Source: a virus. Taken from it: 64,000 bases of DNA. The translations under genes were made by a program, and so were the position numbers. The stretch lies in IMG/VR virus record IMGVR_UViG_3300027917_000038, positions 1 through 64,000 of that record, one strand, 5' to 3'. The notes beneath the pieces are model-generated. The model saw nothing but the letters and a program-made list of their open reading frames with translations, was not told the origin of the DNA and searched no databases. Position 1 is the first letter of the stretch; each line of letters begins with the position of its first letter. Below, piece by piece: positions 1 through 64,000 of this stretch.

Positions 1-627
1 AGATCTTATCTTGAGCCATTAAAGGAAAATCTTCCTAATATGCCAACATTTCAAGAGAGTATAGGAAGAGTAGTAAGAATAAATGATGGGAATGATTCTA
101 ATATTGAACAAACTTTAGTTAGAGAATCAACACAAAAATATCCTATGAAATTTTACAATACAAGTATTCCAAGAGATTTAGATTGTTTTGATGCTCCAAT
201 TGTTCTTACTATAAACCCTGGTAGTATGACCGATAAAGATTGGCACAAAGTTAGAAAACCCATACCAAAAACTTTAATGTTTGTAAGAATAAGAACAAAC
301 ATGTGGAATTTAGAAAGTGTAGTTAGACCAGCAATTGAATATTATAGCCACAATGGGGTTCCAGTTGTTTTAACATTTATGGCTTATTACGATACACCAG
401 TTCCAGAGGAATACCAAAAATATTATATTTTCCGAACAAGAACTCTTAATGAATATTGGGTAATAAAAACTGAAGAATGGAAAAAAATCATGGATAAATA
501 CTGGAGAAATGATATGGTATATTCATGCTCTAAAATTGAAGGAGAAAATGCAAGCAGAGCATGCGCAAGATGTGGTAATTGTATTAGAGAATATTTTGTA
601 ACAATGGAGAGAATGAGAAATGACTAA
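1..627 (+). CDS. Hypothetical protein, probably 5'-truncated; C-terminal Cys cluster
   Basis: Frame is open from base 1 upstream of the ATG at 40; C-terminal CSK...CARCGNC. Confidence 0.5.
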   Translation, partial: RSYLEPLKENLPNMPTFQESIGRVVRINDGNDSNIEQTLVRESTQKYPMKFYNTSIPRDLDCFDAPIVLTINPGSMTDKDWHKVRKPIPKTLMFVRIRTNMWNLESVVRPAIEYYSHNGVPVVLTFMAYYDTPVPEEYQKYYIFRTRTLNEYWVIKTEEWKKIMDKYWRNDMVYSCSKIEGENASRACARCGNCIREYFVTMERMRND

Positions 628-821
628 GATTGTATTCGACTTTGATGAAATAAAAGATTTCATAGATGGTGTAGAAGAAGAGCACGTTGGAAGGTGTAAT
701 GAGAGGTATTATACAAGATATAGATTAACAGATGACGGAGAAATAGAGTATGAGAATTATGCTTATAGAATGATTATAGATGAAGGATGGAAAAAGGAAG
801 GAATAAAAGGTGAAATTATAA

Positions 822-1304
822 ATGAGTTACACACAAAAGATTGAAAAAGAAATTATGCCACCAGATAAGAAAATAAAATATAAACCAAAGATTTATTTTG
901 CTCATCCGTTTGATAAATGGCAAACACCAAGAGAAGATCAAATTGAAAAGATACTTGAAAGTCGGGGGTACATAGTTGTAAATCCATTTAAGGAAGAGGA
1001 CAAACTAAACGAAAAATATGGAGTTAATAACTATTACGAGAATCCAACATATAACTTTGCAAAAGATATTGTTGACAAAGATTACCAAATGGTAAGTGAT
1101 TGTGATGAATATTTTGGATGGTTTCCAAAAGATGTCACAATGATCGGTACTCCAATTGAATTAGTTTGGGCACATGATCTTGGTAAAAAAATAACAGTAC
1201 TCTGTTATAAACCACAGCCTTTCTTATGGATGATGGCAGATGTATTTTATATAAGATATAGAAATTTTAGGGATGACATTAAATTCTACGAAAAAGAAGT
1301 TTAA
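822..1304 (+). CDS. Nucleoside 2-deoxyribosyltransferase-like protein
   Basis: KIYFAHPF, VVNPF, D..mV..CD and GTxxELxxA..GK pattern. Confidence 0.65.
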   Translation: MSYTQKIEKEIMPPDKKIKYKPKIYFAHPFDKWQTPREDQIEKILESRGYIVVNPFKEEDKLNEKYGVNNYYENPTYNFAKDIVDKDYQMVSDCDEYFGWFPKDVTMIGTPIELVWAHDLGKKITVLCYKPQPFLWMMADVFYIRYRNFRDDIKFYEKEV

Positions 1305-1730
1305 GGAATTGTTTGGAGAAACAGTAGAGCCATACAATAATTCAATTGTAGAGGCGGTGTCAGCAAATAGTGTAATAGCATTGGTAAACGAGGGATTTTT
1401 AAATCGTTTCCAATCTGGGAAATTTACAAAATATGTAATAAACAAAATACCAAAAAAGGAAAAACAATTTCAGGTCGTTAAATTTAATAACCTTTATTTT
1501 GATTTTGATATAATAAGAAAAATAATTGATAATTTTCTTGGAAGTATTATAGAAGTTGCCGTTTGCTCAACAAAAGGTGTTAATTCATTGGCTTTTAAAG
1601 TGGGTGAATATGCAATAGTTATGGGTGAAAAAAGAGAAGATAGACCTGAAACATTAACAAAGTATGAAATTAATTATAATTGGAATGATATATTTAATGA
1701 ACAAAAAACATTCGCAAGTGATATGATATT

Positions 1731-1925
1731 ATGAAATGTCCGCATTGTGGAGAAACAATAAAGCTCTGTTATGATTGTAAATATTATGGTAGTTATGACA
1801 TGGGAGCTTCTGAATATTGTAGTAATAAAGAGAGAAGAAAAAAACATCCAAAAGGACTGTATGATTTTTTTAGTCCAAGATATGATGGAGAGGATTGTGA
1901 GTATTTTGAAGAAGACAGTTATTAG
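1731..1925 (+). CDS. Small Cys-rich zinc-finger protein
   Basis: CPHC, CYDC, further Cys; translationally coupled to the upstream ORF. Confidence 0.55.
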   Translation: MKCPHCGETIKLCYDCKYYGSYDMGASEYCSNKERRKKHPKGLYDFFSPRYDGEDCEYFEEDSY

Positions 1926-2144
1926 AGCAAGAGAATTTGATGAAGATTTTAGCGAAGAAACTGTTTATCATGGAAGATTGAGAAGATGTATTTATCTTGG
2001 AAGGGGAAGATGGCTTTATTGGACTGGATGTTACTATTGGTGATTTAAATGAAAATAATAATAATTTTTGATGATGAAAAAGAAGAGAAAGAAGAAATTT
2101 TAGAATGGGCTAAAGATCCAGATGTAAATGATGGGGTGTATTAA

Positions 2145-2888
2145 ATGAATGTGATAATAACAAGTGAAATGAGGGTTGGAAGTAGATGGATTCACTATCT
2201 ATTAAAGGACTTATTAAATATGATGGTGAGTCCGGAATTAGATGTATCGCAATTACAAAATTGTAATTCATTAGTTAGAGAAAGATTTAAAGAGAAAAGA
2301 ATAGTAAAATTTCATCACGCAACTCAAAATCAGATTTTTAAAAATATAAAACCATTGGATTATATAGTTATTGGAATAGTAAGAGAACCAAGGGACAGAG
2401 TTACATCTTGGACATTCCATCAAAGATATAAACCACCAGGTCAAGGATTAAAAGAGATAAAAAAAGCAAAAAGTGATAAAGAAGCAGTAAGAGTAGCTTT
2501 TAATAATGAATCAGCAAAAGAGGCAAATGAAAGACAATTCATATTAATGGAAGAAGGATTCAGTACTAAAAAAATACACACACAAGATAATCCCTTTTAT
2601 GTATGGACTTGTTATGAATGGTTAATAGAAAACGCTAATCAAGAAATCTACACAATAGCTAAATTAATAAAACCTAATGTAAAAAAATCTGATATTGCTC
2701 GTGCTATTTTACTAAATTCATTTAAGAAAAAATCCGGAAGAAGCAGAGGAATGGAAAATAGAAGAGATGAATGGAGAAGAAAAGGAATAATTGGAGATTA
2801 TGTTAATTGGTTTGATGATGACATGATTGAGGAAAGTGAAGATATTGTAAAGAGATATAATGAAATAATAAAAAAAGAGGAAGGTTAA
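2145..2888 (+). CDS. PAPS-dependent sulfotransferase
   Basis: 5'-PSB-like MRVGSRW, 3'-PB REPRDRVTS, C-terminal RRKGIIGDYxNxF. Confidence 0.8.
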   Translation: MNVIITSEMRVGSRWIHYLLKDLLNMMVSPELDVSQLQNCNSLVRERFKEKRIVKFHHATQNQIFKNIKPLDYIVIGIVREPRDRVTSWTFHQRYKPPGQGLKEIKKAKSDKEAVRVAFNNESAKEANERQFILMEEGFSTKKIHTQDNPFYVWTCYEWLIENANQEIYTIAKLIKPNVKKSDIARAILLNSFKKKSGRSRGMENRRDEWRRKGIIGDYVNWFDDDMIEESEDIVKRYNEIIKKEEG

Positions 2889-4051
2889 TGCCAGAAGTAG
2901 TTGGAGACAGATTTTATAAAAAATTACCATATATCTCAAAGAGTTCAATTAAAACTCATTCTTATTTTTGTCCTTATTTGTTTTATAATAATATGATTTT
3001 AAAAGAAAAAAAAGGAGAAATGGGAAAAAGAGCAGATGTTGGTACCGACACACATTTAATATTTTCTGAATTTTGGAAGAAAGTTGATTGTGATTATATA
3101 TATAATGAACTTGAAATTGATACAAATATTGAACTAGAGAACAATCCAATTACATATTATTTTTATGGGATTTGTATGAAATTAACACCAGATTACGATA
3201 GAGATGTTGACGTTCTCCAAAGAATATTCTGGAAGTTTGCGCAATTACATGCGGCAAGGTTTCTTTATTTCTACAAATTGTTTAATGGAAACAGATTTAA
3301 AGTGTGGAAATATTTTTATCCTATTAAAATTGAAGATTTTTTTATAACAGATGATTATGAAATTTATGGTACAATAGACACATCTTTCAAAGATTGTGAT
3401 AAAAATTTAAATGAATCAGTCTATGTGCCAGATTATAAAACTGGAAAAGTTCCAGTTTCTGTTTTAAGAGGCCCTAAAAATATAGCAGACGAAACATCTG
3501 TTCAATTACCACCTAAGTTTATGTTCGAAGTTCATTTTTATGGTTTGTTATATTTATTAGAAAAACACTGGGATTTTAATGACGAAAGAGTTAATAGATT
3601 TGTTTTATATGATGAATACAGAGATAAAGATGGTAATTGGAAAACATTTGGTTTAGGAATAACAAAAGAAGAACAAGAAATTATTAATAAGAAAAAGTAT
3701 AAATATCTTACAAAATTAAAATTGAAATTAAAAAGATGGAATCCGGTAACAAAAAGACACGATGAACTTAAAAAAGGAGACATAATATTAGGAATAATTT
3801 TTCTTACTGGAGATCCAAAGATTCAACATCCAGTTGTAGCAAAAAAGAAATTTAATTATACATCTTTAAAAACTGTGTTGGTAAGAATAAATACTTTAAG
3901 ACAAATATACTTCCATCGAAACGATGACGAGTTTTATTTAATAAAGGAAATGAAAACGAGACCAGAATATAATGAATATCGCTGTAAAGTATGTAGCCGA
4001 AATGAAAAATGTTTAAAAGAAATTGAAGAAGATTTTAAGAGGGGATTGTAA
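2888..4051 (+). CDS. Cas4/AddB-like PD-(D/E)XK exonuclease with 4Fe-4S ligands
   Basis: N-terminal CP, GTxxH, GTID, DYKTG, C-terminal CKVC-x5-C. Confidence 0.75.
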   Translation: MPEVVGDRFYKKLPYISKSSIKTHSYFCPYLFYNNMILKEKKGEMGKRADVGTDTHLIFSEFWKKVDCDYIYNELEIDTNIELENNPITYYFYGICMKLTPDYDRDVDVLQRIFWKFAQLHAARFLYFYKLFNGNRFKVWKYFYPIKIEDFFITDDYEIYGTIDTSFKDCDKNLNESVYVPDYKTGKVPVSVLRGPKNIADETSVQLPPKFMFEVHFYGLLYLLEKHWDFNDERVNRFVLYDEYRDKDGNWKTFGLGITKEEQEIINKKKYKYLTKLKLKLKRWNPVTKRHDELKKGDIILGIIFLTGDPKIQHPVVAKKKFNYTSLKTVLVRINTLRQIYFHRNDDEFYLIKEMKTRPEYNEYRCKVCSRNEKCLKEIEEDFKRGL

Positions 4052-4203
4052 TGGGGCCATTGATGCCTGGGTTTTATAGACCTCAACCCAAGACCGTGAT
4101 GTGTCCTTTTTGTTATGAAAGGAATTATTACAGAGGAGATAAGAATTACATGTTTTGTACTTATTGTGGTTCTAAATTAATAAAAGGAGAAGATTTTAAA
4201 TGA
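4051..4203 (+). CDS. 50-aa zinc-ribbon protein (not in ORF track)
   Basis: MGPLMPGFYRPQPKTVMCPFCYERNYYRGDKNYMFCTYCGSKL; TAATG overlap with the upstream gene. Confidence 0.7.
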   Translation: MGPLMPGFYRPQPKTVMCPFCYERNYYRGDKNYMFCTYCGSKLIKGEDFK

Positions 4204-4406
4204 AAAAACAAGAAATTATAGATCCTATTCGCACGGAAACTGATGAACTAAAAGACGCATTGGAATTTGTTATAAATGATTATAGATTTTTAGTTTTAAC
4301 ATTAAATAAAGTAAAACCATTGCCAAAAATGATTATGGATATATTAGAAGACCATAAAGCAATGGCTAAAAGATGGGGATTAAAAATAAAAACAAGTGAA
4401 TAAAGT

Positions 4407-5447
4407 GTGTTTATTGAAACTGGAGCAAGTAATCGAATTCCCTATAGGAAAATGTTTACTTCACAAGAAGAAGCAATACAAGATTTCAATAAATATAAGG
4501 CATTTACGAATGTCTATCACTCTATCTATTGGTTCACAGAGAAAGAGGAAAAATTTGATAGAACAGGAAAATTCAAAAGATGGGGGCCAGATTACAACAC
4601 TGCGGTCATTAATAGAATTAGTCTCGACCTTGACTCTTACAAAACAACACGTTTTGATGAGAAAGTTGAAGAAATTTATACGGACGAAGGAATTGAATCA
4701 ATAAGAAAATTCGCAGATTGGTGTGAAAAAAACAATTATATGAGACAATATATTTTTAGTGGTGGCGGGTTTTATGGAATTATTAAGGCAGAAGGTCATC
4801 CTCTTAAATTGAGAGACGGTATGTTAAATCTTGGAATTAAAGCTGATTTAGATATAGATCCTGCAACTGTAGGTGATACTAGTAGAATGATGAGAGTATT
4901 AAATTCTTTTAATTTTGGAGAACATAGGAAATGTTATTGTATTCCATTGAGAGAAGAAGAATTAAGTTTATCTTATTATAAGATACATGATTTAGCAGAA
5001 CATCCAAGATTTAGGTTAAAATTTATTTATGGAGAAGAAAGTTTCAAATTAAACAATTTTAAAATTGATAAAAATAAAATAAATAAGAAAAAGTTATTTG
5101 TTCAATTAAAAGAAAATCAAGATGCTAATATAATTTTAGAAAAATATGGTTGGAAATTAGAAGAATTATGTGAACCAATAAAACATATTTTGAGTAAAGA
5201 TTATGTTGGTCATTATTTAAGATATGAATTAATAAAATACTTCAAAAGTGTTATTAAAATGGAATTAAACGACCTAGTTAATCTAATCTTTTGTTTATTA
5301 AAAGAAGAAGGAATACATTCTCTTACTGAAGGGCAAGCAAGACACACTTTTGAAAATAATAGAATATTTAATCCAAAAAAATTAAAAGCAATGGGGTTGT
5401 GTCCTCCAAATTGCCACAAGTGTCAGAGGATAGCGAATCTCCTTTAA
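4407..5447 (+). CDS. Archaeo-eukaryotic primase with fused PriL-like Cys-rich C-terminal domain
   Basis: DLD motif I, FSGGGFY motif II, GDTSRMMRV motif III; C-terminal C..GHxxR..LCPPNCHKC. Confidence 0.75.
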   Translation: MFIETGASNRIPYRKMFTSQEEAIQDFNKYKAFTNVYHSIYWFTEKEEKFDRTGKFKRWGPDYNTAVINRISLDLDSYKTTRFDEKVEEIYTDEGIESIRKFADWCEKNNYMRQYIFSGGGFYGIIKAEGHPLKLRDGMLNLGIKADLDIDPATVGDTSRMMRVLNSFNFGEHRKCYCIPLREEELSLSYYKIHDLAEHPRFRLKFIYGEESFKLNNFKIDKNKINKKKLFVQLKENQDANIILEKYGWKLEELCEPIKHILSKDYVGHYLRYELIKYFKSVIKMELNDLVNLIFCLLKEEGIHSLTEGQARHTFENNRIFNPKKLKAMGLCPPNCHKCQRIANLL

Positions 5448-5942
5448 ATTGGGAGGAGCTAACCAAAAGAGCAAAACAGTTAAGAGCATTAGGTTATTCA
5501 GTAGAGATAGAACAATGGGAAAACGAAACAAAAGAACAAGTAATTATTATTATAACACGAGATAAAACAAGAAGAAGAGGAAAAGATTTATATGGATAAA
5601 AAGATATATGTTATAAAAATTGAGTGCCTAGATCATGACTTAATGTTTCACATGTCATTTACGGACAAAGAGGCACATAAAGCAAAAGTATCAATAGGAA
5701 CAATAGAAATGACAACAAAAGAAAAAGATTTGACCCATTATATTGATTCAAGATACTTAACTATTAAAGATTTACATAAATTGGCGTATTTAGAATGAAT
5801 TATAAAGATTTATATAGGTTTGGGGAAAACGAAGCATTTATGACAATAGAAAGACTTCCAGCAAATCGAAAGGAATGTGTTAATTGTTATTATCTAAAAA
5901 GAGAAATTTTTATCGGAGAAAGTATTTTGTATAATTGTTCAC

Positions 5943-6785
5943 ATGTTGGACAAAATCCAGGGTCAGATGAATGCCCAACTAAAAAGAAAGGTGTTAATAG
6001 TGATCGTAATAGATAGTGGAGAACCAGAACATGTTTTTGAAGCATTCGACGAAAAAGGAATACCATATATAAAAGCAGAAATTAGATTTTATTTTTGTGA
6101 AAATTGTGGAAAAGTATATACAGCAAATCCAGAAATATGTGATGAATGTGGAGAAACAAGAATCACATCTGAAAGAGTAGGAGATTTTACAAATACAAAC
6201 AGAACTTTCTTAGTAGAAAGAAAAACTCCAGCAGATTTTGTTTCATCTATGTTAGATAAATCTCTTCATTCACAAGCGGCAAGAATGGCTAAATATTTTG
6301 CTGGTTGGAAATTTGTATTTTTAGAAGGATTTATTTCAGTAATGGTTGACGATCCACATAATACAAATATATCAAATTGGATTCGTTCAATGAGAGTCAC
6401 ATTAAGACAATATGATGTTTGTATGTGGCAGATGGATGATATTTATATGTTGATATATGAATTAAGAAGACTTGATGAAAAGTGTGGAGAAACTCCTCAA
6501 ATCCATGAAAAGATAGATGATAAGTATTCTGGATGGTCTAATGCTAAAAAAATAGTGTGTAAATTAATAGACGTATCAGATAAGAAAGCAGATATATTAT
6601 TAGAAAAATTTAAAACTCCTTGGAATATTTTTCAAGCTATAGGGAAATCCGATATTTTGTATACAAAAAGCGGTAAACCTAAGTTAGATGTAGATAGCCC
6701 TTTTTATAATTTAAAAGGATTTGGGGTTAAATTTGTATTAAAAAATAGAGAATTGTTGTTGTTGCCGGATGGGAAAACCATATAA
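5943..6785 (+). CDS. ERCC4/XPF-family nuclease (resolvase-like) with zinc ribbon insert
   Basis: VIDSGE, VGDF, VERKTxxDF, QxxRM, LEG motifs; HhH-like GFG C-terminus; real start is probably a little downstream. Confidence 0.85.
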   Translation: MLDKIQGQMNAQLKRKVLIVIVIDSGEPEHVFEAFDEKGIPYIKAEIRFYFCENCGKVYTANPEICDECGETRITSERVGDFTNTNRTFLVERKTPADFVSSMLDKSLHSQAARMAKYFAGWKFVFLEGFISVMVDDPHNTNISNWIRSMRVTLRQYDVCMWQMDDIYMLIYELRRLDEKCGETPQIHEKIDDKYSGWSNAKKIVCKLIDVSDKKADILLEKFKTPWNIFQAIGKSDILYTKSGKPKLDVDSPFYNLKGFGVKFVLKNRELLLLPDGKTI

Positions 6786-6927
6786 ATGTCCAGTTTGTGA
6801 AGGAAGGGGAACAGTTCCAGCAGGTTTTTATAACCAAAGTCGTTATATGTATACCTATGAACCTGATGTAACTTGTAAAAGTTGTTTTGGTAGAGGAATA
6901 GTTTATGGTACCGATAATTGGTATTGA
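6769..6927 (+). CDS. 52-aa DnaJ-type zinc-finger protein (not in ORF track)
   Basis: CPVCEGRG...CKSCFGRG (two CxxCxGxG). Confidence 0.7.
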   Translation: MGKPYKCPVCEGRGTVPAGFYNQSRYMYTYEPDVTCKSCFGRGIVYGTDNWY

Positions 6928-8719
6928 AGATGTAAGAACTTACATTGCTGAACAATGTCTTGATTTTATAAGACATTCAAAAGGAAACCTTATCTATAAC
7001 ACCTTTACTGGAAGTGGAAAAACAACTACCATATTAAAAACTATATATGAATCAGAAGATGGATTTACATGGATGTATTTTGCTCCTTATCACAAAGTAA
7101 TTGAGGAAAACATAGAATTGTCAAAAGTAATTGACTTTCATAATTTTGTTCATTTAGAATCCAGAGAAAAATTATGTTTATCAAAGGAGTATAGACAATT
7201 GGCAAAGGAAAAAATAAATATAACTCCTTTTTGTGAAAACTTTTGTACATTAAAAGATACAAGATGTCCTTATTATGAAAACTTAAGAATAATAAGAGAA
7301 ATGCCAACTTGTTTAGCCGCAGTTCATGCCCATATACCAACATTAATGCAAACACTTTTTTATGAAAAATGGAAAGGAAGATGTTTATTTAACTATTATG
7401 ACATAATTGTAATAGATGAATTTCCTTCTAATACAATTTATAACCAAATAGGAATAAATAAAAAGAATATTGATTATGCAAGAGATATATTAGAATTAAC
7501 AGATATAAACACAAAAGAATCACATCTCCTTATGTTAATAATGGATGAATTGAGTTTAGCAACTGGTAGTATTAGCATAAACTATTCTAAAATATTTTCA
7601 ATGATATCAACTTACAAAGGATTAAACTTCGATTCGTTTAGGGAACAATATGACGCAAAAATCTTAGAATTAATTACTAAGAAAAGAATTAGGTCTCCAC
7701 CAGAAGATATAATTCATTTCTTAATTGAAATTTATAAAAGAAGACCAGACCCAAATGAACTAGTTTGGATGATTTGTAAAACAGAAAGCTCACAATGGCT
7801 AAAAGGAAGTATTTATTTAACTATTTCAAATTTACCATACTTTCAAAAATTACCTATAAAAGTTATTGCGCTTGATGGAACTGCTGACATTGACGCTTGG
7901 AAATCAATTTTAGGAAACAATTGTGAGTCAATAACATACGATATTAGATATAAAAATACATATCAACTATTAGGAGCAAGAAACCCAACAAGTACTCTGG
8001 TTAGGAAAAATGATTTCACTCCATCTGGTATTAAAATGTTGGAAATGTTAAAAACTATTTGTAATTATAAAAAAGGAAATGTTTTAATTTGCGCATCTAA
8101 AAGAATCCAAACCATCCTTTCAAAATATTTAAAGAAAAATAAAGTTAAAAATTATACTTTTGCAACATTCTACAATTTAAGAAGCCGAAACTCTTACTTC
8201 GAAGATTGTGATACTTGTGTTATATTCCATGAACCAAACATTCCACCATTTCAAGTGGAAATAATTAAAAATGTTTTAGGATGGGAAGAAGATTTAATAA
8301 GAAAAATAAACAGGGAAGATGAAATTAAACAAGGAATTGGAAGAATTAGACAGAATATTCCAACCACACCTATAGGAAGAAAAAGAGAAAAAAGAGAAAT
8401 ATTCATATTTTCATCCACTGGTTACAAAAGATTAGTTCCAGAGGCAAGATATATGCTATATGATGATATGTTAGGTTTTGCTAGGGGAGGCAAAAAAAGA
8501 CTTTTTTTAGATAAATTAAAAAAAACAATTAAAGATAATTCTCCAGTCTCAAAAACACGAATAAAAGAATCACTTGGATTATCAAGACAAACTGTTGATC
8601 ACATCATTAATATTTTAGAAGAAGATGGAGTAATAGAAGTCAAATGGGGAAATATAAAATGGATTGGAGAAATAGAAGATGAAGAAGAATTTTTAATAAA
8701 AATGGGTAGAAGAAAATGA
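6905..8719 (+). CDS. SF2 helicase, XPD/DinG-like Fe-S region, C-terminal winged HTH
   Basis: TGSGKT Walker A, IDEFP, LDGT, QGIGRIR; SREKLC...FCENFC...CPYY. Confidence 0.75.
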   Translation: MVPIIGIEDVRTYIAEQCLDFIRHSKGNLIYNTFTGSGKTTTILKTIYESEDGFTWMYFAPYHKVIEENIELSKVIDFHNFVHLESREKLCLSKEYRQLAKEKINITPFCENFCTLKDTRCPYYENLRIIREMPTCLAAVHAHIPTLMQTLFYEKWKGRCLFNYYDIIVIDEFPSNTIYNQIGINKKNIDYARDILELTDINTKESHLLMLIMDELSLATGSISINYSKIFSMISTYKGLNFDSFREQYDAKILELITKKRIRSPPEDIIHFLIEIYKRRPDPNELVWMICKTESSQWLKGSIYLTISNLPYFQKLPIKVIALDGTADIDAWKSILGNNCESITYDIRYKNTYQLLGARNPTSTLVRKNDFTPSGIKMLEMLKTICNYKKGNVLICASKRIQTILSKYLKKNKVKNYTFATFYNLRSRNSYFEDCDTCVIFHEPNIPPFQVEIIKNVLGWEEDLIRKINREDEIKQGIGRIRQNIPTTPIGRKREKREIFIFSSTGYKRLVPEARYMLYDDMLGFARGGKKRLFLDKLKKTIKDNSPVSKTRIKESLGLSRQTVDHIINILEEDGVIEVKWGNIKWIGEIEDEEEFLIKMGRRK

Positions 8720-9602
8720 TTTGTAAAGATATTTGTACAAAAACAAACTTTTTAATAGCAAGAGGATATGAAAGAATTGTTAGCGGAGCAAGAGGAGATT
8801 ACATTGAAATGACAAAAGATCAGATAATTCTTAGTAGATTAGTAGTTCCATTAGACAAAGAGTGGAGAATCACAGATCCTGATGTATATTACATAGAATT
8901 TAGAACTAAAGACGAGAGTTATACAAAAGTGTATTTTCAAAAGAATACAGTAAAGTATGCAGATTATAAAATTGGATATTATTATATTTCAGTTGAAGAT
9001 GTAATTATGGAGTGATAAAAATGGTTCTTGAAACTTACCAAGATTTACCGGACGCAACAGACAAAGAAGTAATGGATTTTTTAAGAGAAGAGATTTACTT
9101 TATTATGGAAAAGGCAAATATGAAAAAAAGAATATTTGTTGCGGCTATGAATACAATTTTAAATGAAGTAGAGAAAAGATTAAGAAGAAATGGCGGAGGA
9201 ATATTCACTAGTTAATATGCCAGAAATAAGCGAAAATGAATGGAAAGAATACATGGCATTGAAAAGAAAAGAAGAAATAAGACAAAAGGAAATAGATGAA
9301 TTAATTAAAAAAGGATTACCAAAAATTAAGAAGTGGAGAAAAGATTTAAACACAACAAGAGGAATGGCTTCTACATTTGCTAATATATTATTAAGAGAAT
9401 ATGAAAGGAGAGGTAAGCCAGAAACATTTGTTTTAGATAGGTGGAAAACAGTTCAAGAATATCTTCCGCCTAAACTTGTTGTTAGAAATAAACATAGATT
9501 TGATTTACAAAATCATTTTAGAATGTTATTAAGAAAATATGGATGGAGTGTAAGAATAAACCATAAACTAGGTTTATTTGAAGTTACTAAAATTTTTTAA
9601 AT

Positions 9603-9616
9603 ATGATATTTAAATA
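9603..9616 (+). promoter_or_regulatory. Archaeal-type TATA promoter, late class
   Basis: ATGATATTTAAATA about 30 nt upstream of the GT4 start; resembles the motif upstream of structural operons. Confidence 0.45.
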
Positions 9617-9644
9617 CTTTAAAAACACTATATAAATAAGAAAA

Positions 9645-10925
9645 ATGTCAATAAATAGAAATAAAGAACAAATTGTTGTAGTTTCGCAAGATCCAAAAAC
9701 TGTTTTTTCCTATGGACTACAAGTAAGTGAATTGATAAAAGGAATGCCACAATATCATTTCAATGTTATAAGCAATCAATATTTATACGGAAGACCATTT
9801 ATAAGTTCCATTGCAGATGAAAATGGAAAAATTGTTAGTCAATATACAACATGGGCTCATGAAGGAGAAGAGGCAAGGTGCACAACAACTCTTAAAAAAG
9901 TTATAAACCACACAGATCCAGTTTGTGTATTTTCTATGGGAGATATTCATCACAATTCTAATATCCCACTTGGAAAGTCACTACAAACTCCTTGGGTTTC
10001 TTGGTTTCCGTGGGATAACCATGATGTTCCAGCAATGTTAAGAGCAAGACATTTTATAGAGTCTCCAGATGTTAAAGTAACAATGTGCGACTTTTCCTAT
10101 AATTTGTTAAAAAATCATGGTTTGGAAGTTGATGAAATGATATACAATATTATTAACACAAATGTATTCAAGCCATTAAAATCGGAACAAAGCAGAACAG
10201 TGTTAGAAAAACTTAATCCAAAGATAAAAGATAAAAAAATTCTTTTATTTGTTGGAAGACCATCATGGAGAAAAAATATAGAATTTCTATTAGGAGCACT
10301 TAAAGATATTCTCAATGTAAGAAAAGATGTAATGTTATATTTACATGTTGATTTTAATGATTGGGGTGTATTAGAAAGACCTAATATTAAAAAACTAATT
10401 CATGCGTTAAAATTAAAAGATAATATATTATATACAGAAGAGAATAGATGGACAACTGGAATAGATTCAAAGTTTCTTAATAGGCTTTATAATTTAATAG
10501 ATTTGTATGTCACTCCTCATGGAGGAGAAGGATTTGGATTACCAATATGTGAAGCTATGGCATGTGGGAAGCCATTTGTTGCAACTAATTGTACATCAAT
10601 GCCGGAATTTGCTGATGGTGATAAAAGAGGTTTATTAGCAAAAGTTGCGACAAATAAGAGAGAAAGAGGAGTTTATCGCCCTTGGGTTGATATGGATGAT
10701 TTCGTTGAAAAGGTTTTGTATTTATTAGAAAATGATGATGTAAGAAAGAAAATGGGAAAAAGGGGAACATATTGGGTTAGAAGAAATTGTTCTCATAAAA
10801 AAGTCATTCCAAAATGGGAAGATGTTTTCAAGAAATTGTCTGTTCCATTATGTAGAATAGATGAACGTGTTTCAATATTAGAATGGAGTGACAGATATAT
10901 ACCAAGAACAGTTGATGAAAAATGA
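9645..10925 (+). CDS. GT4 family glycosyltransferase
   Basis: FVGR...RKN, EGFGLPICEAMACGKP. Confidence 0.9.
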   Translation: MSINRNKEQIVVVSQDPKTVFSYGLQVSELIKGMPQYHFNVISNQYLYGRPFISSIADENGKIVSQYTTWAHEGEEARCTTTLKKVINHTDPVCVFSMGDIHHNSNIPLGKSLQTPWVSWFPWDNHDVPAMLRARHFIESPDVKVTMCDFSYNLLKNHGLEVDEMIYNIINTNVFKPLKSEQSRTVLEKLNPKIKDKKILLFVGRPSWRKNIEFLLGALKDILNVRKDVMLYLHVDFNDWGVLERPNIKKLIHALKLKDNILYTEENRWTTGIDSKFLNRLYNLIDLYVTPHGGEGFGLPICEAMACGKPFVATNCTSMPEFADGDKRGLLAKVATNKRERGVYRPWVDMDDFVEKVLYLLENDDVRKKMGKRGTYWVRRNCSHKKVIPKWEDVFKKLSVPLCRIDERVSILEWSDRYIPRTVDEK

Positions 10926-11989
10926 TTGATATAGAATGGTTAAACAATTTTGGCCCTAATGGATATGGAATTTGTGGAAGAATGTATGTAGAAATATTAC
11001 ATAATATGGGATACAAAGTAAAGATTATACCATATCCTTTTATGGATGAAAATGATGTATTATTTCCACTAACAAAAACGGAAACAAAAGATCCATTAAA
11101 AGTAACACATGCGGTACCAACTATTCCAGCGGAATGTTTTTACACTGTGACAGAAGTTAAAAAACCACCTGATTTTATGTCATACCATTTACAAAACGCA
11201 AAAATGATAATGACTCAATCAAGGTTTTGCAAAAAATCATTTAGTAGAGTAACTAGTAAGGAAAAAATACATGTTATAAACTTTCCGTTCCTTAGAGGAT
11301 TATACACACCAGATGGCCCAAAACTTAAATTAAATATAGATGATGAATATACATTCAAATTTTTCACTGTTGCTAGGGTAGACGTAAGAAAAAACCTAGT
11401 GCCAATGATGAACGCGTTCAAAGAAGAATTTCACGGAGATCATGATGTTTGTCTAATAATGAAAATGGGAAGTGATAGATATTGTATTCCTAAAATGTTC
11501 TATGATAATAATTTACCAAAGAATATATTTTGGTTGAGAGATTTTGTTCCCGATGTGTCAATGCTTTATAGAACTATGAATGCCTATGTAACAACGGATT
11601 GTGGGGAAGGATGGGGAGCACCTACAACTGAAGCAATGCTTTGTGGATTACCTACAATAGCTCCTCGTCACAGCGGTCATTTGGATTATATGAATGAAGA
11701 TAACTCTTATTTAATAGATGTTGGAGATTGGGAATTCATAGGGGATAGACGAGATAACTTATATCCAGATATTCTTCCACCACAATTACAATGGAAAGCC
11801 CCAGTTTATGAAGACATAAAAAAGAAAATGAGAGAATGTTACGAACATTTTAAGGATATGACAAGAAAAGAAGTGTTAGAAGATCAAATGATTAAAAATT
11901 CTTTAGCAGTTCAAGAAATTGTTAGTGAAGATTTTGTTGGCAAACAATTGAAAAACGCACTAGATTGGTATGAAAATGAGTACGGATAA
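10922..11989 (+). CDS. GT4 family glycosyltransferase
   Basis: GYG N-terminus, RKN, EGWGAPTTEAMLCGLP. Confidence 0.88.
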   Translation: MIDIEWLNNFGPNGYGICGRMYVEILHNMGYKVKIIPYPFMDENDVLFPLTKTETKDPLKVTHAVPTIPAECFYTVTEVKKPPDFMSYHLQNAKMIMTQSRFCKKSFSRVTSKEKIHVINFPFLRGLYTPDGPKLKLNIDDEYTFKFFTVARVDVRKNLVPMMNAFKEEFHGDHDVCLIMKMGSDRYCIPKMFYDNNLPKNIFWLRDFVPDVSMLYRTMNAYVTTDCGEGWGAPTTEAMLCGLPTIAPRHSGHLDYMNEDNSYLIDVGDWEFIGDRRDNLYPDILPPQLQWKAPVYEDIKKKMRECYEHFKDMTRKEVLEDQMIKNSLAVQEIVSEDFVGKQLKNALDWYENEYG

Positions 11990-12111
11990 AAATTGGTATG
12001 AAACAAATGGAAATGTATTTGAAGATTTAAAAGCATTAAAAGAAAACTATATGGACGATGTGAATAATGGTAAATTTCCCATCAGTCCAGAATTATATAA
12101 TTATTTAATGG

Positions 12112-13128
12112 GTGAAGATTATGACAAGGCAAAAAATTACTTTATCAAAATTGCAAATAAAAGACGCCATGGAAAATGGAGGAAAAACCTTCAAAGAGCA
12201 AGCAGATTATTTAGGCGTTTGCGAAGACGTATATAGAAGAGAAAGAAATTTGTTAGAATTAAATGAAAAACATACAGAAGAAATGAAGTGTCTTACAGAA
12301 AGAGACCCAAAATTAGAAATTAATAAAAGACTTGATATAGAAAGTTTAAAGAAAAATTGTAAAAAAGTTTACGACAGATCGAGGAAAACTATAGGATATA
12401 ATGAAATAACAGTGGATCTTGGAGATGATGATGTTGGTGTTAAATTGGATTGCGACTGGCATATAGGAAACGAAATGACTGATTTAGTACAATGGTCAGA
12501 AGACATAGAATTTACAATTAAAACCCCTAGATTATTTACAGTTTTAAATGGAGATTATACTGATAACTTAGATGCTATAAGCAAAGGATATGAATCCATT
12601 ATTACAGTTCCAGAAGCTAAGCAAAAAGTTGCGAATGCAGTAACAATGATGGGAGATAAAATATTGGGTGTTATTCAAGGATGTCATGATGAATGGTTTT
12701 TTCAACAGGATTCATGGGATATTTCTCAATATTTAGCAGATCATTCTAAAGGATATTGGTTAGGATTTAGAGGAATTATAAACATTATATTAGGCGAACA
12801 AACATATAGGATATACGTTAGACATAAGTATAGAAGACATTCAACAGATAATTTATGTTGGGGAATGTTGTATAAATTCAGAAAACTTAAAGACCCAGTT
12901 GACATAATGATGAGTGGTCATCATCACGTACTTGATGTTAGAACTTCTTATGAACGAGGACAAAAGGTTTATATGTTAAGAGGAGCGTCTTATAAACCAT
13001 TTGATAGATTTACGGAACATAAAGATATAGAACCAACTCCTGCATTAATGCCAGCAGTTTTACTCAGATCTGATAAACATTTAATAGTTCCTTTTGCTGA
13101 CTTTAGGGATATAGAGGGTTATTTATAA
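12112..13128 (+). CDS. Calcineurin-like metallophosphoesterase with N-terminal HTH
   Basis: DWH, GDYTD, GCHD, RH, GHHH motifs. Confidence 0.8.
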   Translation: MKIMTRQKITLSKLQIKDAMENGGKTFKEQADYLGVCEDVYRRERNLLELNEKHTEEMKCLTERDPKLEINKRLDIESLKKNCKKVYDRSRKTIGYNEITVDLGDDDVGVKLDCDWHIGNEMTDLVQWSEDIEFTIKTPRLFTVLNGDYTDNLDAISKGYESIITVPEAKQKVANAVTMMGDKILGVIQGCHDEWFFQQDSWDISQYLADHSKGYWLGFRGIINIILGEQTYRIYVRHKYRRHSTDNLCWGMLYKFRKLKDPVDIMMSGHHHVLDVRTSYERGQKVYMLRGASYKPFDRFTEHKDIEPTPALMPAVLLRSDKHLIVPFADFRDIEGYL

Positions 13129-13132
13129 CTAC

Positions 13133-13149
13133 TTTTTTTATTTTTTTTT
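13133..13149 (+). terminator. Oligo-T terminator
   Basis: T7-A-T9 immediately after the stop codon. Confidence 0.6.
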
Positions 13150-13194
13150 AATTTTGAAAATCTACTTTATAAAAGAAAAAAACATTATAACAGT

Positions 13195-13464
13195 ATGATT
13201 TATGAAATTGGAAAAATGCGGAGAGAAGAAGTTCTTGAATTTAAACAATTAATCACGAGATATAAGAACTTCGATAAGTTGGATATATTGATTGATTTGA
13301 CTCTCCAGAAACTTGGAGTTTCTCGTGGCGATTTTGAATGCAGAGAAGTAAAACAAGAAAAGAAGAATGAAGAATTAGTAGTACAAACTGAAGCAGATCA
13401 ATATAATAAGTTTTGTGACGGAGACAAGTGTGAGCTTCCTATTTTTCAAAATTCAAGATGTTGA
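13195..13464 (+). CDS. Small protein with NrdJ-like C-terminal Cys pair
   Basis: KFCDGDKCEL; own TTTATAAA box upstream. Confidence 0.5.
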   Translation: MIYEIGKMRREEVLEFKQLITRYKNFDKLDILIDLTLQKLGVSRGDFECREVKQEKKNEELVVQTEADQYNKFCDGDKCELPIFQNSRC

Positions 13465-13631
13465 TCCCGTTCATTTTGAATTTTCTATATGAGAAGAGAT
13501 TCTCATCTCATCACAAAATATAGTTTGGGAATGAAAAATTTAGAATTTTTATTTAATCTATCTTTTTTATTAAAAAGATCATATTCGGTGTCGTAAAAAA
13601 TATATATTTATTCTCTTATTCTGTGATAGTT

Positions 13632-14171
13632 TCAGAGATATTCATACCACCAAAATTTACCTATATTTTTTACTAGGCAATTGTGTCGTTTTGCAAATTT
13701 GTCAACTTCTTCTATTACGGCACTATGCCCAACGTGTGTGTAATCATCACCACAAATATATTTCCCAACAAAATACCAAGCATTTAAATCTTTTCTAACA
13801 CTTTCCTTTTTATGGTTTGCGTCTATATAAACCAAATCAACTTTTATACCTAATTTTTTAAATGCTTCTCCAACTTCCCAAGAAACTCCTTTTATGGGAA
13901 TAATCTTATGTTTTTTATTTTTTAAGTGAGAAGAGATGTTTAGGAAAAATTGTTTTTCTGGATTTGCACATCTATTTAGTGAAAAATTCCATGTGTCAAT
14001 AGTAAACACATAATCCACATTTGGATGCGACGCTATTAAACATGCAGTATAACCAACAAAAGTACCAACTTCTACAACACTCTTAACTAATCCAGTATTT
14101 AATATTTTTTTCCAAATTTTGTCGTGATGTGAAAAAGATTTTCCCTTACACCAATTAATCATGTTCGGCAT
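13632..14171 (-). CDS. Class I SAM methyltransferase (Methyltransf_24-like)
   Basis: VEVGTFVG, TIDTW, DLVYIDANH, GDDY. Confidence 0.85.
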   Translation of the reverse strand: MPNMINWCKGKSFSHHDKIWKKILNTGLVKSVVEVGTFVGYTACLIASHPNVDYVFTIDTWNFSLNRCANPEKQFFLNISSHLKNKKHKIIPIKGVSWEVGEAFKKLGIKVDLVYIDANHKKESVRKDLNAWYFVGKYICGDDYTHVGHSAVIEEVDKFAKRHNCLVKNIGKFWWYEYL

Positions 14172-14853
14172 TTTTATTATCTGATTTGCTCCATTTTCCT
14201 AATATAACATTTGCTTTAAAACAATGTTGACATGCCTTCCAAACTGGTAGTTTTTTCCACCATTGCTCCCAATTTGCTGACATTTGAACATGTACTGAAC
14301 TTAAATTATATTCACGCTCAATTCCTTCAGAAAGACAACATCTATACAATTTAGTTCCAATTATTCTTACTTGGTGAAAACATCTCTTCTCAACAGTTTT
14401 GGCGACATCTGGTGTTAGATTTGGGTCGTTATTTATATCCCACCAACCTCCCCATCCAGATATAGAAACGTGTGGTTTTCCTCTATATTTTTTTATTATT
14501 TTATCATTAAATTTAGGATATTCTGATATTCTCCAAACAAATTTATTAAAAATATTTTCTGGTACTTTATCAAGATAACTACCATTTGTTGAAACAACAC
14601 ATTTAGCTTTTGGAAACTTATTTTTTATTTTCAATAAAACTTTAGTATAATAAGGATGTAGAAGAGGTTCTCCTCCAATTATCAAAACCTTCTTTACATT
14701 TTTAATATATTCTTTACTAAAACAAGATAATACATAATCAAGTGATTCTGGTTCTATATAAGTAAAAGAACTAGTTTTTATTCTGTGACTACACATGTCA
14801 CATTGTTTATTACATAAATGAGTTATTTCAAATTCTGGGCTATTAAATGGCAT
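14155..14853 (-). CDS. Radical SAM protein
   Basis: CNKQCDMC, GGEP, STNG; C-terminal Cys (SPASM/twitch-like). Confidence 0.85.
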   Translation of the reverse strand: MPFNSPEFEITHLCNKQCDMCSHRIKTSSFTYIEPESLDYVLSCFSKEYIKNVKKVLIIGGEPLLHPYYTKVLLKIKNKFPKAKCVVSTNGSYLDKVPENIFNKFVWRISEYPKFNDKIIKKYRGKPHVSISGWGGWWDINNDPNLTPDVAKTVEKRCFHQVRIIGTKLYRCCLSEGIEREYNLSSVHVQMSANWEQWWKKLPVWKACQHCFKANVILGKWSKSDNKNAEHD

Positions 14854-15588
14854 TTAAACATCCATAATTGTTTTTTTAAATTCTTTAGTTACATTGGCTT
14901 TAGCTTGTCTACTTTTCTTACTTCTGAACATATCAACACCAAAATGTTCTAATTTCTTTCTTCTAGTCTTTATAGGAACTACATATCTTTTTACATTGTT
15001 TTTCGCTAACATATAATTAAACCAAAATTCATCATCATAAGGAACTCCCCATCTTCTATATTGTTCCCATTGAAAAATTTCATCAGTAAAATATTTTGGT
15101 TTAATTAAACAACCATATCCAGTAGAGATTATGTCACATCTTGTTGGTTTTGTGATTGTATCTCCATGAAACCATTTCTTATCCCAATTATATGGATCTG
15201 AATTTCTATAAAGATTACCTGCTCCTGAAATAACACCATCTATATTTTTTTCCCATTTTAATATATCTTTTATGAAATCTCTATAATATACATGGTCATC
15301 GTCAGTAAGAAGAATCTTCTGATTCTTTTTATTCCAATACATTTTTAGAGCTGGTAGAAATTTCCTTAATGCTCCAGTATTTTCTACAAAAAATACATTG
15401 CTTCTTTTACATTTTATATCAGGTTTATAATTAAATCCATCATCAAGATAAAAATTTTTTTTGCTTATAAAAATTAAAATTTTTTTTGGTAATACTGATT
15501 GTTTAGTCCAAGAACGAATTATTTTTCCAATATTAGGTTCTCTTGCTTTTATTAATGCTAATGAAACTATAACTCCTCTTTCACCCAT
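14854..15588 (-). CDS. GT-A fold glycosyltransferase
   Basis: KFLPAL, TDDDHVY, TGYG, DDEFW. Confidence 0.7.
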   Translation of the reverse strand: MGERGVIVSLALIKAREPNIGKIIRSWTKQSVLPKKILIFISKKNFYLDDGFNYKPDIKCKRSNVFFVENTGALRKFLPALKMYWNKKNQKILLTDDDHVYYRDFIKDILKWEKNIDGVISGAGNLYRNSDPYNWDKKWFHGDTITKPTRCDIISTGYGCLIKPKYFTDEIFQWEQYRRWGVPYDDEFWFNYMLAKNNVKRYVVPIKTRRKKLEHFGVDMFRSKKSRQAKANVTKEFKKTIMDV

Positions 15589-16583
15589 TTGATTAATTTT
15601 CTAACACCTTCATTTGGTTCTATTTTAGGTTCCCAACATAACACATTTTTTGGAAAATCAATATCTGAAATATATTTTTGTTGATCTGCTGGTCTTGGTT
15701 TATGAAAACTTAGAAGAATTGGTTTATCAAGTTCCTCTGAAAGAAAATTAATCAATTCGAGCAAAGACATTGTGAAATTTTCTCCACCTCCCATATTAAA
15801 AACAAGTGGAGTTAATGAATCATCCATCATTATATAATTATAATACGCTTCTACTAAATCAGTTACATACAATAAATCTCTCACTTGGTTACCATCACCA
15901 AAAATATTTATTGTTTTATCTTTTAATGCTGAATTTACAAAATGAGAAACCCATCCCTGATCTTCAATTCCGTGTTGATGTGTACCATAAATACATGACA
16001 TTCTAAATATAGCAACTTTCAAACCATAAGAATACGCATATTCTTGACAATACAAGTCGGCACATAATTTTGAAACCCCGTAAGGACTGTGATGAGTATG
16101 ATCAATTCTAGTGTTTTCTCCTACAATATAAAGATCAGGATGAAGATCCCAATTTCCACATTTGTTTGAATATTTTCTTAGAAAATCTCCGTATACTTTA
16201 TTTGTAGAGGCAAAAATTATTTTTGGGTCATATTTTGTTATAGTTCTTACAGCTTCTAAAATATTAAAAGTTCCTATAACATTTGTTTCAAAATCATGTT
16301 CTGGATATCTCATTGATGTAGTTACGGCTGTTTGTGCCGCAAGATGAATTATTGCTTCTGGTTTATAATGATTTATTATTGTATCCATTTGCATTGACTT
16401 ATAAACATCAGTTTTATGAAATTCTATTTTTTCTCCATACTTTTCCTGTAAAATTTTTAAGTTGTTTTCTGCTCCCTGTCTTGATAAATCATCAACTATT
16501 ATTACTTCCCATCCTTCTTTTATGAATTTTTTAGTGGTATGATAACCAATAAAACCTGCTCCACCAGTTATTAAAACTTTCAT
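15567..16583 (-). CDS. NAD-dependent sugar epimerase, CDP-paratose 2-epimerase (RfbE)-like
   Basis: TGGAGFIG, HLAAQTAVTTS, STNKVYG, SPYGVSK, EDQGWV. Confidence 0.85.
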   Translation of the reverse strand: MKVLITGGAGFIGYHTTKKFIKEGWEVIIVDDLSRQGAENNLKILQEKYGEKIEFHKTDVYKSMQMDTIINHYKPEAIIHLAAQTAVTTSMRYPEHDFETNVIGTFNILEAVRTITKYDPKIIFASTNKVYGDFLRKYSNKCGNWDLHPDLYIVGENTRIDHTHHSPYGVSKLCADLYCQEYAYSYGLKVAIFRMSCIYGTHQHGIEDQGWVSHFVNSALKDKTINIFGDGNQVRDLLYVTDLVEAYYNYIMMDDSLTPLVFNMGGGENFTMSLLELINFLSEELDKPILLSFHKPRPADQQKYISDIDFPKNVLCWEPKIEPNEGVRKLIKWVKEEL

Positions 16584-17134
16584 TTCTTTTTTCTCCTATT
16601 ATGTGAATGAGGAAATTTTTCTCTCAATGTTTCTTTTCCTAAAAATGGACATAATTTATTATATCCATCTCTCTTAAAAACATTCATAATTAAAATATCT
16701 TCAGGTCTATCTTTAAAATATTTTAAAACTTTATCGTGATAATCTAAAAATCCTTTCTTATAACTTCTTCTATCAAAATATTCATTTCCATATAAAGTTT
16801 CTCTTATAAAAATTTGTTGATTTGATAATTTTGGTTGTTTAGTTCTTGAAAAAAACCATTTTGCAGAACTCAACCATTCTGTTAAATCTCTTGTTGTTAA
16901 AATAAATTTTGAATTTGGATACATTTCATCTAATGCAACGTAATTAATACAAACAGGTGTATCCGTTATGGCATCATAAATTTCTACTAAATAATAAAAA
17001 TGTTTAAGATTTGGGTAGTGTATTGTTTTATATCCTAATCTTTTTAAAGCGTTAGTAAGAGAAAGTGTGCCAGTTCTTGATAAACCAATACCAAAAATTT
17101 TATTAATATCCTTCAAAATGATATTCGCCTCCAT
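16580..17134 (-). CDS. Sulfotransferase family protein
   Basis: GIGLSRTGT, YPNSKFILTTR...WLSS, LCPFLG...FPHSH. Confidence 0.85.
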   Translation of the reverse strand: MEANIILKDINKIFGIGLSRTGTLSLTNALKRLGYKTIHYPNLKHFYYLVEIYDAITDTPVCINYVALDEMYPNSKFILTTRDLTEWLSSAKWFFSRTKQPKLSNQQIFIRETLYGNEYFDRRSYKKGFLDYHDKVLKYFKDRPEDILIMNVFKRDGYNKLCPFLGKETLREKFPHSHNRRKKK

Positions 17135-18173
17135 TTAATATTATTTCGGTTGCTTCGTTCAATCTTTTAGAAAATAATTTTGGGTTTGCTACTTTTGCGG
17201 CTCTTTCTTGGTATTTTTTTACAAGATTAATATCCCATTTTTCTATTTTATCTAAGCAAAATTCAAAAGCATCTTTCATTTTATAATTAGATGTGTCTAT
17301 TATCATATCAGGAAACAATTGATACATTGCTCCATAACAATGAGGGCCAATACAAACACATCCATTGAAAAGAGCCTCGTAAATAACTCTTCCATAAGTC
17401 CAACGAAAACACAAATCAACCATAATTTTTGATTTCTTAGCAAGATTGTGAAATTTTTTCTGTCCTTCTGGATTCTTATTATTCAATGTAGTTTTATAAG
17501 GAAGTTTATCGTGATACATTTGTGCTATTGGGCTTTTTAAAAGAATTGCGTGAACATTATATCCTTGTTTATGTAATTTTCTTCCAATTTCTAATGTTTT
17601 AGTATAATTATAATAAAGCCTATTATCCATCATTAAGAGAAAATCAATAGATTTATTCTCATTAATAGGCTCTTCATATTTCTTATCATAAAGAGTAAGA
17701 GGAACTTTATTTGTGTGTCCCCAAAACATATTATAATCCATTGGTAATTCCCAAAGGAAATTTTTACAATTATCGTACATCATTCTATAATGAGCAAATA
17801 AAGGTCTTGCTGGATTATGATCATAATGTGTCATATCAGTTGCGCCAGTTCCACATGCAAATTTTAACCAGCAAATTCTGGCATTTGCCAATACTTTTCT
17901 ATAATAGTGCTTATATTCATTAACAGAACGATCTGCCATGTGAAAAATTACATTTTTTTCCTTCCAGAAATCCATGTTCTTTCTTCTTGCTTGGTCGAAA
18001 GTAATTCTATCAGAGGGAACAGATTCTGGAAATATATTCGAAGGAAAAAATGTATCAGGAACAGCACCTTTTATAAAAGTAACTGTTATCCAATCTTTGT
18101 TATATTCTTGTTTTTTTCTTTTTTGTTTATTAGAAGGTCGCTGTTGACGCTTCTTTTTGGGCGGCACAACCAA
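17103..18173 (-). CDS. Putative GT-B glycosyltransferase
   Basis: TYGRVIYEALFNG resembles the GT-B donor-binding motif; cluster context. Confidence 0.5.
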   Translation of the reverse strand: MVVPPKKKRQQRPSNKQKRKKQEYNKDWITVTFIKGAVPDTFFPSNIFPESVPSDRITFDQARRKNMDFWKEKNVIFHMADRSVNEYKHYYRKVLANARICWLKFACGTGATDMTHYDHNPARPLFAHYRMMYDNCKNFLWELPMDYNMFWGHTNKVPLTLYDKKYEEPINENKSIDFLLMMDNRLYYNYTKTLEIGRKLHKQGYNVHAILLKSPIAQMYHDKLPYKTTLNNKNPEGQKKFHNLAKKSKIMVDLCFRWTYGRVIYEALFNGCVCIGPHCYGAMYQLFPDMIIDTSNYKMKDAFEFCLDKIEKWDINLVKKYQERAAKVANPKLFSKRLNEATEIILNGGEYHFEGY

Positions 18174-18174
18174 A

Positions 18175-18552
18175 TCAATCTCCGTTTAAGATATGACTGT
18201 CATTATTTATCTTTTTATTTATTGCTGCTTTTACAGAATCCCTTAATTCTTGATTTTCTCTAATGACATCAACAATTAATTTAGTTTCCGGCATGTTGTA
18301 TCCGTTTCCATTTGTTGCCTTTCCAAAAATACTAAATACAATAACGTTTGTCACAACTTGAATGGCAAATAAAATCATTACTATTGTCATTCCAAGTGAG
18401 TTTCCCATTGAGTAAGCCGCTTCCATACAAAATCCTAAAACTGCACCAATAATCATGTTAATTCCTGTTCCACACGCTATTGATATTTTCTTATAGTTTG
18501 TTTTTATATTATCTGCCCAAAATTTCATAAACAATTCTCTTATTTTACCCAT
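18175..18552 (-). CDS. Two-TM membrane protein (holin-like)
   Basis: Two hydrophobic helices; lies at the end of the tail module. Confidence 0.4.
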   Translation of the reverse strand: MGKIRELFMKFWADNIKTNYKKISIACGTGINMIIGAVLGFCMEAAYSMGNSLGMTIVMILFAIQVVTNVIVFSIFGKATNGNGYNMPETKLIVDVIRENQELRDSVKAAINKKINNDSHILNGD

Positions 18553-18564
18553 TTTTTAAATCAC

Positions 18565-19761
18565 CTATGCTATATTATTAAGACCTGTGTCGAATGTATT
18601 AGTTCCACTATCATTATAATTATACAAATTACCCAAACAAGTATTTATACCAACAGTATTATTATTACAATTACTATTCTCTATGCTAATTCCGTATGAA
18701 TAATTATAATTAAAACAGCCGTTTCCACAAATTGTGTTGTAACTACAATTATCCCATAAGACTATTCCGAATCCTGTACAAAGATAACAATTATTATTAT
18801 TAATAATATTATAATCAGAATCCTCTAAATATATTCCGTAAGAAGCAATAGAGCAAATGTTTCCAGATACAACACAATAAGAACAATTATATAAACGAAT
18901 ATTATCATAAGAAACTTTACCCAATACAATATTCTCACTGATAATAAATTTAGTATTTCCATATAGAAAAATACAATTGTTCGATTCATATATAGTATTG
19001 CCTTTAATAATAACATTATCAACACCATTATCAGAAATTATACTGTATGTATCGTTAGATAATATATAATTGTTCATAATAATATGATTGTCGTCTTTTA
19101 TATGTATTCCGGAATTACAACCTTCTATATGGCAATTAATTAATTCACAGTTTTTACTATTTAATTCTATTCCAACTCCATGACTTCCGTCTCCAACAAT
19201 AGTAACGTTATCAATTTTAACTTTATTGTCAGAAGTCTCATTAACATTAATTATTTCTTCAAGTGTATTAGTTAGTGATGTAGCATCTATTTTAAAATTT
19301 CTTAACACACAACCTGTAGTGTTTGCTATGGAAAAAGTTGACCTATTTCCATTACAATCAAAAATAGTTCCATTTCCTGATCCTTCTATTATATAACTTC
19401 CACCTTGATCAACACTAATAGTGTTTGTCAAAGTAAATGTGCCAGATTTTAGAATAATAATTCCTGCGCCTGCACCTATAGTATCAATAGCTGTTTGTAA
19501 TTCTGCTGGAGTAGAAACTAACCAAACATCCTCATCAATAGATTTTAAATTGTTTATACTATTAGAATTTAAATCTAAATCCAAGTCCATAGAACCATAA
19601 TGTAAATGATCTTTAACCCAATTTCTAATAGCTTTTTGAAGACCTGGACTTCCGTCTCCAACATTATCAACATTTTGAAGTAATCTTGGGTCGAATCTAC
19701 CAGGAAATCTTGTACCAACAAAACTTTCAAAATCTCTTTCATACTGATCTGTCGTCATCAA
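18565..19761 (-). CDS. Parallel beta-helix (NosD/pectin-lyase-like) tail fibre/spike
   Basis: LQTAID, repeated GIxL and IxxNxI Asn ladders. Confidence 0.75.
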   Translation of the reverse strand: MMTTDQYERDFESFVGTRFPGRFDPRLLQNVDNVGDGSPGLQKAIRNWVKDHLHYGSMDLDLDLNSNSINNLKSIDEDVWLVSTPAELQTAIDTIGAGAGIIILKSGTFTLTNTISVDQGGSYIIEGSGNGTIFDCNGNRSTFSIANTTGCVLRNFKIDATSLTNTLEEIINVNETSDNKVKIDNVTIVGDGSHGVGIELNSKNCELINCHIEGCNSGIHIKDDNHIIMNNYILSNDTYSIISDNGVDNVIIKGNTIYESNNCIFLYGNTKFIISENIVLGKVSYDNIRLYNCSYCVVSGNICSIASYGIYLEDSDYNIINNNNCYLCTGFGIVLWDNCSYNTICGNGCFNYNYSYGISIENSNCNNNTVGINTCLGNLYNYNDSGTNTFDTGLNNIA

Positions 19762-19984
19762 TATCTCCTTTTATTTTATCTTTTATCAATTTCTCCATTT
19801 CTTCTAAATATTTCCTTATTTCATTATTTTTACTTTTTTCGTTTTCGATTTCTTTTCTTAAATCTTTCATGTGTTTATGTGCCAAATATCCTTTATATGC
19901 TCTTTCCGCTTTTGCTTTTGAATCATAGATACATTTTCCGCTTCCAATTCTATACTTACCATTAGGACATTTATGAACAGGCAT
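19739..19984 (-). CDS. Small hypothetical protein
   Basis: MPVHKCPNGKYRIGSG; coupled to both neighbours. Confidence 0.55.
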   Translation of the reverse strand: MPVHKCPNGKYRIGSGKCIYDSKAKAERAYKGYLAHKHMKDLRKEIENEKSKNNEIRKYLEEMEKLIKDKIKGDIDDDRSV

Positions 19985-20094
19985 TATCTTCTTCTCCGTC
20001 TATTTCTATTTCTTGGAGGATTACACCCTCCCCTACCTCTATTAAGTCGTCTTCCACGACCGCTTCCATCTCTTTTAGGTCTACTTCTTACCAT
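19984..20094 (-). CDS. 36-aa Arg/Gly-rich microprotein (not in ORF track)
   Basis: MVRSRPKRDGSGRGRRLNRGRGGCNPPRNRNRRRRR; fills the gap exactly, with TAATG coupling. Confidence 0.7.
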   Translation of the reverse strand: MVRSRPKRDGSGRGRRLNRGRGGCNPPRNRNRRRRR

Positions 20095-20095
20095 T

Positions 20096-20749
20096 TTATA
20101 TCTCACCAAATTTCCATCTAATTTCTATATCATCATTAGCAATAAGAGGATCATCTGTATAGACACCAGTCACACCACAAACTCCACTTCCCCATAATGA
20201 CGATCTACATAACATAGCACTGGGTTTTTCTGTTTCTATAAGTGATGGATCTGCTGTTGGGCCAGTTGATTTTAAAAACAACCCAAATTCTCTTATTTCT
20301 GTTCCACTTGGAATATCAGCAGGAACATTAAATCTTCCGATAAATTCAACAGTTTGATCAACACGTCTTGCTGTTAACACAACTCTACTTCCAACTTCAT
20401 TTGATAAATTAGAATCTTCTGGACTAACTAAAATAGTAGAACCAATTGGATAATTACAAATTTGACCAGAGGGAATTCCTTGAGTTCCTACTGCTCTTTC
20501 GCTTGATGAGTTATTAAACATACAAGTTCCAGCTCCTCCATATCGCTTAAATGTTAATAAACCAACCGCTCCACTCCCAGCTGCACCTAAATTATGCCAA
20601 GATTTTATTCCAGCAAAACCATCTAATATATATTCCTTTCCATCATCTACTAAGAGATTTGGATGTTTTCTGTGTTCATATCTTTCTCCATTTTTTTTTA
20701 TCTTATTACTAGTTACCAATCCTTTAAATTTCATTTTAACATACTCCAC
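20096..20749 (-). CDS. Baseplate/tail-fibre attachment protein
   Basis: NLLVDDG, IREFGLF pattern of tail-fibre N-terminal domains; gene order. Confidence 0.55.
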   Translation of the reverse strand: MEYVKMKFKGLVTSNKIKKNGERYEHRKHPNLLVDDGKEYILDGFAGIKSWHNLGAAGSGAVGLLTFKRYGGAGTCMFNNSSSERAVGTQGIPSGQICNYPIGSTILVSPEDSNLSNEVGSRVVLTARRVDQTVEFIGRFNVPADIPSGTEIREFGLFLKSTGPTADPSLIETEKPSAMLCRSSLWGSGVCGVTGVYTDDPLIANDDIEIRWKFGEI

Positions 20750-22583
20750 TTACATTAATATTAAAAAATTTGTCATTTCTAAAATAACTTTCATATAAAT
20801 CCGCTACACCACTCAAACAATCTAAATGGTTTGGCCCCCATCCCCAAGGATATAATCTTTGCCAATTTCCATTTGGAGAATAACCACCAACCCAATCAGC
20901 ACCAAAATTATCAACAAAACTAAAACCAACACCACTTGATTTTATTCTTACAGGTCTGTTTGAAGGTAAACTATTAAGAAACTGTATTCCAGTTTCAACT
21001 GATTCTAAATTTATTCTTATATCATCTACATATCCCAATTGTCCACCTAAATATTGATCAGCTACAAATGACATTTGTAAATGATAATCATTATTGAACA
21101 TAGCAGGTCTTATTAAATTGTTATTATGATCATAAAAACCACTTCCTCTAAAGTCTACATAAAATGACCATAAATCTACACCTGTTAAATATGCTCCTAT
21201 TCTTAAATTTGTTTGTGATGGATGAATCCATATATCTATTGTTCCTGTTGGCTGACTTATTGCATATCCAGTTTTTGTTTCTATGTGAGAACTATCGGTA
21301 AGTTTACACCAATGTCTTCCAATATCATTAACATTTTGAAGACTTACTGAACCACTTGTGTTCCATTTAGATAAATCATCTTCAAAATCATCAACACATT
21401 CACACCATCCATTCCAATATCTATATCTACTAAACCAATTATCATAATAACCACTTGTAGAACTTTCTAATATTTTCCTTTCCATTAAATGACCTTTTTG
21501 ATGATAAACACATCCACATGAAAGATCATCTAAGTTTCCAAAAAATTCAAATGAATAAAATCCAATAAAAACATTTACTCCTGCTGGAGTTACAGAACGT
21601 GCTATGAATTTTGCCAAATCAATATCCCCAGAATCAAAAGGAGAACCTAAACTTCCCTCGATGGGAATACTTATATCCCAATGAGGCATTGAAAAATGGT
21701 ATCTTTCTGTTATTATTATTTCTCCTTCCGACACATTATAAAAATGTGCAAACAATCTCTTAATTTCTGATACTGTTGGCGTTACCCACCATTTTTGAGT
21801 CCATGCTTGGTTTATAAATTTCCAAACTTTATTCCATTGCGCATCTGATAATGGATATGAACTAAATTTTTCTCTTGAAATCCCTACATCATATCCTTTT
21901 GCAATTGCTATTCCTCTTGAAGCATTTTCTCCAGAATATTTATAACCTTTGCATTGTGGACATTGAATTCCATTTAATAATCCGGTTCCCTTGCATGTAT
22001 TACATTCAGTTGGAGAAATCCATATAGAATTTACTATTTGTTTAATCATATTATGTATTCTATACATCCCCAAATAATATAAAACTTTACTTCCTTCACT
22101 TGCTAATGCATAAAATGAAACCTTTCCACCGGCAGTTGTTAATGGTAAGTTTGATGTTATATTTGTTATTTCAAATATTTTATTCCCTAATGATGCCACT
22201 AAGAAAGTTGCATTTGGTCTTGTAAATCTTGGTATTTCTAATGTTCCATTTGATGTTGTTGTGCTAGTTTTATATTGTTTTTTAATAATTGTTTTTCCCA
22301 ATTGATTAAATTCTATATCTTGATCATATTCAGCAACATTTCCAATAATTGTCAATGTTAAATTCTTTTCTCTTATTTTTTCATCAACAATTGCTATGAC
22401 TGGACATGGTACTGCTATATCAATAGTATCTTTAACATAAGAAACAGATTCTTTTTTAACAAATCCATTAACTCTATCCCATTCGGCTAATTTAACTAAA
22501 CTGTGACCACTATACGGCGTTTGTTCAATACTTTGTTTAAATGCCGTATTTAAATAAACATCAATCTGGTCTCTTATATCCAT
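20736..22583 (-). CDS. Baseplate wedge (gpI-like) protein with zinc finger and C-terminal beta domain
   Basis: Follows baseplate J; PTV..IK..F and TPAGV motifs; CNTCKGTG/CPQCKG. Confidence 0.55.
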   Translation of the reverse strand: MDIRDQIDVYLNTAFKQSIEQTPYSGHSLVKLAEWDRVNGFVKKESVSYVKDTIDIAVPCPVIAIVDEKIREKNLTLTIIGNVAEYDQDIEFNQLGKTIIKKQYKTSTTTSNGTLEIPRFTRPNATFLVASLGNKIFEITNITSNLPLTTAGGKVSFYALASEGSKVLYYLGMYRIHNMIKQIVNSIWISPTECNTCKGTGLLNGIQCPQCKGYKYSGENASRGIAIAKGYDVGISREKFSSYPLSDAQWNKVWKFINQAWTQKWWVTPTVSEIKRLFAHFYNVSEGEIIITERYHFSMPHWDISIPIEGSLGSPFDSGDIDLAKFIARSVTPAGVNVFIGFYSFEFFGNLDDLSCGCVYHQKGHLMERKILESSTSGYYDNWFSRYRYWNGWCECVDDFEDDLSKWNTSGSVSLQNVNDIGRHWCKLTDSSHIETKTGYAISQPTGTIDIWIHPSQTNLRIGAYLTGVDLWSFYVDFRGSGFYDHNNNLIRPAMFNNDYHLQMSFVADQYLGGQLGYVDDIRINLESVETGIQFLNSLPSNRPVRIKSSGVGFSFVDNFGADWVGGYSPNGNWQRLYPWGWGPNHLDCLSGVADLYESYFRNDKFFNINVSGVC

Positions 22584-24418
22584 TAACCTACTCCTCTTTG
22601 TAGATTTCTTGTTCCTAAATCTGCTATCTCATTATCAGCAAGAACTATATCTTCCTTAGCCCAATCAGCCACGTCAAATCTTTTTATATACAATTCTTTT
22701 TGATTAATAACTTGAGGATGTTTCATAATTTGATGTTCTATTTCAGCATAAATAACATCGTCTCCAGTTTTAAGAGATTCTAAGTAAGTTTCAATATTTG
22801 TAATAACATCTTCTCTTACTGTAGCAAAATCTGCCAATTCATTTATATAAATTATTCCTCTTATATCTATATTAATTTCTGTTGCCTCTAATATTTGATA
22901 TTGAATTCCTATTGGGCTATAACCTTGTCCATCAACATAATCTAATAATCCATCTAATTCAGTTTTAAGGTTTTCAAATCCAAATCCATCGTCTGGTGCC
23001 AATATAGTCGTATAACCAGCTCCATTATACCAAGTTTTAAACATTAAATCTACACCAGTCCCTTGACTTGTTTCAACACCAGAAACCCATTTATATAAAT
23101 CATATCTAGGACTTGTTCCATATCCTTCTACACCTGTTTGAATTTCCCAATAATTTGCAGAAAAATCAATTCCAGTAATCCCATCATCAGAAGGATGAAG
23201 CCAAAAATCTAATCTATAAGTTTTTGTTTTATCCAAACTATTATATTTAAGATCAATATTAATATCTTGAAATCCTGTTAACCCAGGTCTTAAATCCTCT
23301 TCTCTAAATGTCCCAGTGTCTAAATAAACACCTGTTTCTGCTGTTGATAATCTTATTCCCATTTTAATTGGAGGAGGACTATTTATAGCTCTTCCTTTTA
23401 ATGTAACCCTACCTAATGATAAAACTAAATTACCAGGAACAAATGATTGTGAATATTCAATTGGATACTGATCGAATCTTATTGGAGTTCCAATTGTTGG
23501 ACTATCCCAATTAGCAATTGATGTTTGGTCAACTCCTTTATCTTGATAAACCTTTACTGCTCTAACACCATTAATTCCATTCGCAATATCTCTAACTCTT
23601 CCTAATGTAAAATTTCTTCTTTGTGCTAATAATAATCTTTCTCTATATTTATCATGTGATTCTTTATCTTGACCACCAGAAACCCCATTAGAATTTGTAA
23701 CAGTTAAAAAAGGATAAGTAACAGAAGTTGTAATTTCACCAACTTTTGCGTTACTAATTACACCAGATTCAACAGATGTTACTTCTATTCTTCTAGTTAC
23801 TGTTCCATTAACTTCAGTATAATAATTTTCATTTTCCACTATATAACCAGAACTAGCAGCTAACCAATGAAGATTGTTCTTATAAGTTTGATCAAATTCA
23901 TATACAGAAGAAGGTATTGGATTTAAATTTTCATCTAATACTTGAACAACTGAATCAGCATATAAATAATCACTTGGAAAATAATCATAAGATTCTCCAG
24001 TTTTTAATTTAGTCATACTTATCCTATATTCTATAGGCGTATTGGCATCACTTAAATAACTATTAAGAGAGCTCTTGAATTCTGCACCAGCATTTATTAT
24101 TATATCTGCTCCGTTTACTGTTGCCGAAGCATCTACATATCCTTGCGCACGAGTTGCTCCTCTTCGTGGAAGTCCTGCCTCTATACCATGTTTATCTAAC
24201 CATTCTCCAACAGCATTATAAATAGACATTTGTTCAGAACAAGTCTCTAATAAAGTTTCATAGTAATATTCATCAAGCGCATGAATTTTCATCATTTGCC
24301 ATATAAATGAACTTGGACTAAAATTCACTACATCAAGTAAATTTTTTGCTTTTTCTTCAAAATCTTCTATTATTTCTATCGCACTTCTTGGTGTGAATCC
24401 GTCATCATCAAAGGGCAT
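22583..24418 (-). CDS. Baseplate J-like wedge protein
   Basis: AVGEWLD..G...R..ATRAQG, GGQDKES...RERL, LKTGDDV. Confidence 0.85.
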   Translation of the reverse strand: MPFDDDGFTPRSAIEIIEDFEEKAKNLLDVVNFSPSSFIWQMMKIHALDEYYYETLLETCSEQMSIYNAVGEWLDKHGIEAGLPRRGATRAQGYVDASATVNGADIIINAGAEFKSSLNSYLSDANTPIEYRISMTKLKTGESYDYFPSDYLYADSVVQVLDENLNPIPSSVYEFDQTYKNNLHWLAASSGYIVENENYYTEVNGTVTRRIEVTSVESGVISNAKVGEITTSVTYPFLTVTNSNGVSGGQDKESHDKYRERLLLAQRRNFTLGRVRDIANGINGVRAVKVYQDKGVDQTSIANWDSPTIGTPIRFDQYPIEYSQSFVPGNLVLSLGRVTLKGRAINSPPPIKMGIRLSTAETGVYLDTGTFREEDLRPGLTGFQDINIDLKYNSLDKTKTYRLDFWLHPSDDGITGIDFSANYWEIQTGVEGYGTSPRYDLYKWVSGVETSQGTGVDLMFKTWYNGAGYTTILAPDDGFGFENLKTELDGLLDYVDGQGYSPIGIQYQILEATEINIDIRGIIYINELADFATVREDVITNIETYLESLKTGDDVIYAEIEHQIMKHPQVINQKELYIKRFDVADWAKEDIVLADNEIADLGTRNLQRGVG

Positions 24419-24797
24419 TTAATGTCTCACCTATTGTTATTTCTGATGCTACTATTGTTCCTAATCTACTTTTTACAGAAAATTTTGCTCTCATTTGTTG
24501 ACCATCTCTCGTAGCCTTTACATAGTCAATTGAAAATAATAATCTTTCCTTTGCTGGATCTAACGCATCAGCTAGTAATGATTCTATTACTTCTGGAGGA
24601 GAACCAGTAGAATTCATTCTAATTGCCTCTTCTAAATCAAAACCATAATATAAATTCCAGATTTCAGAGCCAACTTGACATTGTAAGAGATTTGTAATCA
24701 ATTGATAAAATGCGTAATCATCCGCAACTTGTACAAAATCTCCATCTTCCCCAATTATTGGGTCTCCTGTTCGCAAATCCAGTAAAATTCCAGGCAT
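24408..24797 (-). CDS. gp25-like baseplate/sheath initiator
   Basis: L...G.E.W...YG motif, size, position before J. Confidence 0.65.
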   Translation of the reverse strand: MPGILLDLRTGDPIIGEDGDFVQVADDYAFYQLITNLLQCQVGSEIWNLYYGFDLEEAIRMNSTGSPPEVIESLLADALDPAKERLLFSIDYVKATRDGQQMRAKFSVKSRLGTIVASEITIGETLNAL

Positions 24798-24832
24798 TTT
24801 TAAACACTCTTATATTTTTAATATTTTAATAA

Positions 24833-24846
24833 TTTTTAAATATGAT
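24833..24846 (-). promoter_or_regulatory. Late-class TATA promoter
   Basis: ATCATATTTAAAAA on the - strand, 35 nt upstream of the gp25-like start. Confidence 0.5.
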
Positions 24847-24859
24847 ACAATTAATTTTT

Positions 24860-25177
24860 TTATGAACTTTTTAATTTTGTTTGGGTTGGTGTAATAACGA
24901 CCGTGTTACCGTATGTACCAGTTGCGTTATCACCAGCCCTTAATACATTTGTACTATTATCTTTTAATTTTGTTGTTCCAGGTGTAACTGTAACCACATC
25001 TGTTGTTCCAGAAGGCGGTGTTGGGCCAGCTGATGTAAAAGTAACAACAACTTTAGTTATAACCTTTGTTCCATTAACAGAAACTTTAATCCCTGGAGTA
25101 TATACAGTACTAGTAACACTAAAAGGCGGTACTGGTGTGGACACTGCGTCTCCTACTAATCCTACGGCCAAACTCAC
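24860..25177 (-). CDS. PAAR-like spike tip protein
   Basis: VGD, KVSVNG, VLRAGD; follows the spike gene. Confidence 0.6.
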   Translation of the reverse strand: MSLAVGLVGDAVSTPVPPFSVTSTVYTPGIKVSVNGTKVITKVVVTFTSAGPTPPSGTTDVVTVTPGTTKLKDNSTNVLRAGDNATGTYGNTVVITPTQTKLKSS

Positions 25178-26913
25178 GTTACATCCAACCCCGCAGTTGT
25201 TAATGTTGCTTTAGATGCTCCAGCAACCATTTCTACTTTACTACTATCAATTGTAAATGTATTTGAACCAACTGTTACTACAACATTTGTTGTTTTTAAC
25301 ACTAATGTATTTTCACCTGTTTTTAGTGTTATTCTGTCATCAGCAGTTAACAAAATCCTATTCGAAGAACCGTATATCGCAATATTATTATCTCCATATT
25401 TCAATCTAATTTTCTCATCATCCGCTTCTACATAAATACCAAAATCTCCAGATTTTAACTCTATATTATTATTAGCATTTATTTTTATTGTGCCATCTGG
25501 TTTCAAATGTAAAAATGGTTTTGTTGTATCTTCACTTGGAATAGACTGTGAATCTGTATCTTCAATCTGTAAATAAGTTTCTCCATCATCCTTAATATAT
25601 AAACACCATCCATTTGGTAATTGAAATCTAAAATCATCTGGGTTTTTAGATGGAATTAAAAATGCTGGACTTCCATTACCCATTACAAAAGGGCCTAACA
25701 CTGATTGTTCTATTCTATCATTAACAGCAAATAAAAGTTGATTAGGATTAGTATGAATATTATTTGTTCTTGGAAAAAATAAACCAGCTCTATCATCAAG
25801 ATATGGAGTTGTTCTTCCAACACGTGGCAATGTGTATACAGGTGTTGTAACATTCATTGGAACATTTCTTGGTGTTTTCTTAGAATATTGAAATGTGCTT
25901 TTTTCTATTGAAACTTCATCAACATATTCATTATCTCCCTCATCTTTAGTTACTCTTCCAATACGAATCTGATTAAATTTAACATCTTTAAAAATATACT
26001 CAACAGCTAATATTCTTTCTTGATTTTCTTCTAAACTATGATAATATGTTTCCTTATCTATTTTTACTGCTGTTGGAACAAAGCATCCTTTAGTTAAATC
26101 TCCATCTACACCTACTATATGTTTTGCCCATACACATCTCATATCTATCTCTTGATCTTCAACTTGTAACAAATAAGACCATAAAACATTAAGAGGACTA
26201 GCAGCAAATGCTATTTTAGCTCCATCTCTATATTTAGAAAAATTATCAACTTGTCTATTAATAAGTTCTTTTGTGGCATTAAAATCTCCATAAGTTGGTA
26301 GGATAGGGCCTATGAAAAGCATTCCATATTTAATAGTCCATTCAAAATTATTTTCATTAGCAACATATTGAATGAAATCTCTTACTGTCCAAGAAGGATC
26401 TAAAGTAAAATTAGGATATTCAAACTTAAAACTTTGTTTTAAAAAATCGCTGTGTTCACAAAAAATAACTGGTATTATACCAGTAACTTCTAAAACATCT
26501 CTTAATAATTGTTCAACATCTCTTGTTTCTTTATAATCTAATGTTCCAATATTAGCATCTATTAATAATGAATCTAATAAAGCATAACCTTCTTGTATAG
26601 CATACACAACTTTCATATCTTTTTCTAAATCATCATAAACACTAATAACCCTATATTTTTCTTTCCAATAACAATCTTTTATATCTCCTCTGAGATATAA
26701 TTTTAATTCTAAGGAATAATTAGAAAAATTATAACTTACTAAATCTTTATGCATATACCAAAGCATAAAATCTGGCATGCCATATAATCCAGAAAATACT
26801 TTTATTTTATCTAAATACCTGCTTCCTGCAGTCTCAAAACTTCCAACAAACGACACTGAATTTTCTTCGTCAAATGGTAAATACATTCTTATTGCCCAAG
26901 CTGAATTGCTCAA
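25174..26913 (-). CDS. Baseplate hub/central spike (gp27-gp5/VgrG-like)
   Basis: C-terminal short beta repeats (DGTIKINANNNIELKSG...); gene order. Confidence 0.65.
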   Translation of the reverse strand: MSNSAWAIRMYLPFDEENSVSFVGSFETAGSRYLDKIKVFSGLYGMPDFMLWYMHKDLVSYNFSNYSLELKLYLRGDIKDCYWKEKYRVISVYDDLEKDMKVVYAIQEGYALLDSLLIDANIGTLDYKETRDVEQLLRDVLEVTGIIPVIFCEHSDFLKQSFKFEYPNFTLDPSWTVRDFIQYVANENNFEWTIKYGMLFIGPILPTYGDFNATKELINRQVDNFSKYRDGAKIAFAASPLNVLWSYLLQVEDQEIDMRCVWAKHIVGVDGDLTKGCFVPTAVKIDKETYYHSLEENQERILAVEYIFKDVKFNQIRIGRVTKDEGDNEYVDEVSIEKSTFQYSKKTPRNVPMNVTTPVYTLPRVGRTTPYLDDRAGLFFPRTNNIHTNPNQLLFAVNDRIEQSVLGPFVMGNGSPAFLIPSKNPDDFRFQLPNGWCLYIKDDGETYLQIEDTDSQSIPSEDTTKPFLHLKPDGTIKINANNNIELKSGDFGIYVEADDEKIRLKYGDNNIAIYGSSNRILLTADDRITLKTGENTLVLKTTNVVVTVGSNTFTIDSSKVEMVAGASKATLTTAGLDVT

Positions 26914-27929
26914 AAAAATCCCCTCGTTTCTAATATTCCTGGTATTCTTCCTTCTTCTTCTCTATCTACGCCAAAATAATTACGTATAAATTGCGATCCA
27001 AATTGTGATACATTATCCCAATTAAACATTTCATTATAAAGGAGAAGTGTAGTTGTTACTTCTAATGCTCCTTTCATTGCCGCTGTTAAAAGCGGATGTT
27101 CATCTTGAGTAAATTTCTTATAAACTTTAACTTCTGTATCTTGAAATCCTGGTTTATCATCTGGAATATTTATTTTTCCAAATGTATATTGTGGGACTGG
27201 TTCATATTTTCTAAAGAAAATTGTATATTCAACCATCTTTCTGTTTTCTCTATCAAGTCTTTGTCTCCATGAATAAGTTTCAATATACATTGATAAATAA
27301 ACCCTTTGTCTAGTAATTATTGGAAATGTCATGTGGTATTCTTCATACCCTTCATTTTTATTTTTAATACCTGCTTCAAAGCTTTCCCATGGATCTAATC
27401 CAGGTTCTTCAATAGAAGGATTAACTAATGGTGGTTGTTGAGAATTAACCCATTGAGTAGGTGTTGTATTCCAAGCTCCTGCTTCTAATGATTGTGCAAA
27501 AACATCAATAATATTAGCACTTCCCCATAAAAATAATAAATCTAACATATTAAGAAATATGAATCTATTTTCTCCCCAAGCTCTCCCAACTATTCTTAAT
27601 GATTCATCTCCTCCAGTTTGATGAGCTAAAAACACACCACCATTTGCCCTGTATCTGACTTCTCTATCTGAAATACCGTGACTTAATTCAAGAACAGTTC
27701 CTAATGGAATTCCCGCTATTACGCAAGCTGGTTTAATATCATTCAAATTTCCCCAATAATGTTTTGCCATCATATATCCTAAACTTGTGGCATTAACAAA
27801 AGCATTTGATTTTTTAAAACCTAATGCCTGTGTTAAAACTGGGTATAATGCCGCGCCATACGCAAGACCACCGACCCATCCCGGGATATTATATTCCGCT
27901 TTTGGTATTAAATTACTCAAATATTGCAC
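26910..27929 (-). CDS. Baseplate/tube-initiator-like protein, paralog B
   Basis: Shares motifs with 27913-29256; lies after the tape measure gene. Confidence 0.45.
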   Translation of the reverse strand: MQYLSNLIPKAEYNIPGWVGGLAYGAALYPVLTQALGFKKSNAFVNATSLGYMMAKHYWGNLNDIKPACVIAGIPLGTVLELSHGISDREVRYRANGGVFLAHQTGGDESLRIVGRAWGENRFIFLNMLDLLFLWGSANIIDVFAQSLEAGAWNTTPTQWVNSQQPPLVNPSIEEPGLDPWESFEAGIKNKNEGYEEYHMTFPIITRQRVYLSMYIETYSWRQRLDRENRKMVEYTIFFRKYEPVPQYTFGKINIPDDKPGFQDTEVKVYKKFTQDEHPLLTAAMKGALEVTTTLLLYNEMFNWDNVSQFGSQFIRNYFGVDREEEGRIPGILETRGFF

Positions 27930-29256
27930 CTGCTAATGCTAATCCAAATACAAAACCCATATCTACCGCATCCACATCATAATAATTGTCTACTTTCCAA
28001 CTATTTGTATCTATACCTATTGATTCTTTTTTATATTTAAGAAGCCTATAAGTAAAGTTTGCCGAGTAATATAAAACTGCTTGTGTTTTTGTTCTCGTGT
28101 TCGCATAATAAAATGTTGTATGTGAAGCATCTGCAACAAATTCATTAGGTTCTGTATAAGTTCTTAATAATAAATCATAATTAATTACATCTTTTCCTCC
28201 TTCTACTGTTTCTTCAAAGGAGAATGTTTCTATATATGCATTTGGAATTATTTCGTGATTTAAAATAACAGGAAATGTTATATGTTTTTCATAAGAAGGT
28301 TTTTGTGTAATAATTCCTTCTGTGGCTTCTAATTTTCCACCTGAAAATGCCTTATCTCTCATCATTGCTAAAGCTGATTGTGGATTATTAATGTAATTTG
28401 TAATCATTTCAGAATCCCAATCAAGAACTTCCATATATCCTTTGCTCATCAAAGTAAGCATCCATAATATAGAAAGCCACAATAATCTTAATTCACCAGT
28501 TAATTTACCAACTATTCTTACACTATGTTGTCCTCCTCTTTGAAATGCTAAGAAAATACTTCCAACTGCTCTAAATTTTACTATTTTATTTGAATGCGCA
28601 ACTTCTATTTCTTGAACAGAAGTAGGAGAATCTATTCCCATACCTCCTAAAGGAAGAACTGCAAGTAAAACTTCATTATCAGTAAAAAGTCCTAATCCTG
28701 CTCCAACAAAACCCATTGCGCTCCACATTAATGTCATTGCGTTATATAAAACACGCATTGGTGTAGCAAAAACTGTAACTATTTTTTGTTTAATTTCTAA
28801 TAAAGTTGCTTGTGCTTTTCTAAGCACTTTATTAACATTTGCTTTTAATTTTAATGCTAATCCAGCTTCTGAAATGTCTTCTGGACTGTATTTGCTTTCA
28901 AATTTTAATCTTTTATATTTAAGATCAAATTCTGTTTTTTGTTCTATGAAACCATTTACGGCTTCAATTCCACCACTTGTTCTAAACTTTTTAATTAATC
29001 TTAAATAACTTCCTTTAGTAACACCAAAGGTCGTATTTCTCATAAATTCTAAGAAATCTCTTAATGTATTATATCGACTTGTTCTAAAAGGGCCATAATC
29101 AAAATATTGTACCCAACTGCCCCCACCACTTGTTGCGGCTACCCTTTCAACAATTTTATTTGAGATTTCATTTGCTTTTGATAATTTAAAACCTTTAATC
29201 CATAACTTTTCTGCTATTCTTTTCCTAAAATCATCATAACTTAATAAGTTTGGCAT
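27913..29256 (-). CDS. Baseplate/tube-initiator-like protein, paralog A
   Basis: Shares RA.G..FLA.Q.GG..S.RIVG and H.TFP.I...YIET.S with 26910-27929. Confidence 0.45.
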   Translation of the reverse strand: MPNLLSYDDFRKRIAEKLWIKGFKLSKANEISNKIVERVAATSGGGSWVQYFDYGPFRTSRYNTLRDFLEFMRNTTFGVTKGSYLRLIKKFRTSGGIEAVNGFIEQKTEFDLKYKRLKFESKYSPEDISEAGLALKLKANVNKVLRKAQATLLEIKQKIVTVFATPMRVLYNAMTLMWSAMGFVGAGLGLFTDNEVLLAVLPLGGMGIDSPTSVQEIEVAHSNKIVKFRAVGSIFLAFQRGGQHSVRIVGKLTGELRLLWLSILWMLTLMSKGYMEVLDWDSEMITNYINNPQSALAMMRDKAFSGGKLEATEGIITQKPSYEKHITFPVILNHEIIPNAYIETFSFEETVEGGKDVINYDLLLRTYTEPNEFVADASHTTFYYANTRTKTQAVLYYSANFTYRLLKYKKESIGIDTNSWKVDNYYDVDAVDMGFVFGLALAGAIFE

Positions 29257-30917
29257 TATTCGGTACCTTTTTTATTTATATCTTTCTTTAAATTTTGTTC
29301 CTCTTGTGTTGGTTCATCTAAAGAAGATTGTATTGAATCTAATTTTCCATCCATTTTATTAAATGTTTTTGTGCTTTGGTTTTGCCAATCCTCGTTTTTA
29401 AATCCCGCTTCTCTAAGATTAATCATTTCTTTAAGTATTTGTTGAAACATAATATCTATTTTTTCACTAGATTCATTAATAACTCTTTGAACAACTTCTC
29501 TTGGTTTCTCCTCTTCTTTAATAACTTTTCCAATAATATCTCTCGCGTCCCATCCTTCCATAGCTCTTAATACTTTTTCGAATATTTGTCTTTCTCCTTC
29601 ACTTTTCTTTAATTCAATTCCTAAAAATTTACCTATATCCATAACTTGAAAAGGAGTCATATCTTGTATTAATCTTCTGAATGTACTTTGTAAGAACATT
29701 TCCACTTTTTCTAATAATAAGGAAGGTGGAGCAACTGCCATTTTTGCGGCAAGTTCTCTGAAAAACCCAGAAATATTTTCAATTGATTGTGTTTCTCCTA
29801 ATGGCAAAACACCTGGTGCTCTCCAAAATCCTTCTACTGTTTCCTCTAAATCATCTACTAAAGATGCAGTAAGAGAAACAAGAAAATTATCCAATTGAGG
29901 TTGTATTAATTCTCTTATATTTTGATCAAGTTTATTTTTGAATCCAACAAGTAATTTTTCTATATATTGTTTTATTGATTCCCTAGTTTCTGTTCTATCT
30001 TGCGGTATTTTATCTAATTTAGTTGCAAATCTCTTCCAAGTATCAGTTGTATCAAAATAATCTTGTAAAAATTTATCAAATTGTTTCATTACATCGTTTC
30101 GCATAACCTCAAAAAGACCCCTCGTTATAATATGTTCACCAGCTAGGTGCTTAGCTTCTCCATCAACAGCCCCATAAACTTTGGCTACATCACTACTTAA
30201 GGTATCAAGTCTTTTTGTAAAAAAAGTATCAAGAAGTTGTGTTATCTCTGTAACTGCCTCATCAATATCAGGCATATCACTTAAAATATCTTTTGTGTTA
30301 TCCAATAATTGTTCAATTTCCTCATTCATTTGTAATTGTTTTTCACGTATTCCATCAAGAACCATACTTGATTGTTCAATAAAATTATTAAGTATTATAA
30401 AATCTTGAGAAATAGTTGACATAACATCCCATACATCTTTAATTTTATCCAAAACTTCTTTTAAAATTTCAGCATTATCCGCATCTTTTAATTCTCTTAT
30501 TTGTTCTACTAAAGCACCGATTATATCATTTTTTGCTTTCGTTATAGATCCAACAACACTTAAACTTAAATAATTTCTTATAGCCGCTGTATCCCCTACA
30601 ATAGTATCAAGAATTTGAAAAATTTGATTTAAAGGATCTGTAAAATCAAGAAGCGCTTCTTGTATAATTTCTTTTACATTTTCTAATAAATTTGGAAATT
30701 TATCAATAAGAGGTTTTAAAGTATTAATTAATTGACCAACCCTTCTGTTAACATCTGTTATTTTATTACTTATTTCTGTTAGTTGTTCTTTTGGAATTTC
30801 AGCTTCTATTTTTCCACCTGCTTGTCTAATCTCTTCCAATCTTTTCCATAATTGTTCAAGATTAGATCCTTCATCTATTTCTAATGAAACCATTAATTTA
30901 TCAATTGGTTGGCTCAT
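29256..30917 (-). CDS. Tape measure protein
   Basis: Long helical/coiled-coil protein after tube and chaperone genes. Confidence 0.6.
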   Translation of the reverse strand: MSQPIDKLMVSLEIDEGSNLEQLWKRLEEIRQAGGKIEAEIPKEQLTEISNKITDVNRRVGQLINTLKPLIDKFPNLLENVKEIIQEALLDFTDPLNQIFQILDTIVGDTAAIRNYLSLSVVGSITKAKNDIIGALVEQIRELKDADNAEILKEVLDKIKDVWDVMSTISQDFIILNNFIEQSSMVLDGIREKQLQMNEEIEQLLDNTKDILSDMPDIDEAVTEITQLLDTFFTKRLDTLSSDVAKVYGAVDGEAKHLAGEHIITRGLFEVMRNDVMKQFDKFLQDYFDTTDTWKRFATKLDKIPQDRTETRESIKQYIEKLLVGFKNKLDQNIRELIQPQLDNFLVSLTASLVDDLEETVEGFWRAPGVLPLGETQSIENISGFFRELAAKMAVAPPSLLLEKVEMFLQSTFRRLIQDMTPFQVMDIGKFLGIELKKSEGERQIFEKVLRAMEGWDARDIIGKVIKEEEKPREVVQRVINESSEKIDIMFQQILKEMINLREAGFKNEDWQNQSTKTFNKMDGKLDSIQSSLDEPTQEEQNLKKDINKKGTE

Positions 30918-31552
30918 ATTAATCCTCCTAACATTTTTCTTAAATCAACAATATCTCCAGTTTTTGATAATTTCTTTTTAGGAGTTAGCATATTCTTTCT
31001 TGAATAAAGTAAGAAGTCTCTTTGTAATTTTGTCATCTTACTAATTTCAGTAAGAGGAACATTTAACGTGAATATAACATTAGCTAAAATTTCTCCTTCA
31101 TCAGATTTGATAATTTCTTTTATAACTTCTTCTGGCTGATAGGAAAAACCCAAAACTATCTTAGCTATTTCATGTACTTTTCTCATTTTTTTTACAAGAT
31201 GAAATCCTTTTGGTATTCCAGAAACAGTAGTAGAAAATTCTTCATCTTGAAAATCTTTCATTGCGAAAAAAACTATCCAATAATCTACTTCATTGTAATA
31301 CTTTTGTAAAACCGCCAATTTCTGATTGTCTAATTCTATTTCTTCTTTCGGTTTGACCAAACTCAGTTTGAGCTTGACAACTAAGTTTGAAACCTCAGCA
31401 CCAAGAAACTTTAATGTGTTATAAAAACATTCATCTAATTCTACACTAGAAATTGGTCGGAGAGGTAATGATTCTCCAAAATAATCATATTGATATACTT
31501 CAGTAGTTCCTAAAGATATGTGTTTAATCATACCTTTCACTTCTCTGGCCAA
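30914..31552 (-). CDS. Tail assembly chaperone
   Basis: Position between tube and tape measure genes. Confidence 0.45.
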   Translation of the reverse strand: MAREVKGMIKHISLGTTEVYQYDYFGESLPLRPISSVELDECFYNTLKFLGAEVSNLVVKLKLSLVKPKEEIELDNQKLAVLQKYYNEVDYWIVFFAMKDFQDEEFSTTVSGIPKGFHLVKKMRKVHEIAKIVLGFSYQPEEVIKEIIKSDEGEILANVIFTLNVPLTEISKMTKLQRDFLLYSRKNMLTPKKKLSKTGDIVDLRKMLGGLI

Positions 31553-32094
31553 TCAGTTTCGTACGTTCCATCGCCTTCAATCATGGCATCAAAATCTTCT
31601 GTTTCTTTTATGTAGTGTCTTAAAGCCATGCACTCAAATTCACGAAGGGGCATTTCTGCTTGAGCATAGTTTGTTCTTTCGGTTGTTACTCTACAACCTA
31701 AAAATTCCTCATAACCATCAATCCAAATACCTTCATGTGGATTATCTTCTAATGTAATATCACTAACATCGCTTGCAAGATTTAATTGAATATCGAAAGG
31801 AATTTTAGAAGCGGCAAGGCGTCTCATTTTCTCAAAATTGTCTCCAGATTCTTTTGTAAATACTGAAAGACGAATATCTGGAATACCATCTTGATATCCT
31901 TGATTATATTGTTCTAATGAACTAATTCTGGCTAATGGTCTTGTTATTGTTATAGAACTTCTATCAACACCAAATAACTCAAAACTATCAGATTCAACAG
32001 TTCCAGGGGAAAACAATCGAGATGGATACGTAACTAACCATATTAATTTAACATCCCATGTTTTATAATTTCTGCTTAAACTAGGTTCTGACAT
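31537..32094 (-). CDS. Tail tube protein
   Basis: 185 aa, beta-rich, directly after the sheath gene. Confidence 0.6.
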   Translation of the reverse strand: MSEPSLSRNYKTWDVKLIWLVTYPSRLFSPGTVESDSFELFGVDRSSITITRPLARISSLEQYNQGYQDGIPDIRLSVFTKESGDNFEKMRRLAASKIPFDIQLNLASDVSDITLEDNPHEGIWIDGYEEFLGCRVTTERTNYAQAEMPLREFECMALRHYIKETEDFDAMIEGDGTYETDWPEK

Positions 32095-32096
32095 TT

Positions 32097-33536
32097 TTAC
32101 GCCTCGTTTCTAATTCCTGTAATTATAATTTTTTCTAACGAACTATACCAATAAAATCCAATCTCAATTGAAGGAATTGTTCTTGTTGCCCTTGCTGATT
32201 GTCCAGCCGTTGTGTTATTTTTCAAATCATCTTCCACTGGAATTTTGATATATGCTAATCCATCATGAATTCCTTGGTCTTGTAATGTTTTGAAAATACC
32301 TGCAATTTTATTTCTAACTAATTGCATACCTTTGTAGGACATATCAACTTCTCTTGAAGCTAAAAGCTCCCACAATCCATTCACAAGATTTTGACTTATG
32401 ATATATTTACATCTTACATAATTAATTCTTGAAGAGTATCCAGTTCCAAGAGTAAAACCATGTGTTATAAGATAAGGTTCACCACTTAATTCCCTTCTTT
32501 TCATGACGGTTATTACTTGACCATCATTAAAGTAGCTCCTATCTACTAAAGGCATTTCCTCTTGAATACCCATGTGTGGTACTGCGAATGACATTGTTTT
32601 ATGTGGATGTGTTCCAGCTGTCATGCCCATTAATCCTGCCGCCATATCATGGTTTGAAGAACTTGGTTTAATATCCATAACAGAAACATCTTCTCTTTGT
32701 CCTATAAAATTCTTTATATTTTCCCAATTTACAGACATTCCACTTGCGGTTTCGCCTCTATCAGCATCACCTGGAGTAGCCCAGAAAAATAATACGTTTT
32801 TACCTGCGATTGTATTAGTAAAACGCATTAAATCCTCAGCTTGGCTTCCAAAATGACTATCACCAGCAGAATAATTATCCTTGCTTGGAGTATTGTCATA
32901 AGCTGCCGCCATCATGTTGATATTGTAATCATCAATAACTTCACTCAGTTTTGACATTACATTACCAATCTTAAATGACACTGTGATTTTAGAACCACTT
33001 CTTGGAGGATTATCTATTTCATTTCCAGAAAGTCCATTAAGAAAATTCAATCTGCCAGTCCAATTTGATAATCCATCAGTTTCTACTGTAAATGCAACTC
33101 CAGTTGCTCCACCAGCTGTATTAATAAAGTATCCAGTTGCTTCTGCACTTGGATAATATCTAACTTCTTCTTGACCAGCTGGATAAAATCCTAATGGAGG
33201 TTTTATAGGAGTTTCATAAATATAATCTGTAACTTTTAACATTGGAGTATTTTGATAAATATCAACAGAACCGCTAACCAATGCCAAAACATACAAAGTT
33301 CCGCCAGGTGTTGGACTAGCTGAGAAAAATCGGGAAGTTGATTTATAGGCTCGTGTAGAACTGGTAAAACCAGCTGCTCCTAAAACAGAACTCCAATTAT
33401 CGGCTGTTACTGCGTAAACAGTTGATTGAGATAAACTAGCGTCGCTCCCTTTCACTACTAACAAACAATTGTCCCATGGGACTGCCGCGGCCGCTGGGGT
33501 CTCAGCATCCCAAATTATGGTTAAGTATTCACCCAC
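32097..33536 (-). CDS. Contractile tail sheath protein
   Basis: C-terminal RINYVR..., Y.G...V...I...L...G, LEKIIITG pattern of sheath proteins. Confidence 0.75.
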   Translation of the reverse strand: MGEYLTIIWDAETPAAAAVPWDNCLLVVKGSDASLSQSTVYAVTADNWSSVLGAAGFTSSTRAYKSTSRFFSASPTPGGTLYVLALVSGSVDIYQNTPMLKVTDYIYETPIKPPLGFYPAGQEEVRYYPSAEATGYFINTAGGATGVAFTVETDGLSNWTGRLNFLNGLSGNEIDNPPRSGSKITVSFKIGNVMSKLSEVIDDYNINMMAAAYDNTPSKDNYSAGDSHFGSQAEDLMRFTNTIAGKNVLFFWATPGDADRGETASGMSVNWENIKNFIGQREDVSVMDIKPSSSNHDMAAGLMGMTAGTHPHKTMSFAVPHMGIQEEMPLVDRSYFNDGQVITVMKRRELSGEPYLITHGFTLGTGYSSRINYVRCKYIISQNLVNGLWELLASREVDMSYKGMQLVRNKIAGIFKTLQDQGIHDGLAYIKIPVEDDLKNNTTAGQSARATRTIPSIEIGFYWYSSLEKIIITGIRNEA

Positions 33537-33545
33537 TATAAATCA

Positions 33546-34142
33546 CTAACTTGTGTTTATTCTAATATTATTTTTATCATTCATAATTATATAAGCTTGT
33601 TCAGCTCTTACTTCACCTTCTTCTCCTGATGGCAATTCTCTATACCATCGTACATCAGTTCTTAAATAAAAATCAAGTTCAAATTCATGAACTCGTGTTG
33701 CTACATCCTCGTAATAAATTGTTAAATCTTTGATAGGTATCTCAATTCTCCTATCAATAGAAGCATCATATTTGTATAAAATATCATTCCACCATGCTAA
33801 CACATCATTTCTTATTTCATTGATAGCAAAAAAGGCAAAATCTCTGCCTCTAATGGCGTCATTATTATGGTATTTATTAGCATAAACTGAAATATTAACA
33901 AATTCTAATTCACAAAATGCATATTCATATCTCCTATCATCTATTCTTCCAACTATATCTGACATAGATCCAAACAATTTTTGTGATGTTTGTATAAAAT
34001 CTACTGAAATATAAGGAAGATTTCTTTCATGTGCCTCTCCAGCTCTCCATACCTCAATCTGAGGATCCCAACCATTATACGTAAAGTCTAATGATTGTAT
34101 TCTTTCAATTAATTCATTCTTTCCAGCTTCAGGAAGTGTCAA
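33546..34142 (-). CDS. Tail terminator/neck protein
   Basis: PYISV motif; position before the sheath gene. Confidence 0.55.
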   Translation of the reverse strand: MTLPEAGKNELIERIQSLDFTYNGWDPQIEVWRAGEAHERNLPYISVDFIQTSQKLFGSMSDIVGRIDDRRYEYAFCELEFVNISVYANKYHNNDAIRGRDFAFFAINEIRNDVLAWWNDILYKYDASIDRRIEIPIKDLTIYYEDVATRVHEFELDFYLRTDVRWYRELPSGEEGEVRAEQAYIIMNDKNNIRINTS

Positions 34143-34488
34143 GTAATCTTCTCATCTCTATTTCTGCATTTTTGAATTTTTTCTTGCTTCTAACATCTAT
34201 AATTCCCACAACACGATATTCGAGACCATTCCAAATCACTCTGGTTTTACCCGGAATCATATCAACCTTTTCCATCTCATCGCTTCTTACTTGTGCGAAA
34301 AGTCTTTCATAAGAATATTGCCCTTCTTTTCTTGGTTCTCTGTGAATTGTTTCATCTGGAAGAATAAGCATTTTTAATGTGGTATCAGTTGTTTTTCCAA
34401 TAACTGCTATTCCTCCGCTTGCTCTTGAAGGTGTTTGTTCGTTTCTGACTGTTACATTTTCTTCAAATTGTTTTTGGGTTTTCCACAT
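34129..34488 (-). CDS. Head closure protein
   Basis: RVIWNGLEYRVV motif; size and gene order. Confidence 0.6.
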   Translation of the reverse strand: MWKTQKQFEENVTVRNEQTPSRASGGIAVIGKTTDTTLKMLILPDETIHREPRKEGQYSYERLFAQVRSDEMEKVDMIPGKTRVIWNGLEYRVVGIIDVRSKKKFKNAEIEMRRLLDTS

Positions 34489-35099
34489 TACAATGGCCCC
34501 TCATCATAATAATAATCATATTCGTACCAATCTTCGTAACCAGTAACACCTGCCGAATGTGAACTCATTTCATCAGCAATTTTCTTATAATCATGTTTTA
34601 AATTCCATCCCCAACCTCGTGATGTGTCGTCTCGTGTGACTCTGGGAATTGGATATGGACTGCCGTACTCATTAAAAAAATCATCACGGCAATAAGCCTC
34701 TACATAAGCGTAAGCCATCATTCTATATGTTTCATGAGGAAGTAAACCTTTAAACGGATCACTAGCTCCCGTGGCAAAGAAAAACATAGGTTGCCATCTC
34801 TGATATGCGTATGTTGTTCTATTTAATTTTTCTAAAGCAACATCGCCAGTAGACCAAGATAAATCTCCAGAATAACAAAGCAATTCTAAAGACATACAAA
34901 CAGCGGCAGACCAAAGCAAATTGAATCTATCCGTTATGTTTGTTGGTCTCATTCCATGCTCTATTATCCAAGCATCTATTTTGGCATTGACAATCTTCAG
35001 TAATCTATCATCCACTTTGTCCTCATCAAAATCCTCATTAAACATTTGAATAAAGTAAATTATGTCATCCTTTGAGGCATACTTTTCGACCGTTGACAT
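34488..35099 (-). CDS. Head-tail adaptor
   Basis: YAS.DD N-terminus; directly after the capsid gene. Confidence 0.55.
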   Translation of the reverse strand: MSTVEKYASKDDIIYFIQMFNEDFDEDKVDDRLLKIVNAKIDAWIIEHGMRPTNITDRFNLLWSAAVCMSLELLCYSGDLSWSTGDVALEKLNRTTYAYQRWQPMFFFATGASDPFKGLLPHETYRMMAYAYVEAYCRDDFFNEYGSPYPIPRVTRDDTSRGWGWNLKHDYKKIADEMSSHSAGVTGYEDWYEYDYYYDEGPL

Positions 35100-35108
35100 T
35101 TATACCAT

Positions 35109-36230
35109 CTATTGCATCGCTAATTGATCTAATCTCAATACACGAGCAAAGTCCGTCACTACTGGGCATATCGAAATAGCCGCGCTATTTTTGACTTCTA
35201 AAGGATCATGCTCAACCCATTGTCTCATATACATTTCAGTTGGGCTTGCTCTTTGCTGTTGGTGAAGCTTGTGAACCCAAGAACAGGCAGTAAAACCTAT
35301 TTCCCTATTTGTGATTAAACCCCATTCCCATCTACCAGAGTTGTACAATGTGGTCATCATATCAATTTTGTTTAATCGATCCCAAGTTTGTCTTAGATAA
35401 TCACCACGACCTGGATATCCTTCTCTATCAGTATTGATACCTGGCACTTCTTTATAAGTTTGCCCGACTATGCGTGTAATAGTTAATCCTTGAATTGCGG
35501 CACCAAGAACTCCTTGTGTGGTGTCCCTGATTTGAATTAATCTATTTAACAAACCAGTGTTATCTTCCATTGAGCGAGTCGTAACACGACCAACAATTAA
35601 ATTCTGAGCTTGTTCCCCAGACATAAGATTAAATCTATCTTTCAGATAGTTCAAATCTTTAAAAATATTGGCACTAGCGTTATCCCAAGCTAACCCACCT
35701 AAGTGTGAATCAGCCGCTCCTCGGAAGGTTCCTTTTCTGACGTTTGCATAGCCTAATCTCTCAATAGTTTGAGTAGAGAAAGATGCCATAACCGTAGGAT
35801 CTCCATAAACATATCTTGTTAATGTGTATTCGATTAACCTGTTGATAAATCTAACCAATTGTCGATCCAACATTAAGCGTTTGGCTTGAATAACTCCATT
35901 TTCAAAATCTTCCTCGAATTCCTCCAAATCTTCAGGGTATCCGTTTTTAATGGTTCTCGTATTAAAGGTAATTCCTTCAATATGAGGAGCACCCATCATT
36001 TGAATTCTTTCACGAGGATCATGGAATCTTGCCATGCCTTGTGGATCGGCTAGCCAAGGTAGACTAAAGTGTTTCTTAGAACCTGGGCCTGGTGCGGGTC
36101 TTTTAGTCATTAACCCCATCAACATAGGTTCCCATTCTTCATCAAAAAATTGAATTGATTCAATGTATCTCCTGTATAACCAAGTTGGAATTAAGTGAGG
36201 TTCCGTTAAATTTGACCAATCAAATGACAT
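35109..36230 (-). CDS. Major capsid protein (HK97 fold)
   Basis: 373 aa after protease and decoration genes; R.IEY, W.....N...DL, W...DP, P motifs of gpE-like capsids. Confidence 0.75.
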   Translation of the reverse strand: MSFDWSNLTEPHLIPTWLYRRYIESIQFFDEEWEPMLMGLMTKRPAPGPGSKKHFSLPWLADPQGMARFHDPRERIQMMGAPHIEGITFNTRTIKNGYPEDLEEFEEDFENGVIQAKRLMLDRQLVRFINRLIEYTLTRYVYGDPTVMASFSTQTIERLGYANVRKGTFRGAADSHLGGLAWDNASANIFKDLNYLKDRFNLMSGEQAQNLIVGRVTTRSMEDNTGLLNRLIQIRDTTQGVLGAAIQGLTITRIVGQTYKEVPGINTDREGYPGRGDYLRQTWDRLNKIDMMTTLYNSGRWEWGLITNREIGFTACSWVHKLHQQQRASPTEMYMRQWVEHDPLEVKNSAAISICPVVTDFARVLRLDQLAMQ

Positions 36231-36231
36231 T

Positions 36232-36759
36232 TTATGGAAGCACCTCTGCTTTTGGATCTACAAATACTAAACCAGCTTCGCCTGGAACGGTTTCCTCTAA
36301 CCATTTGCCTAGTGAATAACCACTTCCACTTTGTGTGCCAGGGCCTCCTTGTGGATAGCCTCCGCCATTTGCTGGTAAGCATTTTTCATCAATTTGTGCA
36401 GTATAACCAGTTGCCTTATTGAGCATTTTACAAATACCCATTTTCATCAATGTAATCTCTCTTGGGTAGTAATAATCAGGTCTTAAAATTATGTTGTCAT
36501 TACTGACTCCAGAACTTATTTCCCTAATATCAAGAGAAATTCCAATTGCGTGTTCGGCGCCTGGAGTTGCATTATCATAAGATTTAATTCGTCTTTTCTT
36601 GATTGGGGTTCCGATATAACCAGTTAAGGTTGGGTGCAATACACAAGGCTCGCCTAAATCAACATCTGATGCTTCATCCAACCAAAAGCGTCCTTTGCTT
36701 AATGATTGAACATGCTCTTTAAAAAAGCTGTGATATGCTGTTCTATAATAATTTGACAT
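36232..36759 (-). CDS. Head decoration/cement protein
   Basis: Between protease and capsid genes; AIGI and LGK beta-tulip-like pattern. Confidence 0.55.
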   Translation of the reverse strand: MSNYYRTAYHSFFKEHVQSLSKGRFWLDEASDVDLGEPCVLHPTLTGYIGTPIKKRRIKSYDNATPGAEHAIGISLDIREISSGVSNDNIILRPDYYYPREITLMKMGICKMLNKATGYTAQIDEKCLPANGGGYPQGGPGTQSGSGYSLGKWLEETVPGEAGLVFVDPKAEVLP

Positions 36760-36761
36760 TT

Positions 36762-37814
36762 TTATTTAGCACCTCTTTTTTCAAAGAATTCTTTTGGCAT
36801 GTTTGCAAAAGCTTTAACATCTCTTTGAGCTTTTTGCTTTTCATCCTCAAGTTCCTCATCTTTAAATTGAGATTTTTGAGCTGTTGAACTCAAATCTTCA
36901 ACTTGTGCATGAGGAGCACTTTCTAATTCTTTTGCTCTTTTACTAAGAAAATTCTTTACTTCCTCAAATTTCTTATCATCAGCAATAGAATCACGGACTT
37001 TCATGCGATATAATTCTTCCATATCTTTACCATCTAATTCAATCAAGTTATTGATAACTGGTTCGACTTCTTTCATCTTAATTTTTTCATGCAACTTGTC
37101 GATTATGATTGACTGCTCTTTTACCTTGTCATTTAATTCCAAGATTTGTTCAGAAATTTCGTCTTTTTCAGTTCGTTCTGATTCAATTTCTTTTTCACTG
37201 TCTTCTATTGTTTTCTCCAAAGTTACAATTTTAGATTCTAATTCCTCTAAAATTTTATCCTTTTTAGTAAGCTTTTCCTCTAGTTCCCGTATGGACTTCA
37301 TTAATTCTTGTTCATACTCATCTTTTTCTTCTTCAGGCATATTATCACTCTCGTTTAATATATCAATAACCTTGCATTCTTTACACGCTGGTGTAGGTGT
37401 TAAAGAATGCTCTATTACATCAAAATGTATTGGACTCTCGTCTGGCCCGTACTGTCTAAATCTGAGAGAAATCTTTATTGGTTTATTTAGTTCATCTCTT
37501 TTTTTTATGATATTTCTCACATCAAGATGTGCTTGAGTGTGACCATAAACTTGGTATTTACTAAATATATCTCCTTTTTCAACATGAGATTCCAATACGC
37601 GTCCAAAAATGTGAGTGGATTTAGTAAATTCTGGAATAATAGGATGTTCATGTCTCCAAATAAGTGGTTTTCCCGGAGAATCATTTGAAATCCTTTCCAA
37701 TCCTTTTTCACAAACAAAATCCTTTGTTATAGATCTTGCAGTAAATATGAATTTGTCTTCGGTTTCTTCAACATCTTCCAATGCAAAATCTACAATTAGA
37801 TCTTTTCCACTCAT
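36762..37814 (-). CDS. Prohead protease with C-terminal scaffold coiled coil
   Basis: PLIWRH, FGRV, ISLRF, EHSLTPTPAC; acidic coiled coil. Confidence 0.8.
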   Translation of the reverse strand: MSGKDLIVDFALEDVEETEDKFIFTARSITKDFVCEKGLERISNDSPGKPLIWRHEHPIIPEFTKSTHIFGRVLESHVEKGDIFSKYQVYGHTQAHLDVRNIIKKRDELNKPIKISLRFRQYGPDESPIHFDVIEHSLTPTPACKECKVIDILNESDNMPEEEKDEYEQELMKSIRELEEKLTKKDKILEELESKIVTLEKTIEDSEKEIESERTEKDEISEQILELNDKVKEQSIIIDKLHEKIKMKEVEPVINNLIELDGKDMEELYRMKVRDSIADDKKFEEVKNFLSKRAKELESAPHAQVEDLSSTAQKSQFKDEELEDEKQKAQRDVKAFANMPKEFFEKRGAK

Positions 37815-37846
37815 TTTATCACCTTACTTTATATATATTTTTATAG

Positions 37847-37860
37847 TTTATAAATATGTT
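37847..37860 (-). promoter_or_regulatory. Late-class TATA promoter of the head operon
   Basis: AACATATTTATAAA on the - strand, followed by an AGGTGA SD before the ATG. Confidence 0.6.
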
Positions 37861-39229
37861 CATTAAAAACGTAATATTGAGTTAAACAAATACCTATTAG
37901 TTAATTCTCTAATATCAAACTGGTGTTGCTTTATTTTGCCTGCCATTCCACTGTCTATATTTCCTGGACAAAGTGGTGTATCACAAGTCATAATTATTTC
38001 TCCTTGTGAATAATGGAATGCATGCATTTTCTTTGCACAAAACTTACATGGAAATAATCCATCTAATTCTTTTAACCAAGTTTTATCTGTTGCCCATGAA
38101 TCGTCCCATGCTAATGATAAAGAATTTTTAACCTTATCTTGTCTATATTTAAGATATTTGTTAGCGTCTTTAAAACTTGAAATTTTCTTATGTCCCAGTT
38201 TCAACACCTCTATACACTTTTTGCATAATCTTCATACACCTTTCTTATTGATTTTATTATTTTTTCCCACGCAAATACAAATGTGGATTTTAATATGGAT
38301 TTTCTTCTTTCATGAATAGGCCCAAAATTAAATATATGAGTTTTTCCTGCTCTTGTTGTTTTAGCTCTTGTTGTTGAAGATTTTGGTATTTCAAATTTTA
38401 ACACGTTTTTATCTATCTTTATTGTTGTGTTTGCTTTCATAAGTCCAGATAACTCATGAACATTTGTATGACCAGTTCTTATCTTATATCTTAAGTAATT
38501 AGCTTCGTAAGGATCTCCTCTTGGTGGAATACCAGTTGTTTTCATTAATCTCCTCATTTCTGCGGCATCTTTAACTGAATATAAATCTGTTAAATTATTA
38601 ACATATATTTTAGCCCATAAAACATTTAAAAGATGTCCTTTAGCCGCATCCAAAGCATCCAATTTTGGTTTACCTGATTTAATCACTTCAATAAATTTTT
38701 TTGCTTGTTGTAAATCCATTCTTACTTTAACTATAATAATCAGCTCCTTTTTTTGGCTCTTCATCTAAAATATCTAAATTAAGTCTATCTTTTAGTTTTG
38801 CTGTTGCCTCTATTTGATCAGCTATCCATGTTGCTATTGCAGATACGCTTTCATTCAAAACTTTAAAACAAGTATTAAAATGTTCGCATCCTTGACATTC
38901 AAATTTGTCCTTTTCCCTCATACATCCAAGTAAATTTTCAGCAATATCTTCAAAAACTTTTATATTAATTATTTCTGCTGGTTTTTTATGACCCATTTCC
39001 CTTATATTCACTTATGTTTATTAATATCCAATTAATTCTTTTACACAATAAATTAACTGAATTTTTAATAGATTTTATTATATCTCCTTTAAAATTATTA
39101 GCCATTGCGTCATAGAAATAAGAAAGAACATAATCGTATTCTCTTTCCAATTCTTTCGATATTCGTATTACAAATCCTATATCAACTGTTTTACATCCAA
39201 GCAGTTCATTCATTACTGCTTTGTTAAAA

Positions 39230-40690
39230 TCAATCTGTTTTAGTTTTTCTTGATTGATTATATTCCACAAGTCGCTCTTTAGCGCTTCTTTGAGTTTCTC
39301 TTTCAGATGGTTGTTTTTGGGCAAGTGCCTCAACCTTTTTGTTTTCATTTTGAGGTAGTTCGTCTAAAAATCCAAATGCGGATTGTGCGGCTTTCCTCAT
39401 TTCATTTACATCGTTCCAAACTCCTACCATTGCTCCAAGTTGTATTGATTGCATTAACTCTAAAGTTGTTTCTAATCTAAGAGGACTCCAATCAATTTCA
39501 ATTTCATGTGGAGACACATCGTTTATTCCATGATAAGGCAATAAACAAAAAGCGTAGAAATTTGTTAATATTAATTCATATTTTCTTCTTATACCTTTTA
39601 TGAATCTTAACCAACTTTCTTGTAAGATTCTTGAAGTTGCTAATTCAGATCCTCGTGCTTCTCTCATGCCCATGGAACCGAATATAGTATACATTATTTG
39701 TTTATCTAGTTCTTGAATGTAGATGACATAAATTTCTGAACTTCTTGCAGTCTGTGTTTCTAATGTTTTCATTTCCATTTCCCCTGGAATGGAAACTCCA
39801 CCAAAATTTGTGATTTGTCTTATAAATTGTTTTCCATTGTCTAAAGCCGCTTGCATTTTATGGATATCAGTTGGATAAACATTTGATCTTGGGTCTCCGA
39901 CTGATAATATTACGAATGGTGCCCAATGTTTTTGAGAATATTTTCTCATAAACCAGAGAATCCATCTTTTATAAACGATATAATGCAGAGCATTAGCAAT
40001 TGGAGGTTTTTTGAAAAATCTTCCAAATAAAATCACATTTGGTTCATCTGCTAAATGTATTTGTTGTTCCTCATATTCACTTTGTAACGTGTCGCTGTAG
40101 GTGATTTTCCCAGGTTCTCTTCCCCAATCTGATTTGTATCTAAGATAATTGTCTTTTCCTGCAGATCTGTAAAAATTCTTTTTTGTTCTATGGTAGTTGT
40201 ATTTTGGAACGTGTTGTATGAATTTTCTGTAACCCATTACAGGATCTTCACGAACTTCAATCGTTTTAGGATCTAATCTTTGTATATCAACGTTTTCATA
40301 TTCAATGCTTCTATCAGTTCTCCATGCGAACATGCTATAAACTATTGAATCGTACCATGTTTCTATTATCCAGTCTTCTACTGTTTGTCTTTTTACATTT
40401 ATTCCTCTGTTCCATCTTTTAATGATATCAATGGCTTCTTGTCTTTTATCACATCTAACCCTAGGCCCATCTCCTACAATAACAGAACCAGTTATTTCAG
40501 TAAATGAGACAGCAACTGAATCATTCCAAAAACCTTCTTCAAGATTTTTGTATGTTGGTTTTATCATGACTTTTCTCAATTCTTTCAAGTCTTGATCTAA
40601 GTCAAACGAATCACTCCCGATTGTTGCCAATATGGCTCTTTTGCTTGGCCAGAATTCTTGTTCTGGATCTACTGTTTTTCTAATAGGCAT
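39230..40690 (-). CDS. Portal protein
   Basis: 486 aa after terminase; LDPKTI, NEMR motifs. Confidence 0.75.
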   Translation of the reverse strand: MPIRKTVDPEQEFWPSKRAILATIGSDSFDLDQDLKELRKVMIKPTYKNLEEGFWNDSVAVSFTEITGSVIVGDGPRVRCDKRQEAIDIIKRWNRGINVKRQTVEDWIIETWYDSIVYSMFAWRTDRSIEYENVDIQRLDPKTIEVREDPVMGYRKFIQHVPKYNYHRTKKNFYRSAGKDNYLRYKSDWGREPGKITYSDTLQSEYEEQQIHLADEPNVILFGRFFKKPPIANALHYIVYKRWILWFMRKYSQKHWAPFVILSVGDPRSNVYPTDIHKMQAALDNGKQFIRQITNFGGVSIPGEMEMKTLETQTARSSEIYVIYIQELDKQIMYTIFGSMGMREARGSELATSRILQESWLRFIKGIRRKYELILTNFYAFCLLPYHGINDVSPHEIEIDWSPLRLETTLELMQSIQLGAMVGVWNDVNEMRKAAQSAFGFLDELPQNENKKVEALAQKQPSERETQRSAKERLVEYNQSRKTKTD

Positions 40691-40875
40691 TTCCTTTAAA
40701 AAATTTCATTAATTCTTTTAATATTTTTTCCCAATATATATTTTTTCCATTTTGTAAAGATGTAAAATCTATTGGTTCAATCATTACGAAGTCAAATGTA
40801 AATTCTTCAACGATTGGTTCGTCAAGTTTTATACAGGGAATTCCATCAACTTCTATAATTTCAACATCTTTTTTT

Positions 40876-42501
40876 TTAGAATCCATAGCTGAGTTTTACT
40901 CCTCTAATTTTTAATTTATCTAAATATGTAGGTCTTCTTCTATGTCCCCAACATGATAAAGCAAGCGCAATAACTCTATCATCATGAAACGATTGTGTCC
41001 CATATTTTATATAATCTGTACCTGGAAGTTCATCACATTCAAATCTTAACAATTCTTCTCTTAAGTTTCCTATTTCTGGTTCGCTTGCTGGCGGTATTTC
41101 AATTCTGTTTTGTGCAAATGTTTTTATTAAATTTCCTATCAATTCAGGTTTTGTAATTCTTGAGATTATAAATCCTTTTTGATTTTGTCGATTGTCAAAA
41201 ATTTGAGTTCTTACTGGTATTCCATTCGATCTACGAAGATTTTCAAGATCTTCTTGCAATTGTTCTACTAAAGGATCTCCTAATCCAGTAGCATCTGGTA
41301 CTATCCATGTTGGATTAAAAACTTGAATAACTTTTAATAATTTATCTCTAATATATCTATATGTTTTGTGTTCATCATATTCACCAGCAACTGACATTCC
41401 AAAATCAAGAATTATTCTTCCAGATTTTTTGTCTAAATGTGTGATATAAAAGCAAGAAGCGTCATGTTTTCTTCCATAATCAACACCGAGGACATAATCA
41501 ATGTCTCTTCTTGCTCTAAAGATATTTTTTAATTTTTTATTTGTACATGCTTTAAGCCATTCTCCTAAGAAAACCATTGATGCGTCAGAAATGATTTCTC
41601 CTAGGTATTCTTGTCTTGCCGTTGGACTCCAACCTGCTTCATCAAGCAATTGCTTTACGTACCATTTAGGTCGAAGACCATCATTCCAAGCGTCTACGTA
41701 TGGAGTTGCGAATAGTCCAACACCGTATTTATAATCAAATGCTCCACACATTGGACATTTGTGCATATCTTCAATAGGCATTTTTCCATTTGGAAATCTG
41801 TCTACATTAAATGCGGCTTGTGGGAATCTTTCTCCACATGCTTTACAAATTATATCACGAGTTTCTAATCCTTTGTAATAATATTCTATGAACTTTCCTT
41901 TTGGGCCTTTTGGAGTGGAAAGCATTATCCATCTTTCACCGTGAGTAACTGTTGGCATTGCAGATTGAAAAATGATTTTTTCATCCATCAAATGAGCTTC
42001 ATCAACGAATAAAAGGTCGTAAGTACTACCTTCAATTCCATCTGTACAGGGCCAACATTCAACATAACTACCATTTGTAAGTTCTAAGTAGTCGACTCTT
42101 ACGCTTTTAGGAATCACATAATCCCAGAAAATAGAGTGTTTTAAGATTTTCTTGATTTTATTAAACAATTTTTTAGATTGTTTCTCAGTAGCCGCAATAA
42201 TTCCAATTGCGCAACCAGGTTTTATAACTAAGAGAGAACTTGCTGCGTATGCGCAACCAAGAGTTTTTCCTGTTTGGCGAGGCCAAATCATTACAACTCC
42301 TCTTGGAATTTTCTCGACTTCGTCAAAATCATATTGACTTAAAGGAAATCCAAATTGAATAGAGTCAATTGCGTCTTTTTGAGGCTGTGTTAATTTGATA
42401 GGACGAGAACGATTCTTTTCTTCGTGAAAAAATCTCTCAATAAAACTAACTGCCCTGAACATTACATCGTCTATTCCTTGTAACTCTTCGAGGACTTCCA
42501 C
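40876..42501 (-). CDS. terL: Terminase large subunit
   Basis: PRQTGKT, FVDEA, LSTP, RQEY, GVDYG, DATGLG, HDDRV. Confidence 0.95.
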   Translation of the reverse strand: MEVLEELQGIDDVMFRAVSFIERFFHEEKNRSRPIKLTQPQKDAIDSIQFGFPLSQYDFDEVEKIPRGVVMIWPRQTGKTLGCAYAASSLLVIKPGCAIGIIAATEKQSKKLFNKIKKILKHSIFWDYVIPKSVRVDYLELTNGSYVECWPCTDGIEGSTYDLLFVDEAHLMDEKIIFQSAMPTVTHGERWIMLSTPKGPKGKFIEYYYKGLETRDIICKACGERFPQAAFNVDRFPNGKMPIEDMHKCPMCGAFDYKYGVGLFATPYVDAWNDGLRPKWYVKQLLDEAGWSPTARQEYLGEIISDASMVFLGEWLKACTNKKLKNIFRARRDIDYVLGVDYGRKHDASCFYITHLDKKSGRIILDFGMSVAGEYDEHKTYRYIRDKLLKVIQVFNPTWIVPDATGLGDPLVEQLQEDLENLRRSNGIPVRTQIFDNRQNQKGFIISRITKPELIGNLIKTFAQNRIEIPPASEPEIGNLREELLRFECDELPGTDYIKYGTQSFHDDRVIALALSCWGHRRRPTYLDKLKIRGVKLSYGF

Positions 42502-42887
42502 TTATTTAACATCTCTTCTCTTTTATCAGGATCGACTCCTAAAACTTTAACGATTAGTTTGGCTTGAAGTTTAAGTTTTTCTTTTTCAGCCTCTTGTTGA
42601 ATTTCTCCTCCTCCCATTTTCCACATATCGTCTAAGAAGTGTCTCATTTCTGTAATCCATTTTAAGAGTTGTGGGTGCATGTATGTCTTTTGACCTATGA
42701 TGTTTCCTTCTTCGTCTATGAGTTGGTCTATTCTTTCATCTTTAAGAAGTTTATTTATGACATCCTGTACCATCTCATATCCTTTTGTCATCTCCAGAGC
42801 GATGTTTTTTAGGAGGGTGTCTTTATCACTATGCTTATCTAGTGGATAATTCTTTTCCTTTTCAACTATTTCGTTTTTAGTTTCCAT
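42471..42887 (-). CDS. Probable terminase small subunit
   Basis: Helical 138 aa overlapping the terL start; HPxL motif. Confidence 0.55.
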   Translation of the reverse strand: METKNEIVEKEKNYPLDKHSDKDTLLKNIALEMTKGYEMVQDVINKLLKDERIDQLIDEEGNIIGQKTYMHPQLLKWITEMRHFLDDMWKMGGGEIQQEAEKEKLKLQAKLIVKVLGVDPDKREEMLNKWKSSKSYKE

Positions 42888-42914
42888 AATCCTAAGTGTA
42901 TAATGTTGTATTCA

Positions 42915-42928
42915 TTTATAAATATGAT
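42915..42928 (-). promoter_or_regulatory. Late-class TATA promoter of the terminase operon
   Basis: ATCATATTTATAAA, 27 nt upstream of the ATG (leaderless geometry). Confidence 0.6.
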
Positions 42929-42996
42929 AGGACATGTTTAAATATTTAAAAATTATAACATAAGTAGAGTATAAAAATTTATACGAGTTGATTTTA

Positions 42997-43146
42997 ATGA
43001 AAATGGTAGGAATAAAAATGAGTGATGAGCTACACAAAGAATTTAAGAGTTTTTGTCTTATGAGGGATACGAATATGTCAGAAGAATTAAGAAGTTATAT
43101 AGTTTTTTGTGTGGGTGAGATGAAAAGACGTAAAAAAGAGGTATAA
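42997..43146 (+). CDS. 49-aa ribbon-helix-helix regulator (not in ORF track)
   Basis: MKMVGIKMSDELHKEFKSFCLMRDTNMSEELRSYI, CopG/ParG-like pattern. Confidence 0.7.
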   Translation: MKMVGIKMSDELHKEFKSFCLMRDTNMSEELRSYIVFCVGEMKRRKKEV

Positions 43147-43218
43147 TTTTTAAAAATTCGAACCAAAAGTGCAAAAAAGTCGTAAAAATGTGGCATTTTG
43201 TTTCAAAAAAGTAAAATA

Positions 43219-43354
43219 AGTTTTAAATTTGTAAAACCCCATAGTCGGGGGCAAAAATCTCATTTAAATATGAATTTGCTGGTAAAGAGATGGGGATGAG
43301 AAGTATGAAAAGACAGAGTTTTAAATTTGTAAAATCCCTATAATACTGGGGGGG
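43219..43354 (+). repeat. Two 18-bp direct repeats, each followed by CCC...G-string
   Basis: AGTTTTAAATTTGTAAAA at 43219 and 43317; G5 at 43247, G7 at 43348. Confidence 0.85.
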
Positions 43355-43560
43355 TGCGACAAATTTGAAATGAATTCTAAATAGATAAAATTAATTTTAG
43401 GATCGGTTTATTAATTTCATATTCTTGAAAATCAAATTACAAAAAATTTTATGGTGTGGGGGTTTAAGGCGACTCGCCCAGGTCTCTCAAACAAAAGCAT
43501 GCTTACGTATAAAATTTCAACGTTTTCAAGATTACGTGATCATTTTCGATCATGTATTAT

Positions 43561-43608
43561 AAAAAAAGAAAAAAAAATATTTGAATCCGATCAAATAAAT
43601 GATCGGAA
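43561..43608 (-). terminator. Hairpin plus T-tract terminator
   Basis: TCCGATCA/TGATCGGA stem followed by long T runs on the - strand. Confidence 0.65.
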
Positions 43609-43637
43609 ACTAGCATTTGATTATCATAATTGATCAT

Positions 43638-44150
43638 CTATTTTTCAGATTTCTCAATCATTTCGATCAAATATTTCATTAATTTATCATTTTGACTAGC
43701 TAATCTGATCAATTTCGATATCTTGAAAACTAGTTTTTTATCATTAGTTTTCTTAATTTGATCTTTCGAAATATTAGATTCTTTCATAGTTTTTTCGAAT
43801 TTCGAAAAATTCTTGTAGATATATGATCGAATCTTTGATTCAGATTGATCTTTCAATTTGACGTTTTCGATCATTTGAATATCATTTAAGATCAAAATTC
43901 CGATCAATTCTGATCTTTTAGCGATTTTTTTCGACGTCTTTTGATTAAGATCGTCATATAAATCATTGATCTTAGTCATAGGAATATCAATTTTGATCAT
44001 GAATTTGATCAAATCCGTTTGACGTTTTTTCGAAAATGATATCCATTTTGCATCAAATTGACTAGTCTTTATGATATTTTCGATCTTTTTATTCATGTTA
44101 TCGATCATCTCATAGAGATTTTTGATCACACGTTTATCATTCTTGATCAT
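43638..44150 (-). CDS. Lys-rich hypothetical protein encoded in the GATC island
   Basis: 170-aa ORF with its own promoter (44263) and terminator. Confidence 0.6.
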   Translation of the reverse strand: MIKNDKRVIKNLYEMIDNMNKKIENIIKTSQFDAKWISFSKKRQTDLIKFMIKIDIPMTKINDLYDDLNQKTSKKIAKRSELIGILILNDIQMIENVKLKDQSESKIRSYIYKNFSKFEKTMKESNISKDQIKKTNDKKLVFKISKLIRLASQNDKLMKYLIEMIEKSEK

Positions 44151-44243
44151 TATTATTCATTATTCTGATCATTTTGACGATCAAGATCGATCGTTTTAAT
44201 GATCATTTTTGATCATTGCGAGAATTTAGAAACGTGAATCAAG

Positions 44244-44279
44244 ATACTAGAATGAATTATCGTTTATAAAGATTTCGAT
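44244..44279 (-). promoter_or_regulatory. Early-class BRE/TATA promoter
   Basis: ATCGAAATCTTTATAAA-N6-TTCATTCTAGTAT. Confidence 0.65.
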
Positions 44280-44500
44280 TTGAGAAGCATGAGCCGGGGT
44301 CACAAAAGTGTAAAAACATCACTCGAATTTTAGTGATTTTTAGGACATTAAAAAAAAATTCGCACTCGAAAAAATCACATAGAGAAAAGACGTACGCTTA
44401 CGCCATCGCACTCCCTCGTCCATTCTACAAATGTCAATCTCTTCCTGACAATATTTATTTGACAACTTGCTACTTACTATAATATCTCTCACATCAAAAA

Positions 44501-44535
44501 ATAGAAAAATTTATAAATGATTATTCCTACTATTA
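44501..44535 (+). promoter_or_regulatory. Early-class BRE/TATA promoter
   Basis: ATAGAAAAATTTATAAA-N6-TTCCTACTA. Confidence 0.65.
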
Positions 44536-44578
44536 ATATAATAAGAGTTCAAATAAAATTCTCTTATTTTAAAAAATT

Positions 44579-47334
44579 ATGAGCATGAATAAAAAAATGT
44601 CATCATATAATTGGCCAGATATTAAAAACATAAATTCTCAGCATACAAATTCGAATATCGAGGCAATCCTAAGAAGACTTGATGATATCTACAAACTAGC
44701 TCCGGAATCCATCAATGCTCTCACAAATATCATTCTCGCTGACATCAAGAAATTCCAAAAGCGAATAGAACTAGCTGATAAATCTGATGTTGATATATGG
44801 CAAATCTCTAATATGCCAAGATTTATCTATCGACAAGTAAAAAATAACAATCCTAGAATCACATTAGAATATATCAACGCGTTAATAGGAGGACAAATCT
44901 TAAATCCAAATAGCGTATACATCGAAAGAGCAACACGAATATTAAAGCAAAAGGAGGAAACAAAATGACTAACCATGAGATTTTATACAAGGAAAAAACA
45001 GCAAAATTTTCATTACCTAAGCCGCTAGTCTTGTCTCTACTTTTCATGGCGAATGAATGCATGTCAAAGATTTACGAAGAGAAATATATGGAATCAGGAA
45101 AAGCATTTTATCTCAATGTTGCTGAAAGATATGCTAATAAATTAGACAATCTAAATAAATGCGTACAAATGATAAGATTGTAGGTGAAATACATGAGTGA
45201 AGAAGACAAGAAATTTATGGCACAAAAATTAGAGATACTAAGATATATCACGCCTCTAATCGACGTTCCGTTGAAATACAAGAAATCGGTTCTTACATTA
45301 TTAGAATTAACAACGAATCTAAAAGATAACGTTCAATTATCCACGCGTTTAGAAGAGCTGTATGGAATCTACAAAGCTTTTTATAAACACGTGCAGGGAT
45401 TACGTCAAATGGAGCATTGTCTTGAATGCATGTCTCAAATCAAATACATAGCGAATCATTTCCAAATCGAATTTAACACAGAATTTATTATAAACATGTG
45501 AGGCGATTATGTTGAGAATAAACCAAATCTTAAATCACGAGAGATCTTCTTGCGCGTTGATCTCTCACATTTTTTATATAAAACAAAATTATAAATTGGA
45601 GGAAAAATTATGGATTTTATAAGAGTTTGTAATTTAATGACCATAACTTCTAAGCGAGCTACTGGAACAAATATAGAACAACAACTAGCTATGCATGCTT
45701 TAAATGGTATTATGCCTGAAGTTTTCACAGATCTTTACGAGATAACAAGAAGGAATCTCCATCTTGATAAAAAACAAATACTAAAAGAGATACAAGAATT
45801 AATCGACGATTTCGATAACGACAAGCCTACACAATGCGAAGAATGTCCACTAGCCGCTCTATGCCGAGGTGAAAATTGTGATTAAATTAGACAATCTAAA
45901 TGAATTGGAAGGAATGGAATTTGTCAGAATTGAATCCTACAAGAATTATATATACGCTGTAGGAAAATTCTATGACAACGGAAAAGATACATACAAATAC
46001 TACACAATTCAATGCTACAGGAATTCAACGATCACAATTCAGCCTCTCTCTTTTTTTGTTGATGAAAATCACATAAAGAGATTAACGCTACTGCAATTTG
46101 TAGATGAACAAACACGCGTTCATATAAATCCAATAAAAAATGAATGGAGGTGGCGAAATGCCGAATGAAATTGTTTGTCCAAAATGTTTGAATCGTCCAA
46201 CTAAAGAGAGAGAATCACGTGAGGTTATACACATGCACGAGAAAACATTTTGTATGCGCATTCGAGAGAGATACTGGACTTGCTACGAATGCGGAATAAA
46301 ATACAAGCAAAGAACTTTGTTTAGTGAAATTGGATTAGTTAAAGAAGACAAATTATTTGAATTGGAGGAATAAAAATGTCAGATGGAAGAATTGCTTTTA
46401 TAACACATTTAAAAGAATACATAGATTTCGAAAAAATATGGAAGCATTCTCAAGAACTTGTAGATAAGGTTGGTGAGATTCTCGACCAAGTAATATCCGT
46501 ACAAAACCATTTATATGGATTAAAAGGAAACAAATTCATAGAGGGATTTGGATTAGAATCACAATATAAGTGGGCAGCCAAATATTTAAATGACGCATCT
46601 GATCAATTGGAAAAGCTTCAAAACAGCTTAATAGATGAGTTTAATAGAATACATGCATTAGAATTGGAGGAAAAAAATGACAAAGAAAAATGAACCAAAA
46701 GGGCCCGCAATAGTCCGTTTCTTGTCAAAGAATATCAACAGACGAAGTCCTACAATGGAAGATATTAAGGGCGTGATTCTAGGAGAAAACAAAGAATGGA
46801 AGCAATGTCCTAAATGTCATGGATACGGAGATTACTTTGATAAAAATACCAAAACTTATAGAAATTGTACTTGCGAAAACGGATTGGTGAGACGTGAAGA
46901 ATAAAATGTATATTAAGAACAGTCATCCAGCCTTTTATGGATTCGAGAAATTGGAATTTCATAAATGCGATGCTGAGATACAAAACAACACTATTCTGGT
47001 GCTACATTATCTACAAACGGAAAGGAGCAGGACTAAGAAACTACAGGCGTTCTTTCTGGATGATTTAGTATCAACAGATTCAGTCGAGATTGTAGGAACA
47101 TTAGCACAATTAGATATACCAATTACATATACCAAGGGTGATTAAATGTACTATTTCGAACACAAAGATGAAGAAGAACAACAACAGAGATTCAAACGTG
47201 ATTATTTCAAATGTATAATCGAATTGGATAATTGGTACATGGAAGAATTAGACTTACAGCCTAAAAAGATACGTAAGAAAATTATAGCAACGAACGCTAT
47301 TTACAAAATGACTTTAGCACGAAGAAAAAACTAA
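44579..47334 (+). other. Cluster of about 10 small early ORFs of unknown function, including zinc fingers at 46140 and 46677
   Basis: Tightly packed co-oriented ORFs with GGAGG/GGTGA SD sites. Confidence 0.6.
45539..45575 (+). terminator. Hairpin plus T-tract
   Basis: GAGAGATC/GATCTCTC stem, then ACATTTTTT. Confidence 0.5.
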
Positions 47335-47382
47335 AAAAATAGGGACATGCGTGCGTAAGCATGTCCTAAAATTCTTTTTTTT
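47333..47382. terminator. Bidirectional terminator between convergent genes
   Basis: GGACATGC/GCATGTCC stem flanked by A and T tracts. Confidence 0.7.
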
Positions 47383-49874
47383 TATTTTGATGTTAATAAT
47401 TTAGCCTCTTTAACTTCACATTCTGCTTCATACAATAAATTGAATATGTCGTCAAATATATCTTGCTCATTCATTTCAATGGACATTTTCAATGCCACAT
47501 TAATCACTTGACTTATTTTTATATTTTGTTGCGGATAAATCGACACTCGTTTTTTGTTCAATGGATTCTTGTAGATTAAATCTTGATTGCCTATAACGGT
47601 TCCATGAGTAAAAGCAGTCCAGCCATCCCATTCATCTTGTAAATCAATACAGTTTTCTTTGAATTGGTGATAGAATTTATGCATAAATTCATCGCCACGT
47701 TTATAGATCTTCACTATTCCGCCTATGTTGAGATTATTAGACATAACCTTGCAATAACTAACTACATCTCTTTGTATTATTATTCTACGATAATAATTCA
47801 CATCTACATAATTATGTGCCATCTCTTTGATAATCTCTCGCAAGAAATCTTTTGAACGTTTTATCTTTCTTGCTCTGACTTCACTTAAAAGCACTCTGTA
47901 TTTTTTCAATGTCTTATCAATCTCTTCCAGCACTCCCAAATTGCCTAATTTCTTTTGTAGTTTTTGTATTTGTTTGCCAATGCTTTTGGCTTTCTTGCTA
48001 TTGCCGTGATAGTTCTTCTTGTTCTTTTTCAAAACTTTTATATCTCTAACAATTTCTAATATCTGTCGTTTCAAATCTATGTACTTCCTTTTCTGTTTCA
48101 TCAAGTAAGCGATTAATCTATGTAAAGCATGACTATTTGGAATAAATTTTAAGACATCTTGAAAGAACTTCCTGAAATATTTGTTTCTAACATCATCGTC
48201 TTTTATTTTGCTACATTTATCAAGATATAAATGTCTCGCATCAATATCAGCAATAAAGAAATCCATGTCATTCTCACCAGTTTCATATACACATTGATTT
48301 ATTATATTGCCACCTCGAATCCATCCAGTCTCTCCAAAATATTGTTGATGATGAAAACTTGCATAAACTTTGTAATAATTGTTTTTACTTGTCTCTTTAG
48401 AAACAATTTTTTTCTTATTGATATATCTAGGTTGTGGATAATATAATTGGTAAGAAGTAATGGCAGTATTAGTCATTTCGTAATTTCCTATTGGATCATG
48501 AATTTGTCTATCTGATAACCCCTTAATTCCTAGTTTGTGGCAAAATATCCTAAAGTTTCTTATATAATTTTGTTGAATATCCGGATTGCTATGATAAGGA
48601 AAAACAAAATCTACATCACAACACTCATCTTCTATTTGTAATTTTTCTTTATACAAATTATCTTCAACATCATCAAGAAACCCTGTATGAAACCATTTCT
48701 TTGGAGCTAAATAATCGTACTGAATCCATACTTTGTTCCTTATTTGTCCTTGTTTGACAATGCGTACATGCTTATTGTTCTCCAATTTCTTAATGAAACG
48801 TTGATATCTCTTTGGTCTAACTGAAATACAGGCAAATAAGAAGTCATTAAGATCTATTGTAGGGGTTTCATCACAATAATCAAATGCCATCGGAACATGT
48901 CGCATTATCTTTCCACTGTCAGCCCATATCTTATTGTCATTCAATTGTTCTCCATATCGTTCTTTTAACACAAAATCTTCATATTCCTTGCGTTTCTTTT
49001 TCATCCAGAGTTTAATCTTGCTGTTCTTTACGGAATAGTTATTATTCTTAATGTGTTGAATAATATGTTTATCTATGGAACAATCATCTAAGAAATTGTT
49101 AGTTGTCTTGATTTGTTCTTCTAAATCAATTTCATAATCACCACTTATTCGCCATTGTTTCTTTAAGAAACGAGCATATTCTTCCATGCTCATTACGCCT
49201 GTAGGTCTATTCATTTGTTGTTTGTTTTCGTTTATTTTCTCTTTTATGTATCTGATATATTCCAAATGATCGACCAGTTCAAAAACATCTTTTGCTATCT
49301 TTTTCTGCTTGTCTAATTCTTCTACTAATTCTCTGTTCCAAAGTGTTTCAGAATCCACTTGAATTTCTATTGTTTTTGTTTTAGCTGTTATCTTCTTTCC
49401 ATCCCAACTTCCTGGGACAATCCTCGTAGCCACTTTCACTTTCTCTGTTATTGTATAATTGCTCTGAATCCATTGTGGAATCTCTTCACAAATAGTCTTA
49501 TTATCTTTTGTGATTATCTCGCATTTCTGAAGGCAAGTAATCGCATTCTCCACAATCTTCTGAAAAGCTGGAGTTCTTTTTTTGTCATGATATTCTTGTT
49601 TAAGAATTTTGTTTAATTCTTTTTTGACCATGAGCTGAATGTGATCAATACTACATTTCCTAAGAAATCTGTTGCTTGAACGCATGTTAAATAGACCAAA
49701 GAAATCATTGGACTTTCTAACAGTATTAGTTCTAATGTACTTATAAATAATAGCATTAATAGTCTTTTTGTTTCCCTTCATCACTTGGTCGCATAATCTG
49801 TCAAGAAGCGTTGCGTCCAATTTGAGCATTTTTAATTTAAAAACAGTATTCAATTTTAAGCTTGTTAAATCCAT
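47382..49874 (-). CDS. Large TnpB/Cas12-like protein with degenerate RuvC
   Basis: Ordered TnpB-type motifs in the C-terminal 350 aa (see findings); D543 kept, Q701 and V790 at the other catalytic positions. Confidence 0.65.
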   Translation of the reverse strand: MDLTSLKLNTVFKLKMLKLDATLLDRLCDQVMKGNKKTINAIIYKYIRTNTVRKSNDFFGLFNMRSSNRFLRKCSIDHIQLMVKKELNKILKQEYHDKKRTPAFQKIVENAITCLQKCEIITKDNKTICEEIPQWIQSNYTITEKVKVATRIVPGSWDGKKITAKTKTIEIQVDSETLWNRELVEELDKQKKIAKDVFELVDHLEYIRYIKEKINENKQQMNRPTGVMSMEEYARFLKKQWRISGDYEIDLEEQIKTTNNFLDDCSIDKHIIQHIKNNNYSVKNSKIKLWMKKKRKEYEDFVLKERYGEQLNDNKIWADSGKIMRHVPMAFDYCDETPTIDLNDFLFACISVRPKRYQRFIKKLENNKHVRIVKQGQIRNKVWIQYDYLAPKKWFHTGFLDDVEDNLYKEKLQIEDECCDVDFVFPYHSNPDIQQNYIRNFRIFCHKLGIKGLSDRQIHDPIGNYEMTNTAITSYQLYYPQPRYINKKKIVSKETSKNNYYKVYASFHHQQYFGETGWIRGGNIINQCVYETGENDMDFFIADIDARHLYLDKCSKIKDDDVRNKYFRKFFQDVLKFIPNSHALHRLIAYLMKQKRKYIDLKRQILEIVRDIKVLKKNKKNYHGNSKKAKSIGKQIQKLQKKLGNLGVLEEIDKTLKKYRVLLSEVRARKIKRSKDFLREIIKEMAHNYVDVNYYRRIIIQRDVVSYCKVMSNNLNIGGIVKIYKRGDEFMHKFYHQFKENCIDLQDEWDGWTAFTHGTVIGNQDLIYKNPLNKKRVSIYPQQNIKISQVINVALKMSIEMNEQDIFDDIFNLLYEAECEVKEAKLLTSK

Positions 49875-50390
49875 TAGTGTGTTACCACCTCTGTAATCAA
49901 CCCCACCACTTCCCCATCCTTTGTTTTATAATTTATATACATAATTATTTCAACACAAAATCTTTTTTGTTATATCTATCCAACTTTTCTTCATCTGTTA
50001 GTTTCTTATATCTTGTCAATAAATCTCTAACAAAATAAATAAAGAGTGTATCCATCGTTGTTTCGACAACATCTGCTACTGTATCTAAAACAGATTGAAA
50101 AACACTTGGATAATATCTGTTCAATTTATTTAATGCTTCAATTAATCTCATTTTTAATCCTCCATCCAGTCGCACACAACATTTCCGTCTTTGTCAATTC
50201 TCCAGCTTGGGCACGCTATATACTTTTCTAATGTGCCAATAATATCTATCGCTGTTGCTCCTATCTCATTGTTATCAGTTTTATCCATTATGAACTTAGC
50301 CATGTCACGAATATCATCAAGATCTGCTTTGTCGACTGGAATTACAATTTTATTATCATTCATGTTTCATCATATAAATTTGTTTTCTAT

Positions 50391-50427
50391 ATACTAGTAA
50401 TGAAGCATTCTTTATAAATTTTTCGAT
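50391..50427 (-). promoter_or_regulatory. Early-class BRE/TATA promoter of the operon ending in the TnpB/Cas12-like gene
   Basis: ATCGAAAAATTTATAAA-N6-TTCATTACTAGTAT, near-identical to the 44244-44279 promoter. Confidence 0.7.
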
Positions 50428-51636
50428 CACCAGTTTAATGAGATCTTTCAAGGATTTAACCGAAATTCAAAAATCTTAAAATCCTAAGATATATTTTTTA
50501 AATTCGGAAAATAGATTTGATGGAATGATTCCCAAGTCTCACAGATTTGCTCGTTTTTTTCTCGAATATATAGATTAAGAAAAGTAATTTAATAAAAACA
50601 ATTTTAATTAACATAAATAAAAATTTGGAGGATTTAGTATGCCAGAAAAAAAATTGACCAATCAACAGATTTTGGATAGGACGAAGGCAAAGAGCTATAT
50701 TATGTTGCCACAAGATCACATCGTTAAAGTCGTCTCACAATTGAATGCGGAGCAACAAAAGAAATGCTTTGGAAACGAAAAAACATTAAAACCACTCAAC
50801 CCAGTACAAGCGGCAGGTATCCTAACTGTCGTAGAGGGATTGGATAAAATCGATCCACGACCAATTAGCAAGATTCCTATTGACGACCAAAGAAAAATAA
50901 TCAAAGAGCAATCCGCAAAAAACGACGCTGTCAAGAAATTCTTGGAAGAAAACGGCTATTGGGAGCAATCTCAAATACTTAAGGAAACTACAGTTGCTGG
51001 TGATTTCAGTCCATCCGGACTTTGGTCTGTTATTGACGATATGATTGCTGACATGGATTTCAGCAGACCAAAAGAATAAACACAATAATTTAATTTTTTT
51101 TTTCGTTGATGTATCCTCTACAAAGTAAAAGTAACATAAAAAACAAGAGGGAAATATTATGAGCACACCAGAATTTAAAGACCTTTTTAATAAAGATGTC
51201 TTAAAGGATTTTGTTAAGAAACGAACAAAAGAAGCATTCACAGAAGTAGATAAAGAACTAAAAAAGTTTGTAGATTTTTTCGAAAGTGAGGGAAAATGTC
51301 ACAGAGGAGAAAAAGTATTTGGATGTTATCGTAGAGATGTAATAGCATTCACGGAACTTCTTATTGGAAAGAAACTTCCAATGCCACAAGACTATAATGG
51401 GGCTTGTATCAAAAACGGGGAAACTGGAAAGAAATTATATCTTGTTACTAAATCAAAACATTATATAGATCATCCAACTGATATTCTCACAGTATTAGAT
51501 GCCAGTGGAAATGAGAGGGAATTAAAGAAAACTCCTACTCCAGCCACAGATGAAGAAATAGACAAATTTTTTGAGGATTTTAAAATTACAAAGGAAGTAG
51601 TACGTTCAATATTCAACTTCTAATATTTTTTTTCAC

Positions 51637-51773
51637 GAGATTGGTTGTAGTTCGACAGCGACTGTTAAATAAGAGAGGATCGACAATATGAAATATGACA
51701 AATTGCCAACAATAAAAAGGAACAGTTGCCGAACAATGGAACAAAACGGGAGGTTCGACCCCTCCCAATCTCA
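51637..51773 (+). ncRNA. tRNA-like RNA 1 (137 nt) with long insert
   Basis: Acceptor GAGATTG/CAATCTC-A; T-arm GGAGG-TTCGACC-CCTCC; 9-bp helix GCGACTGTT/AACAGTTGC. Confidence 0.75.
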
Positions 51774-52699
51774 TCCTAAAGCAAAAGTGTATAACTATGA
51801 AGTTTTACAGAATATTTTTTGACAAAATAATAGAACATTTCTCAAAATTCGAAACATTAACAGATTTTGAATTAAAAGAACTATTAAAACAAGCATTTGA
51901 TGAAATGCAATCATGATTGAAATATTGTCTTGGATTAGCACTTTGTTTTTCTTTATAGGTGCGTATATTTATTCTGGTAAGAAACAAAAATATCCAAGAA
52001 CTAGAATGACAGGATTTATAATATATTGCGTTGGTGGAACAATTTATATTTACATAAATTTATTCATGCAGTTTAATTTAGCGTTTGCTTCTTGTCAAGT
52101 TGTATTTAATATACTTGACATACGAGCAATATATCATTGTTGGAAAGAAATTAAAGAACAAAAACAATAAAATGTTAGTAATAGAAGTTATTTTATGGAT
52201 TGTTATTTTAATAGGATACGGAGCATGTTTATTTGGATTTTATGTAGCAATCTGGTCTTATAAACAAGGAAATGATGATTGGGTGTTACCATTATTTCTT
52301 ACAAGTCTTTTATTATTATGTGTTATATTAACACATATAAGACTTACAATAGACTTTGACCAATTATATAAAATATTATACACGGAGTTGTAAAAATGTT
52401 ATCATATATGAATATGTTTGATGTTGAATCAACAGAAGAATATCATAGGTATCATACTAAATGGCATAAAAACTGGCGTGATTATCAAAGAGAAACAAAA
52501 GAAATTAACACTAAAATAGAGTGGGAAAAACGAATGGAATCCACTTACGATAATCTAAAAACATTTATTAATTCCTTAAATTTACGATTATACATTCGTA
52601 TTAAACGCAAATTTTTTCATTACAAAGAATTCAAATACAAAATTTTTATTACAAGAAATAAGAAACTAATTAAATCAAAATTACATAAAATAATAACAA

Positions 52700-52773
52700 G
52701 GGCTCTTAGTGTTACTGGACGAGCATACTCATCAGATGTATGAGAGGGGTTGGTTCGATTCCAACAGAGCCCA
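52700..52773 (+). tRNA. tRNA-Ile(GAU)-like with atypical anticodon loop
   Basis: Cloverleaf: GGGCTCT/AGAGCCC-A, CTCAT-CAGATGT-ATGAG, GTTGG-TTCGATT-CCAAC. Confidence 0.75.
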
Positions 52774-53011
52774 TCCAAAGGTGTAAATTATGAAAATTTT
52801 GGAACAAAATGAACAAAGCACATTAGAAGTGCTTCTTCGTTTCACAAAAGAGGAAATGAAACTATTCTTAAACACTGTAGTAGATTGTGCAAAACCTGCA
52901 AACTGTAGTTATGAAGATTACAAAGAAATAATAAAAACAAAATCTCCTTCAAGTGAATTCGAAGAAATATTACAAAAATTATACTCGTTAGTAGAATAAA
53001 GTGAAAAAATC

Positions 53012-53680
53012 ATGTCAAAAGTAATGACATTAGGAGATGGATTCTCCAAAAGAAAAGAGCTTCAGTCCGAGTTTATGACTTGGATTAATAGATTGCGCTT
53101 AAGTGGTATGGAAACAACTACATACCGAGTCGAAGATATTAATGACAAGGAAGATAAAGCATTACCTGGCTCCCTTAAGAAGTTCACACGAATTTACTCT
53201 GTTGAAGAGTGTCTTGAAAAATTAAAACAAATTTTAAAAGAGGATCGTGAACTTGCTCTAAGAATTTCTCTTACTAATCAACAAGCCAAAGCCACAATGA
53301 TTGATCTTGAAGGCAAGGAAGTGGAATTAACAATTCCGGAATTAATTGTTCTTAAAAATGAGATCTCACCAAAATTGGAAGAGATTGAAAGAAACATCCC
53401 CACTCGTGCTAAAGGAGTAGAAATTCTGGAAGATGATGACGACCACATCAAATGGAGAGAAATACAAGTAGTCAAAGAAAAAGAAAGAGAAATTACCGAC
53501 AAAGGATTTCAACGAGACATTATAAAGATTAAGGGTTATAATATGAAAGAGTACATGGATTATGGATACACAGAAAGATCGTTATGTGATCGAACAGACG
53601 CAATAAGAGCATGGCAAACTCGTTTGAAAGAAGCAATAAATGAAGCTAATAAAACTCCACTCGTAAATCTCGGGGCATAA
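53012..53680 (+). CDS. DIP1984-like (septicolysin-annotated) coiled-coil protein
   Basis: MTLGDG..KRKEL, L..RI..TN, TI.E.I, L...I.EAN pattern. Confidence 0.6.
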   Translation: MSKVMTLGDGFSKRKELQSEFMTWINRLRLSGMETTTYRVEDINDKEDKALPGSLKKFTRIYSVEECLEKLKQILKEDRELALRISLTNQQAKATMIDLEGKEVELTIPELIVLKNEISPKLEEIERNIPTRAKGVEILEDDDDHIKWREIQVVKEKEREITDKGFQRDIIKIKGYNMKEYMDYGYTERSLCDRTDAIRAWQTRLKEAINEANKTPLVNLGA

Positions 53681-53903
53681 GATCAAAATGGACGGAATTA
53701 GTAGTTGTAGAAACTACATAAGAAAAAGGACAAACAGAAAAGTGTCTATCCAGTCTGGAAACTGGTTCGTACAGTTGTAGAAAAAGATAAAATATAATAT
53801 ATACATTAAAAATTAAATGTGTATAAATTAGCGACTTTGTTCGCATTAGGCTGGGCTCTACTAAGCCCACATAACCATGATTAGATTATGCCCCATTTTT
53901 TTT
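53672..53903 (+). ncRNA. Multi-hairpin structured RNA at the 3' end of the DIP1984-like gene
   Basis: Closing helix GGGGCATAA/TTATGCCCC, six internal hairpins, T8 tract. Confidence 0.7.
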
Positions 53904-53908
53904 ATTAA

Positions 53909-54023
53909 AGGCAGGCTGGTAAAAATCCCACTACGAAATTTTTATTGGAGAATCAACAATGAATTCTAAGACAAAATAAAAAAATTGGAGTTCGGGAAGG
54001 AGGTTCGATTCCTCCACTGCCTA
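53909..54023 (+). ncRNA. tRNA-like RNA 2 (115 nt) with long insert
   Basis: Acceptor AGGCAG/CTGCCT-A; T-arm GGAGG-TTCGATT-CCTCC; extended imperfect helix in place of the anticodon arm. Confidence 0.7.
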
Positions 54024-54070
54024 TCCATTGTATCTAATATTTTAGAACAACAACAAATTTAAAGAGAAAA

Positions 54071-54622
54071 ATGAGTAGAACAGGAGCAAAGGTATTTGCA
54101 CTAGTTCTTCTTTTTGTAACTGTTGGAGACATAGTTGGTTGTGTTGTATGGAATGTTTGGAATTATAACACAAATATTTATTCATTTCAAAAGAAAATGG
54201 CTAATCTCGACAGAGCAACAACTACAAGCGATTTAAAAGAAGCTGGAGATTACTGTATGGAAGTATATGATTATATTAAAAAATACAAAGGTAATCCAGA
54301 CTGGTGGCCCTGGAAAACAAAAAGAACGGACTGGGATGATATCAAATCAGATTTTAAATCAGTAATTGATGACGCTTACGAAGCGCATAATCGCAGTAGT
54401 CCGGGAGACGATGCATATCAAGAAGCATTAAAAGTGTTTCGTGAGAAAATAGATGGAGTAGATGAAGACGACAAAGGATTATATGACCAAATAGATGAAA
54501 ACTTTGATCTTGAATTGTATAAAGAGCAATGGCCTATTTTATGGTTCTTTTGGCTAAGTATTATTATTCTTATAATTGTAACTTTAATCGCATTAGTTAT
54601 AGCATTTGATTCTTATTACTGA
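54071..54622 (+). CDS. Membrane protein with two TM helices and an external helical domain
   Basis: Hydrophobic N- and C-terminal segments. Confidence 0.6.
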   Translation: MSRTGAKVFALVLLFVTVGDIVGCVVWNVWNYNTNIYSFQKKMANLDRATTTSDLKEAGDYCMEVYDYIKKYKGNPDWWPWKTKRTDWDDIKSDFKSVIDDAYEAHNRSSPGDDAYQEALKVFREKIDGVDEDDKGLYDQIDENFDLELYKEQWPILWFFWLSIIILIIVTLIALVIAFDSYY

Positions 54623-55072
54623 TTTGTTAATTTTAACCCTTTTTTTTTCTTTTATTTGTATCACGATTATTGGTAATTATTATGATAGATTCACAAACAA
54701 TTTGGCAATCCAAACAGAATCATCCGGAATTGGTAGTTGAAGACATTAAAAAATTGTTTAATCTTTCCGACAAGGAATGTGAACAAATAAGATTTATTCT
54801 TATGAATCGCGGCATTAATAAATGGTTGTATGCGAGACGATTGTTTATAAAACTAAAACATTCCGTTAAAAAAATAAGAAAGATAGCAATTTCTGATTAT
54901 GGTCATAAACATCCTCTTGTTAAAGAGATTAAGAAAATACAAGAGAAAATGCAAAACATTGCTAAATTGCCCCGTTGGATAGAATGGGGAGATCACGTTC
55001 ATAAAAACATGAAACAAAATGAGAAAGACATAATTATAAAAGGTAAACATTGTTAAAATTAGAGGTAAAAAA

Positions 55073-56083
55073 ATGAGTCACGCAACTGTGTTGATAATAA
55101 GCAAGAAAAATGATGAAGACACAATCCAAAAAATGATGGAACCCTATTGGGAACTGGATTTAAGTCGTGAAGATCTTAAAGAAGATCCAAGAGCTGTTTT
55201 TGTTGAAAAATTTAAAGCAAGAGATCTTCAAACTAAATTTGAAAAATGGGTTAATAAAATGCTTTTACGGATTTCTAAAACTCAACTTCAAATAAAAAAC
55301 AAAGATTTTGAAGAGTTAAAACAAAGACCGTTCATAAAAGACATGAGTGACGAAGAAATAGTTAAAAAACTAGAAGAACAAATAGAAGAGGACAAAAAAA
55401 TATTAAAATCTTATAACACATCCATAGAATGGGTAGATGAATGGCACGGATATTATTTAAACAAAGAAGGCATAGCATACGGATATTATATTAATCCTAA
55501 TGATAAGTGGGATTGGTACCAAATCGGAGGACGATGGGCTGGAATGATTAAACTCAAAAAAGGAGCAGAAGGAGAAATTGGAGAAAAATCTTTTATGTTC
55601 AAAGGAAATCCTTATGAAGATGGTGGTGTTGATTCTGCTCAAGTTAAAAACATAGATGAAGAATGTTTAAAATCACTCATTACTTATGCTGTTCTTGATG
55701 AAGAAGGATGGCATGAAAAATCCAGAATGGGATGGTGGGGATGTTCTCAATACGACAAATACTGCTGTGTTGTAGAAGAAATTAACATTCATGAAATACT
55801 ACATCATTTTAAGCATGATTATTTTGGAATAAATCACACATGGAAAGGATATAGTAATGAATATGTTGAATTGTTCATCAAAACTTTACACTCACATTAT
55901 TATCGTGATGGAAAAGTTTATAAACTTAAGAATAATCTTGGACAAGGAAGAACTGAACTAACTGATGATTTAAAACGTGTTGAATTTTTTAGAAACAAAC
56001 ACTGGCAAGATTATTTTTACAACAGATTTATAAAAAACTTAGCTCCTGACATGTATTTAACAATTGTTGATTATCACATTTAA
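55073..56083 (+). CDS. Conserved phage protein of unknown function
   Basis: MSH, NPNDKWDWYQIGGRW, GWWG, VDYHI motifs. Confidence 0.65.
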   Translation: MSHATVLIISKKNDEDTIQKMMEPYWELDLSREDLKEDPRAVFVEKFKARDLQTKFEKWVNKMLLRISKTQLQIKNKDFEELKQRPFIKDMSDEEIVKKLEEQIEEDKKILKSYNTSIEWVDEWHGYYLNKEGIAYGYYINPNDKWDWYQIGGRWAGMIKLKKGAEGEIGEKSFMFKGNPYEDGGVDSAQVKNIDEECLKSLITYAVLDEEGWHEKSRMGWWGCSQYDKYCCVVEEINIHEILHHFKHDYFGINHTWKGYSNEYVELFIKTLHSHYYRDGKVYKLKNNLGQGRTELTDDLKRVEFFRNKHWQDYFYNRFIKNLAPDMYLTIVDYHI

Positions 56084-57393
56084 ATAATAAGTGATTATTA
56101 TGAAAAAACATGACAGATTATGGGAACTGCGTGTTGTTGATAGTGAAGGAATGTACACTGGAGAATTTATAGGAACCGATGTTGCTGTTGCAAACAGAGC
56201 AAATGATATAATAAAAAATGGACATGAAGCACAATTTAGTGAAATTAAAATAAACGAAAGAACAAACATTTTTTATTTAAGCGATAAATACGACCAAGAA
56301 TTATATTGGGCAGAAGCAAAACTTAACAACAAAAAAACAACAAGCGACAGAAAAATATACGCATTCATAAATTTAGACCAAGTTTCCACATTTATTGAAG
56401 ACATGAAACTCAAATCGGAAACTGTTAGAAAGTTGTCGCTACAAAAAAGTGCATTTGAATTATTAAAAAGCGGTTTGTATTAAATGGCTAGTAGAAAAGG
56501 AAACTCAAGAAGAGCACAACCTTATAAAGAGAGACTTAAATATAGACGCACTAATTTTAAAAACGTTAAAGGATGGAGAAAAACTGCGCAACCAAAAGTA
56601 ATAAATGGTAGACATCAAGCAGATCCTAAGAACGAAATTGAACCTAGACATGACGGAAAACCTTACGATAGATCAAATCCAAAATATTTAAAAAAGCCAG
56701 TGGTATAAATGATTGTATGGAAAATTATCTTATATTCTCTTCTTGGAACATTACAATTTCTTATGTCAGCAACTATATTTATAGTATCAACACATAAATA
56801 TGGATTAATAGCTGGTATTATGATAACAATAGCATTTTCTATTTTTTTGTTTGTACTTGGATTATTAAAACTTATAATGTTAATAGAAACAAGTGATAAA
56901 AATGGATAAATACAAAAAAGGATTATTTGTTTTATTAAAGGATTATGGGTGTGAAGTAATGCAACACATGAAATGCTATCGAAAAACCCATAAATATGAT
57001 AACATTCAAATGGCAACAATATGTTACGAATATTACAAAATTATTTTAGAAATAATTCATTATGTAAGGAAGGAAAATGAAAAAAAAGATTAAAATAACA
57101 AAAAGTATGATACTAGGATTAATTCACAAATATAGAGACAAGATAAGAGATGGTCGATGTGGTGGTGTAGTAAGAAAGTCCACAGTTGACGCTTGTCTTA
57201 AAGCAGAAGGTTATACTAAAGATGATTGATGAAGAATTAAGGAAAAAATTACCAAATTGTCCACCTTGTCCTTATGATAATAAATACAATCCGGATAATT
57301 GGGATTGTTATAATTGTGGGTACATTGGTGTAGAAATGAGTTTTGATGAAGAACTCATGAAAAACATCCTTGAATTAAATAAGAACAGTATAT

Positions 57394-57978
57394 TTGTTAA
57401 ACCAAGTGAGTAAAATGGGCTTAGATATGTATTTAGACGCACAAAGAGGATTTTATGATTCACAATGGAATAAAGAAGAAACAGAAGAATCCAAAGTGTG
57501 TAAAAAAATAAGGGAAATAATTCCAGAAATATTCAAAAGCGGTAATCTTAACTACATTAAAATAAAATTTGAAGTTGGATATTGGAGAAAGGCAAACGCA
57601 ATTCATGCTTGGTTTGTTGATAATGTCCAAGAAGGTGTAGATGATTGTAGAAATTATCGCGTCAGTAGAAACAAATTAAAAGAACTCTTAGCAATCTGCA
57701 AAGAGGTTTTAAAAGAATCAACACTTGTTAAAGGAACAGTGAAGGCTGGATGGAAAGGCAAAGCAGGAGGTGGATTAGAACCTATACTCGAAGACGGAGA
57801 AAAAATTGTGGACTCCAGCGTTGCTGAAGAAATCCTACCAACTGCAGATGGATTCTTTTTTGGTAGCACAGATTACGATGAATTTTATATTAGTGATGTT
57901 AAAGCAACAATTAAAATAATTGAAAAGGCTTTAACATTACCAATAGAATGGACTTTTTATTATAACTCAAGTTGGTAA
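57394..57978 (+). CDS. Conserved phage protein of unknown function
   Basis: MGLDMY, YWRKANAIHAWF, LPT..GFFFGS..YD, YxSSW. Confidence 0.65.
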   Translation: MLNQVSKMGLDMYLDAQRGFYDSQWNKEETEESKVCKKIREIIPEIFKSGNLNYIKIKFEVGYWRKANAIHAWFVDNVQEGVDDCRNYRVSRNKLKELLAICKEVLKESTLVKGTVKAGWKGKAGGGLEPILEDGEKIVDSSVAEEILPTADGFFFGSTDYDEFYISDVKATIKIIEKALTLPIEWTFYYNSSW

Positions 57979-58230
57979 TTAAAATGACTGAATATTTAGC
58001 TTGTTATGAGTGTTGTGGTAACATAATTGAAGAAACAGAGATTATGTTTCCTTGTCTTAGGTTTAAGGGAAAAGATGTTGAATTCCCAGATGATTGTCCA
58101 AAAAAGGCAAGAGGGGTAGACATAAAAGAAACCCCTAGATGGAAAAACATTTCAAAAGAAGCATTTAATATATATTGGTTTATGAATAAACAATTTGGAA
58201 CAAGAGTAAGATTTTTCGAGGAAGAAGAAA

Positions 58231-58488
58231 ATGGCAAGAGGAAAGGGATTTAGTAGTCATGGAAGTTTAACAAAAGCAGGAAGAGTAAGATTTGAAGCAA
58301 CCCCTGAAGTAAAAAGAACTGGTGTTAATTCAAGAAAAAAGAAAATACCAAGAGTAAGATACAGAGAACTTTACAACAAAAGAATTGTAAAAGAGAAATA
58401 TGGAGGACAACCAAACAGCATTGGAGCAAATAAACAAAAAAGAGGAAACAAAAATGAGAGATCCAAAAAGAATAAAAAGAATTTGTAA
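58231..58488 (+). CDS. rps30e: Ribosomal protein eS30 (S30e)
   Basis: SHGSLTKAGRVR..TP.V...KKK.PR.R.R..Y.KR signature. Confidence 0.85.
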   Translation: MARGKGFSSHGSLTKAGRVRFEATPEVKRTGVNSRKKKIPRVRYRELYNKRIVKEKYGGQPNSIGANKQKRGNKNERSKKNKKNL

Positions 58489-58696
58489 GTTATTAGAAGA
58501 AAAGTGGTTAACAGTACCAGATCAAAGATTAGGTCAATTCTTACTTAATTATGTTTTTGGTAGAAATCCACATCATCCAAAATATGACAGTTATATATTT
58601 TTCCGTGAAGATGATATAACGGAGGAAATATTAGATGTATTGTTCGGAGAAGAATGGTATAAAGAAATTGAGAAAAGAAAGAACCCGACCATTTAA
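58453..58696 (+). CDS. YihD/DUF1040-like small protein
   Basis: MRDPKRI...L...W...PDQRLGQ. Confidence 0.55.
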
Positions 58697-60767
58697 ACCG
58701 ACATTTAGAAAAAAATGGGTGCAAAAAAAATGGAAGAAGAATTACCGATGTTAGGGAATAACGAAGGACAATGTCCTAAGTGTGGAAGTACTAATATTCA
58801 TTACACAATTGAAGATGAAAATGGGGCTGTCGCAATTTTATGGGATCAAAAAGTTGGTAGTTATTACGCTAAATTGAGATGTAAAGATTGTGGAGCACCT
58901 TTTAAATATTTTTACAATTTAATATTTACATATTCAAAATACAATTACGAATAATAAAAAAGGTTTTGTAAATGGAAAAAAAGGAAAAAGAACCAATAAT
59001 GAAAATGAGTATGAAAAAATTGTCAGCATTACTAACAAAAATGTTAGCTGAGCAACAAATGCCTGAATTTGCCAAAGATCCGAACGTGTTTTTAAACACA
59101 CTTGGTTCAAAATTAATGTCAGCAATAGTGGAATTTTGGGAATATGGAAGCAATGAAATTTTTCTTATCTTAATTCCTAAATATATTGAACAACTTAAAA
59201 AATACAGAGACGCATTGTACGAAGAAAGAGAGGAACAAATAAAAATAATAGAAGAATTAGCAAAATTGTCAGATATATCACCAATGGTTTTCATAGAACT
59301 AATATCATTCTTCTTATTAATACAAGACAACAGAGACAGAATGGGAGTTGTAAACATTAGAGATTTCAACGATAGGAAAGAACCTGGTGAATACCTAACA
59401 GATAGATTTATTTGTATGTTTAGAATTGCTGAAGAATACATTAAAGTCTATGATGGAAACCAAGACAATATGACAACCTTTTTAGATATTGCATGGAATG
59501 AAATTAGAGAGGAATTTGATGACTTATGAGAGTAGGTTGTTTTTTAGAAATAAACAAGACAAAAAAGAAGGCATATTTCTTTGGATTTGGAGAATATCTA
59601 GGAATGGAAATTCCAGATGAAAACGCTGGTGGTTTATGTCAAATAGGTAGATTATTAGGCAAACCAAATCCAAAAATTCTGCTTGATTCCGGCAAGATAA
59701 TATGGGGTGGTGAATGCTGGTGGTCAGAAGAAGCAGAATGTATTGCGGAAATTGCAGAACTTGAAAATGCTGACTTTAATATTATTAATGTTGATATTGA
59801 CGACATAAGAAAAAAATGGAATGAAGAATAAATGTCCGAAGAATACATAAAAATAGTGAGTCGCACACATCAGATCTTTCGAAGTCGGAGCATCAAATTC
59901 ATCACAAACGGCGAAGTAGTCGACACCATTCCTGTTCCAGATGAGCAAATTGTATGTGACGCATGCAATGCAATGATTCTGGATCAGGAAATCAAGCTTT
60001 TGTGTTATATTGATGATGGAATTGAATATGTGTGGGGAGCAATTTGTGATAAATGTCACAAAAAATATCACTCAAAATTAAAAGTGGTGCATGATGAATA
60101 AAGGGTATATTATAATACACAAAAGTCCTCTTAAAGATGACATGGAAAAAATGAAAAGTAGAGATCCAGACCTTTACAAAATGATGGCTGATACATTTAA
60201 ATGGAACTGTAATTCTTATCCTCAATCTTATGATATTCTTGTAAGAAGGTTTTCACGTAAACTTCAAAAAGAATTAGAATCAATGTTATATCAAGTTGAT
60301 TGTCCAGTAGTACCTCGGTATTTAAGAAGACATCCATTTTATAAATATGTTGGTTCCGAAGATACTGGGCATGTTGATTTTATTAATGAAAGTGTTGGAA
60401 GATTAATAGGTAAATTAGAAAAGAATGGATTTAAAACAATAGTGGTTGAAGATGACTTATTCGACAAAATCCAAGCAAGAATTAAGAAACATCGCAAAGA
60501 AGATGTACAAAGGAGAAATATTAACAACACTCCAACTCAATGAAAGTGAAATTGATACTGTTTTTGGAATGATGAAATTATTTCACTGGGACAAAACAAG
60601 AGAAATAATGGAACACGGTCTTGGTTGTATCTATGGACACATGAAAGATGCCGCTCCAATGCATTGTAATGGGCTTCCTATGTTTTTTGCTTGGCAATTT
60701 CTTGATAAACCAGACACAAAAAAACTTATTAAAATTTATAACAAATTATTAAAAAAGATGCGTAAAT

Positions 60768-61106
60768 ATGACAAAGGAAAAAGATGTGGAGAAGTTTTTG
60801 GAGCAGCTGAGTGAAGAGGAACTTGAACAGATAGACAAAGGAGAATATGTAGGTAACGTATGCGATGATTGCATAGACGAAAAGCGTAAAAAAGTAAAAC
60901 ATGATTACAAAGCTGGAGATTATGTTAAATGTGAATTTGAATCCTCTGATGATAGAAATGAATACATGTGGGTTTTAATTGAGGAAATAGATGAAACAAC
61001 CATCACTGGAAGATTAGACAATGATCCAGTCCTCGTACATCAAATAAAGTGCGGAGACACAGTAAAAATAAATAAGGATAAAATAGTACAAGTAATATAT
61101 ATGTAA
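60768..61106 (+). CDS. DUF2314-like protein
   Basis: EYMWV...GRLDNDP. Confidence 0.6.
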   Translation: MTKEKDVEKFLEQLSEEELEQIDKGEYVGNVCDDCIDEKRKKVKHDYKAGDYVKCEFESSDDRNEYMWVLIEEIDETTITGRLDNDPVLVHQIKCGDTVKINKDKIVQVIYM

Positions 61107-61108
61107 GA

Positions 61109-61322
61109 GTTCACCATCCAGTCATTTTGGGGAACATACATCATGAGTTTCATTTTATAAGTGAAGAACAAAACACTTTTGCTAAACAAGAGATAGATGG
61201 GTTTGGGTTGCTACATACAAAGCCGTCTTCACTTATTATACATTTCCAGCAATCCAAACCATTATCTCAAACGGTATAATGTTACACGTTTCGTGTGCAA
61301 ATGTAAGCGTTTAAAACAACGC
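61109..61322 (+). ncRNA. Structured intergenic RNA with long pseudoknot
   Basis: About 21-bp helix 61190-61212/61248-61268; its loop pairs 11 bp with 61157-61167; flanking hairpins. Confidence 0.65.
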
Positions 61323-61337
61323 AAGAGGTAAACCTAA

Positions 61338-62201
61338 ATGAAAAATGTAAAAAATCAAGTAAGATATATTCAACAATATAACGAATTCAATCATTTAGTA
61401 AAATGTATTGAAAGTGCTCCAACTGGAGAAACATTTGGCATCCTATTAATAGGGCCTCCGGGCACTGGTAAAACTCTCTGTGCAATGGATTTAGCACGAC
61501 ATTATAATTCTAATTATATAGTTGTAGATGGAAGTCCACAAACAGACCGAAGAGATTTGGAAGGATGCTGGGAAATAGTTAAAGGAAATACAGTTTTTAA
61601 TAAAGGGCCTCTTTACCAAGTAATAGAACAGGCAAACAATGAAGGAATAGCTTTCTTAGTTTTTAATGAACCAAACGCGGTAAATCCATCGGAACAAATT
61701 AGTTTTAATGCACTCATGACAGAGAATCATATTAACTTGCTTAGCAACGCTGGTAAAAGAATTGAAATTGAACCACATGCTAAACTTATTGTAATAGGAA
61801 CTATCAATTTAAATGTTCTTGGAATAAATGATCTACAAGAAGCATTTGATGATAGGTTCCTTGTTAATTGGGAATTTGAATACCCAGCAAAAAAGAAAGA
61901 AGCAGAAATAATAAAAAAAATGGCTGGTTGTTCAAAATCTCTTGCTGAATTAATTTCTGAATTGGCATACCAATTGAGAGAAGCAGCAATGAAAGATTTT
62001 TCACTTAAAAAACCCTTTTCAACAAGACATGGTGTAAATTTTGCCAAAATGATTTGGGCAATGAAAAGGAAATACATAAGAGAAAACATCCGAACAATGA
62101 TAGTTAGCAAAATAGCAAAAGAGAAAAGAGAAAAGGAATTCATTTCCCAAATTTTAGATGGATTGGACTTTAAGAAACGATTGTGGGATATATTAAAATG
62201 A
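61338..62201 (+). CDS. MoxR/CbbQ/NorQ-family AAA+ ATPase
   Basis: GPPGTGKT, FNEPN, GTIN, AFDDRF, FSTR. Confidence 0.88.
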   Translation: MKNVKNQVRYIQQYNEFNHLVKCIESAPTGETFGILLIGPPGTGKTLCAMDLARHYNSNYIVVDGSPQTDRRDLEGCWEIVKGNTVFNKGPLYQVIEQANNEGIAFLVFNEPNAVNPSEQISFNALMTENHINLLSNAGKRIEIEPHAKLIVIGTINLNVLGINDLQEAFDDRFLVNWEFEYPAKKKEAEIIKKMAGCSKSLAELISELAYQLREAAMKDFSLKKPFSTRHGVNFAKMIWAMKRKYIRENIRTMIVSKIAKEKREKEFISQILDGLDFKKRLWDILK

Positions 62202-63958
62202 GTGATCCAAAGTTATTAAACAAAACAACAAAAAAAGCGCTGAATGATGTAGCAAAAAGAATTTCTGGGAATAAAGAAATAACATTACGCTTTAGTGGAA
62301 CTTATGATGTTACGGATGGTCAGAAAATTACCATACGAAGAGACGCAGAAAAAAACCTTCGACTAAGCCAAGGACTTGTGGCTCATGAAGCAGGTCATAT
62401 TGGCTACGGGTCATTAGGAAACATTATTAAAGAACTAGTATTTCATTTAACAAACAAATATAAATTGGATGAAGAAACTGCTCGTTCTTTAATGAACATG
62501 GTTGAAGACGCAAGAGTAAATAAAATAAACAATAGAGTTTTCCCTGGTTTTTATCGTTCTCTTAGAGAATGGTTTTATATGAATGTGTTGCCAGAAATAA
62601 GACAACAATCTTTCCATCCATTGCTTCGTGATATAGGACTATATTTTGAGGATTTTGATTGGACATTTAATAATGCGGAACATAAATTAAATGACGAACA
62701 ATTGGATTTAATTGAAACAGCAAAACTAATTTCTGATAAGTTTATTTCACCAGCATCATCTGTTTTTATTTGTAAATTACTTGCTGAATTGTTTAAGAAA
62801 AAACAAGAAGAAGAGGGTGGGAAAAAACAACGACCTTCTCCTTCTCCATCAGCAGACGCACGCACAGATCCATCAGCATCACAAAAAATCTATGACCCAA
62901 ATTTTAAGAAATCACAGGAATATAAAGATGACTACAAATTCATGCAAGACATGAACAAAATGTTGGATGAAGAATTCAAAAAATTGATAGAACAATTGTT
63001 AAAATTAGAGGCTTGTGAAAACGAAGACAATAAAGAATGTGAAGGGTCTATACAACGCATGAGAGACTTTCTTGAAGAACAAGAAAGAAAATTAAGCAAG
63101 TACATACAAGAAGTTATGGTAACTAGAAGACCTTATAGAAAAATAGAAAGACGATATTATTGTAGGAAGGCTAGAGACTTAGAAAAATATCCACCAACAG
63201 CTCTTGAAATAATGAGTGAATATAAAAGGGAAATAGAAACATTAAAAAGATACTTAAATTTATTGGAAAAGAAGTCAGTTAAAAAACAAAAATTTGGTAG
63301 GTTAAATAACGACTGGATGAAAGCAATTGTAGGAGATTATGAAAAATGTTTCTCAAGAAAGAGGTACGAAAGATTACAAAGATTAACTCTCTTAATAGAT
63401 ATTTCTGGAAGTATGACTGGCCCAATGGATGAAGGCGATTATGAAAGATGTCACAAGGAATCAAGAAGACATCTTTCTAAATTATCAGTAGCAAAAATTT
63501 GTTCTGTTATTTTTGGTGAAATATTTAAAGACTTTTGTGATTTAAGAATTGTTCTTTTTACTGGTGTAAAAGATGTTGTTCATCATGTTATCAAGGATTT
63601 TAAAGACACGGTTCATCCACGCGATTATGATGAATTTGGATATGATCAAATGCAGGGAGAAAATTTAGATGGATTGTCTTTAATATACGAGGCAGAAAAA
63701 ATAGGGAGCGATGGAATAATTATTATTGTTTCAGATGGATACCCAGCAGGAGATTATTATAGTCTTGGAGACGCTATTACAGATGTTAATAGAGCAAGAA
63801 AACTGTGTAAATTTATTTTTGCCTTTAGTATTAAGGCACGAGGAGATTATTTAACAGATATGTATGAGAAACATTTTATTATTGTTAAAGATAAAGAGGA
63901 ATTTAGAGAAAAGCTTCTTAAATTTGGAAGAATTTTAATGGAGCAATATTTAAGATGA
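62183..63958 (+). CDS. VWA-domain partner protein (CobT-like) with HExxH motif
   Basis: AHEAGH, NMVEDAR, MIDAS DISGS, SDG. Confidence 0.85.
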   Translation: MGYIKMSDPKLLNKTTKKALNDVAKRISGNKEITLRFSGTYDVTDGQKITIRRDAEKNLRLSQGLVAHEAGHIGYGSLGNIIKELVFHLTNKYKLDEETARSLMNMVEDARVNKINNRVFPGFYRSLREWFYMNVLPEIRQQSFHPLLRDIGLYFEDFDWTFNNAEHKLNDEQLDLIETAKLISDKFISPASSVFICKLLAELFKKKQEEEGGKKQRPSPSPSADARTDPSASQKIYDPNFKKSQEYKDDYKFMQDMNKMLDEEFKKLIEQLLKLEACENEDNKECEGSIQRMRDFLEEQERKLSKYIQEVMVTRRPYRKIERRYYCRKARDLEKYPPTALEIMSEYKREIETLKRYLNLLEKKSVKKQKFGRLNNDWMKAIVGDYEKCFSRKRYERLQRLTLLIDISGSMTGPMDEGDYERCHKESRRHLSKLSVAKICSVIFGEIFKDFCDLRIVLFTGVKDVVHHVIKDFKDTVHPRDYDEFGYDQMQGENLDGLSLIYEAEKIGSDGIIIIVSDGYPAGDYYSLGDAITDVNRARKLCKFIFAFSIKARGDYLTDMYEKHFIIVKDKEEFREKLLKFGRILMEQYLR

Positions 63959-64000
63959 AATTCATTCATAAAGTATTTCTTACAGCAAGATCTAAAGAAG

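Follow-up and report, generated by a model that had tools for sequence, protein, structure and literature searches.

What role does a 677-bp stretch of viral DNA play in which GATC occurs once per 24 bp and which lies beside the terminase genes? The question bears on how such viruses initiate packaging or control the timing of late genes and on whether Asgard archaea and their viruses read adenine methylation as a signal. The stretch belongs to the window analysed here, 64,000 nt in length, which corresponds to bases 1-64000 of a single linear IMG/VR virus contig of 75,891 bp (G000; 31% G+C, 77% complete according to CheckV). The virus is uncultivated and probably has an archaeal host: its non-structural genes encode two TFIIB zinc ribbons, an ERCC4 nuclease and an XPD-like helicase, its terminators are T-runs, and the nearest relative that we found is a 14-kb contig from a 'Candidatus Heimdallarchaeota' genome bin, with a large terminase subunit 74% identical. 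We treat the link to Heimdallarchaeota as a lead rather than proof. Contig sequence was found in three marine-sediment metagenomes (runs X1-X3). The contig encodes a Mu-type portal, confirmed by PHROG and Pfam, and a large terminase subunit (terL, 40876-42501, minus strand; PHROG_2, 1.8e-34; Pfam Terminase_6N, 1.2e-10). Overlapping the start of terL is a gene coding for a 138-aa protein (42471-42887, minus strand) that is small-terminase-like by position only and is referred to below as terS-like. This protein is kept in relatives at 37-60% identity, has no Pfam, PHROG or NCBIfam match, and gave an AlphaFold model (pLDDT 53) that allows no fold call.

Composition, codon use and helical phasing of the GATC island

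Between positions 43538 and 44214 (26% G+C) we counted 28 GATC, compared to 1.5 expected from the region's own base composition, and the highest count reached in 20,000 shufflings of the island was 8. The initial annotation had given the same count, with an expectation of about 2, and most of its description held on recounting. The ten TGATCA that it reported are recovered when the bases just outside the island's ends are included (8 lie strictly inside), and CGATCA, the reverse of TGATCG, occurs 7 times and TGATCG twice, such that 19 of the 28 sites match the P1 hexamer TGATC(A/G) in one orientation. G never occurs at position −1 and C never at position +1, which gives the sites the form YGATCR. 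TCGA, ACGT and CTAG are frequent, as had been stated, with 13 TCGA compared to 1.5 expected and four copies each of ACGT and CTAG compared to ~0.7 expected; half of the TCGA excess is accounted for by TCGATC overlaps, and the remaining TTCGAA sites are out of phase. The reported scarcity of GG (3.0 per kb compared to 27.4 elsewhere in the window) and CC (5.9 compared to 30.0) results from nearly all G and C sitting in GA and TC steps. The suggestion that this could be first-injected DNA purged of restriction sites was not sustained, as GATC, TCGA, CTAG and ACGT are all enriched and only G/C-rich sites are rare, as expected at 26% G+C. The edges are indeed sharp, the closest GATCs outside being at 43401 and 45543. 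This is the only GATC island of the 75,891-bp contig (best 700-bp window, adjusted P about 2e-19), and GATC is mildly under-represented outside it, like other palindromes (observed/expected 0.66 in G000, within a reported range of 0.56-0.75). Tandem Repeats Finder detected no true tandem repeat in the island, and thus the array is not a recent duplication. An Rfam search of the island returned no credible match; its single-strand fold z-score of −3 is no more than its palindromes would produce, and is uninformative.

Two other viruses carry such an island: L046, a Heimdallarchaeota-binned relative (26 GATC in 552 bp), and G002, which is the same virus as L037 (about 25 GATC in about 0.9 kb). 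The island immediately precedes the terS-like gene and terL in all three viruses. In G000 it covers ORF170 (43638-44150, minus strand), a gene for a small, predicted all-helical protein of 170 aa, together with both its flanks, as initially described: 17 sites fall within the ORF, five on its 3′ side and six on its 5′ side. Given the protein and the codon use of the genome, 3.99 GATCs are expected in ORF170, and the maximum of 5000 resamplings was 9. The sites are made with rare codons. ATC, which serves for 7% of isoleucines genome-wide, is used in 15 of 26 isoleucine codons of ORF170, in 12 of 16 cases after a codon ending in G compared to 3 of 10 otherwise. The fraction of ATC after a G-ending codon is 12/16, 11/13 and 5/7 in the three island genes versus 0/4 and 0/5 in two island-less homologues, and the rare codons TCG and TTG are likewise used in ORF170 to make GATC. 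Selection on the island acts on the DNA, not on the protein. The amino acid sequence is itself shaped as well, as the maximum number of GATCs that could be encoded per 100 aa is 14.5-18 for island-bearing proteins versus 8-9 for island-less ones. Selection at the DNA level that is extreme enough to reshape codons and amino acids is common to three diverged viruses, and the island offers a clear example from nature of a structural code of the DNA written over a coding sequence.

The ORF170 protein has no Pfam, PHROG or NCBIfam match and no usable match in the ESM Atlas. Its AlphaFold model is poor (pLDDT 54), and isoleucines occur at heptad spacing near its N-terminus. Homologues in relatives share 26-36% identity, and the family is tiny, with 17 cluster representatives among 1.8 billion; a profile search contributed 12 of its proteins, and scans of IMG/VR with the family proteins P0009, P0010 and P0011 gave no match. 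From the number of GATCs that each protein could encode, P0009 is predicted to have an island, whereas P0010-P0013 and P0016-P0020 are predicted to lack one.

We scanned the GATC positions for periods between 2.5 and 40 bp. The strongest period for G000 is 10.7 bp (p<2e-4), with a power of 13.7 where 28 is the maximum; G002 gives 10.5 bp (p about 0.001) and L046 gives 10.8 bp (p = 0.006). In addition, 25 of the 28 sites of G000 lie within 60 degrees of the mean phase over 63 helical turns. T-tracts in the island follow the same period about half a turn away from the GATCs, and G and C outside GATC are unphased. An all-helical protein could by itself impose a rhythm of about 10.8 nt on its gene. 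Protein helix periodicity does not explain the phasing observed here, since 10 of the 11 sites in the non-coding flanks of G000 are in phase with the coding sites (p = 1e-4). With its GATCs in phase and T-tracts in antiphase, the array is displayed on one face of DNA that should be intrinsically curved.

The ORF170 unit and methylases in related viruses

The array matches a single self-contained ORF170 unit, from promoter to terminator, reaching 100 bp past the stop codon and 64 bp past the start codon in G000, and 40-90 bp past the homologous ORF in L046. The 5′ flank of ORF170, or promoter-proximal region (44151-44216, minus strand), holds its six GATCs along with double sites at 44166-44182 and 44200-44216. 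The five GATCs of the 3′ flank (43537-43637, minus strand) are accompanied by a double site at the outer edge (43537-43553) and by a T-run on the minus strand (A-run at about 43563-43580) that is a probable archaeal terminator. The 16-17-bp double site TGATCATTTT(C/T)GATCA(T) thereby occupies both edges in G000, at 43537 and 44200, and likewise both edges in L046, at 1954 and 2471. On the coding strand, tGATCgaaaatGATCa precedes the start of the ORF by 30-75 nt in G000, L046 and G002. The 16-mer double site is present in the promoter region of all three island viruses and at the 3′ edge of two of them, and a stop codon followed by atGATC, as well as the T-run, are kept in all three. These shared features indicate that the three islands are homologous, not convergent. 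In L046, the entire ORF170 unit is inverted relative to terS/terL, and the flanking gene order is retained. Site positions are conserved between G000 and L046 in 13 of 28 cases, with proteins 36% identical, compared to 14% for other 4-mers (p = 4e-5), a figure that may be somewhat favoured by the aligner. An IMG/VR-wide scan for the 16-mer double site retrieved 27 contigs, with an island only in G002.

We compared the DNA of five members of the ORF170 family (G000, L046, G002, G001 and L038). G001 has an ORF170 gene at the matching place with only a vestige of the array (7 GATCA versus 0.9 expected), and L038 keeps the gene with zero GATC in the ORF. The initial annotation had counted relatives that keep the protein and lose the GATC density as evidence against its reading. 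The outcome is mixed, as this is the case for G001 and L038, and not for L046 and G002, in which both are kept. The ORF170 protein does not need the array for its role, given that its gene persists in G001 and L038. No island was found in the relatives G003, G004 and G005. The terL tree places G002 with the island-less clade of G003 and G004. In the ORF170 tree, a clade unites G000, L046 and P0009, and a long branch leads to G002; the terS-like and terL products of G001 and L038 are about as similar to those of G000 as are those of G002. Trees and presence pattern together indicate a patchy distribution of the island, for which multiple losses or transfer of the unit from one virus to another may be responsible. 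The island-less homologues contain no alternative strongly enriched or phased motif, just a mild excess of CTAG. CTAG occurs 4, 4, 2, 6 and 6 times in the ORF170-family regions of G000, L046, G002, G001 and L038, respectively, compared to about 0.7 expected, a mild enrichment that includes the two regions devoid of GATC excess; many copies read ACTAG, and they are unphased. A small GATC cluster, with five sites in 80 bp and ten in about 330 bp, was also noticed in G003 (55018-55345), in a divergent intergenic region adjoining the homologue of the window's 830-aa gene (47382-49874) and far from terL.

The initial annotation stated that no methylase lies in the window. This remains true of the whole contig, in which no PF02086, PF01555 or PF05869 gene was found, but all five relatives G001 to G005 encode a Dam-family enzyme of about 290-300 aa (PF02086). 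This putatively GATC-specific enzyme matches TIGR00571 (1.7e-26) and structures of E. coli Dam (1e-10). Its gene lies in G002 between a radical-SAM-like and a nucleoside-deoxyribosyltransferase-like gene. In G000, the radical-SAM-like gene (1-618) and the deoxyribosyltransferase-like gene (897-1298) have no methylase between them. The 619-896 gap is filled by a 74-aa ORF only, and the start of the contig falls inside the radical-SAM-like gene. Of the Dam- and DpnII-type enzymes for which a search of genome and host had been proposed, the Dam type was found in the Heimdallarchaeota bin and not on the contig: the bin contains a solitary Dam-family gene among housekeeping genes, with only putative GATC specificity. 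No DpnII-type enzyme was found in the bin. Arrays of GATC triplets spaced by one helical turn do not occur elsewhere in this bin beyond chance, and the SeqA domain PF03925 has no match on the contig.

Avoidance of 4-bp palindromes differs among these viruses. The 99 kb of G001 contain no CCGG, G002 has neither ACGT nor CCGG, and G003 has no ACGT, with expectations ranging from tens to hundreds of copies; G000 completely avoids no 4-bp palindrome. Such differences imply different restriction pressures, and hence different host strains, within the virus group.

Candidate functions of the array

The density of the sites, selection at the DNA level, phasing, the match to one gene unit, conservation and inversion together with the gene establish the island as a selected cis-acting DNA element. 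Regulatory GATC clusters, such as those of oriC, the dnaA promoter, P1 pac, pap and agn43, are textbook elements of gamma-proteobacteria and their phages. Our literature search found no comparable cluster in archaea or their viruses, and archaea have no known GATC-reading protein. Among known systems, the array resembles the clusters by which SeqA sequesters oriC and the dnaA promoter of E. coli. These also have about one GATC per 22-24 bp (oriC holds 11 in about 250 bp; PMC11447400), cover a promoter and operate in a system with a Dam-family methylase, and the preference of SeqA for GATC pairs on the same DNA face (PMC2691817) is a same-face requirement that recalls the phasing of the island. 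The island is, however, about three times longer than SeqA clusters and mostly inside coding sequence, and it belongs to a probable archaeal virus in which no SeqA homologue was found on the contig and no DnaA boxes are expected.

We tentatively favour, at somewhat short of even chances, a cooperative and probably methylation-sensitive protein complex that covers the ORF170 unit and switches it. About 28 YGATCR sites, set at multiples of 10.7 bp on one face of predicted curved, AT-rich DNA and closed at each end by a 16-17-bp double site, would nucleate a cooperative protein filament or wrapped complex over the whole unit. Binding would probably depend on the adenine-methylation state of GATC, such that the unit would be switched by replication of the viral DNA or by the methylation history of incoming DNA. 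Given the location of the unit, at the early/late junction and immediately ahead of terS-terL, such a switch would set the timing of the late, packaging phase of the viral cycle. We place this reading first because the array matches a gene unit, with double sites at its edges and promoter and an inversion linked to the gene, and because relatives whose terminase genes are similar lack it; the Dam-family genes of the five relatives and of the bin provide a plausible link to methylation. A protein that reads the array, a role for methylation and the target of the switch are inferred. Candidate readers would be ORF170 itself, the terS-like protein and a neighbouring 52-aa ORF (42988-43146, plus strand, opposite to terS), putatively ribbon-helix-helix-like by eye. 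This last ORF has no Pfam, PHROG or NCBIfam match; its position is conserved, with counterparts in the same position and orientation in G001 (66 aa) and L046 (113 aa), and it is a possible DNA-binding reader. Several observations speak against a methylation-sensitive switch: ORF170, the terS-like protein and the 52-aa ORF belong to no recognisable DNA-binding family, G000 has no methylase at the position matching that of its relatives, G001 and L038 keep the gene and not the array, and 17 sites within the gene are more than the control of a promoter would by itself require.

The main rival, which we consider rather unlikely, is a P1-like pac site, at which a terminase recognition subunit would load onto phased TGATC(A/G) hexamers on bent DNA and cut nearby, in a headful start gated by Dam. 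The initial annotation had proposed a methylation-timed pac or origin. Of that proposal, a selected GATC-based cis element, the YGATCR form of its sites and a plausible link to methylation, through the Dam-family enzymes of five relatives and the bin, stand; the GC-skew minimum at 50.5 kb, the match of the array to a gene inverted relative to the terminase in L046 and its absence from relatives with similar terminase genes do not bear out the pac or origin itself. P1 pac spans 161 bp inside pacA, contains seven TGATC(A/G) hexamers, depends on Dam and has a bent structure (PMC10028697). Like P1 pac, the island writes TGATC(A/G), to which 19 of its 28 sites conform, into coding sequence beside terminase genes on predicted bent DNA, with Dam-family methylation available in the virus group according to the predicted enzymes, and the ORF170 gene is directly upstream of a terS-like gene, itself identified by position only. 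Assembly of G001 as a circle with a 99-bp overlap also fits headful packaging. At 550-1100 bp and 25-28 sites, however, the islands are four to five times the size of P1 pac (26-28 sites over 550-680 bp in two of them), and they are continuous over 677 bp in G000 and 552 bp in L046, lacking an obvious central gap for cutting, unlike the two clusters that flank the cut site in P1. Their predicted bend comes from phased T-tracts rather than IHF. Moreover, the array occupies a small gene distinct from the terS-like one and is inverted together with that small gene in L046, and it is absent from G001 and L038 despite terminase similarity comparable to that of G002. Two G002 assemblies stop at the island or no more than 261 bp from it, and depth falls about two-fold just right of it in two samples, as judged from the assembled Logan contigs of runs X1-X3 that served for all depth and junction checks. 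Both observations would suit a packaging site; they also fit strain mosaicism at a module junction, as the G002 assembly ends coincide with a mosaic junction, Logan contigs bridge the island with no excess of contig ends listed (assembled contigs only), and depth recovers at 47.5 kb in X1, so that we read the drop as mosaicism rather than a packaging gradient.

An origin inside its own initiator gene, of the lambda ori/O type, appears improbable to us. ORF170 would bind the sites, bend the DNA and open an AT-rich stretch, and the sites are indeed located in and around one gene with which they move, in AT-rich and predicted curved DNA, at a GATC density matching that of oriC and at a junction of divergent transcription. 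The lambda origin in gene O similarly has repeated, phased palindromic sites on bent DNA in a small phage gene, site and gene moving as one unit, but it consists of four 19-bp iterons versus about 28 cores of 4-6 bp in the island. Unlike lambda O, ORF170 bears no initiator signature and resembles neither helicase loaders nor any DNA-binding family, and we found no evidence of an origin, from skew or otherwise: the cumulative GC-skew minimum, at 50,484, lies 6.6 kb from the island, with a plateau at 42-50 kb, and skew on this contig also tracks gene orientation. The absence of an alternative strongly enriched or phased motif in the island-less homologues argues against a reader-and-site pair of changing specificity, and known archaeal origins rely on ORB-type elements rather than GATC. 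Plasmid centromeres offer another likeness, as R1 parC-ParR and pSM19035 parS-omega comprise many short repeats at about one-turn spacing that are bound cooperatively on one face, and a ribbon-helix-helix-like gene adjoins the island. They differ from the island in that no partition ATPase was seen near it, that it lies inside coding sequence, and that the putative ribbon-helix-helix-like ORF is also present in island-less relatives. Still less probable is a decoy, in which the block of GATC, together with TCGA, would draw a defence protein that binds GATC, a restriction enzyme or a methylase of the host away from the rest of the genome. The island does concentrate several 4-bp palindromes, and the absence of ACGT and/or CCGG in G001-G003 shows that restriction pressure acts on the virus group; yet a single cut is lethal, which makes clustering of cleavable sites costly, the depletion of GATC outside the island is only mild (0.56-0.75), the associated bin yielded no DpnII-type enzyme, and a decoy needs neither phasing nor edge double sites nor a match to one gene. 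Finally, we give hardly any credence to a by-product of foreign codon use, local mutation or repair bias, or amphipathic-helix periodicity, which is already largely refuted. Alpha-helical proteins can yield the observed rhythm, and ORF170 is predicted to be all-helical with isoleucine heptads, but ATC is used almost only where GATC results, the sites in either non-coding flank are dense and share the phase, the architecture is kept across three diverged viruses, site positions are conserved, and homologues of the same fold lack the sites. We reserve the remaining probability for a function outside this list.

The wider proposal that Asgard-associated viruses carry an epigenetic switch, in which a gene recoded into a one-face GATC scaffold is coated by an archaeal or viral reader of adenine methylation, is possible, though we hold it as doubtful. 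Such a switch would be a functional counterpart of SeqA/oriC sequestration in bacteria and would tie the late packaging programme to replication or to how the incoming genome had been methylated. No regulatory element built from a GATC cluster would have been known from the archaeal domain before it, and it would imply a methyl-GATC reader that is likewise the first of that domain.

Neighbouring sequences and probable strain mosaicism

A second conserved element lies between the island and terS. The palindromic hairpin site AAATTTGT..CCCC-loop-GGGG..CAAATTT occurs there in two copies (43219-43260 and 43317-43375), and it is also found in the island-less G001 (47300 and 69285) and in G002 (59197). 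An extra copy is located 22-25 kb away in both G000 (at about 68552, outside the window) and G001, and the metagenome contigs L040, L042 and L044 from relatives end about where the site would be expected. We consider it a candidate conserved cis site, which could be a terminus, a recombination site or the target of a regulator, and as such a rival candidate to the island.

A 3162-bp 'joint' was set aside because no more than 20 letters matched on one of its sides. One X2 contig matches the window up to 43576, just inside the left edge of the island, and continues into unrelated sequence; another X2 contig has nine substitutions and one inserted base at 43437-43469 and two changes inside the island. 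These contigs suggest strain-level recombination at the island border. To the right of the island, the small plus-strand genes at 44400-47500 reach, in two samples, about half the depth seen over the structural module and are represented by many short contigs, as would suit a hypervariable early region that co-occurring strains share unevenly.
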